The position numbers were made by a program, and so were the translations under genes. Positions 1-45,509 of a DNA stretch of 45,509 nucleotides are shown here, piece after piece. Under the pieces are notes generated by a model. It saw only the letters and a program-made list of their open reading frames with translations. It ran no database searches and was not told the origin of the DNA. This stretch comes from Lentimicrobium sp. (lineage in GTDB: Bacteria > Bacteroidota > Bacteroidia > Bacteroidales > 4484-276). How positions within the stretch are numbered: the first letter of the stretch is position 1; each line of letters starts with the position of its first letter. Location of the stretch: positions 1 through 45,509 of the forward strand of contig JAAYWF010000208.1 of assembly GCA_012516825.1 (NCBI GenBank), in the 5' to 3' direction.

Positions 1-90
1 GCAATCTTTAATAATTCCGGTAATTATTTATTCTCCATAAAAATTAATCGAACATCTACGTTAACTCTTTCTAATGAACTGATTCTTACA

Positions 91-3000
91 TTGTTCTATT
101 TAATTTCATTAGTTTTTTTTCTGGTTTTTTTAAGCGCCCTATATAAATATTTTTTCAAAAAATTTAAAAAACAATGGCTGCTTATTATTGGGTTCATCGT
201 AGATTTAATAATTATTCGTTATTTAATATTTTATTTCAAATTACCCAGAATTCTTTACGAATCAAAACTGTTCAGCCCTCACTATTATGCCTTTTCAGAA
301 TGGATACCTTCCTTTGGAGATTTGATAGTTAACATAGTTTTTATATTTATTATCTCATTGTTCATTTTTTCTAATTTGAAATTTGATATTAAAATTACCA
401 AAATAAAATTGTTTCGCAGGTATATATACTCTCTTTTACTTTTTCTCATTGTTATTCTGTTTTTTGCCGGTCTTCACATTGTCTTTTACAGCCTTATCAA
501 TGATTCAATTATCTCTCTTGATTTATATAATATATTCAATTTGAATTGGTTGAGCTTAATATCCTTTTTCATTTTATTTATTTCTCAACTTTCATTTTTT
601 CTGATTTCTTCAAAAATTATCTTTTTTATCTACAAGTTAGTAGGTAGTTTTAAAGGATTTTTACTATCGTTTTTACCCGCTTTAATTATTTACTCTTTTC
701 TTTTGTTTAATACGGACACAGGCAATTTATGGCTAATTTTATTTCTTTTAATTTACATATTATCCTTTGGCCTATTTTTTCATCAAAAGATTTTCAAATT
801 AAATTTTATCAATATTTTATTCTATGCAACTCTCTTTTCAATTTTTAGCGCTTATATTTTACAAATATATAATGAGTCAAAAGAGCAAGAAAACAGAAAA
901 TTTTTAGCTATCAATCTTTCACTTGAAAAACGCGATCCTGTTGCAGAGTTTTTATTTCAGAAAAAGAATCAGGAAATTGAACAAGACAACTATTTGAAAA
1001 ATTTAGTAAATGATTATTTTCTTAATCATATCACCGAAGATAGTATCTCACAATACATTTCTCAAAAATATTTCTACGACTTCTCAAGATCATATAATCA
1101 ACAGGTTACCATTTGCGATAAAAATGATTTTCTTTTTATCAGTTCCGCTGAGGTTGAAACCAATTGTTGGTCATTTTTTAATAATTTAATTGAGAGTTAT
1201 TGCAAAGTTTCGCATGACGATAATTTATGTTTCCTCAACTATGGCCCTGGAGATAGTGGTTATTTGGCTATACTAAATATTGAAAAGCGTAATACACATG
1301 ATACAATAAAAGTTTTTGTAGAACTAACACCCAAATTTTTTACAAAAGATCTCGGCTTACCCGATCTTTTAATTGATAGGGATGTATTGAAAGAGCCTGC
1401 TTTAGGAGAGTATTCTTACGCTATATTTAATAATGGTATTCTAATACAACGAGTAGGGAAATATTTTTACAATTTTGATATCAATCATTATTCAAATCCT
1501 GTTACTAAAATCAGTTTTTTCAATAAAAATAATTATAACCATCTCGTTTACAAGGCTGATGATTCTCGAATTTTGATTATCAGCAAAAAGAACAAATCAT
1601 TTTTTGACATAATCGCTCCATTTTCCTACTTTTTTATTTTTTATTCACTTCTGATATTTACAGTTATTATTACTATCAGATTGCTTGGCGGGAGTTTTAA
1701 GTATCATTATAATTTTCGACACAGATTACAATTTTCAATGACGCTTGTATTACTCCTAACATTCGTAGTAATGGGCATTTTTACTTTACAATATATTAGT
1801 AATTTGAACAGCAAAAAAAATGATGATATCTTAAATGAAAAAACTCATTCCATATTAAATGAATTACAAAATAAAATTATTGACAAAGATTTTCTTACTG
1901 AATCTGATGAATACTATTTAGGAGATTTGTTAGTAACTTATTCAAATATTTTTTATACCGATATAAATCTTTTTAGCCTTGATGGAACTCTTCTTGCCTC
2001 ATCGCGTCAGCAAATTTTTAAAGAAAAATTGATAAGTAAAAAAATGAATCCACAGGCTTTTATGAAGCTATCTTTAGAAAATTATTCATTCTACATTCAA
2101 AACGAACATATTGGTAATCAACATTTTCTTTCTGCCTATATCCCTTTTATAAATTATCAAAACAGGGTAATAGCATATCTCAATCTTCCCTATTTTGCTA
2201 AAGAGAAGGATCTGCAGCGCGAAATTTCAAGCTTCATTGTTACTTATATCAACATTTATATTCTTTTAATTGTCTTTTCTATTCTCCTTGCAGTATTGAT
2301 TTCCAACTATATTTCGCAGCCGATCAAGCTTATTATGAAAAAAATATCAGATATTAAGCTTTCGGGAAATAACGAAAAGATTGAATGGAAGCGCGATGAT
2401 GAGTTAGGTCAACTTATTGCTTCGTATAATAGTATGATTGATCAACTTGCTATTAGCGCCGAATTGTTGGCACAATCGGAGCGTGAATCGGCATGGCGCG
2501 AGATGGCCCGCCAGATAGCACACGAGATAAAAAATCCATTAACTCCAATGAAGCTAACAATACAACACCTGCAACATGCTTGGAATAGTCAGGCTCCAGA
2601 TTGGGATAAAAGGCTTCAAAAATTCACTAAAACGATGATCGAACAAATTGATACCCTTTCTATCATCGCTTCAGAGTTTTCAAGTTTTGCCAAAATTTCT
2701 CACGATAAAAAAGAAGATATCAACCTCTTGGAAGTCATCCAATCATCTATAAATCTTTTTAGCTCTGCCGAAAATATTTCCATCGTATTAAAAACAAATT
2801 TTGAAGAACTTTGGATTGAAGCTGACAAGACACAAATAATTAGAGCATTTAATAATTTGATAAAAAACGCCTATCAGGCAATTGGTTTGCGTGATGATGG
2901 TAAAATTATAATTGAGTTATTAGCCAATACTGAGAACTGTATTATCAAAATTCGGGATAATGGTTTAGGTATATCGCCGGAGCTTACTGATAAAATCTTT

Positions 3001-3156
3001 AAGCCCTATTTTACCACTAAAAGTAGTGGTTTAGGGTTAGGATTAGCTATCGTTAAAAGCATTATTATTGATATGGGGGGGCAGATCACTTATGTTTCGG
3101 ATGCAGGTGTCGGAACCACCTTTACTATCACATTGCCGCTAAAGAAAAATTCTTAG
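91..3156 (+). CDS. Multi-pass membrane sensor histidine kinase (HAMP/HisKA/HATPase_c)
   Basis: 1021-aa ORF. The N-terminal third is strongly hydrophobic with multiple helices, and further TM segments flank soluble regions. H-box REMARQIAHEIKNPL, N-box NNLIKNAYQA, G-boxes IRDNGLGI and GLGLGLAIV. The TTG start is taken from the ORF track, so the true start is uncertain. Confidence 0.85.
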   Translation: MFYLISLVFFLVFLSALYKYFFKKFKKQWLLIIGFIVDLIIIRYLIFYFKLPRILYESKLFSPHYYAFSEWIPSFGDLIVNIVFIFIISLFIFSNLKFDIKITKIKLFRRYIYSLLLFLIVILFFAGLHIVFYSLINDSIISLDLYNIFNLNWLSLISFFILFISQLSFFLISSKIIFFIYKLVGSFKGFLLSFLPALIIYSFLLFNTDTGNLWLILFLLIYILSFGLFFHQKIFKLNFINILFYATLFSIFSAYILQIYNESKEQENRKFLAINLSLEKRDPVAEFLFQKKNQEIEQDNYLKNLVNDYFLNHITEDSISQYISQKYFYDFSRSYNQQVTICDKNDFLFISSAEVETNCWSFFNNLIESYCKVSHDDNLCFLNYGPGDSGYLAILNIEKRNTHDTIKVFVELTPKFFTKDLGLPDLLIDRDVLKEPALGEYSYAIFNNGILIQRVGKYFYNFDINHYSNPVTKISFFNKNNYNHLVYKADDSRILIISKKNKSFFDIIAPFSYFFIFYSLLIFTVIITIRLLGGSFKYHYNFRHRLQFSMTLVLLLTFVVMGIFTLQYISNLNSKKNDDILNEKTHSILNELQNKIIDKDFLTESDEYYLGDLLVTYSNIFYTDINLFSLDGTLLASSRQQIFKEKLISKKMNPQAFMKLSLENYSFYIQNEHIGNQHFLSAYIPFINYQNRVIAYLNLPYFAKEKDLQREISSFIVTYINIYILLIVFSILLAVLISNYISQPIKLIMKKISDIKLSGNNEKIEWKRDDELGQLIASYNSMIDQLAISAELLAQSERESAWREMARQIAHEIKNPLTPMKLTIQHLQHAWNSQAPDWDKRLQKFTKTMIEQIDTLSIIASEFSSFAKISHDKKEDINLLEVIQSSINLFSSAENISIVLKTNFEELWIEADKTQIIRAFNNLIKNAYQAIGLRDDGKIIIELLANTENCIIKIRDNGLGISPELTDKIFKPYFTTKSSGLGLGLAIVKSIIIDMGGQITYVSDAGVGTTFTITLPLKKNS

Positions 3157-3189
3157 TTTTAAAGCGAAATATTCCCATTTTTCCTTGGT

Positions 3190-3498
3190 TTGAGTCAATG
3201 CACCTATGATGATATTGTTGATCGTTCTTTATTCACTACATTACGCCATAGTTACCGTCGAACCACAAAACGATTAAAGACCAAGCTCAGGTTCGCCCAC
3301 AACCCCAAATGTCGCAAAGAAGCCAGTACAGCGAAACGAAGATTAAAGACCATTGCCGGCCTGATCACCCGAGAGATAGAACGAGATCTTTGCACTATAA
3401 ATGGTTTGAATATTATAGTCAATTGGAAATCGGGAGAAACATTTATTAATCGCTACTACAATAAAGCTTACAATCTTCGTAGCGAGAAAAACATATAG
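3190..3498 (+). pseudogene. Internal fragment of an IS5-family (DDE) transposase
   Basis: 102-aa ORF with a TTG start. The segment SYRRTTKRLK...HNPKCRKEASTAKRRLKTIAGLITREIERDL...EKNI resembles, from memory, the basic K/R-rich RKLKTIAGRxxRELER linker region of Bacteroidota IS5-type transposases. There are no DDE catalytic residues and it is far too short for an intact transposase. Confidence 0.5.
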
Positions 3499-3499
3499 C

Positions 3500-3700
3500 G
3501 GCTTAGTTCTCTTCAAAATGCTACTTATAAGTATATGGAACGGGCTTTCGGATGAGCGTTTGATCTAAATACAACTTTATAGTAAATAAAGGGGTAAAAG
3601 TGGATGCAATCAAAATCGAATCGCCTTACTCTGTGAAACTCCGAGCAAAACTCTGGACTCATATTCCCTCGCTGAAGGTGAGTTGTTAAGGGGCCGACTG
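3500..3700 (+). mobile_element. Further degraded transposase remnants (DUF772-like N-terminal piece)
   Basis: The frame ending at the stop codon 3566-3568 reads ..LVLFKMLLISIWNGLSDERLI*, matching the LLLxxxxxLSDexl motif of the transposase DUF772 N-terminal domain. A second frame reads GVKVDAIKIESP around 3595-3630, which is DDE-like (vDaT.iea). The region is broken by stops and frame changes. The N-terminal piece lies downstream of the internal piece, so the order is scrambled. Confidence 0.35.
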
Positions 3701-3716
3701 TTTCAAAAAACTATCC

Positions 3717-4781
3717 TTAACGATTTAAATATTGTTCTTCGTAATATTTTAAATAGTCGCCCGAAGTAACATTTTCGAGCCATTCAGGGTTATTCAAATA
3801 CCAATCTACAGTTTTTTCCAACCCCTCTTCAAATACTAATGATGGCGACCATCCTAATTCATTTTTCAGTTTTGAGGAATCAATGGCATAACGTAAATCG
3901 TGGCCGGCACGATCTTTAACGTAGCTAATCAATTTTTCTGATTCGCCTAATTCACGACCAAGTTTTCTATCCATTATTTTGCATAGCAGCCTGATCAGGT
4001 CAATGTTTTTCCATTCATTATTACCACCAATGTTGTACGTCTCTCCAACCTTTCCTTTATGAAAAATAATATCAATTGCTGAGGCATGATCTTCCACATA
4101 AAGCCAATCGCGCACATTTAGGCCTTTACCATAAACAGGTAACTTCTTTTTATTTTTAATGTTATGAATAAAGAGTGGAATTAGCTTTTCGGGAAATTGG
4201 TAACCACCATAATTATTTGAGCAATTCGATATTTTAACGGGTAAACCGAAGGTGTGATAATATGCCCTGACTAAATGATCGGAACCGGCTTTTGAAGCGG
4301 AATAAGGGCTACGCGGATCGTAGGGAGTGTTTTCGGTAAAAAGGCCGGTTTCACCTAACGATCCATACACTTCATCAGTGGAAACGTGATAAAACAACTT
4401 TCCCTTGTAGTCATCCTGCCAATGAAATTTGGCGGCATTAAGCAAATTGGCTGTTCCTACAAAATTGGTCATAATAAATTCTGTTGGACTTGCAATAGAA
4501 CGATCAACATGCGATTCTGCGGCAAGATGAATCACACCATCAAATTTATAGACGTCAAACAACTTTTGCATCTCTTCATCTTCAACAATATCCGCCTTGA
4601 CAAATTTGTAGTTTAATTTATCCTCAACATCTCTGAGGTTTTCTAAGTTTCCGGCATAAGTAAGTTTATCAACATTGATAATTCTATATTTCGGGTATTT
4701 ATTAACCATGAATCTGACAACATGAGAGCCAATAAATCCCGCGCCTCCGGTAACCATAATTGTTTTTTCATACGTTTCCAT
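3717..4781 (-). CDS. rfbB: dTDP-glucose 4,6-dehydratase
   Basis: 354 aa. GGAGFIGSH Rossmann motif and the YSASKAGSDHLVRAY catalytic YxxxK context. Full-length resemblance to the RmlB family. Confidence 0.92.
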   Translation of the reverse strand: METYEKTIMVTGGAGFIGSHVVRFMVNKYPKYRIINVDKLTYAGNLENLRDVEDKLNYKFVKADIVEDEEMQKLFDVYKFDGVIHLAAESHVDRSIASPTEFIMTNFVGTANLLNAAKFHWQDDYKGKLFYHVSTDEVYGSLGETGLFTENTPYDPRSPYSASKAGSDHLVRAYYHTFGLPVKISNCSNNYGGYQFPEKLIPLFIHNIKNKKKLPVYGKGLNVRDWLYVEDHASAIDIIFHKGKVGETYNIGGNNEWKNIDLIRLLCKIMDRKLGRELGESEKLISYVKDRAGHDLRYAIDSSKLKNELGWSPSLVFEEGLEKTVDWYLNNPEWLENVTSGDYLKYYEEQYLNR

Positions 4782-4788
4782 AAAAATT

Positions 4789-5826
4789 TTATTTAGTAGT
4801 TTTCTTTCTATTATTATAAAGCGCCAATTCCCATTTCCAGGCTGACTCGGTCATTTCATCAATATCTTTTTCAGCTTTCCAGCCAAGTTCCAGATTAGCG
4901 AAAGAGGTGTCGGCCCAAACTTCAGTAATATCGCCAGGGCGTCGTTCCACTATAGCATAATTCAATTTTATCCCCGACACTTTTTCAAAACTTTTGATTA
5001 CTTCCAACACTGAATAACCTTTTCCTGTCCCGAGATTAAATACTTCATAAGGATATTTTGAATTTTTCTTTACCATCCTTTCTACCGCTATTACATGAGC
5101 TTTGGCAAGATCAACGACGTGTATATAATCACGGATCGGTGTGCCATCAGGTGTCGGATAATCATTTCCAAACACTTTTAGCTGATCGCGTAAACCAATT
5201 GCTGTTTGGGTTATAAATGGGACTAAATTATTCGGGACTCCAATGGGTAATTCTCCAATTTTAGCAGATTCATGAGCGCCAATGGGGTTAAAATAACGCA
5301 ATGAAATTGCTTTAAGTTTTGATGTCCTAACGGTATCTGAAATTATTTCTTCGGATATCTGTTTTGTATTGCCATAAGGAGATAATGCAATCTGAACCGG
5401 TGCGCTTTCATCAACCGGTAAGTTAGCAGGTTGTCCGTAAACAGTACAGGATGATGAAAAAACTAAGTTTTCAATATTATTATCCAACATCCCTTGCAAA
5501 ATATTCATCAGCGAAAAAAGATTGTTATAATAATAATTTAGAGGCTGAACGACAGATTCCCCTACAGCTTTTAATGCTGCAAAATGAATAATTGCATCTA
5601 TATTTTTATGGCGTTTAAAAAAATCAAGCGTCTTCTTTCGATCTGCCAGGTCAAACTTTTCAAAGTCTATCTTTATACCGGTTATGTTAGTTATGTTTTC
5701 CAAAACGTCAGGCTGAGAATTGGAGAGGTTATCAACAATAATTACATCATACCCAACTTGCTGAAGCTCAACAACAGTATGCGATCCAATGTATCCTGTA
5801 CCCCCTGTAACAAGCACTTTTTTCAT
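4789..5826 (-). CDS. galE: UDP-glucose 4-epimerase
   Basis: 345 aa. GGTGYIGSH, the YGNTKQISEEI YxxxK motif, and the SDR extended family architecture typical of GalE. Confidence 0.88.
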   Translation of the reverse strand: MKKVLVTGGTGYIGSHTVVELQQVGYDVIIVDNLSNSQPDVLENITNITGIKIDFEKFDLADRKKTLDFFKRHKNIDAIIHFAALKAVGESVVQPLNYYYNNLFSLMNILQGMLDNNIENLVFSSSCTVYGQPANLPVDESAPVQIALSPYGNTKQISEEIISDTVRTSKLKAISLRYFNPIGAHESAKIGELPIGVPNNLVPFITQTAIGLRDQLKVFGNDYPTPDGTPIRDYIHVVDLAKAHVIAVERMVKKNSKYPYEVFNLGTGKGYSVLEVIKSFEKVSGIKLNYAIVERRPGDITEVWADTSFANLELGWKAEKDIDEMTESAWKWELALYNNRKKTTK

Positions 5827-5940
5827 AAAGAACTAATATCTGATAACCATAAAATTAAAATTGTGCCCAAAGTTAATCAAATTTTTGACGAAAATTACAG
5901 AGCAGACCCATTTTGTGTTTTCTTTAAAAATCAAATGAAA

Positions 5941-7236
5941 CTATAAACTCCAATAGTTTAAATGTTTGATTTTATTCCTGTAAATTCCTTTCACATCAAT
6001 TAAAATTGCATTTTGCGTAGTTATTGATTTAAAAAAATCTTCATTCAAATTTTTGTATTTTAAATGATTAACAGCAACAATAACAGCATCATACTTGTTA
6101 GTTATCGAACTAATCAATTCAAACCCATATTCCTTTTTTACCTCTTCATTATCAGCAAGAGGATCCATTACGTCAACATTAACAGCGTATGATTTCAGTT
6201 CGGTGATAATATCGGGCACCCGAGAGTTTCGTATATCGCTAACATCTTCTTTAAATGTTAATCCCATGACTAATACTTTACAGTCGGAAATATTTTTTTT
6301 AGCGTTTATCATTTTTTTTACCGCTTGCTTTGCTACGTAAAACCCCATCGAATCATTTACAAAACGCCCTGAATTTATCACCTGTGGATGGTATCTATAT
6401 TTTTTTGCCTTATAGGCAAGGTAATATGGGTCAACACCAATACAATGTCCTCCTACAAGTCCTGGGTAAAAGTTTAAGAAATTCCATTTTGTTCCTGCGG
6501 CCTCCAGCACATCATAAGTATTTATACCCATACGGTTAAAGATGATCGAAAGTTCATTCATAAGCGCAATGTTAACATCACGCTGAGTATTTTCGATAAT
6601 CTTTGCCGCTTCGGCAACCTTGATAGAGTGGGCTTTATGAACGCCAACCGTAACAACCATTTCATAAATTTTTGCAATCGTTTCTAAAGATTCGTCATCG
6701 CATCCAGAAACCACCTTTACAACAGTAGCTAAAGTATGAAGTTTATCTCCCGGGTTGATCCTTTCGGGTGAATAACCAACCTTAAAATCTCTTTTATATT
6801 TTAAGCCTGAAATTTCTTCTAACAGAGGAATGGCTTCTTCTTCAGTAGCGCCAGGATACACAGTAGATTCATAAACTACATAATCTCCTTTTTTTAATAT
6901 TCCAGCCACTGTTTTTGTTGCCGACAACAGGGGGCTTAAATCGGGTATATTACTATCATCAATTGGCGTTGGTACTGCTATAATATGAAAATCAGCATTT
7001 TGAAGATCCTTTGGATTATCTGTAAAAAAAATATCGCAACCATCGAAGGCCTCTTTTGATAACTCATTGCTTGGGTCTATCCCGTTTTTCATCATTTCTA
7101 TTCGATCCGATTTTATATCGAATCCAATTACCGGAACTCTTTTTGCAAATTCAAGTGCAACAGGTAATCCGACATAACCCAAACCAATTACCGAGATTTT
7201 AGCCTCTTTTTTTATTAGTCTTTGATACAAATTCAT
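5941..7236 (-). CDS. Nucleotide-sugar 6-dehydrogenase, WbpA/WbpO/TviB-like (UDP-N-acetylhexosamine dehydrogenase)
   Basis: 431 aa. N-terminal IGLGYVGLP Rossmann motif and a catalytic Cys in GGHCIGVDPYY. UDPG/MGDP dehydrogenase three-domain layout. Context with WbpD- and WbpE-like genes. Confidence 0.8.
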   Translation of the reverse strand: MNLYQRLIKKEAKISVIGLGYVGLPVALEFAKRVPVIGFDIKSDRIEMMKNGIDPSNELSKEAFDGCDIFFTDNPKDLQNADFHIIAVPTPIDDSNIPDLSPLLSATKTVAGILKKGDYVVYESTVYPGATEEEAIPLLEEISGLKYKRDFKVGYSPERINPGDKLHTLATVVKVVSGCDDESLETIAKIYEMVVTVGVHKAHSIKVAEAAKIIENTQRDVNIALMNELSIIFNRMGINTYDVLEAAGTKWNFLNFYPGLVGGHCIGVDPYYLAYKAKKYRYHPQVINSGRFVNDSMGFYVAKQAVKKMINAKKNISDCKVLVMGLTFKEDVSDIRNSRVPDIITELKSYAVNVDVMDPLADNEEVKKEYGFELISSITNKYDAVIVAVNHLKYKNLNEDFFKSITTQNAILIDVKGIYRNKIKHLNYWSL

Positions 7237-7272
7237 AAATAAATCTGTTTTACGTACTATTTATGGATATTA

Positions 7273-7854
7273 TCACTCTTTTACTTTTCTTACCTTACCC
7301 TCATACAATTCGTATCTTTCATTGCTTTCGGGGCATGTTGCGTATCCGTTTTCATCAAAATGAAGCCTGTGGCCATATTCGCTCATCCAACCGATTTGCC
7401 GTGCTGGATTACCAACAACAAGAGCATAAGGAAGTACTTCCTTTGTTACAACAGCCCCGGCTCCGATAAATGCGTACTCACCAATATTATTTCCGCATAC
7501 AATAGTTGAGTTTGCTCCTATGGTAGCTCCTTGCCTTACAACTGTCTTTTCATATTTATCACGACGGACAACAGTGCTACGTGGATTACTAATATTAGTA
7601 AATACCATTGACGGCCCAAGAAAAACATCATCCTCACAAATTACACCGGTATAAATGGAAACATTGTTTTGTACTTTGACATTCTTACCGAGAATTACGT
7701 GTGGCGATACAACCACATTTTGTCCAATATTTGAATTCTCGCCAATGACACAATCTTTCATAATATGCGAGAAATGCCAAATTTTAACGCCATTTCCAAT
7801 TGTGCATCCATCGTCAATAACTGCAGTTTCGTGTGCAAAATAGGATTTCTCCAT
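7273..7854 (-). CDS. Hexapeptide-repeat N-acetyltransferase, WbpD/WlbB-like
   Basis: 193 aa. The N-terminus YFAHETAVIDDGCTIGNGVKIWHFSHIM and the repeated [LIV]G motifs of a left-handed beta-helix are typical of UDP-2-acetamido-3-amino-2,3-dideoxy-glucuronate N-acetyltransferases. Confidence 0.8.
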   Translation of the reverse strand: MEKSYFAHETAVIDDGCTIGNGVKIWHFSHIMKDCVIGENSNIGQNVVVSPHVILGKNVKVQNNVSIYTGVICEDDVFLGPSMVFTNISNPRSTVVRRDKYEKTVVRQGATIGANSTIVCGNNIGEYAFIGAGAVVTKEVLPYALVVGNPARQIGWMSEYGHRLHFDENGYATCPESNERYELYEGKVRKVKE

Positions 7855-7860
7855 AACTTT

Positions 7861-8988
7861 TTATTTAATAAATTCAAGCAAAGTGTTTGTAATATACCCC
7901 AATTGTTCTTCATCTAATTCGGTGTGCATTGGCAAAGAGATTACATGTTTTGATAAATATTCTGAAACAGGAAAATTACCCTCTTTGTATCGCGGATCTT
8001 TATATGCTTGTTGTAAATGCAATGGAATGGGATAATAAACCATTGCCGGGATATTTTTCGAGGCTAAGAATTTTTGCAGTTCGTCTCTATCTACATCATC
8101 TACCACTAAAGTATATTGATGAAAAACATGTGTTGAATTTTTAACCCTGAATGGTATTTTAAGCTTTTGATGACCTGCAAATTTTTTATCATAATAATTA
8201 GCTGCTTCCTGTCGTGCTTTAATGTATTTGTCTAAATATTTGAGTTTTACATTTAAAATTGCCGCTTGAATGCTATCAAGCCTCGAATTTACTCCGATAT
8301 TTTCGTGATGGTAACGTATTGTCATTCCATGGTTTACAATGCTACGCATCAGTTTAGCAAAATTGTCATTATTAGTAAATATTGCACCGCCATCACCAAA
8401 ACACCCAAGATTTTTTGAGGGGAAAAAAGAGACTCCAGCCGCATCGCCAATTGTACCGGCCTTTTTTCTTTCTCCATTTTCGAAAATAAATTCAGAACCA
8501 ATAGCCTGACAGGCATCTTCGATCACATACAAACCATGCTCCTTAGCAATTTTCATAATTTCATCCATATCGGCACATTGTCCAAAAAGATGCACAGGAA
8601 CAATAGCTTTTGTCTTGTGAGTAATGGCTTTACGAATTTCATCGGGGTTAATATTAAATGTATCCGGATCAACATCTACAAGTACTGGTGTGAGTTTTAG
8701 CAAAGCAATAACCTCGGCGGTTGCAATAAAAGTAAAAGTGGTAGTGATTATTTCGTCACCCGGCTTTAGTTCAAGCCCCATCATGGCTACTTGCAAAGCA
8801 TCAGTACCATTTCCACATGGAATTACATGCTTTACCCCCAGATAATTTTCTAAATCATTCTGAAATTCCTTCACAACAGGACCATTAATAAAAGCAGTAC
8901 TTTCTATCACCTCCTGAATTGCTGTATCAATTTCAGATTTTATCCTTTTATCCTGACCCTTTAGGTCAACCATTCGAATCTCTTTCAT
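7861..8988 (-). CDS. DegT/DnrJ/EryC1/StrS family sugar aminotransferase (WbpE-like)
   Basis: 375 aa. PLP-lysine context VSFFPSKNLGCFGDGG and the overall DegT family pattern. Confidence 0.85.
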   Translation of the reverse strand: MKEIRMVDLKGQDKRIKSEIDTAIQEVIESTAFINGPVVKEFQNDLENYLGVKHVIPCGNGTDALQVAMMGLELKPGDEIITTTFTFIATAEVIALLKLTPVLVDVDPDTFNINPDEIRKAITHKTKAIVPVHLFGQCADMDEIMKIAKEHGLYVIEDACQAIGSEFIFENGERKKAGTIGDAAGVSFFPSKNLGCFGDGGAIFTNNDNFAKLMRSIVNHGMTIRYHHENIGVNSRLDSIQAAILNVKLKYLDKYIKARQEAANYYDKKFAGHQKLKIPFRVKNSTHVFHQYTLVVDDVDRDELQKFLASKNIPAMVYYPIPLHLQQAYKDPRYKEGNFPVSEYLSKHVISLPMHTELDEEQLGYITNTLLEFIK

Positions 8989-9045
8989 AAGATTTAATAT
9001 TACTGATTTATAAATTTAGTGTAAACCTAATGAAGCTCTATCTTC

Positions 9046-9082
9046 CAAAAACCTAACACGCTAGATTAATCCTGTCAGGTTT
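9046..9082 (-). terminator. Possible intrinsic terminator downstream of fbaA
   Basis: The minus strand reads AACCTGACA-loop-TGTTAGGTT followed by TTTTTGG. The stem has one mismatch and the loop is long, about 14 nt. Confidence 0.35.
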
Positions 9083-9119
9083 ATATTTTTATATAAAAAA
9101 CAGACTTTTAATCTTGCTT

Positions 9120-10199
9120 TTAATTTCTATTGATATTGTTTAAATCTTCGAAAGCAAGCTCTAGTCTTTTAACCATTGATGATTGTCCTTCGCGTAACCA
9201 CTTACGCGGATCGTAATACTTTTTATTGGGTTTGTCTTCACCTTCCGGATTTCCGATTTGACCCTGTAAATAACCTTGATACTTTTTATAAAAATTCATT
9301 ACACCTTCCCAGGTTGCCCATTGTGTATCGGTATCAATATTCATTTTTATAACACCGTAGCTAATAGCTTCCCTAATCTCTTCTCTTGAGGAACCTGATC
9401 CTCCATGAAAAACGAAATTTATTGGATTAACTTCGGTGTTAAACTTCTTTTGAATATAATCCTGAGAGTTTTTCAGAATTATTGGTCTTAGCTTAACATT
9501 TCCTGGTTTGTAAACTCCATGTACATTCCCAAAGGCTGCTGCAATTGTAAAACGGTTGCTTACCTTAATCAACTCTTCATAAGCATAAGCCACTTCTTCA
9601 GGCTGGGTATAAAGCCTTGAGCTATCAACATCGGTATTGTCAACGCCATCCTCTTCACCACCGGTAATTCCTAATTCTATCTCGAGTGTCATTCCAATTT
9701 TTTTCATACGTTCAAGATACTTTTTACATAACTCAACATTCTCCTTTAATGGTTCTTCCGAAAGATCGAGCATATGTGAGCTATAAAGAGGTTTACCGTG
9801 GGTTTCAAAAAAGTTTTCTCCAAAATCAAGTAAGCCGTCAATCCAGGGTAAAAGCTTCTTAGCAGCATGATCGGTATGTAAAATAACAGGAACTCCGTAC
9901 ATTTCAGCAACTCTATGGACATGCAGCGCACCAGAAATGGCTCCTACAATTGCAGCCTTTTCATTTTCATTCGATAATCCTTTACCAGCAAAAAATGATG
10001 CTCCGCCATTAGAAAATTGGATGATCACCGGTGAATTAACTTTACGCGCTGCTTCAAGTACTGCATTTATTGAATCAGTGCCAACTACATTAACTGCAGG
10101 TAATGCAAACTGATTTTTTTTTGCTACTGCAAAGACTTTTTGTACATCATTACCTGTAAGTACGCCAGGCTTTACAAAATCAAATATCTTTTCTGCCAT
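9120..10199 (-). CDS. fbaA: Class II fructose-1,6-bisphosphate aldolase
   Basis: 359 aa. Conserved VILHTDHAAK and FVFHGGSGSS metal and substrate motifs. Full-length class IIa FBA pattern. Confidence 0.93.
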   Translation of the reverse strand: MAEKIFDFVKPGVLTGNDVQKVFAVAKKNQFALPAVNVVGTDSINAVLEAARKVNSPVIIQFSNGGASFFAGKGLSNENEKAAIVGAISGALHVHRVAEMYGVPVILHTDHAAKKLLPWIDGLLDFGENFFETHGKPLYSSHMLDLSEEPLKENVELCKKYLERMKKIGMTLEIELGITGGEEDGVDNTDVDSSRLYTQPEEVAYAYEELIKVSNRFTIAAAFGNVHGVYKPGNVKLRPIILKNSQDYIQKKFNTEVNPINFVFHGGSGSSREEIREAISYGVIKMNIDTDTQWATWEGVMNFYKKYQGYLQGQIGNPEGEDKPNKKYYDPRKWLREGQSSMVKRLELAFEDLNNINRN

Positions 10200-10333
10200 A
10201 ATTTCAATTATTAAATATTAATTGTTTGCAAAAATAATCATTCTATCCAGTTATCTCTGCGACGTGTTTTTCGAATATTAAGCCTTTTATTAGATAAATT
10301 AACAGATAATCCTGCCAAACTTTTCCATAAATC

Positions 10334-10341
10334 TATCTTTG
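10334..10341 (+). promoter_or_regulatory. Bacteroidota -7 promoter element (TAnnTTTG) upstream of tyrS
   Basis: TATCTTTG lies 16 nt upstream of the tyrS ATG. No clean -33 TTTG was seen. Confidence 0.45.
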
Positions 10342-10356
10342 CAAAAAATTTGATTT

Positions 10357-11655
10357 ATGAATTTTATTGAAGAACTCCAATGGCGTGGAATGATCCACGA
10401 TATGACTCCCGGCTTGACAGAACAACTGGAAAACGAGATGACAACAGCCTACGTAGGTATTGATCCAACAGCAGACTCATTACACATAGGCCATCTTGTT
10501 TCGGTAATGATGCTGAAGCATTTTCAAGTTTGTGGACATCGGCCTATCGTATTAATTGGTGGAGCAACCGGTATGATTGGCGATCCATCGGGTAAATCCA
10601 AAGAACGTAATCTGTTGGATGAACAAACTTTGCAGCAGAATCAGGAATCAATTAAAAATCAACTTTCTAAATTCCTCGATTTCAACCAAAATAAACCTAA
10701 TGGAGCTTTGATGGTAAATAATTATGACTGGATGAAAGAGTATAGCTTTCTACAGTTTATTAGAGACATTGGGAAACATATCACTGTTAATTACATGATG
10801 GCAAAAGATTCAGTTAAAACCAGACTTAGCGCTGAATCAAAAGAAGGTATGTCGTTCACAGAATTTTCTTACCAATTAGTACAAGGAACGGATTTTCTGG
10901 TTTTATTTCAGCAACACAACTGTAAATTACAGATGGGTGGGTCGGATCAATGGGGAAATATAATCACGGGAACGGAATTAATTAGACGAAAACTCGGCCA
11001 TGATGCCAAAGCATTTGCACTAACATGCCCATTGATTACTAAAGCTGACGGGGGTAAATTCGGAAAGACAGAAGAGGGTAATATATGGCTTGATCCTGCG
11101 AAAACTTCTCCTTATTCATTTTACCAATTCTGGCTTAACACATCCGATGAAGATGCAATAAGCTATATAAAAATATTTACACTTTTACAAAAAGAAGAAA
11201 TTGATCAATTAATAGAAAATCATAGAAAAGCGCCACACCAACGTGAATTACAAAAAGTTTTAGCACGTGAAATTACCATAATGATTCATTCAAAAGAGGA
11301 GTACGAATTGGCCGTTGATGCCAGTGAAATTCTTTTTGGTAAAGGTACAACCGATACACTTAAAAGACTTAAAGAAGATGTGCTATTAAATATTTTTGAA
11401 GGAGTGCCTCAAAGCAATGTAAGTTCAAATGATATTTATAAATCAATTCCAATTGTTGATTTTCTTACCGATTTTACAAAAATTTCCTCATCAAAGCGTG
11501 AAGCAAGAGAGTTTTTGAGAAATGGTGCTATTTCAATAAACAAAGAGAGAGTTGGAGAAGATTATATGATCGGTGAAAACGATCTTTTACAAAATAGGTA
11601 TATCCTTGCTCAACGAGGTAAGAAAAATTATTACTTAATAATTTGCGATTATTAA
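10357..11655 (+). CDS. tyrS: Tyrosine--tRNA ligase
   Basis: 432 aa. HIGH motif (SLHIGHLV), KMSKS-type KFGKT, and a C-terminal S4-like domain. Confidence 0.95.
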
Positions 11656-11688
11656 CGCCAATTAGGTATCTAATTAGTAATTATATAG

Positions 11689-13080
11689 TTATCTTTTATT
11701 CTTTTCTTTGTTTTTTTCTTCCCAAATCTTATTAAAGGATTTTTCAGCAAAAACAGGAAGAGTCCGTCGAGGTCCCCAGGTCTTTTTAAATAACAAGTTG
11801 ATTGCTCTGTTTTTTAGCGTTGCATTAGCTATCTCCATTCTTTTTCTTTTTTTTAATACCCGATAAGTCCATTTTTGAGCTTGTCTTTCTTTTTTACTAA
11901 CAATACCAAACTTCACCAACTCTTGTCTGTTTATCAACAATAATTCATGCAAATTGATATTTACCGGACACACCTCCGTACATTTTCCACAAAGAGTAGA
12001 TGCAAAACTTAAATGACCAAATTCATTCATTCCTCGCAAATGAGGAGTAATAATAGCGCCAATTGGGCCAGTGTAAGTAGAATTATAGGTATATCCACCA
12101 ACATTTTTGTAAACAGGACAAGCATTTAAGCAGGCGCCACAACGAATACAAGACAAAGATCTTCGCAATTCCTTGTGTTTCAAAATTTCTGTTCGGCGAT
12201 TATCTAACAAAACAAGATATAGTTCCTCAGGCCCATCAGTTTCATCGTTCTGTTTAGGACCTGATATTATTGAATTATAGGCCGTTATATTTTGACCTGT
12301 ACCATGAACTGCTAATAAAGGCAGAAAAAGATCAAGATCACGTAAAGTAGGAATTATTTTTTCTATTCCGGAAATAGCAATATGAATTTTTGGTATTGAA
12401 GAGGTTAAAACACCATTTCCTTCATTTTCAGTTAAAACGAGCGAACCTGTTTCGGCAATCAAAAAATTTACACCTGTAATACCAACATCAGCATTAATAA
12501 ATTTATCTCTAAGCTTTTCTCTTACAAAAGCTGAAATCTGTTCCGGTGTACTACTCTTATCAATGCCGAATTTCTCACTGAATAATTCTACAACTTCCTC
12601 TTTCGACTTATGCATAGCAGGTGTAACAATATGATAAGGTTTCTCATTGGCAACCTGAACTATAAACTCTCCTAAATCAGTCTCTAACGTTTCAATAGAT
12701 TCATTTTCCAAAACTTTGTTAAGCTCAAGTTCTTCAGTAATCATTGATTTTGATTTAACAACCAATTTTGCTTTATTCCTTTTCAGTATAGCAACTATAG
12801 CTTTTAAAGCGTCGCTAGCGCTTGGCGCCCAAATAATACGACCGCCATTATTTTCAAAATTCAATTCGAATTCATAAAGGTATTTATCCAAATTCTCTAA
12901 AACCTTATGCTTAATGCCTGCAGCACGATTTTTTGCCAAATCAAGATTTTCATACTGTCGTTTTCCGCTACGTACAGCTATATTGTACTTTTCAATAGTA
13001 TTATTTATCTTTTCCCGATGAAAAGTGTCAAATGCAACTTGTTCCGAATCTTTTAGAAATTTTTTGTAATATTCCGACAT
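11689..13080 (-). CDS. lutB: LutB/LldF-family iron-sulfur protein (LUD domain + 2x[4Fe-4S])
   Basis: 463 aa. Two ferredoxin-type cluster motifs, CIRCGACLNACPVY and CGKCTEVCPVNI, follow a LUD-type N-terminal domain. Confidence 0.75.
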   Translation of the reverse strand: MSEYYKKFLKDSEQVAFDTFHREKINNTIEKYNIAVRSGKRQYENLDLAKNRAAGIKHKVLENLDKYLYEFELNFENNGGRIIWAPSASDALKAIVAILKRNKAKLVVKSKSMITEELELNKVLENESIETLETDLGEFIVQVANEKPYHIVTPAMHKSKEEVVELFSEKFGIDKSSTPEQISAFVREKLRDKFINADVGITGVNFLIAETGSLVLTENEGNGVLTSSIPKIHIAISGIEKIIPTLRDLDLFLPLLAVHGTGQNITAYNSIISGPKQNDETDGPEELYLVLLDNRRTEILKHKELRRSLSCIRCGACLNACPVYKNVGGYTYNSTYTGPIGAIITPHLRGMNEFGHLSFASTLCGKCTEVCPVNINLHELLLINRQELVKFGIVSKKERQAQKWTYRVLKKRKRMEIANATLKNRAINLLFKKTWGPRRTLPVFAEKSFNKIWEEKNKEKNKR

Positions 13081-13091
13081 TTAATTTCCTT

Positions 13092-13544
13092 TTAATGAAT
13101 TATCGCTGAAATTTTCTCTACTCTTTTTATATGCCTTCCACCTTCAAAAGGTGTTAAAAAGAAGACTTTTACACACTCTACTGCCTCTTCAAAATCAATA
13201 AACCGTCCTGGTAAAGTTATTATATTTGCGTCATTGTGTAACCTCGAAAGCTTTGCTTGTTCGACATTCCAACACAACGCAGCTCTAACTTTCAAATATT
13301 TGTTTGCAGTCATATTGGCTCCTTGCCCGCTACCACAGATAACAATTCCTTTTTTATCAGGATGTTTGTTAATCCATGCTGCTACAGGATGTATAAAATC
13401 AGGATAATCAACGCTCTCTTCGTAAAATGTTCCAAAATCTTCAAAACTAAACCCCTTAGTTATTAAAGATTCTATCAAAAATTCCTTCAGCTTAAAACCT
13501 GCATGATCACTACCGATTGGTATAAGTTGTTGTTCTTGTGTCAT
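13092..13544 (-). CDS. rpiB: Ribose-5-phosphate isomerase B
   Basis: 150 aa. IGSDHAGF and ICGSGQGANMTANK motifs of the RpiB/LacAB family. Confidence 0.9.
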   Translation of the reverse strand: MTQEQQLIPIGSDHAGFKLKEFLIESLITKGFSFEDFGTFYEESVDYPDFIHPVAAWINKHPDKKGIVICGSGQGANMTANKYLKVRAALCWNVEQAKLSRLHNDANIITLPGRFIDFEEAVECVKVFFLTPFEGGRHIKRVEKISAIIH

Positions 13545-14132
13545 TTATAGTTTTGTTGAAAATTTTTTTTCAAAAATAAAATAATATCCCAATATGAAAT
13601 TTTATTTTTAAAATGGAAATTTAATCTAAATTTTTTCAAAAAGCTCATCTTTAATATCTTACAGATTAAAAATAAAAGCTAACTTATTGATGCCATTTTT
13701 TTTAATAAAAACACAAAATTTCTCATTTGTAAGAATAATCAATCAATTAGATTTTTCAACAAATTACTGCTTGAACTTGTTAATAGATTGACAACTAAAA
13801 TTAATAAGAATTTGAGATACTAACAATTGACCTTGAAATTATCAATTTTTAATAATCCACTAAATTTTATCACTATATTTCAAGATTAATATTCACAAAA
13901 AAATGTCGAAATAGCAATAATTTTATCATCATACCACATTCAAAAAATCTTTGTTAATTTGTCAATTACTTTATTTAAAGCAATGAATTTCAAAACTATA
14001 AAATTCACAAATAGATTGATTTTTTTTAATAACAATTAATAAATGATAAAACCAAATATTTAATCGTTTATTTATTAATGATCTTAACAGACTAATATTA
14101 ATAAAAACATTTTTTTTAAATATGATATTAAT

Positions 14133-15107
14133 ATGATCCTACAAGAAAAGATTAAAACGAACTTTGACGATACTGAATTAATTGATAAAATTGAACAACT
14201 TAAAAAAGAAAAGAACGCAATCTTATTGGCTCATTTTTATGTTGATGAAAAGATACAAGATATTGCTGATTATGTAGGAGATAGCTTAGGACTTTCACAA
14301 AAAGCTGTCAAAACAAATGCTGATATGATAGTTTTTGCCGGTGTTCATTTTATGGCAGAAACTGCAAAAATATTAAGCCCTGATAAAAAAGTATTAATCC
14401 CTGATTTTGATGCTGGTTGTTCATTAGCCAATTCATGTCCGCCTCAAGAATTTGGCTTGTTTAAAGAAAAATATCCTGATCATATCGTAATTTCTTACAT
14501 CAATTGCTCTGCGTTAATCAAAACAATGTCTGATATTATTTGTACATCAGGAAATGCTGTTCAAATAGTAGAATCGTTTCCAAAAAATCAGAAAATACTT
14601 TTTGCACCTGATAAAAACTTCGGAGGATATATCAATCGTGTTACAGGAAGAAAAATGATATTTTGGAATGGCGCTTGCGAGGTTCATGACAATTTAAAAA
14701 CAGAGTCAATAATAAAAATGAAAAATAAATATCCTGATGCTAAGGTAATTGCGCATCCTGAGTGTAAAGAACAAATTTTAGAGTTAGCCGATTTTGTTGG
14801 ATCAACAACAGCATTATTGAATTTTACTAAAAAAGATAAAGCTAAAAAATTTATCGTAGCTACCGAAAGTGGAATTTTGCATCAAATGAGAAAAGAGTCA
14901 CCACAAAAAGAATTTTATATTGTAGCCAAAGATGACAAAAGTAATTGTAATGATTGTTCCTATATGAAAATGAATTCATTACAAAAACTTTATCTATGTA
15001 TGAAAAATGAATATCCTCAAATACATTTGAACAACGAAATAATAATAAAAGCTCGTAAACCAATCGAAAGGATGTTCGAAATTTCAAGATCATTAGGATT
15101 AATTTAA
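14133..15107 (+). CDS. nadA: Quinolinate synthase
   Basis: 324 aa. NadA family pattern (LLAHFYV, FAGVHFMAETAKIL, YINCSA, VIAHPEC). Confidence 0.9.
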   Translation: MILQEKIKTNFDDTELIDKIEQLKKEKNAILLAHFYVDEKIQDIADYVGDSLGLSQKAVKTNADMIVFAGVHFMAETAKILSPDKKVLIPDFDAGCSLANSCPPQEFGLFKEKYPDHIVISYINCSALIKTMSDIICTSGNAVQIVESFPKNQKILFAPDKNFGGYINRVTGRKMIFWNGACEVHDNLKTESIIKMKNKYPDAKVIAHPECKEQILELADFVGSTTALLNFTKKDKAKKFIVATESGILHQMRKESPQKEFYIVAKDDKSNCNDCSYMKMNSLQKLYLCMKNEYPQIHLNNEIIIKARKPIERMFEISRSLGLI

Positions 15108-15160
15108 GTGCGTATTCTTTTAAAGCACTGTTCTTTTCAATTACATTGATTATAAATACT

Positions 15161-15196
15161 TTAAGCATTTAACCTTTTTTAAATGCTTAATTTTTA
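15161..15196 (+). terminator. Intrinsic terminator after nadA
   Basis: Perfect 12-bp stem TTAAGCATTTAA / TTAAATGCTTAA with a 6-nt loop, followed by TTTTTA. Confidence 0.6.
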
Positions 15197-15220
15197 TAAA
15201 AATCATTTGGTAATAAAGGC

Positions 15221-15228
15221 TACTTTTG
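15221..15228 (+). promoter_or_regulatory. Bacteroidota -7 promoter element (TAnnTTTG) upstream of tmk
   Basis: TACTTTTG lies 22 nt upstream of the tmk ATG. Confidence 0.45.
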
Positions 15229-15250
15229 AAGATTGATTAATAAAAAGTAA

Positions 15251-15880
15251 ATGGCAAAAAATTTATTTATAGCCTTTGAGGGTATTGATGGTAGTGGTAA
15301 AAGTACACAGATCAACCTATTGAAAAAAAATTTTGAAAATGCTGGACATAATGTTTATACTACCTTCGAACCTACTGATAAACCAATAGGTAAGCTTATC
15401 AGAGACATTTTTAATCATAGGTCGAATGCCGACCAACGTACAATTGCAGCACTTTTTGCGGCAGACCGTCTTGAACATATATTGGATAAAGAGAATGGCA
15501 TTATTAAAATGTTGAAAGAGGGGTTTACTGTTATTACTGATCGGTTTTATTTATCATCTTATGCTTATCATGGTGTTCATGTGCCGGTTGATTGGGTGAT
15601 ACAATGTAATATGCTTAGCGCTGAATTAATCCGACCGGATTTAAACATATTTATTGATATTGATCCGGAACTCGGAATGAAACGTTTGAAAAAAGGAAGA
15701 AACAGTTTAGAAATGTTTGAAACACTTGAAAATCAAAAAAAAGTAAGGGATAAATATTTTGAGATAATGGAAAAACTAAAATTCCAAGAAAAAATATTTG
15801 TTACTGATGGAAATCGTCCTGTTGAATTAATAGCTGAAGATATTTGGAAGGTTGTTGAAAATATCTTAGATAGGATATGA
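15251..15880 (+). CDS. tmk: dTMP (thymidylate) kinase
   Basis: 209 aa. P-loop FEGIDGSGKST and the DRF/LID region pattern. Confidence 0.9.
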   Translation: MAKNLFIAFEGIDGSGKSTQINLLKKNFENAGHNVYTTFEPTDKPIGKLIRDIFNHRSNADQRTIAALFAADRLEHILDKENGIIKMLKEGFTVITDRFYLSSYAYHGVHVPVDWVIQCNMLSAELIRPDLNIFIDIDPELGMKRLKKGRNSLEMFETLENQKKVRDKYFEIMEKLKFQEKIFVTDGNRPVELIAEDIWKVVENILDRI

Positions 15881-16659
15881 AAAAGCATTTGAATAAAATT
15901 TCCAAAACTTCTGCTCTTTTAGATAAAAGAGGGTGGGCAGAAGCAAATGCTGGAAATATCTCATTAAGGATTGGAAATATTTCAAATAATTATTACAAAA
16001 AATATCAATTAGGTGAATTAAAAAATTTCCAAAAAACTTTTACCCATCTTTCTAATCAGGTGATTATAGTTACCGGCGCTGGAACACGAATGAGGGATGT
16101 AAAGAGGAAACCGGAAAGATATCTTTTTATCTTAAAAATTAACGAAGCCGGTAATATGTTTCAACAAATTATTAGTAACAAAACCAATAAGAACCTAAAA
16201 CCTACTTCTGAATTAATCAGCCATTTGTACATTCATAATATGCTTTTGGCCAATAAAAGAGAGGAAAGAAGTATTGTTCATACACACCCTGCTAATTTAA
16301 TCGCCCTATCTCATATTCAAAAGTTTTGCAATCAAGATGCTATTAACAATTTGTTATGGAGCATTCAACCCGAAACAGTAGTATTAGCAAATGAAGGAAT
16401 TGCTTTTATACCTTATCAGCTTACCGGATCCGAAAAACTTGCAATTGAAACTACAAAAGCTCTTGAAAAACATAGGGTAGCATTGTGGGAAAAACATGGT
16501 TGTATAGCAATAGGAAAGTCTCCTGAAAAAGCATTCGATCTTATTGATGTATTGGAAAAATCAGCATTTATTTTTTTCATTTACAAAAATGCTGGCTATA
16601 ATGTCGAAGGAATTAATGATATTAAACAAAAAAAAATGCGAAGGCATTTTAAAATTTGA
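15877..16659 (+). CDS. Class II aldolase/adducin family protein, rhamnulose-1-phosphate aldolase-like
   Basis: 260 aa. Aligns by eye along its length with E. coli RhaD (GNISLR, VTGAGTRMRDV, PTSEL, VHTHPANLIAL, LWEKHG). Start overlaps the tmk stop by 4 nt (ATGA). Confidence 0.7.
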   Translation: MKKHLNKISKTSALLDKRGWAEANAGNISLRIGNISNNYYKKYQLGELKNFQKTFTHLSNQVIIVTGAGTRMRDVKRKPERYLFILKINEAGNMFQQIISNKTNKNLKPTSELISHLYIHNMLLANKREERSIVHTHPANLIALSHIQKFCNQDAINNLLWSIQPETVVLANEGIAFIPYQLTGSEKLAIETTKALEKHRVALWEKHGCIAIGKSPEKAFDLIDVLEKSAFIFFIYKNAGYNVEGINDIKQKKMRRHFKI

Positions 16660-16726
16660 TTACTGTTTTATTTGTAATAATATTTAAATACATTTTTTTG
16701 TGAGTAAAATTTAAAATATCTTTTTA

Positions 16727-17908
16727 ATGAAAAATTATACGCTTATAGTAGTTTCTGATCCATCAAGTGAAAGCGAGTTTTTAGATTTCCCATCAAGGTT
16801 GTATAAAAGTGATCCAAACTATATAAGACCTCTTGATGAAGAGGTAAAAGCAATTTTTGATCCGGCAAAAAACAAGTTATTTAGAAATGGAGATGCAAAG
16901 CGTTGGCTCTTGAAAGATGACAATAACAAAACTGTTGGCCGGATAGCTTCCTTTTATAATGAAGCTCTTTCAAAAGCTAATGATCAGCCTACTGGTGGAC
17001 TTGGTTTTTTTGATTCAATAAACGATGTTGAAGCGTCTAAGATATTATTTGATGCTTCTCGTGAGTGGTTGGTGGGAAAAGGTATGGAGGCTATGGATGG
17101 GCCAATAAATTTTGGTGAACGCGACAGCTTTTGGGGCTGTTTGGTTGATGGTTTTTATCCTCCAATTTTCAATATGCCATATAATTTTCCTTATTATAAA
17201 GATTTGTTCGAAAGTTATGGCTTTCAAAACTATTTTAATCAGTACACTTATCATCGTTTGCTTGTGCCAGGCAAGTTAACCCCAGTGGTAGAAGAGAAAG
17301 CTATGAAAATTCTGAATAATAAAGATTATCATTTTAAAACTATAGACACAAAAAATACTGATAAATTTATTGAAGATTTCATGATTATATATAACAAAGC
17401 ATGGGCGCGGTTTCCGGGAATAAAGAAACTTTCAAAAGCTCATGCTGCCGCACTTTTTAAATCACTGAAACCAATTATGGATCCCCGATTAATACTATAC
17501 GGTTATTATAAAAATGAACCTGTTGCTTTTTTTATTATGATGCCTGATATCAATCAGATTATCAGGGAGTTTGATGGTAAACTTAATATGATCAATAAGT
17601 TGAAATTGTTTTTTAAGATTAAATATACTTCGGCTACCGATAAAGTTATCGGAAGGATTTTTGGTGTTGTTCCCGAACACCAAGGTCGTGGGGTCGAAGC
17701 TGGACTTATTAAAACGTTTGAAAAAATTGTTATAAAGCCAAAGTTTCATTATAAAGATTTGGAAATGAATTGGATAGGCGATTTTAATCCAATTATGATG
17801 AAGGTCTGCGAACAAATTGGCGCTACCATTCTTAAAACTCATATAACTTACCGCTATTTGTTTGACAGATCTTTGCCATTTAAGCGTGCAAAACGGGTGA
17901 ATGTGTAA
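16727..17908 (+). CDS. Conserved hypothetical protein, probable GNAT-fold N-acetyltransferase
   Basis: 393 aa. The N-terminal LDFPSRLYKSDPNYIRPLDEEVKAIFDPAKN pattern is recalled from a widespread family annotated as GNAT N-acetyltransferase. The QGRGVEAGLI segment resembles an acetyl-CoA binding loop. Confidence 0.5.
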   Translation: MKNYTLIVVSDPSSESEFLDFPSRLYKSDPNYIRPLDEEVKAIFDPAKNKLFRNGDAKRWLLKDDNNKTVGRIASFYNEALSKANDQPTGGLGFFDSINDVEASKILFDASREWLVGKGMEAMDGPINFGERDSFWGCLVDGFYPPIFNMPYNFPYYKDLFESYGFQNYFNQYTYHRLLVPGKLTPVVEEKAMKILNNKDYHFKTIDTKNTDKFIEDFMIIYNKAWARFPGIKKLSKAHAAALFKSLKPIMDPRLILYGYYKNEPVAFFIMMPDINQIIREFDGKLNMINKLKLFFKIKYTSATDKVIGRIFGVVPEHQGRGVEAGLIKTFEKIVIKPKFHYKDLEMNWIGDFNPIMMKVCEQIGATILKTHITYRYLFDRSLPFKRAKRVNV

Positions 17909-18374
17909 TATGGAATTTCTGCTTGCTGTTGACCTGGGAATAAATACTGGATTGGCGCTTTTTGGTTCTGACGGGAGGCTTTATTGGTTTCGTTCAAAAA
18001 ATTTTGGTTCTGCTTCAAGGCTTCGACGCGCGATACCTTGGCTGTTAAATCAGGAAGAAGATATAACTACAGTAATAATTGAAGGCGGCGGCCCTTTGTT
18101 GAAAATTTGGGATGCAGAGTTTAATAAAAGAAATTTGACGGTTTTAAGAATAATGGCTGACCAGTGGAGACAGGAAATCTTTTATCAACGCGAGTACAGA
18201 AACCGAAAAGATGCTAAAGAAAATGCAAAATATTATGCTACGAAAGTTATTGAAAAGCTATCGGAAAGCGGATTGACCTCTTTAAATGAAAACACTGCTG
18301 AGGCTATTCTTATTGGTTTATACGGAATGAAAATGTTGAATTGGATTGATTCCATAAATAAAACATTAAGGTAA
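17901..18374 (+). CDS. Hypothetical protein with possible RuvC/RNase H-like fold
   Basis: 157 aa, or 154 aa from the ATG at 17910. N-terminal LLAVDLGINTGLALF (acidic residue on the first beta-strand), VIIEGGG, and C-terminal NTAEAILIGLYG are arranged like RuvC-type carboxylate motifs. This is pattern-based only. Confidence 0.3.
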   Translation: MCNMEFLLAVDLGINTGLALFGSDGRLYWFRSKNFGSASRLRRAIPWLLNQEEDITTVIIEGGGPLLKIWDAEFNKRNLTVLRIMADQWRQEIFYQREYRNRKDAKENAKYYATKVIEKLSESGLTSLNENTAEAILIGLYGMKMLNWIDSINKTLR

Positions 18375-18395
18375 AAAAAACAGTTTTTGTTCGAA

Positions 18396-18989
18396 TTATT
18401 TCAAGATCACGTTTTTAGCCAAATCATTTAAGGCTATAAAGCATTTTGCAGTTAGTCTTGCATCTTCCAAAGCATTGTGCGTATCGCCATCACGCGAAAA
18501 ACCGAAATAAGACGCTACGTTTTCTAGGCTGAGCGATCGGGGAATCTTTTTACCATTATTTTCGAGAATCATAAATGCGTATTGTGAAACACTATGTAGC
18601 TCAAGCATACGAAAGGAAAATGGCCATGCTAATTTTTCTTTTTTATAAGCAAAACTTAAAAAGTTGATATCATTGATTATACTTTGACCACAGATAACAA
18701 CTCCTTTTAGTGAGTCTTGTTCGCGATAAAAAAGGCATTTGCGGATCCATTTTTCAAAATCGGCAAGTACTTCATAAATCATTGGCGCATCTTCCAACTC
18801 ATCAATTGAAATACCATGTATCTCCTCAGAGTGACTTGAGAAAGCATCTTCATTTTCAGGGTAAACGTTGCTGATGAACTCTCCCATAAATTTCCATTTG
18901 TCATCATAGATTTCGGCGCCAATCTGTATTATCTCGTTGTAATCCGGCTCTGGGCCAGTCATTTCAAGATCAAGGACTAAATAGGGCAT
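18396..18989 (-). CDS. DEDDh 3'-5' exonuclease domain protein (KapD/ERI-1-like)
   Basis: 197 aa. Exo I LVLDLEMTG, Exo III THNALEDARL. Confidence 0.8.
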   Translation of the reverse strand: MPYLVLDLEMTGPEPDYNEIIQIGAEIYDDKWKFMGEFISNVYPENEDAFSSHSEEIHGISIDELEDAPMIYEVLADFEKWIRKCLFYREQDSLKGVVICGQSIINDINFLSFAYKKEKLAWPFSFRMLELHSVSQYAFMILENNGKKIPRSLSLENVASYFGFSRDGDTHNALEDARLTAKCFIALNDLAKNVILK

Positions 18990-19104
18990 GATTAAATTTT
19001 TTTAATGATAAGCAAAGATAAATGGATTTGATTTTATAAAGACAGATACATACTTTTTCACAAATGAAGAGACGCGAATCAATAAATGGGACAAGTATGT
19101 TTAC

Positions 19105-19551
19105 TTAGGTTCGTTTTTCTTTGAAATATCTTTTTAATAATTCCCCGCATTCATTTTGCAAAATCCCTGTAATCAATTCTGTTTTAGGATGTAAAATATT
19201 TTTATTTATTAGAGTAAATCCTTTTTTGTGATCGAAAGCGCCAAAAACAATTTTACTTATTTGTGTCCAATAAGCTGCTCCGGCGCACATTACACATGGT
19301 TCAAGTGTAACGTAAAGAGTACATTCGTCAAGATATTTATTGCCGGTATAATTGGATGCTGCAGTAAAAGCTTGCATTTCTGCATGAGCTGTAACGTCGG
19401 TAAGCTGTTCAGTTAGGTTATGTGCACGGGCAATAATACGGTTGTTGCAAACAATTACAGCCCCTACCGGTACTTCATCTTTTGTAAAGGCTTCATATGC
19501 CTCCTTTAAAGCCTCTTTCATATAATATTCGTGAGTATTAAAATTAAACAT
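19105..19551 (-). CDS. tadA: tRNA adenosine(34) deaminase
   Basis: Zinc motifs TAHAEMQAF and EPCVMCAGA. The start is trimmed to the ATG at 19551 (MFNFNTHEYYMKEALKEA...), giving 148 aa. The longer track ORF (to 19710) adds an implausible hydrophobic extension that overlaps the ferritin gene start. Confidence 0.88.
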   Translation of the reverse strand: MFNFNTHEYYMKEALKEAYEAFTKDEVPVGAVIVCNNRIIARAHNLTEQLTDVTAHAEMQAFTAASNYTGNKYLDECTLYVTLEPCVMCAGAAYWTQISKIVFGAFDHKKGFTLINKNILHPKTELITGILQNECGELLKRYFKEKRT

Positions 19552-19678
19552 CAGATAAAACAATTGGAGTGAACAATTAAAAATAAAACTTGGCCAAATT
19601 AGTAATTGATTTTTGCATGCAAACAATAATAACGAATTTTTGTTTCTATTCACAACTAAATCATTAAAACATAATATT

Positions 19679-20170
19679 ATGATATCGAAGAAGATAGAAT
19701 CAGCGATCAATGATCAAATTTTACTTGAAGAATTATCTTCGAGAGTATATCTTGCAATGGCCTCTTGGTGTGAGGTTCAAGGTTTGCAGGGTGTTGCTAA
19801 TTTTTTATATAAACATAGTGATGAAGAGCGGATGCATCAACTGAAACTTATTCGTTATCTTAACGATAGGGAAGGATATGCTGAGTTGCAAGCGTTGCCA
19901 AAACCCGAGATAAAGTGTAAAGATATTGAAGAGCTGTTTACACAAGTTTTAAAACACGAACAGCTTGTAAGTAAGAAGATTAACGACTTAGTTGATATGA
20001 GCCTCGAAGAAAAGGATCATGCCACTTTCAACTTCTTGCAATGGTTTGTCTCTGAACAGGTTGAAGAAGAAAGTTTAGTAAATAACATATTGGCTAAAAT
20101 CAAGTTGGCCGGCGATTCAAAAATGGGCAAATTCCATATTGACAATTTCCTCGCATCACTTGATGATTAG
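19679..20170 (+). CDS. ftnA: Non-heme ferritin
   Basis: 163 aa from the ATG at 19679 (MISKKIESAINDQI...). Ferritin-like four-helix pattern with ferroxidase residues (LEELSS..Y, DEERMHQLK, EEKDH..F.QWF..EQ.EEE). Confidence 0.88.
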   Translation: MISKKIESAINDQILLEELSSRVYLAMASWCEVQGLQGVANFLYKHSDEERMHQLKLIRYLNDREGYAELQALPKPEIKCKDIEELFTQVLKHEQLVSKKINDLVDMSLEEKDHATFNFLQWFVSEQVEEESLVNNILAKIKLAGDSKMGKFHIDNFLASLDD

Positions 20171-20212
20171 AAAAAAGTAAAATTGTTAAAGTATTGTCAA
20201 TTGGATGATCTG

Positions 20213-20256
20213 GGATAATACCGAAAGGATGATTGTTTTTTCGATCGGTATTATCC
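20213..20256. terminator. Bidirectional terminator-like hairpin between convergent ftnA and the dehydrogenase gene
   Basis: Perfect 12-bp arms GGATAATACCGA (20213-20224) and TCGGTATTATCC (20245-20256) with a 20-nt T-rich loop. The right arm overlaps the stop codon of the minus-strand gene. Confidence 0.45.
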
Positions 20257-21888
20257 TCTTATCTCTTGTTTTATTCTTTGTACATGACCTCGTCCAAGGG
20301 CTTTTACTTCGCAGCCTAATTCAAAATATCGTTTGATTTTTTCATCCGATAACATACCGAAAGCATCAATTACTGCTATCGGCGCTCCAGCCCAAGATAC
20401 AATATCATCAGGATTTAGGTCAAGGTATTCCGAATGAGGAACTGCAAAAATTAAAGCTTCCACCCCATTTATTGATTTTTTAAGATCTTTTCCAACTCTA
20501 ATATCTTTTAAATGTTCTTGATTGCGGAAAAACCGTTTCCATGATGATTTTGGTGATGGATAAGTATCTTGGTTTTCAAGTTCATACCAATGGTCAACGT
20601 AAGGATCGTGTACACGAATCTCGGCGCCCATTTCGGTAAGTTTTCTTACTACCATTTCGCTGCCGCTATATCGAGTATCGCCCACATCCTGACGATAACT
20701 TGCTCCACAGATCAACACCTGCGATCCTGCAATATATCTTGCCATATTTCTAAGGGCATCACGAACAAGTTGCGCTACATGCAACCCACGAGTATCGTTG
20801 ATATCTATGGCAGTAGGTGTAATTTTGAAAAGTGATTCACCATCTTCAAAGCCAAGAATATGACGATAAGACCAATAGCCTAATCCTCCATCTTTTGGCA
20901 AACAGTAACCACCAATTCCAGGACCTGGGAAAATCATATTGCTATGAGTAGGTCTCATTTTAATAGCATTAATTACTTTAATCAGATCAACGCCATTACG
21001 CTCGGCAAAGATGCTCCATTCGTGCAGATAAGCGAGAATAGTTGCGCGGTATGAGTTTTCGATTATTTTGGTGGTTTCTGATTCTATCGGACGATCCATA
21101 ACGGTAAGCGGGAAATCTTTGGTGTTGATAACTTCATGCAAAAATTTTTCTACTCTTTTGCGCGCTTCGATATCACAGCCACTACACACACGCCAAAAAT
21201 CACGGATGCTCGAGACGTATTCCTTTCCTGGCATTACACGCTCAAAACTGTGAGATAACAAAGGTGTTTCTTTTAAACCTCTTTTAGCAAATGCCTTTTT
21301 AAGAATAGGCCATGCCACAAATTCTGTTGTGCCGGGGGCTACAGTTGTTTCGATTAATACAAGACAATGTGGCATTATCGTTTCACCTATTGTACGCATA
21401 GTTGCTTCAAGGGCGGCCATGTCGGCTTCACCATTACGCATGTTGCCAAGTTCACGTTTTTCGTAATCGCATTGTACATCAACCACTACCACATCAGCCA
21501 ATTTTAATACTTCGCTATTATAGGTAGCTATTAGTGTTTTTTTCTCTTTGACACAACGGGAAATTAAAATATCCACTTCCGGATCTTCTGCTTTTACCGG
21601 TGAAATACCTTGATTGAGTATCGGTATTTTCCAATAACTTCTAACACTTGGCCGCTGACAACCTATTACAAATTTTGAGTCGTTGCCATTTTCATCTTTG
21701 GTATCGGCAATGATAGCTGCCATAACAGCCCCAACAAAACCAACCCCCATTACAACTACTATTTCTTTACCTTCGCTACGAGCTTTATCAGCAAGTACTT
21801 TTATCCGATTAAATTCGGCAGGATATTCATTTTTTTCGGGTAGTGGGAATTGTTGACCATGAGGACTGATTGAGAAATAATTTTCCAT
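20251..21888 (-). CDS. UDP-glucose/GDP-mannose dehydrogenase family protein (long form)
   Basis: 545 aa. Rossmann VVVMGVGFVGAVMAA, catalytic Cys in GIGGYCLPKDG, and a C-terminal UDP-binding domain. About 100 aa longer than typical family members. Confidence 0.7.
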   Translation of the reverse strand: MENYFSISPHGQQFPLPEKNEYPAEFNRIKVLADKARSEGKEIVVVMGVGFVGAVMAAIIADTKDENGNDSKFVIGCQRPSVRSYWKIPILNQGISPVKAEDPEVDILISRCVKEKKTLIATYNSEVLKLADVVVVDVQCDYEKRELGNMRNGEADMAALEATMRTIGETIMPHCLVLIETTVAPGTTEFVAWPILKKAFAKRGLKETPLLSHSFERVMPGKEYVSSIRDFWRVCSGCDIEARKRVEKFLHEVINTKDFPLTVMDRPIESETTKIIENSYRATILAYLHEWSIFAERNGVDLIKVINAIKMRPTHSNMIFPGPGIGGYCLPKDGGLGYWSYRHILGFEDGESLFKITPTAIDINDTRGLHVAQLVRDALRNMARYIAGSQVLICGASYRQDVGDTRYSGSEMVVRKLTEMGAEIRVHDPYVDHWYELENQDTYPSPKSSWKRFFRNQEHLKDIRVGKDLKKSINGVEALIFAVPHSEYLDLNPDDIVSWAGAPIAVIDAFGMLSDEKIKRYFELGCEVKALGRGHVQRIKQEIRG

Positions 21889-21935
21889 GTATCTGATTAT
21901 TTGAAAGTTAAATTATTATATTAAATTAATAAATG

Positions 21936-24395
21936 TTATCGTAATAGAGCATTAGTTTGTTTTTGAATCAATGCAAAAATTTTTGCCATAGTTTTTTCAA
22001 TAGTCTTGTCGGTAAGTGTTTTATGATCATCCTGTAAAAAAAACCCAATGGCATATGATTTTTTCCCCTTTACTATTTTCTCACCCTCATAAACATCAAA
22101 AAGAATTACCTCTTTAAGCAGGTCTTTTTCAGCTTCGAAAGCCAGAGTTTTTAATGTTTCAAATTCAATATTTTGATCAACCACTAAAGCAAGATCTCGC
22201 CTGACCTCCGGAAATTTAGGAATTGGCTTGTATGTTATTTTATGATTTCTCATTTCGTGAATGATATTATCCCAATGCAAGTCGGCCATTATCACCGATT
22301 GCTTTATTTCAAAATAATTTAAAATACGTCTGTTGACAACTCCGAACTCGATTGTTGATTTATCATTCAAAAACATTCTTATTCCGCTTTCAAACAGTTC
22401 GTTTGAAATATTTTCGTTTTTAAATCTTTTTTCATTAAGATTCAGCCTCTTTAAGATATTAAAAACTGTGTTTTTTAGAAAGAAAAAATCGGCTTCATTC
22501 TGTTGTTGATACCAGCTTTCGTTATTTGTTTTACCGGTTATAAAAATGGTGAGATGAGTGTTTTCTTTATATTTTTTAAGAGGGTGCGCTCCCGGTTTAG
22601 TTTTTATGAGTGAATAAACATTTCCGAATTCGAATAGTTTTAAATCGAGATTTTTGTGTTTCAAATTATGGCTTATTACTTCAAATCCGGATGTAACAAG
22701 GCTTTGCCTCATAACGTTGAGGTCGGAGCTAAGCGGGTTTTGAATTTTTACGTTATTTTCTGTTTCGTAAATCAGTAATTTATCAGCATATTCGCTTTTA
22801 GTAAGCGAGTTACACATTATCTCATAATAACCATTTCCCGAAAGGAAATCCGAAATAATGTTTTGCAAATATTCGCGATCAGGTTTTTTAGTATAAGAAA
22901 TAGATGAACGTATTTGAGACGGGATGGCAATGTTGTTGTAACCGTATATTCTCAGAATGTCTTCAATAATATCTGCTTCTCTATCTACATCGGCTTTAAA
23001 TGTAGGTACTTCAACCATAAGTGAATTATCTGTTTCATCAATTATTTCCATTTCGAGCCAAATTAAAATATCTTTAATTGTCTCTCGTGGTATAAACTGG
23101 CCAATTAAACAATCAACGTTTTCATATTTTAGTTCAACTATTTTCTTTTCAATAGGGTTTGGATAAACGTCAACAATATCGGAACTGATTGTTCCGCCGG
23201 CTATTCGTTTTACCATTAATGCAGCAAGTTTTAAAGCATAAATTGTGGCATTAGGATCGGTGCCACGCTCAAAACGAAAGGATGAATCGGTATTTAATCC
23301 GTGATATCGTGCAGTTTTACGGATAGTTTTTGAATCAAAATGGGCGCTTTCAATAAAAATATTCTTCGTTGATTCCGACACACCTGCATATAAACCACCA
23401 AAAACACCAGCCATACACATTCCCTTTTCTTCATCACAAATCATAAGGTCTTCTCCCGAAAGTTCCCGTTTTACTTCATCCAGGGTGGTAAACTTTGTTC
23501 CTTTAGGCTCTTTTTTTACTATGATTTTTTTTCCGGTTATCTTATCAGCATCAAAAAAATGGTTTGGATGACCTGTTTCGTGAAGGATAAAATTACTAAT
23601 GTCAACAAGATTGTTAATTGGCCGCAGTCCAATAGCTTTAAGGCGATTTTTTAACCATTCGGGTGATTCTTTTACCTCAACACCCGTAATGGTAACACCT
23701 GAATATCTTGGACACGCTTTGGCATCTTCGATGATTACTGAAATCGGATAATCGTTGTTATCGGGTCTGAAGGCGCTATCGTTGGGTTTGATAAGTTTTA
23801 TCGGGTCACATTTCTTTTGAAGGTTGAGCGCTGCTGCCAAATCACGAGCTACACCGATATGGGACATGGCATCCGACCTGTTGGGTGTAAGCCCTATTTC
23901 AAAAACGTAATCCTCTTCAACCGAAAAATATTCATTAGCGGGTAAACCAACTTCGGCATCATCGGGTAAAACAACTATTCCCTCATGGGAGTTGCCAAGT
24001 CCAAGTTCATCTTCGGCACAGATCATACCTTCTGAAACTTCGCCGCGAATAGTTGTTTTTTTTATTTCAAATAACTTATCTTTCATGTGAATCATTGTGC
24101 CAACAGTAGCCACTAACACTTTTTGTCCTGCGGCAACATTGGGAGCTCCGCAAACAATTGGCAAAATATTGCCCTGTCCAACCTCTACTGTAGTTATACT
24201 CAACTTGTCGGCGCCTGGATGTTTTTCACAGGTTTTTACTTCGCCAATCACTACCCCTTTCAGGCCTCCTTTTATGCTTTCGAATTTTTCGATACTCTCT
24301 ACTTCAAGACCTGTGTTAGTTAAAATTGGAGCGATTTCTTCAGGGGTTAAATCAATGTTTATATATTCTTTAAGCCAGTTGTAGGAAATTTTCAT
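21936..24395 (-). CDS. pheT: Phenylalanine--tRNA ligase beta subunit
   Basis: 819 aa. The N-terminal MKISYNWLKEYI tRNA-binding domain and the B3_4/B5/FDX-ACB order are typical of bacterial PheT. Confidence 0.93.
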   Translation of the reverse strand: MKISYNWLKEYINIDLTPEEIAPILTNTGLEVESIEKFESIKGGLKGVVIGEVKTCEKHPGADKLSITTVEVGQGNILPIVCGAPNVAAGQKVLVATVGTMIHMKDKLFEIKKTTIRGEVSEGMICAEDELGLGNSHEGIVVLPDDAEVGLPANEYFSVEEDYVFEIGLTPNRSDAMSHIGVARDLAAALNLQKKCDPIKLIKPNDSAFRPDNNDYPISVIIEDAKACPRYSGVTITGVEVKESPEWLKNRLKAIGLRPINNLVDISNFILHETGHPNHFFDADKITGKKIIVKKEPKGTKFTTLDEVKRELSGEDLMICDEEKGMCMAGVFGGLYAGVSESTKNIFIESAHFDSKTIRKTARYHGLNTDSSFRFERGTDPNATIYALKLAALMVKRIAGGTISSDIVDVYPNPIEKKIVELKYENVDCLIGQFIPRETIKDILIWLEMEIIDETDNSLMVEVPTFKADVDREADIIEDILRIYGYNNIAIPSQIRSSISYTKKPDREYLQNIISDFLSGNGYYEIMCNSLTKSEYADKLLIYETENNVKIQNPLSSDLNVMRQSLVTSGFEVISHNLKHKNLDLKLFEFGNVYSLIKTKPGAHPLKKYKENTHLTIFITGKTNNESWYQQQNEADFFFLKNTVFNILKRLNLNEKRFKNENISNELFESGIRMFLNDKSTIEFGVVNRRILNYFEIKQSVIMADLHWDNIIHEMRNHKITYKPIPKFPEVRRDLALVVDQNIEFETLKTLAFEAEKDLLKEVILFDVYEGEKIVKGKKSYAIGFFLQDDHKTLTDKTIEKTMAKIFALIQKQTNALLR

Positions 24396-24493
24396 GAAAA
24401 ATGTTAGATGAATTTAGCCCACAAAAATAAATAATCTATGAATTTCATTAAAACAGGCAGTTTTTAATAGTTCTGATGAAAGGATGATAATAA

Positions 24494-26563
<2,070 letters not shown>

Positions 26564-26583
26564 AATACTGATTTATAGAAAAG

Positions 26584-27651
26584 TTGAAATTGATCATACG
26601 TAGTATTATTGTATTTACCATAATACTTGTTTTCATATTACTCATCTTTCTGCTTTTCTCTACTTTAGATGAGTACAAGCCATCCAACAAAGAGATTTTA
26701 CATCCAGAGACATTTTCTTTTAGCAAAACCTTAAGCGATAGCATCATTAGCTTGATGACGTGGAATATTGGCTATGCTTCGATGGGCAGCGAGACCGATT
26801 TTTTTTATGATGGCGGAAAAATGGTCAGGCCAAATAGAGAACTCCATGAAAAATATCTTGATAGCATTGTTAATTTTTTTCAACCCGAAAAGGCACCAAA
26901 TTTTATTTTATTGCAAGAGGTTGATTATGAGGCAAAGAGATCATATTTTTCAAATGAAAAAGAGGCCTTGCAACGAAGACTGATAGATTATTCTTCTGTT
27001 TTTGCTGTGAATTACAATGTCTTTTTTGTTCCTGTGCCACTATTTAATCCTATGGGAAAAGTTATTGCCGGCATGATCTCGTTTTCTGACATAGAGCCTA
27101 AATCATCTTTTAGAATCGCTTTCGCGGGAAATTACCCTTGGCCGGTAAGGCTTTTTAATCTGAAGAGGTGTTTTATATTGCAACGTTTTAATACTCAAAG
27201 TGGTAAAGAGTTGATTCTGATAAATATTCATAATTCTGCCTTTGATAAAGGTGATTTGCGCAAAATTCAAATAGAAACCCTTCGTCAAGTAGCATTAAAG
27301 GAGTATGGTAAGGGAAATTGGGTAATTATTGGAGGTGATTGGAATATGAATCCACCGGGATTTGATCCGGATAAGATTACCACCGGCGATGAGACTTTTA
27401 CCGTTGAAACAGAAAAAATTCCAAATGATTTTTTACCTAAAGGATGGAAATGGATTTATGATGAAAAGAGGCCTACAAACCGTTCTGTGGTTACAAGCTA
27501 TACTAAAGGAGAAACCCCAACAACTATTATTGATTTCTTTCTTCTTTCACCTAATATTCAATGTCTTAATGTGGAAACTATAAACTTTGCATTCTCTTTT
27601 TCCGACCACAATCCAGTATTTTTAGAAGCGCTGCTTTCCAACTGTCATTAA
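26584..27651 (+). CDS. Membrane-anchored endonuclease/exonuclease/phosphatase (EEP) family protein
   Basis: 355 aa. N-terminal TM helix IIVFTIILVFILLIFLLF. EEP-like motifs TWNIGY, LLQEVD, GGDWNM and FSDHNPV. TTG start as in the track. Confidence 0.7.
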   Translation: MKLIIRSIIVFTIILVFILLIFLLFSTLDEYKPSNKEILHPETFSFSKTLSDSIISLMTWNIGYASMGSETDFFYDGGKMVRPNRELHEKYLDSIVNFFQPEKAPNFILLQEVDYEAKRSYFSNEKEALQRRLIDYSSVFAVNYNVFFVPVPLFNPMGKVIAGMISFSDIEPKSSFRIAFAGNYPWPVRLFNLKRCFILQRFNTQSGKELILINIHNSAFDKGDLRKIQIETLRQVALKEYGKGNWVIIGGDWNMNPPGFDPDKITTGDETFTVETEKIPNDFLPKGWKWIYDEKRPTNRSVVTSYTKGETPTTIIDFFLLSPNIQCLNVETINFAFSFSDHNPVFLEALLSNCH

Positions 27652-27778
27652 TATTTTATCTCAATTAATCAAGAGGTGGCTATTTCAGGCTAAACCATTT
27701 ATTTTATAAGTCTAATCGTAGTATGGTGTTTGTTTGGAACAATTTTTAAAGTGTTGTTCACAACCATTTAATTTGGGT

Positions 27779-29932
27779 TTACTTTCTCGATTCTATCAAA
27801 ATCTCAAGGATTTTAATGCCCGCTTCTGAAATTACTGTTCCAGGACCAAAAACTGCGACAACCCCGGCATCATAAAGATATTGATAATCTTGAGGAGGGA
27901 TTACGCCTCCAACGATAACCATAATATCTTCCCGTCCGGCCTTTTTTAATTCGTTGATTACTTGTGGGACTAATGTTTTATGACCTGCGGCAAGGCTTGA
28001 TATTCCAAGGATATGCACATCATTTTCCACAGCTTGTTTAGCAGCTTCAGCAGGTGTTTGGAACAAAGGCCCTATATCTACGTCAAAGCCAATATCGGCA
28101 TATCCTGTTGAGACTACTTTGGCTCCTCGATCGTGGCCATCCTGTCCCATCTTAGCAACCATGATCCTTGGACGCCGCCCTTCAATTTCGGCAAATTCGT
28201 CAGCTAAACTGCAAGCCTTTTTAAACTTATCATCACCTTTCGATTCTGAAGAATAGATACCAGATATCGAACGTATCACAGCTTTATATCTACCAAAAAC
28301 CTTTTCGCAGGCCATTGAAATCTCTCCGAGTGTAGCTCTCTGTTTGGCAGCTTCAATAGCAAGTTCCAACAAGTTGCCTTCGCCGGTTTCACAGGCTTTG
28401 GTAATTTTAGATAGCGCCGCATCCATCTCTTCCTGATTTCGTTCAGCACGCAATTGTTCAAGCCTTTTTAATTGAGCATTTCTAACCGCTGAATTATCTA
28501 CTTCAAGAGTTTCAATTGGATCCTCTTTTTCGAGTCGGTATTTATTTACACCCACAATTGTATCTTTAAAAGAGTCAATTCGTGCTTGTTTGCGTGCTGC
28601 AGCCTCTTCAATACGCATTTTTGGAACTCCGGTTTCTATTGCCTTTGCCATACCGCCCAACTCTTCGATCTCCTCTATCAGTTTCCATGCACGGTGTGCA
28701 ATTTCATGAGTCAATGTTTCGACATAATAGGAGCCTGCCCATGGATCTACCACTCGACAAACGTTAGTCTCTTCTTGAATGTAAATTTGTGTGTTACGAG
28801 CTATACGTGCCGAAAAGTCAGTTGGCAGGGCAATAGCTTCATCCAAGGCATTTGTATGTAGCGATTGTGTGTGTCCAAGTACTGCTCCCATAGCCTCGAT
28901 ACAGGTACGGGCTACATTGTTAAAAGGGTCTTGTTCGGTAAGGCTCCATCCCGACGTTTGGGAATGAGTACGTAATGCCATGGATTTTGGATTTTTTGGA
29001 TTAAATTGTTTAACAATTTTTGCCCAAAGCATACGCGCTGCCCTCATTTTGGCAATCTCCATAAAATGATTCATTCCAATACCCCAGAAAAAGGAGAGAC
29101 GCGGAGCAAAAGCATCAATATCTAATCCTGACTGTATGCCGGTGCGAAGATATTCAAGTCCATCAGCTAAAGTATAGGCTAATTCGATATCGGCGGTGGC
29201 TCCTGCTTCTTGCATGTGATAACCGCTGATGCTGATAGAGTTGAATTTAGGCATATTCTTAGAAGTATATTTGAAGATATCGGCAATGATACGCATTGAG
29301 GGCAATGGTGGGTAAATATAGGTGTTGCGCACCATAAATTCCTTGAGGATATCATTTTGGATAGTTCCTGTAAGCTGTTCAAGGCGAACGCCTTGCTCCA
29401 GGCCTGCTACTATGTAAAAGGCCATTATTGGTAATACAGCTCCATTCATCGTCATTGAGACCGACATTTTATCCAAAGGGATTTGATCGAAAAGGATTTT
29501 CATGTCAAGTATTGAATCAACGGCAACGCCAGCTTTGCCAACATCGCCCACAACCCTTTCGTGATCCGAATCGTATCCGCGGTGGGTGGCTAAGTCGAAG
29601 GCTATAGAGAGGCCCATCTGCCCTGAAGCCAAGTTACGGCGATAAAAAGCGTTCGACTCTTCAGCCGTAGAAAAACCAGCATACTGCCGAACAGTCCATG
29701 GACGTAAAACATACATGGTAGAATATGGCCCTCTAAGAAATGGAGGAATACCTGCAGCATATTGCAAATGCTCCATTTTGGTGAGATCTGCTTCGGTATA
29801 GACTGGTTTGAGTTTTATCTGTTCGGGTGTCAACCAATTTTTTTCTATATGATTTTCTTTATCCCAATCGGCGCTGCTAAGCTGCGACTTTACAGAGTGT
29901 TTTATATTGATATTTTTGAAATTTGGTTTCAT
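27779..29932 (-). CDS. mutB: Methylmalonyl-CoA mutase large (catalytic, B12-binding) subunit
   Basis: 717 aa. MCM TIM-barrel region plus a C-terminal cobalamin domain with DxHxxG ([11 protein letters not shown]). Confidence 0.93.
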
Positions 29933-29965
29933 TGTATAAAATGTTAAATCTTTAATAAAATTATA

Positions 29966-31864
29966 TTATGAATTGATACCCAGCATTTTGTTATATTCAA
30001 GCAACGTATCAAGGACATTGGATTTAATATGAATGAAATGCTTTAATCCTTTTGATTTTAACTCTTCGATACTATCTTTAGGATATCCTGCAACCACAAC
30101 AATTGCTTTATGTTTGGTTTTATCGAGGATTTCGGGAGCAATTACGGGGTAATCTTCATCTGCAGAACAAATGACGATGATCTCGGCATCACTTTTTAAT
30201 GCTGCATCAACTCCTTGTTGTATTGTATCGAACCCGTTGTTATCAATAATTTTATAACCTGCACAGCCAAAGAAATTAGCTGAAAACTGCGAACGTGCCC
30301 GCCGCATGGCAAGGTTGCCGTAGGTGAGCATAAAAGCAGTCGGGCGCTTATGACTTAAAGCCCAACGATCGGTGGCTGCCCTCAATTTTTCAAACTCTTC
30401 AGAACCACGGTAAATTTTCAATGGCTCAATAGTCTTTTTGCCACTATCTTCCTCTTTGTTTTTCAATATTTCTGTAATAATTTCCGGATCAAGATGCTCG
30501 GAAAAATTTGGATATTGGTTGGTTCCGACGAATATCTCCTTTCGGTTAGCAATAGCTAAATTACGTTTTTGTGCAGTTTGGGAAATTCGTTCCTGAATAA
30601 ATCCATCTTTTAATGATGCTACAAATCCTCCCCTCTCCATAATTTCTAAAAAGAGTTTCCATGCATTTTCAACAATCGAGTCTGTGAGTGTTTCGATATA
30701 ATAAGAACCGGCTGCGGGATCAATAATTTTATCGAGATACGACTCCTCTTTTAAAAGCAATTGTTGATTTCGGGCAATACGTTCCGAAAAGTCGTTTTGC
30801 TCTGCGAATGTTGAATCAAAAGGTTTTATAAAAAGCGAGTTTGTTCCTCCGATAATAGCCGACATAGCTTCGGTTGTCGTTCTTAGCATATTAACATAAG
30901 GATCGTATATGGTTTTATTCCAATCGCTTGTAATAGTATGGATATAGGTACGAGTAAGCTCAGCATCGGAAGGGCCATAAGCATTTACTATTTTAGCCCA
31001 AAGCAGCCTGGCAGCTCTAATCTTTGCAATTTCCATAAAATAATTGGAGCCTACGCCAAAGTTAAATTTAATCTTTGGCGCTACATTATCAATTGAAACA
31101 CCGAGATCTGTTATTCTTTGTAAGTATTCATTACCATAGGCAAGACCGAAAGCCAACTCTTCGACTGTGGATGAACCGGCATTTTTGAATAAAACAGCAT
31201 CTACTGACAGTACCCTGAAATGAGGTAGATAATGCGAAGCCTTAATGATATCTGAACATGAAGCAAAGTCATCATTTTCCGATTGATAAAAAGCGCCGGT
31301 ACGAAGCAATTTACTGATCGGATCAAAATTGACTGAGCCATTTATTTTTTGAAGATCACGATTATACTTCTTTACTAATTCGATATAAATATCAAGAACT
31401 TTAGGAGCGTGTTTACCACAAATAAAATTTACTTCAACACTCTGGGCATAAATATTTTCCATTAATTTTTCTATCTCCTCAATGCTCGGCTCTTTTTCTT
31501 GTTCAAGCATCCAGCCAACAGAATCTACCCCTTTCATCAGGATGTCGAGAGCTTTTTTGTTGGCATCTTTTATGTTTTTTACTGAGATATCCTGCCGGAT
31601 AAGCCAGTTGTTTTCTTTTTTACGTCCACTTCTTACAAAAGGAAAATCCCCAGGGAAAATGTTCAAATAATTGATCTTTTCAAGGTCTTCTGCACGATAA
31701 TATGGCCTGACATCAAAACCTTCAATGGTTTTCCAAATTAGTCTTCGCACATAATCAGCTCCTTTTAAATCCTTATAAATCATTTGTTCCCATTCTTGGG
31801 TAGAAATAGAAGGAAATTCATCAAACAGTTTTTTCTGTTCTTCTGATGCATTAATGTCAATCAT
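29966..31864 (-). CDS. mutA: Methylmalonyl-CoA mutase small (beta) subunit
   Basis: 632 aa. Paralogous MCM fold (AKIRAARLLWAKIV, DPAAGSYYIE). The C-terminal domain lacks the DxHxxG motif. Located immediately upstream of mutB. Confidence 0.85.
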   Translation of the reverse strand: MIDINASEEQKKLFDEFPSISTQEWEQMIYKDLKGADYVRRLIWKTIEGFDVRPYYRAEDLEKINYLNIFPGDFPFVRSGRKKENNWLIRQDISVKNIKDANKKALDILMKGVDSVGWMLEQEKEPSIEEIEKLMENIYAQSVEVNFICGKHAPKVLDIYIELVKKYNRDLQKINGSVNFDPISKLLRTGAFYQSENDDFASCSDIIKASHYLPHFRVLSVDAVLFKNAGSSTVEELAFGLAYGNEYLQRITDLGVSIDNVAPKIKFNFGVGSNYFMEIAKIRAARLLWAKIVNAYGPSDAELTRTYIHTITSDWNKTIYDPYVNMLRTTTEAMSAIIGGTNSLFIKPFDSTFAEQNDFSERIARNQQLLLKEESYLDKIIDPAAGSYYIETLTDSIVENAWKLFLEIMERGGFVASLKDGFIQERISQTAQKRNLAIANRKEIFVGTNQYPNFSEHLDPEIITEILKNKEEDSGKKTIEPLKIYRGSEEFEKLRAATDRWALSHKRPTAFMLTYGNLAMRRARSQFSANFFGCAGYKIIDNNGFDTIQQGVDAALKSDAEIIVICSADEDYPVIAPEILDKTKHKAIVVVAGYPKDSIEELKSKGLKHFIHIKSNVLDTLLEYNKMLGINS

Positions 31865-32361
31865 TTTTATCTGGTTAAGTTATTTATTATTAATGAATTA
31901 TTCAATATGACAAGTTTTTATAATAAGGTGTGCAAAGTTACGACAAATCATGGATGAAAAGCTAATTATACTCAAGTTGGTAAAGTAAAGTAAGTTAAAA
32001 CCAGATTATTCAATAGAAAATCCTTGTTGGCTCATCTGATTATTTATGAGGTCAATTCCGATTAAGTGTCTTTTTCGTACAATTTTTTTGTAGTAATTAC
32101 TAACTTTTAATATGGATTTATACTTGTTTCTGTCGTTTTGACAGGTGAAAATGTCAGGGTTTGAAATACAGATTTTTTGATTATGATTAAAGTTAACGTG
32201 TTTATAATCAATGATATAATTTTAAAAAAAGGAAATTTAAAAAATTATCATTAAAAGAGCTTGGTGGTTAAACAGCTTCCTAACAGTCTGTGGCATAATG
32301 ATTGACGGAGCAGTGCGCAAATCAAATAGAAATTAAAAATTATAATTAAAGTAATAAACTA

Positions 32362-34275
32362 ATGGGAAAAATAATCGGAATTGATTTAGGTACATCTAAT
32401 TCGTGTGTTTCGGTAATGGAAGGTAACGAGCCTGTTATTATCCCCAATTCGGAAGGACGTAGAACTACCCCTTCCATTGTGGCATTTACCGAAAATGGCG
32501 AACGAAAAGTTGGCGATCCGGCCAAGCGTCAGGCAATCACAAATCCAAAAAACACTGTTTATTCCATCAAGCGTTTCATGGGCGAAACATTTGATAGGGT
32601 GCAGAAAGAGACCGGTCGTGTAACTTATGATGTTGTAAAGGGTGAAAATAATACCCCAAGGGTAAAGATAATGGATAGACAATATACCCCTCAAGAGATA
32701 TCGGCAATGGTTCTTCAGAAGATGAAGAAAACCGCAGAGGATTATCTTGGTACTACTGTTAATGAAGCTGTTATTACTGTTCCTGCCTATTTTAGTGACT
32801 CGCAGCGTCAGGCTACCAAAGAGGCAGGCGAGATCGCAGGTCTTAAGGTGCGGAGGATCATAAATGAGCCTACGGCAGCTTCGTTAGCCTATGGTTTGGA
32901 TAAGAAAAAAGATGACCTCAAAGTAGCAGTATTCGATCTCGGTGGCGGCACATTTGATATTTCTATTCTTGAGTTGGGCGATGGCGTCTTTGAAGTGAAA
33001 GCAACAAATGGCGACACACACCTTGGCGGAGATGATTTTGATCATGAGATAATTGATTGGTTAGCCTCTGAGTTTAAGGCCGATTTTAATATTGACCTTA
33101 AAAAAGACCCAATGGCTATGCAGCGCTTAAAAGAAGCTGCTGAAAAAGCAAAAATAGAGTTGTCAAGCTCAAGCGAAACGGAGATTAATCTGCCTTATAT
33201 TATGCCGGTTGACGGTATTCCGCAGCATCTTGTGAAAAAACTCACACGTGCAAAGTTTGAGCAAATCACTGAGAAGCTTACCAAAGCAACCATAGAGCCT
33301 TGTCGTAAGGCATTGGCTGATGCAGGAATAAAGGCCTCCGACATTGATGAGGTAATCTTGGTTGGCGGATCAACACGAATACCTGCTATCCAGCGGGTTG
33401 TAAAGGAATTTTTTGGTAAAGAACCCTCCAAAGGAGTAAATCCGGACGAAGTAGTAGCTATTGGAGCAGCTATTCAGGGAGGGGTACTTTCCGGTGATGT
33501 AAAAGATGTGCTGTTGCTCGACGTAACCCCGTTGACGTTAGGTATTGAAACCTTAGGCGGTGTGATGACAAAACTAATTGATGCCAACACAACTATCCCT
33601 ACCCGAAAATCAGAAGTCTTCTCCACAGCTTCTGACAATCAGCCATCGGTTGAAATACATGTATTGCAAGGAGAGAGGTCAATGGCAAGAGATAACAAAA
33701 CAATTGGAAGGTTTCATCTCGACGGGATACCACCGGCAATGAGAGGAATACCTAAAATTGAAGTTACTTTTGATATTGATGCTAACGGAATACTTAATGT
33801 GTCGGCTAAAGATCAGGGTACAGGAAAATCGCAAAGTATCAGAATAGAAGCCTCCTCAGGCCTGACGGATGAAGAGATTAAAAGGATGAAAGCCGAAGCT
33901 CAGGCCAACGCCGAAGCTGATAAGAAAGCAAAAGAACGTGTGGATAAATTGAATCATGCCGACTCCTTAATTTTTCAAACCGAAAAACAGTTGAAAGAGT
34001 ATGGAGATAAAATCCCCGCTGACAAGAAAAAGGTTATTGAAGATGCTATTACCGAGCTTAAAGATGCCCATAAACGTGAGGACCTGGATGCAATTGACAG
34101 AGCAAGCAAAGCATTGAACGACGCTTTTCAGGCTGCAAGCCAGGATATATATAATGCCACGCAGCAGCAAGGCGGAGAGCAGGCAGGTCAACAAAGTGAA
34201 GGAGCGGCAGGCGGTGATCATTCCGGAAGCACAGATCAAGATGTAACAGACGTTGACTTTGAAGAAGTGAAGTAA
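32362..34275 (+). CDS. dnaK: Molecular chaperone DnaK (Hsp70)
   Basis: 637 aa. [17 protein letters not shown] and [11 protein letters not shown] signatures. Confidence 0.98.
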
Positions 34276-34307
34276 AGACAATCAAAAATATTCAACTTAC
34301 GAGTAAA

Positions 34308-34340
34308 TAGCGGTAAAACATTTTCTTACCGCTATTTTTG
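34308..34340 (+). terminator. Intrinsic terminator after dnaK
   Basis: Stem TAGCGGTAA / TTACCGCTA (9 bp) with a 9-nt loop, followed by TTTTTG. Confidence 0.7.
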
Positions 34341-34673
34341 TTATTTCTTGTTCTTACTAAAGCTTAATTTAGTAAACTGAAAATATTTGAGTACTGTGGC
34401 AATACTTTCGAGGCTAAAACGTGGACTATTTGCTTTTGTAATTATTCCTGTGTAAATAGATCCGAAAAGGAAAGAAGATAGAAAGCAGTAGAGGAAAAAC
34501 GTAAAGAAACTTTACTAGATTTAACTGCAAATAAAATTGCAGAAGTCCGCTTTTTGCAACTACATTTCCGTGTCAGAAGAAACTGTACTTTTTGGAATTT
34601 CAAAGAACACTCCAAAATATAGTGCTGATTTATAATTATATCAATTTGTTTATCAAAAGGATGAGAAAACCTC

Positions 34674-34681
34674 TATTTTTG
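34674..34681 (+). promoter_or_regulatory. Candidate -7 element (TAnnTTTG) for the R-M operon
   Basis: TATTTTTG lies 29 nt upstream of the hsdM ATG. The nearest upstream TTTG (34645-34648) is 25 nt away, which is wider than the usual spacing. Confidence 0.35.
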
Positions 34682-34710
34682 TAGGATAAAGTAAAACTGA
34701 ATATTAATAA

Positions 34711-36282
34711 ATGGCAAAAAAACAAGTAAAAGAGAAGGCGATAGAGGTTGCGTTGTGGGAATCGGCGAATAAACTACGTGGAAGTGTAGAACCTTCGGAA
34801 TACAAACACGTAGTGCTAGCATTGATTTTTTTGAAATTTGTGAGTGACAAATTTGAAGAGCAACGAAAAAAACTAATCGAAGGCGGAAAAGAGAAATATA
34901 TAGAAAGACCGGAATTTTACAATATGAACAATGTCTTTTTTCTGAAAGAAGAAACTCGTTGGTCATACATTGTGAGCAAATCCCGTCAAAACGACATCGC
35001 GCTGATAATCGACACCGCTTTGCACACCATTGAAAAAGATAACAAAGCTTTGAAAGGTGCTTTGCCGGACAACTATTTTTCCCGTCTCGGACTTGACACA
35101 TCCAAATTAGCCGCTCTTATCAGCGAAATTGACAGCATAGATACACTGAAAGACAAGGAGCAAGACGTTATCGGGCGTATTTACGAGTATTTCTTGGGTA
35201 AATTTGCAATTGCCGAAGGGAAAGGAAAAGGTGAGTTTTACACACCCAAAAGCATTGTGAATCTGATTGCTGAGATGATTGAACCGTACAAAGGAGTAAT
35301 TTACGACCCTTGTTGCGGTTCAGGCGGAATGTTTGTGCAATCCATCAAGTTTATCGAGGCGCATCACGGCAATAAAAAAGAGGTTGCCATTTACGGACAG
35401 GAATATACCAATACCACCTACAAGCTGGCGAAAATGAACCTTGCCATTCGGGGAATCTCTGCCAATCTTGGTGAAAGAGCCGCTAACACATTCAGCAACG
35501 ACCTGCACAAAGACCTGAAAGCTGACTTTATTATGGCAAATCCGCCTTTTAATCAAAAAGATTGGCGAGCAGAAAATGAACTTTTGGATGATCCCCGTTG
35601 GAAAGGATACGAAATACCACCCACAAGCAACGCCAATTACGGTTGGATACTCCACATGGCCTCCAAACTCTCTGACCATGGCGTAGCCGGATTTCTTTTG
35701 GCAAATGGCGCCTTAAGTGGTGGCGGTGACGAATACAAAATTCGCAAGCAACTAATTGAAAATAATTTGGTGGAAGCTATCCTGATTTTACCGCGAAACA
35801 TGTTTTATACCACAGATATAAGTGTAACACTTTGGATATTAAACAAAAACAAAAAAGAGACCGTTCGGAAAATTGGAGACGAAACAAGAAATTACCGAGA
35901 CCGACAAAAGGAAATTCTTTTTATGGATTTACGGGAAATGGGCAAGCCTTTCGAGAAAAAATATATCCAATTCTCAGATGCAGATATTCAAAAAATTACC
36001 GAAACGTATCATAGTTGGCAGCAAATTGATTGGAAATCTACTTATAAAGATATTCCCGAATTCTGTTATTCCGCAAGTATCGAAGAAATAAGAGAGAAGG
36101 ATTATTCGCTTGTGCCGAGCAGATATATTGAGTTTGTTAATCGGGATGAAGAGATTGATTTTGATGAGAAAATGAAAAGTTTGCAGCGGGAAATAGGAGA
36201 ATTGTTACAAGAAGAAAAAAAATCTCGCAATGAGTTGCTACGTGTTTTTGAAGACTTAGGTTTTAAAATTGAGTTAAAATGA
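34711..36282 (+). CDS. hsdM: Type I restriction-modification system, DNA methyltransferase subunit M
   Basis: 523 aa. HsdM_N-type N-terminus (LWESANKLRGSVEPSEYKHVVLALIFLKFVSD), SAM motif I DPCCGSGGMF, and catalytic motif IV NPPFN. Confidence 0.95.
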   Translation: MAKKQVKEKAIEVALWESANKLRGSVEPSEYKHVVLALIFLKFVSDKFEEQRKKLIEGGKEKYIERPEFYNMNNVFFLKEETRWSYIVSKSRQNDIALIIDTALHTIEKDNKALKGALPDNYFSRLGLDTSKLAALISEIDSIDTLKDKEQDVIGRIYEYFLGKFAIAEGKGKGEFYTPKSIVNLIAEMIEPYKGVIYDPCCGSGGMFVQSIKFIEAHHGNKKEVAIYGQEYTNTTYKLAKMNLAIRGISANLGERAANTFSNDLHKDLKADFIMANPPFNQKDWRAENELLDDPRWKGYEIPPTSNANYGWILHMASKLSDHGVAGFLLANGALSGGGDEYKIRKQLIENNLVEAILILPRNMFYTTDISVTLWILNKNKKETVRKIGDETRNYRDRQKEILFMDLREMGKPFEKKYIQFSDADIQKITETYHSWQQIDWKSTYKDIPEFCYSASIEEIREKDYSLVPSRYIEFVNRDEEIDFDEKMKSLQREIGELLQEEKKSRNELLRVFEDLGFKIELK

Positions 36283-38312
36283 AAGAAAAACAACTAAACC
36301 TTTTTGAGTTGGGTGGTGAGTATGATATCTACTCACTTATCAACGATGAGTTTTTGCCGGAAGAGTACCACGAAATTGAATATAAATCCGGCAAAGACGG
36401 TTTCCCGAAAGAATTTTGGAAAACATATTCTGCCTTTGCCAACACCAATTCCGGAATTATTGTTATAGGGGTAAAAGAGAAGAGAGGAGTTTTTTCGATT
36501 GAGGGATTAACAGACGAGCAAATTTCAAAATATAAAAAGCATTTTTGGGATAACTGCAATAACCCGAATACTGTCAGTGTTAATCTTTTGAGCAATGAAG
36601 ATATAAAAGTTGTTGAGATTAAATCTAAAAAACTGCTGGCTATCAGGGTTCCTTTCGCTCACCGTACTCAAAAACCTGTTTTTCTTACACGAAATCCATT
36701 AGGAAATACTTACAAACGCAACCATGAAGGTGACTACCGATGTACCGATGACGAAGTGAAAAGAATGTTGGCTGATGCAGTTGCTGAACTTAAAAGAGAT
36801 AATCTGCTATTGGAGAATTTTACGATAGAGGATTTAGACCCCGTTAGCATTCGTCAGTTCCGTCAACTGTTTTCATCTACTAAGCCGGGGCATGCTTGGC
36901 TCAGTTTGGAAGATAAAGAACTATTGAAAAAAATCGGTGCTTATCGTATTAACCGAAAAACCAAGCAAGAAGGTATTACGCTTGCCGGATTGTTGATGTT
37001 CGGCAAAGAAGACAGTATTCGCGAGCAGGAAGCCTTACCCGATTATTTTCCTGATTTTAGAGAACGTTTGTCTATGGATGAAAAGGTACGATGGACAGAC
37101 CGTATTTATCCGGACGGAACTTGGGAATGTAACCTACTTCAGTTTTATTTAAAAGTGTGGCCCAAATTATCATCCACACTACCCAAACCATTCCATTTAG
37201 AAAAAGATGAACGTATTGATGAAACGCCTGCCCATGTTGCTCTGCGTGAAGCTTTTGTAAATTCATTGGTACATACAGATTATTCGTTAAGTGGAAATAT
37301 TATCATAGAACTTGATACGGAAAAGTTTGTATTTTCCAATCCGGGGACCCTTCTTGTTTCATTGGAACAGTATTACGCGGGAGGAGTAAGTGAATGTCGT
37401 AACCCTGCACTACAAAAAATGTTTATGCTGATTGGGCGTGCCGAAAAAGCAGGTAGCGGAGCAGATAAAATTATAAGCGGCTGGCAAGCTTCTCACTGGC
37501 GAAGACCCTACCTTGAAATTGAAAATCAGCCGGATAGAGTAAAGCTTACTTTGCCTATGTTTAATGTATTGCCTGAACAGGTACACAATGAACTGAACAC
37601 TATTTTTGGTGATTTAAGCCATTTTACTCCCGAAGAATTAGTTGCACTCTCTTTTAGCTTGATAGAAGGCTCTACTTCCAATCACCGTTTACAGTACGCA
37701 TTAAATATGCATAGTTCAGATATTACAAAAATGCTGAAAAAAATATGTGTGGACGGTTATTTGGAAGCTGAAAATTACGGTCGTTGGACTACGTATAAAA
37801 TAAAACCTAAGCTTGCAAGCTTAGACACAAACCTTGCAACCTCAGGTAGAAAGGTTGACACCTCAGGTGGCAAGGTCGCAAGCTTTGATAGAAAGGTTGA
37901 CACCTCAAGTAGCAAGGTTGCAAGCTTACGTGATAGAAACCTTGCTACCTCTGGCAGAAAGGTTGCAACCTCTAAAAAACGTGCTGATAATCAAGGAGAT
38001 GGCGGAGAGAAGGTTGCAACCTCTGAAAGAAAGGTTGCAACCTTACAAGATAGCAAGGTTGCAACCTTAGCTGAACTTCCCCAAAGAATGAGCGTAAAGA
38101 AAATGGAAAATATAATTATGCGAATTTGTAAGGATAATTACGTTAAAAAAGAAGAGCTTGCAGAACTATTAAACCGTTCGGAAAATTATATCAGAAATAA
38201 AATTTTACCGAGAATGCTAAAAGATGGAAAATTAGAGAAAAAATACCCGTTTACGCTTAATCATCCCGAACAAGCCTATAAAACCACAGAAGAATATGCA
38301 GAAAAACTATAA
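36279..38312 (+). CDS. AlbA_2 (Schlafen-like) + HATPase_c_4 (RecG-C-terminal-like) + repeat linker + wHTH protein
   Basis: 677 aa. N-terminal AlbA_2 pattern (EYHEIEYKSG...AFANTNSGIIVIGV...LAIRVPF...PVFL...YKRNHEGDYRCT). The central region (ALREAFVNSLVHTDY...NPGTLL...RNPALQKMF..IGRAEKAGSG) is typical of the HATPase_c_4 domain. Next come 11 KVATS-like repeats and a C-terminal helix-turn-helix-like tail. The ATGA start overlaps the hsdM stop. Confidence 0.75.
   Translation: MKEKQLNLFELGGEYDIYSLINDEFLPEEYHEIEYKSGKDGFPKEFWKTYSAFANTNSGIIVIGVKEKRGVFSIEGLTDEQISKYKKHFWDNCNNPNTVSVNLLSNEDIKVVEIKSKKLLAIRVPFAHRTQKPVFLTRNPLGNTYKRNHEGDYRCTDDEVKRMLADAVAELKRDNLLLENFTIEDLDPVSIRQFRQLFSSTKPGHAWLSLEDKELLKKIGAYRINRKTKQEGITLAGLLMFGKEDSIREQEALPDYFPDFRERLSMDEKVRWTDRIYPDGTWECNLLQFYLKVWPKLSSTLPKPFHLEKDERIDETPAHVALREAFVNSLVHTDYSLSGNIIIELDTEKFVFSNPGTLLVSLEQYYAGGVSECRNPALQKMFMLIGRAEKAGSGADKIISGWQASHWRRPYLEIENQPDRVKLTLPMFNVLPEQVHNELNTIFGDLSHFTPEELVALSFSLIEGSTSNHRLQYALNMHSSDITKMLKKICVDGYLEAENYGRWTTYKIKPKLASLDTNLATSGRKVDTSGGKVASFDRKVDTSSSKVASLRDRNLATSGRKVATSKKRADNQGDGGEKVATSERKVATLQDSKVATLAELPQRMSVKKMENIIMRICKDNYVKKEELAELLNRSENYIRNKILPRMLKDGKLEKKYPFTLNHPEQAYKTTEEYAEKL
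37807..38070. repeat. Array of about 11 palindromic AAG[G/C]TTGCAA[G/C]CTT-type units inside the CDS
   Basis: Perfect palindromes: CTAAGCTTGCAAGCTTAG (37807-37824, 18 bp), AGGTTGCAACCT (37960-37971 and 38011-38022), AAGGTTGCAACCTT (38031-38044 and 38055-38068). Degenerate or hybrid copies lie between them, for example AAGGTTGCAAGCTT at 37914-37927. The units encode K[LV][AD][ST] repeats. Confidence 0.9.
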
Positions 38313-39429
38313 GCGATTAGGCGAATACATACAACAGGTGGACGAAAGAAATTCCAATTTGGAAGATTTGCCTTTAATGGGGCTAAGTGTTCAAAAAATG
38401 TTTATTCCGTCCATAGCTAATACGATTGGCTCAAATATGGCAAACTACAAAACAATCTACAAAGATCAATTTGCTTATATTGCTGACACTTCACGACGTG
38501 GTGATAAAATTGCAGTTGCTCTTTTTAAAGACTATGAGAAGGCTTTAATCTCACAAGCATATACAACTTTCGAGATTACAGATACCAAAAAACTTATCCC
38601 GGAATATTTAATGATGTGGTTTAGTCGTCCTGAATTTGATAGGTATGCCAGATATAAAAGCCATGGAAGTGTAAGAGAGATTTTTTCTTGGGAAGAAATG
38701 TGTGATGTAATGGTTCCCATTCCCAATATTACCCAACAACAAGCACTTGTAGATGAATACCAAACCATAGAGCGACGAATACAAATAAACGAACAACTCT
38801 GCCAAAAATTAGAAGAAACAGCACAAGCTCTCTACCGAAAATACTTTGTAGAAGATATCGATACGGAAGATTTGCCGGAGGGGTGGAGATGGGGGAAGTT
38901 GGAGGAAATTGCTACAATTACAATGGGACAATCGCCTATGGGAGAAAGTTATAATATTGATGGAATAGGAGAAATATTTTATCAAGGTAGAAGTGATTTT
39001 GGAATGCGATTTCCAACAATTAGAATGTATACAAATGAGTCAACCAAAATGGCAAAGAAAGATGATGTTTTATTAAGTGTAAGAGCCCCAGTTGGAGATA
39101 TTAATATTGCACCACATAACTGTTGTATCGGTAGAGGACTGGCAAGTATAAGGAATAAGAAAAAACATAAATCCTACATATTTTATTTGACAAAGAATCT
39201 AGATGAAATATTTAATGTAGCTGATGGAGAAGGTACAATTTTTGGAAGTATTGATAGAAATACACTTTTAAACATTGATGTAATAATTCCAGATGAAGAA
39301 ACTGTTGAATTATTTGAAGGAAAAGTTTCATCTATTGACAGGTTATATAAATATAATGATCTAGAAATTAGAATATTAAAAAAAACACTATCTTTGCTGT
39401 TGGCAAAGATGGGGAGAAAGGAGGATTAG
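38296..39429 (+). CDS. hsdS: Type I restriction-modification system, specificity subunit S
   Basis: 377 aa. Two target-recognition domains are separated by a central coiled-coil conserved region (QQQALVDEYQTIERRIQINEQLCQKLEETAQALYRKYF), with a C-terminal conserved helix (LEIRILKKTLSLLLAKM). LPEGWRWGKLEEI opens the second TRD. The start overlaps the upstream gene by 17 nt. Confidence 0.9.
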   Translation: MQKNYKRLGEYIQQVDERNSNLEDLPLMGLSVQKMFIPSIANTIGSNMANYKTIYKDQFAYIADTSRRGDKIAVALFKDYEKALISQAYTTFEITDTKKLIPEYLMMWFSRPEFDRYARYKSHGSVREIFSWEEMCDVMVPIPNITQQQALVDEYQTIERRIQINEQLCQKLEETAQALYRKYFVEDIDTEDLPEGWRWGKLEEIATITMGQSPMGESYNIDGIGEIFYQGRSDFGMRFPTIRMYTNESTKMAKKDDVLLSVRAPVGDINIAPHNCCIGRGLASIRNKKKHKSYIFYLTKNLDEIFNVADGEGTIFGSIDRNTLLNIDVIIPDEETVELFEGKVSSIDRLYKYNDLEIRILKKTLSLLLAKMGRKED

Positions 39430-39431
39430 TT

Positions 39432-39854
39432 ATGACACATTTTGAGAAACTTGATAAATTATTAATGGGTTTAATGTCAAGAGTAAAACATCAAATGTCA
39501 GGAAATTCTGAAAATCCCAAACTAACATTTGATTTTCTTTGTGATGTCTTGTTGAAAGATGAAGGAATTGAGGATTGGGAAAAGCAGTTTTTGCAAAATC
39601 GTTTAATGAGCGATGGTTTTTTATCTTTTGATATTGTTAAAGGCATTTCAATTCCAAACATCACTCAAAAAGGAATTGAGTTTGTACAAAAAGGGGGATA
39701 TAGGAAATTACAAGAAAAAGAGAAATTGTTTGAAGAAGTTCAAATTTCAACAATAAAAAGTAATAATAGGAGTAAGTGGGCACTGATTGTTGCGATATTA
39801 TCTTTGATTATTACATTGATGTTTAATATTATAATCTTACTTCTTGATAAATGA
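39432..39854 (+). CDS. Small tail-anchored membrane protein, function unknown
   Basis: 140 aa. A soluble N-terminal region of about 115 aa contains ...PNITQKGIEFVQKGGYRK, possibly a wHTH wing. A single C-terminal hydrophobic helix (WALIVAILSLIITLMFNIIILLL) ends 2 residues before the stop. A canonical AGGAGG (39419-39424) lies 7 nt upstream of the ATG. No family was recognised. Confidence 0.6.
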   Translation: MTHFEKLDKLLMGLMSRVKHQMSGNSENPKLTFDFLCDVLLKDEGIEDWEKQFLQNRLMSDGFLSFDIVKGISIPNITQKGIEFVQKGGYRKLQEKEKLFEEVQISTIKSNNRSKWALIVAILSLIITLMFNIIILLLDK

Positions 39855-40936
39855 AACTACAAAATAGAATAAGAGACTTGTTTAAAAAAGATGGAAAAGG
39901 TTATTTGATAAAAAGAGAAAGCCATAACCTTGAATTTAAACAGAATTTTCAATTAGGGGACAACTTGTTGAAATATATCAAAACATTAGCCGGCATGGCT
40001 AATAATAAAGGTGGTATTATTCTATTTGGTATTCAAAATAGTCCACATATTCCAATAGGCATGACTAATAATCGTTTCACAGAAACTGATCCGGCAAAAA
40101 TAGATAGAAATATTAGGGAATATTTTTCTCAAGAATTAAAATGGAGTTCATTTATTCATAAAGAAGAAGATAAGGAGTTTGGGATATTGATTGTAAATGA
40201 AAGTGATGAGAAACCTGTTATTTGTAAAAAGAATGGAAGTGATGTGTTAAGAGAAGGTGCTATTTATTACAGATATAGAGCGGAAACAAAAGAAATTGAA
40301 TACCCTGAATTAAAAAAAATTCTTGACCATGAAAAAGAAAAAGAAAGAAATCTATGGATTAAACATATTGAAAAAATATCACATATAGGACCGAAAAATG
40401 TGCATTTATTAGATAGCTATACAGGCGAACTATTTGTGGGAAATGGGAAAATTCTTTTAAATGAAGAGTTATTAGACAAACTGAAATTTGTTAAAGAAGG
40501 GAGTTTTACGGAAAAAGAAGGCGAAGGTTTACCTACATTAAGACTTGTTGGCGATATTGATGGTGTTGTAGATACTTCAATCACAATTAAACCAGATGTC
40601 ATTTATCCATTAACCACAGCTGATTTACAAAGAAAATTAAATTTAAATCAATATGAAATTCAAGCAGTTATTTCAAAACTTGATATAAAGAATAAGCCTA
40701 AATATCATACTGCTATAAGAAGTGGCAAACAAACACAAGTTCATAAATACTCAGAAAATTTGGTTGATATTCTAGAAAGGATGATGCAAAAAGAAAGTTT
40801 TTTGCAAGATTGTATAAGCGAATATAAAGTAAAACAAGCTGAAATTCGTGAAAGTAAAAAAGCAAATCTTAATATTAAAAAGCGTAATAAAAAAAACATA
40901 AAAATCAATGACCAACAGCGAAATAATTCTTTATAA
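39851..40936 (+). CDS. Short AlbA_2 (Schlafen-like) domain protein with an uncharacterised C-terminal half and a basic tail
   Basis: 361 aa. AlbA_2 pattern RESHNLEFKQN...LAGMANNKGGIILFGI...FGILIVNESDEKPVICK...REGAIYYRYRAET. The C-terminal 190 aa or so are unassigned, and the tail is lysine-rich (KKANLNIKKRNKKNIK). ATGA overlap with the upstream gene. Confidence 0.65.
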   Translation: MKLQNRIRDLFKKDGKGYLIKRESHNLEFKQNFQLGDNLLKYIKTLAGMANNKGGIILFGIQNSPHIPIGMTNNRFTETDPAKIDRNIREYFSQELKWSSFIHKEEDKEFGILIVNESDEKPVICKKNGSDVLREGAIYYRYRAETKEIEYPELKKILDHEKEKERNLWIKHIEKISHIGPKNVHLLDSYTGELFVGNGKILLNEELLDKLKFVKEGSFTEKEGEGLPTLRLVGDIDGVVDTSITIKPDVIYPLTTADLQRKLNLNQYEIQAVISKLDIKNKPKYHTAIRSGKQTQVHKYSENLVDILERMMQKESFLQDCISEYKVKQAEIRESKKANLNIKKRNKKNIKINDQQRNNSL

Positions 40937-41906
40937 AAACTCGGAAGGTAATATTAAAATAGATGTTCGGCTCGAAGATGAAACCGTTTGGCTTACGCAA
41001 GCGCAGATTTGCGAATTGTTTCAAAAATCAAAAGCTACTGTAAGTGAACATATTAAAAATATATTTGAAGAGGGAGAGTTGAATGAGAATTCAGTTGTTC
41101 GGAATTTCCGAACAACTGCTTCGGATGGTAAAAACTACGATACCAATTTTTACAATCTCGACGTAATTATTTCTGTTGGTTATCGGGTAAAATCGCCACA
41201 AGGTACGCAGTTTCGTATTTGGGCAACCCAAAAACTGAAAGAATACATCATCAAGGGTTATGCACTGAATGATGAGCGTTTCAAAACAGGAACTTCGATG
41301 AATTATTTCAACGAACTGCAGGAACGCATCCGCGCAATTCGCCTTTCGGAGAAATTTTTCTACCAAAAAATCAAAGACATTTACACTACGAGCATCGACT
41401 ACGATCCCAAAGATGAAAAAACCATTGAGTTTTTTAAGGTAGTCCAAAATAAACTACTTTGGGCAATCAGCGAGCAAACGGCAGCCGAATTGGTGTATCG
41501 GCGTGCAGATGCAAGTTTGCCTATGATGGGAATGCTTTCTTACGACAAAGAGCAGGCTACTTCTATCAAAAAATCGGAAGTAAGTATTGCCAAAAACTAC
41601 CTGAATGAAGACGAGATGAAGTTACTTGGGCTTTTGGTAGAGCAATATTTGGCTTTTGCCGAAACAATGGCACAACAACATATACCCATGTATATGAAGG
41701 ATTGGATTGCTCGGTTGGATATTATTTTGAAACTAAACGGCAGAGAATTACTTACTCATGCAGGTAAAATATCTCATCAGTTGGCATTGAAAAAATCGGG
41801 AGAAGAGTATGAAAAATTCAAGAACCGACAAAAAGCGATTGAAAAAGCAACGAGTTTGAAAGAATTAGAAGAAGACATTCTCAAACTAAAAAAATCAAAG
41901 TCATGA
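40908..41906 (+). CDS. RhuM-family (Virulence_RhuM) protein
   Basis: 332 aa. The N-terminus EIILYKNSEGNIKIDVRLEDETVWLTQAQICELFQKSKATVSEHIKNIFEEGEL...VIISVGYRVKSPQGTQFRIWATQ is characteristic of the RhuM family. It overlaps the upstream gene by 29 nt, and its stop overlaps the hsdR start (ATGA). Confidence 0.85.
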   Translation: MTNSEIILYKNSEGNIKIDVRLEDETVWLTQAQICELFQKSKATVSEHIKNIFEEGELNENSVVRNFRTTASDGKNYDTNFYNLDVIISVGYRVKSPQGTQFRIWATQKLKEYIIKGYALNDERFKTGTSMNYFNELQERIRAIRLSEKFFYQKIKDIYTTSIDYDPKDEKTIEFFKVVQNKLLWAISEQTAAELVYRRADASLPMMGMLSYDKEQATSIKKSEVSIAKNYLNEDEMKLLGLLVEQYLAFAETMAQQHIPMYMKDWIARLDIILKLNGRELLTHAGKISHQLALKKSGEEYEKFKNRQKAIEKATSLKELEEDILKLKKSKS

Positions 41907-44900
41907 AATTCACCGAACATAAACTCGAAACCACCTTTATCCAACTGCTATCGGAAAAGGGCTATATGCACAGCACGGGTGTATCGGTGCCACGTGCTTC
42001 GGTGGATGAGGCGCTGATAGAAGATGATTTGCGGCGGTTTTTGTTGTCACGGTATCAGGCAGAAAACTTGACGGGAAATGAGGTAAATTCCATTATTTTA
42101 CAACTAAAATCCCTTCCTGCAAGTGATTTGTACGAAAGCAACAGGCGGTTTATGCAGATGCTTTCGGACGGTTTTATTCTGAAAAGGGAAGACCGCACGC
42201 AGAAAGATATCTATATTGAGCTTATTGATTACAGAGGATTGGAAAAACAGCTACAACTTGGCCCTGAAATGGCTATTATCCTGGCTGCGGATAAAGATGA
42301 AGAAGACTACTCACCCGATAAGAATATTTACAGATTTGTAAACCAAATGGAAATCGTGGGTACCGAAAAACGTATTCCCGACGGAATTATTTACGTAAAT
42401 GGTTTGCCTTTAGTGGTTTTTGAATTTAAGACAACCATTGAGGAAAATACCACTATTCATGATGCTTACAAACAACTTACGGTACGTTATCGTCGTGATA
42501 TTCCCGTGCTTTTTAAGTACAATGCTTTTTGCGTTATCAGCGACGGTATAAACAACAAGGCGGGTTCGTTTTTTGCCCCTTACGAATTTTATTATGCATG
42601 GCGAAGAGTGGCAGGTTCGGCAAAAGATGCTGAAGGCATCAGCAGTATGTTTACATTAATTAAAGGAATGTTTAATAAAAACCGTTTTCGGGATATCCTT
42701 CGCAACTTTATCTTTTTTCCCGACACGGGAGATAAAGAAACGAAAATTGTTTGTCGCTATCCGCAATATTACGCTGCTCGGGCTTTGTTTGAAAATATCA
42801 AGCATGAGCAAAAACCGCACGGTAACAGTAAAGGCGGAACCTATTTCGGCGCTACCGGCAGCGGCAAAAGTTTCACGATGCTTTACCTGACCCGCTTGCT
42901 GATGAAAAGCGAACATTTTGCAAGTCCTACGATAGTACTGATTACAGACCGCACCGATTTAGACGACCAACTTGTGGCACAATTTATCAATGCCAAGAAA
43001 TTCATCGGCGACGACACGGTACAAAGCGTCGAAAGCCGTACTGATTTACGTGAAAAACTACAAGGCAGACAAAGCGGAGGCGTTTTCCTTACCACCATCC
43101 AGAAATTTACCGAAGATACGGAACTACTTACCAAACGTAGTAATGTGATTTGCATTTCGGACGAAGCACACCGTACACAAACCAATCTTGAGCAAAAAAT
43201 CACTATTACCGAACAGGGTGTTATTAAATCGTATGGCTTTGCCAAATATCTGCACGATTCATTGCCCAATGCCACTTACGTAGGTTTTACAGGAACACCC
43301 ATAGATGCTACTTTGGATGTTTTCGGTCCGGTGGTGGATGCCTACACCATGACTGAATCGGTTCGTGATGAAATCACTGTGCGCATCGTTTACGAAGGCA
43401 GAGCTGCTAAAGTGGCGTTAGATAATAGTAAATTAGAAGAGATTGAACGTTACTATGAAGCAGCTGCGGAAGCGGGAGCCAATAAATACCAAATTGAACA
43501 AAGTAAAAAAGAGACTGCCAAGATGAATACCATCCTTGGCGACACGAAACGTTTACAGAATGTTGCCGAAGATTTTGTTGCTCATTACGAAAAACGTGTT
43601 TTGGAAAAAGCATCGTTGAAAGGCAAAGCAATGTTTGTTTGCAGCAGCAGAGAAATCGCTTACGAATTATTTAAGCGAATTATAGCTCTTAGACCCGAAT
43701 GGAACGAAATACGTGAAGCAGATGAAGATGCAGAACTTTCCGACAAGGATAAAAAGGAGTTGAAACCGATTGAGCGTATAAAAATGGTAATGACCCGCTC
43801 AAAAGACGACGAGAAAGAACTTTGGGATTTGTTAGGAACAAAGGAAGACAGAAAAGAGCTCGACAGACAATTCAAAAATGAGAAATCTAACTTTAAAATC
43901 GCTATCGTGGTGGATATGTGGCTCACAGGCTTCGATGTGCCTTCTTTAGACACTATTTACATTGACAAGCCAATTCAACAGCATAGTTTAATACAAACTA
44001 TTTCGCGGGTCAATCGGAAAGTGGAAGGTAAACACAAAGGTCTTGTGGTAGATTATATTGGAATAAAAAACAAAATGAATTTAGCGCTTGCACAATACGA
44101 TAAAATGGACGGCAAAAATTTTGAGGATATTTCTCAATCGCTCGTAATTATGCGCGACCATTTGGATTTGCTAAAACGCCTGATGCACAAGTTTGATGAT
44201 ACAAAATATTTCAAAGGTTTTGCTTTGGAACAGCTGAATACGCTGAATATGGCAGCCGAATTTGCACAGCAAACCAAAGAGACGGAAACTCGATTTATGG
44301 GATTAACAAGACGATTGAAAGCAGCTTATGATATTTGCGTGGGAAGCGAGCAAATAACGCAGGAGGAGCGAGACCATGTGCATTTTTATATGGCCGTTCG
44401 CTCTATTATTTTCAAGTTGACTAAAGGTGATACTCCCGATGTGGTACAAATGAACAACCGTGTGCGTGAAATGATTGAAGAAGCTTTGCGAAGCGACGGA
44501 GTGGAGGAAATCCTGAAAATCGGTGAAGATGCCAAAAGTGAACAGGATTTGTTTGACGGAGCCTATTTGGCTAAAATCAATAGGATAAAGCTACCCAATA
44601 CGAAAATCAAACTTTTGCAAAAACTATTGACAAAAGCTATTGGGCAATTACGAACAGTAAACCGCCTGAAAGGAATTGATTTCAGCCGCAGGATGCAACA
44701 ATTGGTAGAGCAATACAACAACCGTTCGGCGAATGATATTTTGCGAAGCGAGGTATATGAAGAAATGGCTGAACAACTTACCAACTTGATTTGGGATGTT
44801 CACAAAGAGTTTACTGCCGGAGAAGAATTGGGAATTGACTTTGAAGAAAAAGCCTTTTATGATATACTAAAAGAGCTGTGCGTGAAATACGATTTCACAT

Positions 44901-45121
44901 ATCCGGACGACAAAATGATATTATTGTCTAAAAAGGTAAAAGAGTTAGTGGATAGCCAATCCCGTTATCCCGATTGGAATAAGCGTGAAGATATAAAATC
45001 GGCATTGAAAGTGGGATTAATTTTACTGCTTGATGAATACAATTATCCACCCGTTGAACAAGATGAAGTTTATGTAGAAATCTTTGAACAAGCGGAGAAT
45101 TTTAAGAAAAATAGGGTATGA
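41903..45121 (+). CDS. hsdR: Type I restriction-modification system, endonuclease/translocase subunit R
   Basis: 1072 aa. N-terminal PD-(D/E)xK nuclease (IPDGIIYVNGLPLVVFEFK). SF2 motifs GATGSGKS, ISDEAHR, GFTGTPI and QTISRVNR. The C-terminal helical domain with ...FEEKAFYDILK... is typical of the HsdR C-terminal (DUF3387-like) region. Confidence 0.95.
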   Translation: MKFTEHKLETTFIQLLSEKGYMHSTGVSVPRASVDEALIEDDLRRFLLSRYQAENLTGNEVNSIILQLKSLPASDLYESNRRFMQMLSDGFILKREDRTQKDIYIELIDYRGLEKQLQLGPEMAIILAADKDEEDYSPDKNIYRFVNQMEIVGTEKRIPDGIIYVNGLPLVVFEFKTTIEENTTIHDAYKQLTVRYRRDIPVLFKYNAFCVISDGINNKAGSFFAPYEFYYAWRRVAGSAKDAEGISSMFTLIKGMFNKNRFRDILRNFIFFPDTGDKETKIVCRYPQYYAARALFENIKHEQKPHGNSKGGTYFGATGSGKSFTMLYLTRLLMKSEHFASPTIVLITDRTDLDDQLVAQFINAKKFIGDDTVQSVESRTDLREKLQGRQSGGVFLTTIQKFTEDTELLTKRSNVICISDEAHRTQTNLEQKITITEQGVIKSYGFAKYLHDSLPNATYVGFTGTPIDATLDVFGPVVDAYTMTESVRDEITVRIVYEGRAAKVALDNSKLEEIERYYEAAAEAGANKYQIEQSKKETAKMNTILGDTKRLQNVAEDFVAHYEKRVLEKASLKGKAMFVCSSREIAYELFKRIIALRPEWNEIREADEDAELSDKDKKELKPIERIKMVMTRSKDDEKELWDLLGTKEDRKELDRQFKNEKSNFKIAIVVDMWLTGFDVPSLDTIYIDKPIQQHSLIQTISRVNRKVEGKHKGLVVDYIGIKNKMNLALAQYDKMDGKNFEDISQSLVIMRDHLDLLKRLMHKFDDTKYFKGFALEQLNTLNMAAEFAQQTKETETRFMGLTRRLKAAYDICVGSEQITQEERDHVHFYMAVRSIIFKLTKGDTPDVVQMNNRVREMIEEALRSDGVEEILKIGEDAKSEQDLFDGAYLAKINRIKLPNTKIKLLQKLLTKAIGQLRTVNRLKGIDFSRRMQQLVEQYNNRSANDILRSEVYEEMAEQLTNLIWDVHKEFTAGEELGIDFEEKAFYDILKELCVKYDFTYPDDKMILLSKKVKELVDSQSRYPDWNKREDIKSALKVGLILLLDEYNYPPVEQDEVYVEIFEQAENFKKNRV

Positions 45122-45242
45122 CGCTTTGAAAAATACAACCTGAAATAACAAGAAGGGAGCTTGCCAAAAAGTTAGATAGAACGGAAGACAGTTTTCATTC
45201 TTTTTGAAGAAGAAAACAAGGACAATTAAATTTATATTAAAT

Positions 45243-45276
45243 AATCCCGGTGATTAATTTCATCGGGATTTTTTGT
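45243..45276 (+). terminator. Intrinsic terminator after hsdR
   Basis: Stem AATCCCGGTGA / TCATCGGGATT (11 bp, one G-U pair) with a 6-nt loop, followed by TTTTTG. Confidence 0.7.
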
Positions 45277-45509
45277 TGGTTGTTGATGTTCAAGAAAATA
45301 TGATTTTATTTAAGATATTAAGACAAAAACTTTTTAACAGGTTGGCGCTGATCGCTCACAATTGATTATTTTTAGGCCTTGGTTTTAAGATAAAAATCAA
45401 CTAAGAATGTATAAGATCTACTTAATTATCAGTGGTTTATTTTAAATGCTTCGATAATAACTATTAAACATATACTTTTAAATTATGAAAAACATCTACA
45501 ACTATTTAA

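Follow-up and report, generated by a model that had tools for sequence, protein, structure and literature searches.

When genes of other kinds stand between the subunit genes of a type I restriction-modification (R-M) operon, they may work as parts of the restriction enzyme or as separate modules which the operon carries. This question is raised by a locus downstream of dnaK in the window analysed here, i.e., the whole stretch of 45,509 nucleotides, which comes from a Bacteroidales bacterium (Lentimicrobium sp.) from anaerobic digesters. The first-pass annotation had described seven plus-strand genes, with hsdM separated from hsdS by one gene and hsdS from hsdR by three, and had regarded the four nested genes as functionally integrated with the R-M subunits. 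The seven open reading frames were confirmed with their coordinates and strand, the coordinates bear out the two gaps, and a type I R-M operon with four additional same-strand genes nested in it is supported. The reading which we consider likely is an accessory defence island, in which an intact type I R-M backbone holds nested, probably autonomous anti-phage modules. The features of the locus are as follows:

34258-34286, no strand: left boundary direct repeat, the last dnaK codons, the stop codon and a few bases (TTTGAAGAAGTGAAGTAAAGACAATCAAA)
34308-34340, + strand: hairpin with T run, island-borne, assessed by fold energy against shuffles
34645-34681, + strand: candidate Bacteroidota-type promoter, TATTTTTG at 34674-34681 (TAnnTTTG pattern) and TTTG at 34645-34648
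34711-36282, + strand: hsdM, 523 aa, type I methyltransferase subunit
36279-38312, + strand: ORF2, 677 aa, Schlafen/AlbA_2, GHKL HATPase_c_4, HTH region, heptad-repeat linker and C-terminal domain
37809-38070, + strand: tandem repeats of 21/42 nt within ORF2, encoding KVATS-like heptads
38296-39429, + strand: hsdS, 377 aa, specificity subunit with two target-recognition domains
38898-41393, + strand: within-species exchanged tract (hsdS second half, ORF4, ORF5, first ~490 nt of RhuM)
39432-39854, + strand: ORF4, 140 aa, small winged-helix protein, membrane helix at its C-terminus
39851-40936, + strand: ORF5, 361 aa, second Schlafen-type nuclease
40908-41906, + strand: ORF6 (RhuM, PADLOC candidate PDC-S05), 332 aa
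41903-45121, + strand: hsdR, 1072 aa, restriction/translocase subunit
45203-45231, no strand: right boundary direct repeat (TTTGAAGAAG-AAAACAAGGACAATTAAA), a diverged copy of the dnaK 3' end
45243-45276, + strand: hairpin terminator closing the operon, found by terminator scan, with an 11-bp stem and a T run

Backbone, junctions and transcription signals

Judging from profile matches and motifs, hsdM, hsdS and hsdR are intact and the operon is a type I R-M system. HsdM matches Pfam N6_Mtase (E 5e-106) and HsdM_N, as well as PADLOC MTase_I (E 4e-148), and presents the AdoMet motif DPCCGSG at residue 199 and the catalytic NPPF at 277, while HsdS matches Pfam Methylase_S and, in both of its halves (residues 4-182 and 192-372), the PADLOC Specificity_I models. 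HsdR is made up of the Pfam domains HSDR_N, SWI2_SNF2, T1R_D3-like and T1RH-like_C, scores 456 bits against TIGR00348 (cutoff 284.55), and contains the PD-(D/E)xK nuclease motif D160...EFK and the SF2 motor motifs GATGSGKS at 316 and DEAH at 420. Its nearest solved structure is the HsdR of EcoR124I (type IC), matched with an E-value of 1.5e-25 over residues 140-722, which has the same order of nuclease, SF2 motor and helical domain; the relationship is distant, however, the C-terminal T1RH-like_C domain suggests another HsdR lineage, and no type I subfamily is assigned. DNA methylation and restriction by the backbone probably follow the usual course.

The six gene junctions, when recomputed, were those given in the first-pass annotation, namely ATGA at 36279-36282, a 17-nt overlap at 38296-38312, a 2-nt gap at 39430-39431, ATGA at 39851-39854, a 29-nt overlap at 40908-40936, and ATGA at 41903-41906. 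These tight or overlapping junctions are compatible with translational coupling, and we infer both such coupling and a single transcript for the seven genes. Overlaps between genes are also seen elsewhere in the window, as at 15877/15880 and 17901/17908. The 29-nt overlap of ORF5 and RhuM was considered as a designed coupling and rejected; it is likelier a by-product, given that ORF5 extends 12-20 residues further at its tail than its homologues and that RhuM was separately inserted, being missing in an otherwise collinear operon (L108).

Both hairpins that had been reported to bracket the locus are real, being far more stable than shuffled sequence and followed by a T run, with fold energies of -13.9 kcal/mol (z -3.9 against shuffles) within 34300-34350 and -18.0 kcal/mol (z -4.8) within 45235-45285. 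Their histories appear to differ. In an empty-site allele (L083) the 34308-34340 hairpin is absent and the 45243 hairpin lies directly 3' of dnaK; the latter is thus read as the original terminator of dnaK, which the insertion has moved away from its gene, and the former as the predicted dnaK terminator of the present strain. No convincing internal terminator was found on the plus strand, where terminator-like sites number 10, against 8.6 +/- 3.1 in shuffles.

The candidate promoter at 34645-34681 is the sole one of seven plus-strand TAnnTTTG sites with an upstream TTTG. We take TAnnTTTG/TTTG to be the Bacteroidota promoter consensus, although the spacing of 25 nt exceeds the spacing that we assume for it. 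The seven sites are not an enrichment (4.2 +/- 2.1 expected), and the scan is silent on internal promoters; five of the motifs fall within the operon, including two at 36-45 nt before the starts of ORF4 and ORF5, so that internal promoters may exist. A sigma-70 scan, which gave 47 weak matches against 35.6 +/- 5.3, is of little use because the organism belongs to the Bacteroidales. Rfam gave no match across the island at E <= 0.1.

Island borders and allelic states

The segment from ~34284 to ~45222 (~11 kb) is, as the comparison of contigs indicates, a strain-variable accessory defence island inserted just past the dnaK stop codon. The empty-site contig matches the window to 34286 and resumes at 45203, and its three-way alignment with both borders places the island start at ~34284-34287 and the end at ~45222. 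The comparison downstream of dnaK that had been proposed covered 24 metagenome contigs with identical DnaK, among which 16 carry this operon, one a swapped allele and one the empty site, while the other six break in hsdS. The insertion is thereby delimited and seen to be variable.

Contrary to the earlier statement, direct repeats do mark the island: the 3' end of dnaK recurs, imperfectly, at both borders (34258-34286 and 45203-45231). The two copies share an exact word of 10 nt, which is reached by 16 of 2000 random pairs of 61 nt. The companion statement holds: no tRNA gene was found, and none of the seven proteins has an integrase domain. As regards a possible integrase-borne island, the observations are thus the imperfect flanking repeat and the empty site on the one side, and the missing integrase and tRNA genes on the other.

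The swapped allele (L082) is 99.9% identical to the window up to 38897, unrelated beyond that point, and rejoins it at 40908 with 95.9% identity. In this allele another specificity domain and a STAND-like NTPase take the place of the second half of hsdS, ORF4 and ORF5, so that the N-terminal half of HsdS is identical and its second domain different. SNP density in this allele and in another contig (L111) falls past RhuM nt 486, and the breakpoints of the swap accordingly lie one in hsdS and one in RhuM. The GC content is 0.28 in ORF4 and ORF5 and 0.39-0.41 in hsdM and hsdR. The cassettes would be renewed by homologous recombination between conserved flanks, central hsdS on the left and RhuM/hsdR on the right, a process which the two alleles display in part. 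Given that the left flank is central hsdS, an exchange of the cassette alters one half of the R-M specificity as well.

In the slot between hsdS and hsdR, related operons carry Gabija, SIR2+HerA, SIR2-Piwi (SIR2-Argonaute), AAA_13 proteins of the PrrC/RloC-like kind (in the sister loci L024, L072 and L126), a reverse transcriptase, a YobI NTPase, LRR-Roc-COR-TIR and STAND-like proteins.

The four nested genes

As had been proposed, the cargo falls in defence-associated families, with two Schlafen-type nucleases and RhuM/PDC-S05. All four genes are under purifying selection (dN/dS 0.03-0.23), which together with the conserved catalytic motifs rules out that they are relics. No cargo protein has a match in NCBIfam, and no transposase or integrase domain was found in the cargo with Pfam.

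ORF2, in the hsdM-to-hsdS slot, matches Pfam SLFN_AlbA_2 (E 5.6e-14, above the gathering score) and HATPase_c_4 (E 1e-9), and its Ex4ExK motif (E29-YHEI-E-Y-K) is present in the relatives inspected. Its dN/dS is 0.07-0.18, and its repeats vary in copy number between orthologues, one of which (L112) has extra units and 711 aa against 677. The search of solved structures by sequence gave a single weak match (3lmm, E 3e-4). From its distribution, ORF2 is regarded as a long-term resident of this slot, apparently co-inherited with hsdM and hsdS in the operon clade.

ORF5 likewise matches SLFN_AlbA_2 above the gathering score (E 1.9e-15), its C-terminal domain matches the end of the PADLOC PDC-S19 models (E 2.4e-9), and in its motif E23-SHNL-E-F-K the residues E23, E28 and K30 do not vary among 30 homologues. 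The N-domain of its AF2 model has a predicted Schlafen fold, matching SLFN13, SLFN5, SLFN11, SLFN12 and SLFN14 with E-values of 1.5e-4 to 1e-3 and probability 1.0. Its dN/dS is 0.10.

RhuM covers 250/252 positions of the Pfam Virulence_RhuM profile (PF13310, E 3e-101) and 322/336 positions of PADLOC PDC-S05 (E 1.7e-135). It is 72-85% identical across phyla, with a dN/dS of 0.03-0.05, and no solved structure was found for it by sequence.

ORF4 is the one poorly known part of the locus, the rest being of known kinds. It has no match in Pfam or PADLOC. Its AF2 model (pLDDT 83) gives weak fold matches to the PadR/MarR/F-93 winged helices (E 6e-3), hydropathy peaks at residues 118-136, and dN/dS is 0.20-0.23. 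The start is ambiguous, as several public gene calls place it at 39465 (129 aa); 39432 is favoured because the N-terminal extension is kept in 4/5 homologues. Within the operon clade ORF4 always lies directly 3' of hsdS, and a profile search recovered relatives in 86 clusters of 50% identity; a search of viral contigs gave none. The relatives adjoin unrelated defence-type genes, such as a Schlafen protein, an SMC-like ATPase, a YobI NTPase, AAA_21+RloB, HNH and DUF2971, the last three being their company outside R-M. An obligate two-gene system of ORF4 and ORF5 was rejected, since unrelated genes follow the relatives of ORF4, and those of ORF5 are also found where ORF4 is missing.

Autonomy of the cargo, rival readings and known systems

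In the mechanism that we propose, transcription of all seven genes would start at one promoter upstream of hsdM and stop at the former dnaK terminator, which would make them a single unit of expression and transfer. The R-M enzyme would attack incoming unmethylated DNA, the Schlafen proteins may sense infection via their fused domains and cut tRNA, by which translation would stop, and RhuM, a predicted toxin-like defence protein, may add a further toxic or abortive layer. ORF4 would be a putative membrane-anchored winged-helix protein attached to the hsdS 3' end. The layers are probably autonomous and not physically dependent on the R-M complex.

The functional integration of cargo and R-M enzyme suggested in the first-pass annotation is unsupported, given that ORF5 relatives (alone in a defence island or without R-M nearby) and distant ORF2 relatives are solitary, that cargo between hsdS and hsdR is exchanged among alleles of the species, and that the same R-M family is also found with hsdM and hsdS directly adjacent, without any insert. 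The precedent that it had drawn from PrrC and RloC stands as far as effector genes nested in type I loci are concerned, but it does not extend to the proteins themselves, as the cargo has no match to an ABC ATPase, AAA_13 or HEPN domain in Pfam or PADLOC. A closer dependence may nevertheless be conceived for the cargo RNases, chiefly ORF2, which would be held latent on HsdM/HsdS/HsdR, as PrrC-like guards, and fire when a phage anti-restriction protein disables R-M. Nearly all ORF2 homologues of at least 60% identity with enough flank have hsdM and hsdS of this R-M family as their neighbours, the exceptions being a decayed operon (L129) and two short contigs in which no R-M gene was detected; among the related operons examined, the ATGA and 17-nt overlaps persist down to ~60% identity, which could mean dependence on the R-M complex and not autonomy, and ORF2 is retained in both operon alleles of the species. 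The hsdS-to-hsdR slot is, furthermore, the position of prrC in the EcoprrI locus. We nonetheless hold this guard to be unlikely, for besides the missing PrrC/RloC domains and the solitary relatives, the decayed operon keeps ORF2 after the loss of hsdS and hsdR, and the identities of hsdM and ORF2 are not fully congruent (83% with 60% in L108; 77% with 74% in L115). Two bolder readings, that ORF4 represents an undescribed tail-anchored winged-helix family, which could be a promiscuous membrane adaptor or sensor, and that the ORF2 clade has become the fourth component of one type I R-M lineage, a Schlafen-based PrrC analogue held latent by the restriction complex, are likewise doubtful.

The winged-helix or HTH-like regions of ORF2 and ORF4, and the label 'predicted HTH transcriptional regulator' which some sources give to such proteins, would also suit transcription controllers of the R-M operon, similar to C proteins, in place of effectors. 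This is highly improbable, given the conservation of Ex4ExK in ORF2 and its relatives, the existence of close R-M operons without ORF2 and ORF4, and the ORF4 relatives beside genes unrelated to R-M. That the toxin-like cargo is a selfish hitch-hiker, persisting by R-M linkage or by stabilisation of the island with no phage protection of its own, accords with the 'genomic sink' and selfish-linkage ideas discussed in 10.1101/2024.01.29.577857 and with the GC content of the cargo in many loci (0.24-0.33, against 0.38-0.45 in the backbone). The purifying selection on every cargo gene, the experimentally established defence systems in the same slot of sister loci, and the protection conferred by a PDC-S05 candidate and two Schlafen fusions (10.1101/2024.09.26.614923, PMC13056530) make it scarcely credible. 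The accessory island of probably autonomous modules is the reading that we retain.

Defence genes are often found embedded in type I R-M, BREX and DISARM systems, 96.7% of the embedded genes having the orientation of the host system (10.1101/2024.01.29.577857); the embedding of prrC in EcoprrI is cited in the same work. As in the guilt-by-embedding loci of that study (type I R-M, BREX, DISARM, Hma; Payne et al.), the extra genes here lie on the same strand between core genes, all four of them on the plus strand between hsdM and hsdR, in a locus whose slot holds defence genes in relatives; RhuM matches the PDC-S05 models built from embedded genes, and the ORF5 C-terminus those of PDC-S19. The set of two Schlafen proteins, RhuM and a small membrane protein differs in having no counterpart among the related loci retrieved, and ORF4 in being outside the PADLOC models. 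A search of the supplements of Payne et al. gave no mention of PDC-S05, PDC-S19 or PDC-S23, and a literature search for RhuM embedded in type I restriction found nothing. A PDC-S05 candidate with a Virulence_RhuM domain lowered T7 and T5 plating ~1000-fold (10.1101/2024.09.26.614923).

With EcoprrI-PrrC and RloC the locus shares an RNA-targeting effector between type I subunit genes, for which a back-up by translation shut-off is plausible, yet PrrC and RloC are of ABC-ATPase and HEPN type, whereas the cargo is Schlafen-type and RhuM-type. Operons of R-M, RNase and RhuM/DOC were proposed as multilevel defence by Anantharaman et al. 2013 (PMC3710099); in these, too, RhuM stands beside an RNase-type effector, with DNA, RNA and protein layers, although the RNase layer there is HEPN and not Schlafen-type. 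Cleavage of tRNA and protection from phage are described for bacterial Schlafens (Perez Taboada et al., Nat Microbiol 2026, PMC13056530), and the nested proteins resemble them in PF04326, Ex4(E/D)xK and presumed sensor fusions. ORF2 has the Slfn-HisKinase(GHKL)-HTH layout, one of the commonest Schlafen architectures (19.2%); among the seven systems assayed in that study, however, only the DUF262 and Ig-like fusions scored, and two paralogues in one R-M operon are a particular arrangement.

Given that type I R-M operons are already established as carriers of immune genes (2013, 2024), and defence by bacterial Schlafens and the RhuM-domain PDC-S05 also being published, the locus is an example and not a new concept. 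It flags a small membrane-anchored winged-helix family (ORF4) which the defence catalogues searched do not recognise, and it places two Schlafen architectures, both predicted nucleases and putative defences, and RhuM in a single predicted transcription unit. The full operon, the alternative cassette with its half-specificity, and the empty site within one species form a natural isogenic comparison set, which could serve to learn if protection is gained from embedded genes and if these depend on the R-M enzyme.

Anatomy of the operon

The seven plus-strand open reading frames have exactly the coordinates of the first-pass annotation, and recomputation of their six junctions returned the three ATGA overlaps, the 17-nt overlap, the 2-nt gap and the 29-nt overlap described there.

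Genes of the operon
34711-36282, plus strand, hsdM, ORF
36279-38312, plus strand, ORF2, cargo ORF
38296-39429, plus strand, hsdS, ORF
39432-39854, plus strand, ORF4, cargo ORF
39851-40936, plus strand, ORF5, cargo ORF
40908-41906, plus strand, ORF6, cargo ORF (RhuM)
41903-45121, plus strand, hsdR, ORF

The hsdM, hsdS and hsdR genes are complete, with strong matches in Pfam, PADLOC and NCBIfam. HsdM presents the catalytic motifs NPPF and DPCCGSG, and HsdR presents GATGSGKS, DEAH and D...EFK, its nearest solved structure being the HsdR of EcoR124I, which is yet distant. The flanking hairpins are also real, as both fold far better than shuffled sequences (34308-34340, -13.9 kcal/mol, z -3.9; 45243-45276, -18.0 kcal/mol, z -4.8) and a T run follows each, and a scan for plus-strand terminators inside the operon gave no convincing one. 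Copies of TATCTTTG, which has the TAnnTTTG pattern, are found at 39389-39396 and 39799-39806, 36 nt before the start of ORF4 and 45 nt before that of ORF5, and may have arisen by chance in an AT-rich stretch or may act weakly as promoters inside the operon. Several public annotations start ORF4 at 39465; the longer N-terminus is retained in 4 of 5 homologues, and this conservation supports a predicted start at 39432. A 142-aa ORF on the minus strand (34673-35101), lying across the promoter region and the first part of hsdM, is probably spurious.

The first-pass reading of a multi-layer defence locus is correct on the anatomy and the defence character of the operon, while it is unproven that the cargo is functionally integrated, that one transcript covers the genes and that their translation is coupled. 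The nesting of defence genes in type I R-M operons has been known since 2013, when it was presented as a multilevel defence with RhuM among its parts (PMC3710099), and a systematic survey in 2024 found the embedded genes in the orientation of the host system in 96.7% of cases, the PADLOC PDC models being built from embedded genes (10.1101/2024.01.29.577857). The plating of T7 and T5 fell about 1000-fold with a PDC-S05 candidate that carries a Virulence_RhuM domain (10.1101/2024.09.26.614923), and tRNA cleavage and phage protection have been demonstrated for bacterial Schlafens, with Slfn-HisKinase-HTH making up 19.2% of the architectures (PMC13056530). Given that the nesting, PDC-S05 and Schlafen defence are already published, the locus adds an example to a known arrangement; its overall interest is modest, and its useful leads are three natural alleles and the ORF4 family.

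The island behind dnaK and its alleles

The source of the window is a Bacteroidales bacterium, and a public MAG contig (L031) is 100% identical. The comparison downstream of dnaK that the first-pass annotation had suggested was run on 24 contigs, each encoding a DnaK identical to that of the window, and revealed the operon, a swapped allele and an empty site behind the same protein: the seven-gene operon is present in 16 contigs, a break inside hsdS in six, a different allele in one and the empty site in one. In the empty-site contig (L083), dnaK is followed immediately by the 45243 hairpin and then by the next chromosomal gene, that for a 960-aa Por_Secre_tail protein, and its comparison with the window therefore places the insertion at about 34284-45222. 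Transcription of dnaK originally ended at the hairpin at 45243-45276, and the one at 34308-34340 arrived with the island. The last bases of the window (45486-45509) are the start of the gene for the same 960-aa protein, which carries Fn3_assoc, CHB_HEX_C_1, DUF5689 and Por_Secre_tail domains.

It had been stated that no direct repeats are visible, which is incorrect, because in the alignment the last dnaK codons recur as an imperfect direct repeat at both ends of the island (34258-34286 and 45203-45231). The two copies have in common a 10-nt exact word, which was matched by only 16 of 2000 pairs of random 61-nt segments, and the repeat may be a relic of a past site-specific integration, i.e., an old attachment site. 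The island does lack an integrase, and no tRNA gene was found, as had been noted, nor did an Rfam search of the island give a match.

The variant allele (contigs L082 and L111) follows the window with 99.9% identity as far as 38897, in the middle of hsdS, past which the second target-recognition domain differs and an 881-aa DUF4062/STAND-like NTPase stands in for ORF4 and ORF5, before the allele rejoins the window at the start of RhuM, with SNP density raised over ~490 nt. Given this breakpoint in hsdS and the swapped cargo, one recombination event alters half of the R-M specificity together with the defence cargo. Several contigs from other samples stop at the same point of hsdS, as would be expected at a place of strain difference. 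The exchanged tract coincides with a dip in composition, with a GC of 0.28 and a GC3 of 0.18-0.23 in ORF4 and ORF5, against 0.39-0.41 and about 0.40 in hsdM and hsdR.

Across species, the cargo between hsdS and hsdR is consistently richer in AT than the subunit genes, whatever its family (GC 0.24-0.33, versus 0.38-0.45 in hsdM and hsdR). In comparisons of the window with three related loci (L105, L112 and L114), synonymous divergence dips in the middle of the operon, with a dS of 0.35-1.09 in ORF2, hsdS and ORF4 against 0.79-1.70 in hsdM and hsdR of the same locus pairs, which suggests either that the operon is a mosaic or that composition affects the estimate in its AT-rich section. In L111 (13978-15026), a 2-nt insertion at RhuM position 657, seen in this one contig only, leaves ORFs of 241 and 96 aa, so that RhuM is either a true pseudogene in this allele or misassembled.

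Cargo genes and their relation to the R-M enzyme

ORF2 (677 aa) combines a Schlafen/AlbA_2 domain, in which the Ex4ExK motif is intact, with a GHKL-type HATPase_c_4, an HTH region, a heptad-repeat linker and a C-terminal domain. The Schlafen domain of ORF5 (361 aa) has catalytic residues that are invariant across 30 homologues; its structure model matches SLFN13, SLFN5, SLFN11, SLFN12 and SLFN14, and its C-terminal part resembles (by match) the end of the PADLOC PDC-S19 models. ORF6 is a RhuM protein with a full-length match, and corresponds to the PADLOC candidate PDC-S05. All four cargo genes are under purifying selection (dN/dS of 0.03-0.23 against orthologues), so they are not the inactive relics that the first-pass annotation had allowed for. 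Between its HTH region and its C-terminal domain, ORF2 has KVATS-like heptads, which are encoded by tandem repeats of 21/42 nt (37809-38070). Its orthologues span 624 to 711 aa, with extra repeat units in L112, and the length of this linker seems variable.

Searches with RhuM retrieved 16 loci with R-M genes of the same family (>55% identical), 10 of them with both hsdM and RhuM, in Bacteroidota, one Leptospiraceae MAG and one Methylococcaceae MAG. RhuM usually lies directly before hsdR, and the other slots are variable: that between hsdM and hsdS is empty or contains ORF6N, KilA-N or DUF1016/YhcG proteins, and that between hsdS and RhuM contains Gabija-like pairs, SIR2+HerA, AAA_13 (PrrC/RloC-like) ATPases, a reverse transcriptase or a Ymh protein. 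The operon of L108 is collinear with the window save for the absence of RhuM, which is therefore a separate insertion. Given this, and an ORF5 tail 12-20 residues longer than those of its homologues, the 29-nt ORF5/RhuM overlap looks like a by-product of the junction.

The homologues of ORF2 with at least about 60% identity are nearly all found between hsdM and hsdS of the same R-M family, the exceptions being the decayed operon of L129 and two short contigs (L118 and L134) with no detectable R-M genes; the ATGA and 17-nt overlaps around ORF2 are kept in the operons examined, and homologues at or below 59% identity have no hsdM/hsdS neighbours. In this clade, the slot between hsdS and hsdR is occupied by Gabija, YobI NTPase, SIR2+HerA, an AAA+ protein, AAA_15, AAA_13, LRR-Roc-COR-TIR, an SMC-like ATPase, an ORF5-like Schlafen, or a SIR2-Piwi fusion accompanied by a further Schlafen-GHKL-HTH gene. 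In the last case (L115, 11116-16041), the fusion is a 1042-aa Argonaute-type protein followed by the Schlafen-GHKL-HTH gene, so that the ORF2 architecture occurs twice in this operon.

ORF2 has long been inherited together with hsdM and hsdS, which is compatible with a dependence on the R-M enzyme in the manner of PrrC. This dependence is nonetheless unlikely, given that relatives of ORF5 occur alone in a defence island, beside transporters with no R-M nearby, and in another type I operon without ORF4, and that the same R-M family also occurs with hsdM directly adjoining hsdS. ORF2 is, in addition, kept in L129 (1022-4350), where an ORF2-like gene is followed immediately by sequence for the last ~23 residues of HsdR and preceded by no more than a 36-residue trace of hsdM, i.e., the Schlafen gene outlived the R-M genes. 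These three lines of evidence favour a cargo of autonomous modules, which would be transcribed and transferred together. The PrrC and RloC precedent invoked in the first pass holds as an analogy and not as membership, since the domain search found no cargo protein of the PrrC/RloC type.

ORF4 and its relatives

The least-understood piece of the locus is ORF4 (140 aa), which has no match in the Pfam, PADLOC and NCBIfam libraries, and whose structure model (pLDDT 83) consists of a winged helix and then a long helix ending in a hydrophobic segment (residues 118-136). Its close family is tiny (seven clusters), and all the close relatives looked up lie directly 3' of hsdS in the operon clade of the window, where the conserved DNA block comprises ORF4 and the last ~67 nt of hsdS, and the genes on the 3' side are unrelated (an ORF5-like Schlafen, a 1012-aa SMC-like ATPase and a 1285-aa YobI NTPase).

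No relatives of ORF4 were found in viral contigs, and a profile search of 1.84 billion representatives returned 86 clusters of similar size, three of which were looked up (among the loci L197, L199 and L201), with the gene placed before AAA_21+RloB, after an HNH protein and after a DUF2971 protein. Together, the 86 clusters make up a family of small, ORF4-like winged-helix proteins whose C-terminus is a membrane helix, and members lie beside unrelated genes of defence type (AAA_21+RloB, HNH, DUF2971, YobI, SMC-like and Schlafen).

Follow-up and report, generated by a model that had tools for sequence, protein, structure and literature searches.

Two small genes lie between hsdS and a RhuM gene in a type I restriction-modification (R-M) operon of a Lentimicrobium-like Bacteroidota genome, and the locus raises the question of whether they form one defence system or are neighbours with separate histories. 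The window, that is, the whole stretch of DNA that was analysed, spans 45,509 nucleotides. An earlier note on it had described a 140-aa protein with a membrane anchor and a 361-aa protein with an AlbA_2 domain, called here TM140 and AlbA2s, as an unassigned two-gene module. The ORF list confirmed both reading frames at these lengths, as well as the ATGA at 39851-39854 in which the stop of TM140 overlaps the start of AlbA2s, and the Pfam matches of the surrounding genes confirmed the nesting in a type I R-M operon. Both ORFs are genuine genes, with more than 390 homologous clusters for AlbA2s, which are mostly from Bacteroidota, have about 335 aa and are conserved over the full length, and about 86 representative clusters for TM140 in an exhaustive profile search. 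The operon is composed as follows.

34711..36282, forward strand: hsdM, operon frame (Pfam N6_Mtase 5e-106, HsdM_N)
36279..38312, forward strand: second Schlafen-type gene, 677 aa, with AlbA_2, HATPase_c_4 (GHKL) and wHTH domains (Pfam)
38296..39429, forward strand: hsdS, specificity subunit, bounds the cargo slot on the left (Pfam Methylase_S)
39432..39854, forward strand: TM140, 140 aa, tail-anchored winged-helix membrane protein (ORF; AF2 mean pLDDT 92.7)
39851..40936, forward strand: AlbA2s, 361 aa, prokaryotic Schlafen (ORF; Pfam SLFN_AlbA_2)
40908..41906, forward strand: RhuM-family gene, PADLOC candidate PDC-S05, further slot cargo (Pfam 3e-101; PADLOC 1.7e-135)
41903..45121, forward strand: hsdR, restriction subunit, bounds the cargo slot on the right (Pfam HSDR_N, SWI2_SNF2, T1RH-like_C)

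All seven genes abut or overlap according to the ORF list and Pfam. Two bases separate the end of hsdS at 39429 from the start of TM140, the start of RhuM overlaps the end of AlbA2s by 29 nt, and since hsdM, the AlbA_2/HATPase_c_4 gene, hsdS, RhuM and hsdR likewise abut or overlap, the locus is a seven-gene operon without intergenic space. The GC content of TM140 and AlbA2s is unusually low (28.4% and 28.3%) compared with the 37-40% of the operon frame. Defence cargo has repeatedly been inserted between hsdS and hsdR (PMC12255303; bioRxiv 10.1101/2024.01.29.577857), and TM140 and AlbA2s both lie in this slot. DarTG2 in the EPEC RRDM island occupies the equivalent site and follows the same logic (PMC12255303). 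Among the PDC candidates proposed through "guilt-by-embedding" (bioRxiv 10.1101/2024.01.29.577857), PDC-S05 corresponds to the RhuM protein, PDC-S31 to a DUF2971 protein found next to TM140 homologues, and PDC-S19 has a C-terminus that is matched by that of AlbA2s; in contrast, neither TM140 nor full-length AlbA2s is among the models of PADLOC v2.

AlbA2s as a prokaryotic Schlafen

AlbA2s (record NLH33870.1, Lentimicrobium sp., annotated as "ATP-binding protein") is a prokaryotic Schlafen (pSlfn), as seen from Pfam, which recovered the AlbA_2/Schlafen domain reported earlier, and from Foldseek, motif alignment and conservation. The following parts can be distinguished in the protein.

39917..40297, forward strand: Schlafen/AlbA_2 RNase-type domain, residues 23-149 (Pfam PF04326 E=1.9e-15; Foldseek)
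39917-39940, forward strand: Ex4ExK motif, E23-K30 (alignment)
40592..40786, forward strand: C-terminal winged-helix-like domain, residues ~248-312 (AF2; PADLOC PDC-S19)
40799..40933, forward strand: long basic C-terminal helix or tail, residues 317-361, overlapping the RhuM start (sequence, AF2)

Foldseek with the AF2 model returned Schlafen matches (2kyy, SLFN13 5yd0, SLFN12, SLFN14, SLFN5 and SLFN11, each with a probability of 1.0) together with the SAMD9 tRNase. The RESxxLEFK of the AlbA2s profile aligns with the catalytic ES..IEFK of SLFN11 and SLFN13, and E23, E28 and K30 do not vary across 41 family sequences. Position 63, equivalent to SLFN13 D248 and SLFN11 D252, is an aspartate in 33 of these 41 sequences and an asparagine in the other 8, including the present copy; given that D248 is catalytic in SLFN13, the activity of the present copy could be reduced. 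The AlbA_2 domain of characterised prokaryotic Schlafens is an RNase effector with an Ex4(E/D)xK site (PMC13056530; PMC13462974), a motif defined in PMC13056530; pSlfns that carry it cleave tRNA and protect against phage, and their fused domains are the sensors (PMC13056530; PMC13462974). The role of sensor that the earlier note had suggested for the AlbA_2 domain is therefore not supported, given this precedent and the invariance of the motif, and the domain would rather be an RNase effector whose site is formed by E23, E28 and K30.

The part fused to this domain consists of a conserved middle without recognised relative, the winged-helix-like domain and the basic tail, which is present as had been described, and we presume that it serves in sensing, nucleic-acid binding or oligomerisation. 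In the AF2 model, residues 251-350 have a pLDDT of 82-92 and follow an H-H-beta-beta-H pattern, and the middle (residues 127-245) is poorly modelled. PADLOC aligned residues 251-330 with positions 277-354 of the 357 of PDC-S19 (E=2.4e-9). This match is partial, as only the last ~80 positions of three PDC-S19 models are involved; membership of PDC-S19 was thus rejected, the C-terminal module alone being common, and no publication on "PDC-S19" came up in the literature. A weak Pfam match to EC042_2821 in the C-terminal region lay under the curated cut-off, and a profile of the C-terminal half (150-361) had no meaningful match among PDB sequences. AlbA2s was also considered as a truncated long-form Schlafen, an idea that was dropped because the hhalign comparison of residues 150-361 with the corresponding part of the 677-aa protein was not significant (probability 0.85%).

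As in other pSlfn nucleases, effector and fused domain lie in one polypeptide, the Schlafen/AlbA_2 fold with its Ex4ExK is N-terminal, and the genes are enriched beside R-M and other defence genes. Unlike in these nucleases, the fused part is not Ig-like, DUF262, Csx15 or GHKL, and the present copy has N63 in place of the third acidic residue. AlbA2s fits the Schlafen cluster "R-M-associated, unknown C-terminal domain" published in 2026. The absence of a match to a named system, which the earlier note had reported, thus holds for the pair but not for the Schlafen gene alone, which belongs to a published class. To the newly recognised prokaryotic Schlafen defence nucleases our analysis adds a well-defined large Bacteroidota subfamily that combines the Ex4ExK domain, the conserved middle and the winged-helix-like C-terminus, and that belongs to the R-M-linked group.

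The neighbourhoods of 41 species-level loci support an association with defence. The two upstream ORFs included 13 Methylase_S and 7 N6_Mtase proteins, the two downstream ORFs included 9 HsdR, and AbiH, RT and McrBC were also found among the flanking ORFs. An hsdS gene adjoins about 30% of the species-level loci of the family, and other copies stand alone. In 8 of the ~41 loci the homologue lies between hsdS and hsdR, directly so in six, with no membrane gene intervening, and a few further loci have more distant type I genes. One stand-alone homologue is inside a GmrSD/type II R-M/HipA island, and another is in a generic context, among transporter genes. A scan of viral contigs for AlbA2s found no relative.

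It might be argued that both genes are passengers without a role in defence, AlbA2s being a DNA-binding regulator of the R-M operon or a nucleoid-type protein and TM140 an unrelated small membrane protein. DNA-binding or transcriptional regulator is indeed the long-standing annotation of AlbA_2 proteins, winged-helix-like modules occur in both TM140 and AlbA2s, around 30% of pSlfns lie away from known defence genes (PMC13056530), and the homologue among transporter genes would agree with such a role. We nevertheless consider this reading very improbable: a mere DNA binder would not need an invariant catalytic Ex4ExK, the family is enriched beside hsdS, hsdR, AbiH, GmrSD and other defence genes, and the pSlfns that have been tested are phage-defending RNases (PMC13056530; PMC13462974).

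A parallel is offered by PrrC in the EcoprrI type Ic R-M locus, since AlbA2s is likewise a predicted tRNase inside a type I R-M operon (PMC1484252; PMC3458546). The R-M enzyme keeps PrrC silent, and an anti-restriction factor switches it on. By analogy, this suggests that AlbA2s is a latent back-up that would fire when restriction is inhibited. The two proteins are not homologous, PrrC being composed of an ABC-ATPase and a distinct ACNase domain, neither of which was found in AlbA2s. Moreover, prrC is always R-M-linked, whereas this is the case for only ~30% of AlbA2s homologues; with ~70% of family members not adjoining type I R-M genes, a PrrC-like coupling cannot be obligatory. AlbA2s is therefore not a member of the PrrC type, with which it may have the working logic alone in common.

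TM140 and its family

The earlier note had seen in TM140 a C-terminal transmembrane anchor as the only clear feature. The anchor stands, but residues 1-88 form a winged helix that is modelled with high confidence.

39432..39695, forward strand: cytoplasmic PadR/MarR-like winged helix, residues 1-88 (AF2, Foldseek)
39777..39845, forward strand: C-terminal transmembrane anchor, W116-L138 (hydropathy, AF2)

The winged helix of the AF2 model comprises helices 3-22, 33-40 and 48-60, wing strands 64-69 and 72-77 and a helix 79-86, and is followed by a continuous helix 89-139. The anchor has a Kyte-Doolittle value of 2.96 over 19 residues, only two residues follow L138, and it is preceded by a juxtamembrane motif, TIKSNNRSKW, that does not vary among close homologues. 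In public gene calls the start is often placed at M12 (129 aa); conservation of an MTxxEKLD N-terminus in the family supports the 140-aa start.

Foldseek with the AF2 model returned PadR/MarR/TubR-type matches in the PDB (SSV1 F-93, TubR, PadR Rv3488, LmrR, MarR and AspA), with probabilities of 0.92-1.0 and E ~1e-2 for hits 1-20, and BFVD matches to TubR and other generic wHTH proteins. The PadR proteins Rv3488, LmrR, 3l7w and 1xma were matched with probabilities of 0.92-0.98, at E values of only ~1e-2. The topology, alpha1-alpha2-alpha3-wing and then a long C-terminal helix, is that of short PadR proteins; unlike in PadR-family proteins, the C-terminal helix continues into a transmembrane anchor and the domain is mildly acidic (family median pI 5.8), which is atypical for a DNA-binding regulator. 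TM140 had no match in four profile libraries (Pfam, PADLOC, NCBIfam and PHROG), 40 family members compared with Pfam gave scattered one-off weak matches and no recurring family, and tblastn against phage and plasmid collections found no match. Membership of the PadR family was considered but is not supported, as the topology and fold likeness were not accompanied by a PadR profile match. TM140 is a tail-anchored, probably dimeric, PadR-like winged-helix protein at the inner face of the membrane. As in regulators of the ToxR/CadC type, its wHTH would be cytoplasmic and tethered by a single transmembrane segment, but unlike these regulators the present copy lacks a periplasmic sensor domain. Of the aligned family members, ~40% (A3) carry an additional coiled-coil tail after the transmembrane segment.

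The family is small and undescribed. Word-index protein searches retrieved only 7 and 18 proteins, and the family became visible by exhaustive profile search; the query of the metagenome scan was an alignment of 10 closer sequences. Context was readable in about 12 lineages. Here too the defence association that had been proposed was seen, as TM140 homologues flank AbiLi+AbiLii, DUF2971/PDC-S31 (including on one viral contig), type III Res, HNH, caspases and UvrD+RES, and in most informative lineages the homologue lies within a few bases to ~200 nt of a co-oriented defence gene. As it recurs beside at least six unrelated types of defence gene, the undescribed family could be screened for function at little cost, whether its members are autonomous defence genes or regulators. 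In the closest sister operon, L013 (89% identity in hsdM, 87% in hsdR and 79% in TM140), a Ppl-like ABC ATPase replaces AlbA2s and RhuM, and TM140 is retained. The cargo beside a TM140 at the slot edge thus varies between AlbA2s+RhuM, AlbA2s alone, the Ppl-like ATPase and AbiLi/ii.

These neighbourhoods raise the possibility that TM140 is a generic slot component, a regulator, silencer or sensor for any adjacent toxic effector, of which AlbA2s would be one client. TM140 keeps its place at the left end of the slot whereas the cargo downstream is exchanged, it is mostly close to and co-oriented with a defence gene, and low GC is common to TM140 and the adjacent cargo in three operons; the coiled-coil tail could moreover serve as an envelope sensor, like that of ToxR-like one-component regulators. 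On the other hand, the partners have no common fold or position, TM140 being upstream of some and downstream of others, its retention could be a mere effect of recombination breakpoints, its winged helix is not basic, and the readable contexts are few. We therefore regard this explanation as unlikely. Unlikely, too, is that the TM140 family as a whole is a shared inner-membrane sensor, licensing factor or silencer that acts on interchangeable effectors beside it. If true, defence islands would have a component of a new kind, stationed where phage DNA enters, which would serve effectors as different as a Schlafen RNase, a Ppl-like ABC ATPase, AbiL, DUF2971/PDC-S31 and type III Res, and would couple membrane events to a Schlafen tRNase in the present operon.

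Two neighbours in one slot

The earlier note had tentatively read TM140 and AlbA2s as a two-gene system dedicated to abortive infection: the AlbA_2 protein would sense nucleic acid and would gate the small membrane protein or be tethered by it. Defence pairs of a membrane protein and a soluble partner are known in Kiwa (KwaA/KwaB) and RexA/RexB. The present genes resemble them in that a small membrane component lies beside a nucleic-acid-binding protein; they differ in that TM140 is single-pass and tail-anchored, not multi-pass, and in that its pairing with AlbA2s is not conserved. PADLOC on the operon found no match to a system of membrane protein and soluble partner.

A conserved module is not supported by the distribution of the two families. 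A profile search found no TM140-family ORF within +/-8 kb of AlbA2s in any of 57 species-level AlbA2s-seeded loci, and a small transmembrane protein immediately upstream of an AlbA2s homologue was found in 0/36 surveyed loci. Conversely, TM140-seeded loci contained AlbA2s only in orthologous copies of one operon lineage, and at least 10 other TM140 lineages without AlbA2s flank other defence genes. Diverged versions of the operon retain the pair (TM140 69-86% and AlbA2s 77-95% identical), and from contigs of equal length we infer a third such version for P0002/P0125; as every locus with the pair is an orthologous copy of a single operon, they represent one evolutionary event. Co-occurrence outside this locus, the lack of which the note itself had named as grounds for refutation, is thus essentially nil.

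Some link between TM140 and AlbA2s is favoured by the translational coupling through the ATGA, by their equally low GC and by a locus, L105, in which a 188-aa single-pass membrane protein occupies the position of TM140 upstream of an AlbA2s homologue. That protein was compared with the TM140 family as a candidate relative and is unrelated. Taken with the maintenance of the pair in three operon versions, these points would suit a dedicated system. Such a system is quite improbable in view of the single origin of the pair, the 57 and 36 loci without a partner, the other TM140 lineages, the exchange of AlbA2s for a Ppl-like ATPase in the sister operon that keeps TM140, and the effector rather than sensor motif of the AlbA_2 domain (PMC13056530). 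Indeed, since the TM140 family lies tight against many unrelated defence genes, TM140 does not specifically partner the Schlafen protein.

It seems fairly probable, instead, that TM140 and AlbA2s are two independently distributed accessory defence genes that have become neighbours by chance, the Schlafen being a PrrC-like back-up tRNase. According to this explanation, AlbA2s would be latent and would be switched on during phage infection; once activated, it would cut tRNA and thereby arrest translation, as a second line behind restriction and with a logic like that of PrrC, the anticodon nuclease encoded at EcoprrI. For TM140, an autonomous membrane-tethered regulator or sensor is our best guess.

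An operon that brings together two different Schlafen genes, RhuM and type I R-M would be a convenient test bed for a PrrC-like guarding of restriction enzymes by Schlafen tRNases. The second Schlafen-type gene (36279..38312) had not been weighed by the earlier note. In a pairwise alignment to AlbA2s, its 677-aa product also has the Ex4ExK motif (E29, E34, K36), and its architecture matches the HisKinase-HTH class of pSlfns (PMC13056530).

The operon and its two low-GC genes

Both open reading frames described in the earlier note were confirmed on the + strand, namely 39432..39854 (140 aa, hereafter TM140) and 39851..40936 (361 aa, hereafter AlbA2s), together with their ATGA overlap at 39851-39854. 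They belong to a seven-gene + strand operon, preceded upstream by dnaK, in which all junctions are either an overlap or a 2-nt gap.

Genes of the type I R-M operon, in order
34711-36282, +, hsdM
36279-38312, +, AlbA_2+HATPase_c_4 protein, 677 aa
38296-39429, +, hsdS
39432-39854, +, TM140, 140-aa gene
39851-40936, +, AlbA2s, 361-aa gene
40908-41906, +, RhuM, which is PADLOC candidate PDC-S05
41903-45121, +, hsdR

Many metagenome contigs carry identical copies of both genes, as do MAG records of Lentimicrobium sp., where TM140 is annotated as 'hypothetical protein' (NLH33869.1) and AlbA2s as 'ATP-binding protein' (NLH33870.1). Public gene calls mostly put the TM140 start at M12 (129 aa; window 39465); the 140-aa start is favored because the family keeps an N-terminal MTxxEKLD and an AGGAGG lies six bases 5' of 39432. 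A sharp GC drop spans exactly the two genes (window 39432-40936; 28.4% and 28.3%). Their GC3 is 23% and 18%, and the GC of the operon frame (hsdM, RhuM, hsdR) is 37-40%. In two other loci, L013 and L008, the same kind of dip covers TM140 and its different neighbor.

AlbA2s, a prokaryotic Schlafen

AlbA2s is a prokaryotic Schlafen (pSlfn). Its residues 23-149 match Pfam SLFN_AlbA_2 (E=1.9e-15), and the AlphaFold2 model, for which 41 homologues served as input, is confident at residues 1-125 and 250-350 and poor at 127-245. In Foldseek searches, the N-terminal domain matched the RecG-related AlbA_2 domain 2kyy, as well as SLFN13, SLFN12, SLFN14, SLFN5, SLFN11 and the SAMD9 tRNase. In the family profile, RESxxLE(F/Y)K lines up with ES..IEFK in SLFN11 and SLFN13, and E23, E28 and K30 are invariant (41/41 sequences). 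Ex4(E/D)xK is the catalytic motif defining bacterial Schlafen RNases, in which the Schlafen domain acts as the effector and sensing is presumed to fall to the fused domains (PMC13056530). The proposal that the AlbA_2 domain is a sensor gating a membrane partner is not supported, since this domain carries the motif of the RNase effector. Where SLFN13 has D248, its third catalytic acidic residue, 33/41 relatives carry Asp in the alignment; Asn is found here (N63; codon at window 40037-40039) and in seven others, so that the nuclease may be attenuated in the window copy.

In the model, the C-terminal part forms a helix-helix-hairpin-helix module (residues about 248-312) followed by a long basic helix. 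It matches PADLOC candidate PDC-S19 only at the C-terminal end of that model, over some 80 positions, and a search for PDB sequence relatives found none. We infer the activity of AlbA2s throughout: it would be a latent tRNase, the C-terminal part of which might sense a phage cue or allow the protein to oligomerise and become active, as demonstrated for RorSlfn5 and CbCash (PMC13462974).

The AlbA2s family comprises >390 clusters at 90% identity, mostly from Bacteroidota, of about 335 aa and conserved end to end. Scanning one genome per species yielded 57 loci; in 8 of them the homologue lies between homologues of the hsdS and hsdR of the window operon, directly so in six, and on the upstream side no gene intervenes. 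A Pfam scan of two ORFs on each side at 41 loci revealed Methylase_S (13 proteins), N6_Mtase (7) and HsdR domains (9), along with AbiH, reverse transcriptase, McrBC, Fic and further AlbA_2+HATPase_c_4 genes. Elsewhere the gene is found on its own: one copy belongs to an island with GmrSD, type II R-M, ParE and HipA, and another is surrounded by transporter genes. That homologues so often sit inside type I operons suggests that AlbA2s might act as a PrrC-like back-up behind restriction. It is not, however, a member of the PrrC family, because it has neither the ABC ATPase nor the ACNase domain of PrrC and only some of its homologues are linked to R-M genes. AlbA2s adds to a kind described in 2025-2026 and by description matches a cluster that earlier work had flagged as R-M-linked and uncharacterised.

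TM140 and its changing partners

TM140 gave no match in Pfam, PADLOC, NCBIfam or PHROGs, nor in phage or plasmid collections. Exhaustive profile searching recovered a family of 86 representative clusters of about 130-190 aa, 41 of them with E-values below 1e-10. Their alignment shows the conserved MTxxEKLD, the pattern W-E...L...DGYI...T..G..F.Q.GGY, a basic juxtamembrane motif and a single hydrophobic helix, past which some 40% of the aligned proteins continue into an additional coiled-coil tail. The very confident AlphaFold2 model (pLDDT 92.7), with helices 3-22, 33-40 and 48-60, a beta-hairpin wing (64-77), a helix (79-86) and a long helix (89-139) that ends in the TM anchor (W116-L138, 23 residues), indicates that TM140 is a tail-anchored winged-helix protein. 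Its Foldseek matches were winged-helix proteins only (SSV1 F-93, TubR, PadR Rv3488 and LmrR, MarR, AspA), with high probabilities and E-values of about 1e-2. The winged-helix domain is mildly acidic (family median pI 5.8) and, since basic residues precede the TM segment, should face the cytoplasm by the positive-inside rule. This membrane-anchored family appears to be undescribed, and its function is putative.

The two genes occur together in the window lineage, in a Dysgonamonadaceae-type operon (TM140 69%, Schlafen 77% identical) and probably in a third lineage, judged solely from contigs of protein clusters P0002 and P0125 matching in size. Since each confirmed case also has orthologous hsdM, hsdS and hsdR, and usually an orthologous 677-aa gene, the pair represents one inherited arrangement. 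The TM140 profile found no family ORF at all in the 57 Schlafen-seeded loci, the Schlafen profile matched nothing in the other TM140 lineages, and 36 surveyed loci had no small membrane protein upstream of the Schlafen gene. The two-gene module envisaged in the earlier note was not borne out, the link vanishing outside one operon lineage. A functional link is possible, supported by translational coupling, identical low GC and locus L105, where hsdS is followed by a 188-aa membrane protein, a Schlafen homologue (65% identical) and RhuM, in that order. This second small membrane protein in the position of TM140 (L105 1086-1652; N-terminal TM helix, helical soluble part) is unrelated to it. The same three observations would favor a dedicated two-gene system, but this is improbable given the 57 loci and the closest sister operon, L013 (hsdM 89%, 677-aa gene 81%, hsdR 87%, TM140 79% identical), which keeps TM140 with a 1012-aa Ppl/MADS-like ABC ATPase in place of the Schlafen and RhuM genes. 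The ATPase (L013 8001-11604) is an SMC_N/AAA_21 protein with Ppl/mad3-like PADLOC matches.

This swap indicates that the TM140-hsdR stretch behaves as an exchangeable cargo slot. We consider it probable that TM140 and AlbA2s are two independent cargo genes between hsdS and hsdR, a site already known to collect defense genes such as DarTG2 (PMC12255303) and PrrC (PMC1484252) and further candidates of the 'guilt-by-embedding' set (bioRxiv 10.1101/2024.01.29.577857).

Gene context was readable for only about 12 lineages of the TM140 family, and many contigs were short. Its more distant homologues precede AbiLi and AbiLii, in one instance within another type I operon. That operon is packed with cargo (L094 2137-13941: hsdM, a Fic/Bro-N protein, hsdS, a 233-aa protein with two TM helices, a 461-aa unknown protein, the TM140 homologue, AbiLi, AbiLii, hsdR). 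Others follow a type III Res protein or an HNH protein, lie near two caspase-like genes, or follow UvrD and RES-like genes beside a Panacea-type antitoxin. In three lineages they come directly after DUF2971/PDC-S31 proteins, one on a viral (IMG/VR) contig, and the two may form a recurrent pair in their own right; the spacing is 3-12 nt (L089 1883-3064, L099 6969-8420, L100 5574-7025, L107 1-1452). Such varied defense neighbors make the TM140 family defense-island-associated with widely variable partners. That TM140 is a generic partner or regulator of whichever effector adjoins is unlikely, and it is equally unlikely that it serves interchangeable effectors as a shared sensor or licensing factor at the membrane; that the genes have no defense role and AlbA2s is merely a regulator is very improbable. 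Under the independent-cargo reading, we would take TM140 for a membrane-tethered regulator or sensor that works on its own, which is the weakest part of our account. To a specialist, the locus should be useful rather than surprising.

The 677-aa Schlafen protein

The 677-aa protein between hsdM and hsdS (AlbA_2, HATPase_c_4 and wHTH; only about 21% identical to AlbA2s) carries the Ex4ExK motif too (E29, E34, K36). Its layout, a HisKinase-like ATPase with HTH, is the commonest pSlfn architecture (PMC13056530). One type I R-M operon thus holds two different pSlfn architectures and RhuM; the 677-aa gene is missing from sister locus L106. Tandem repeats of 21/42 nt and 24 nt (window 37839-38069) encode (R/G)KV(A/D)TS-like peptides between the wHTH modules, and the length spread of the orthologues (617-677 aa) may reflect repeat-number variation.
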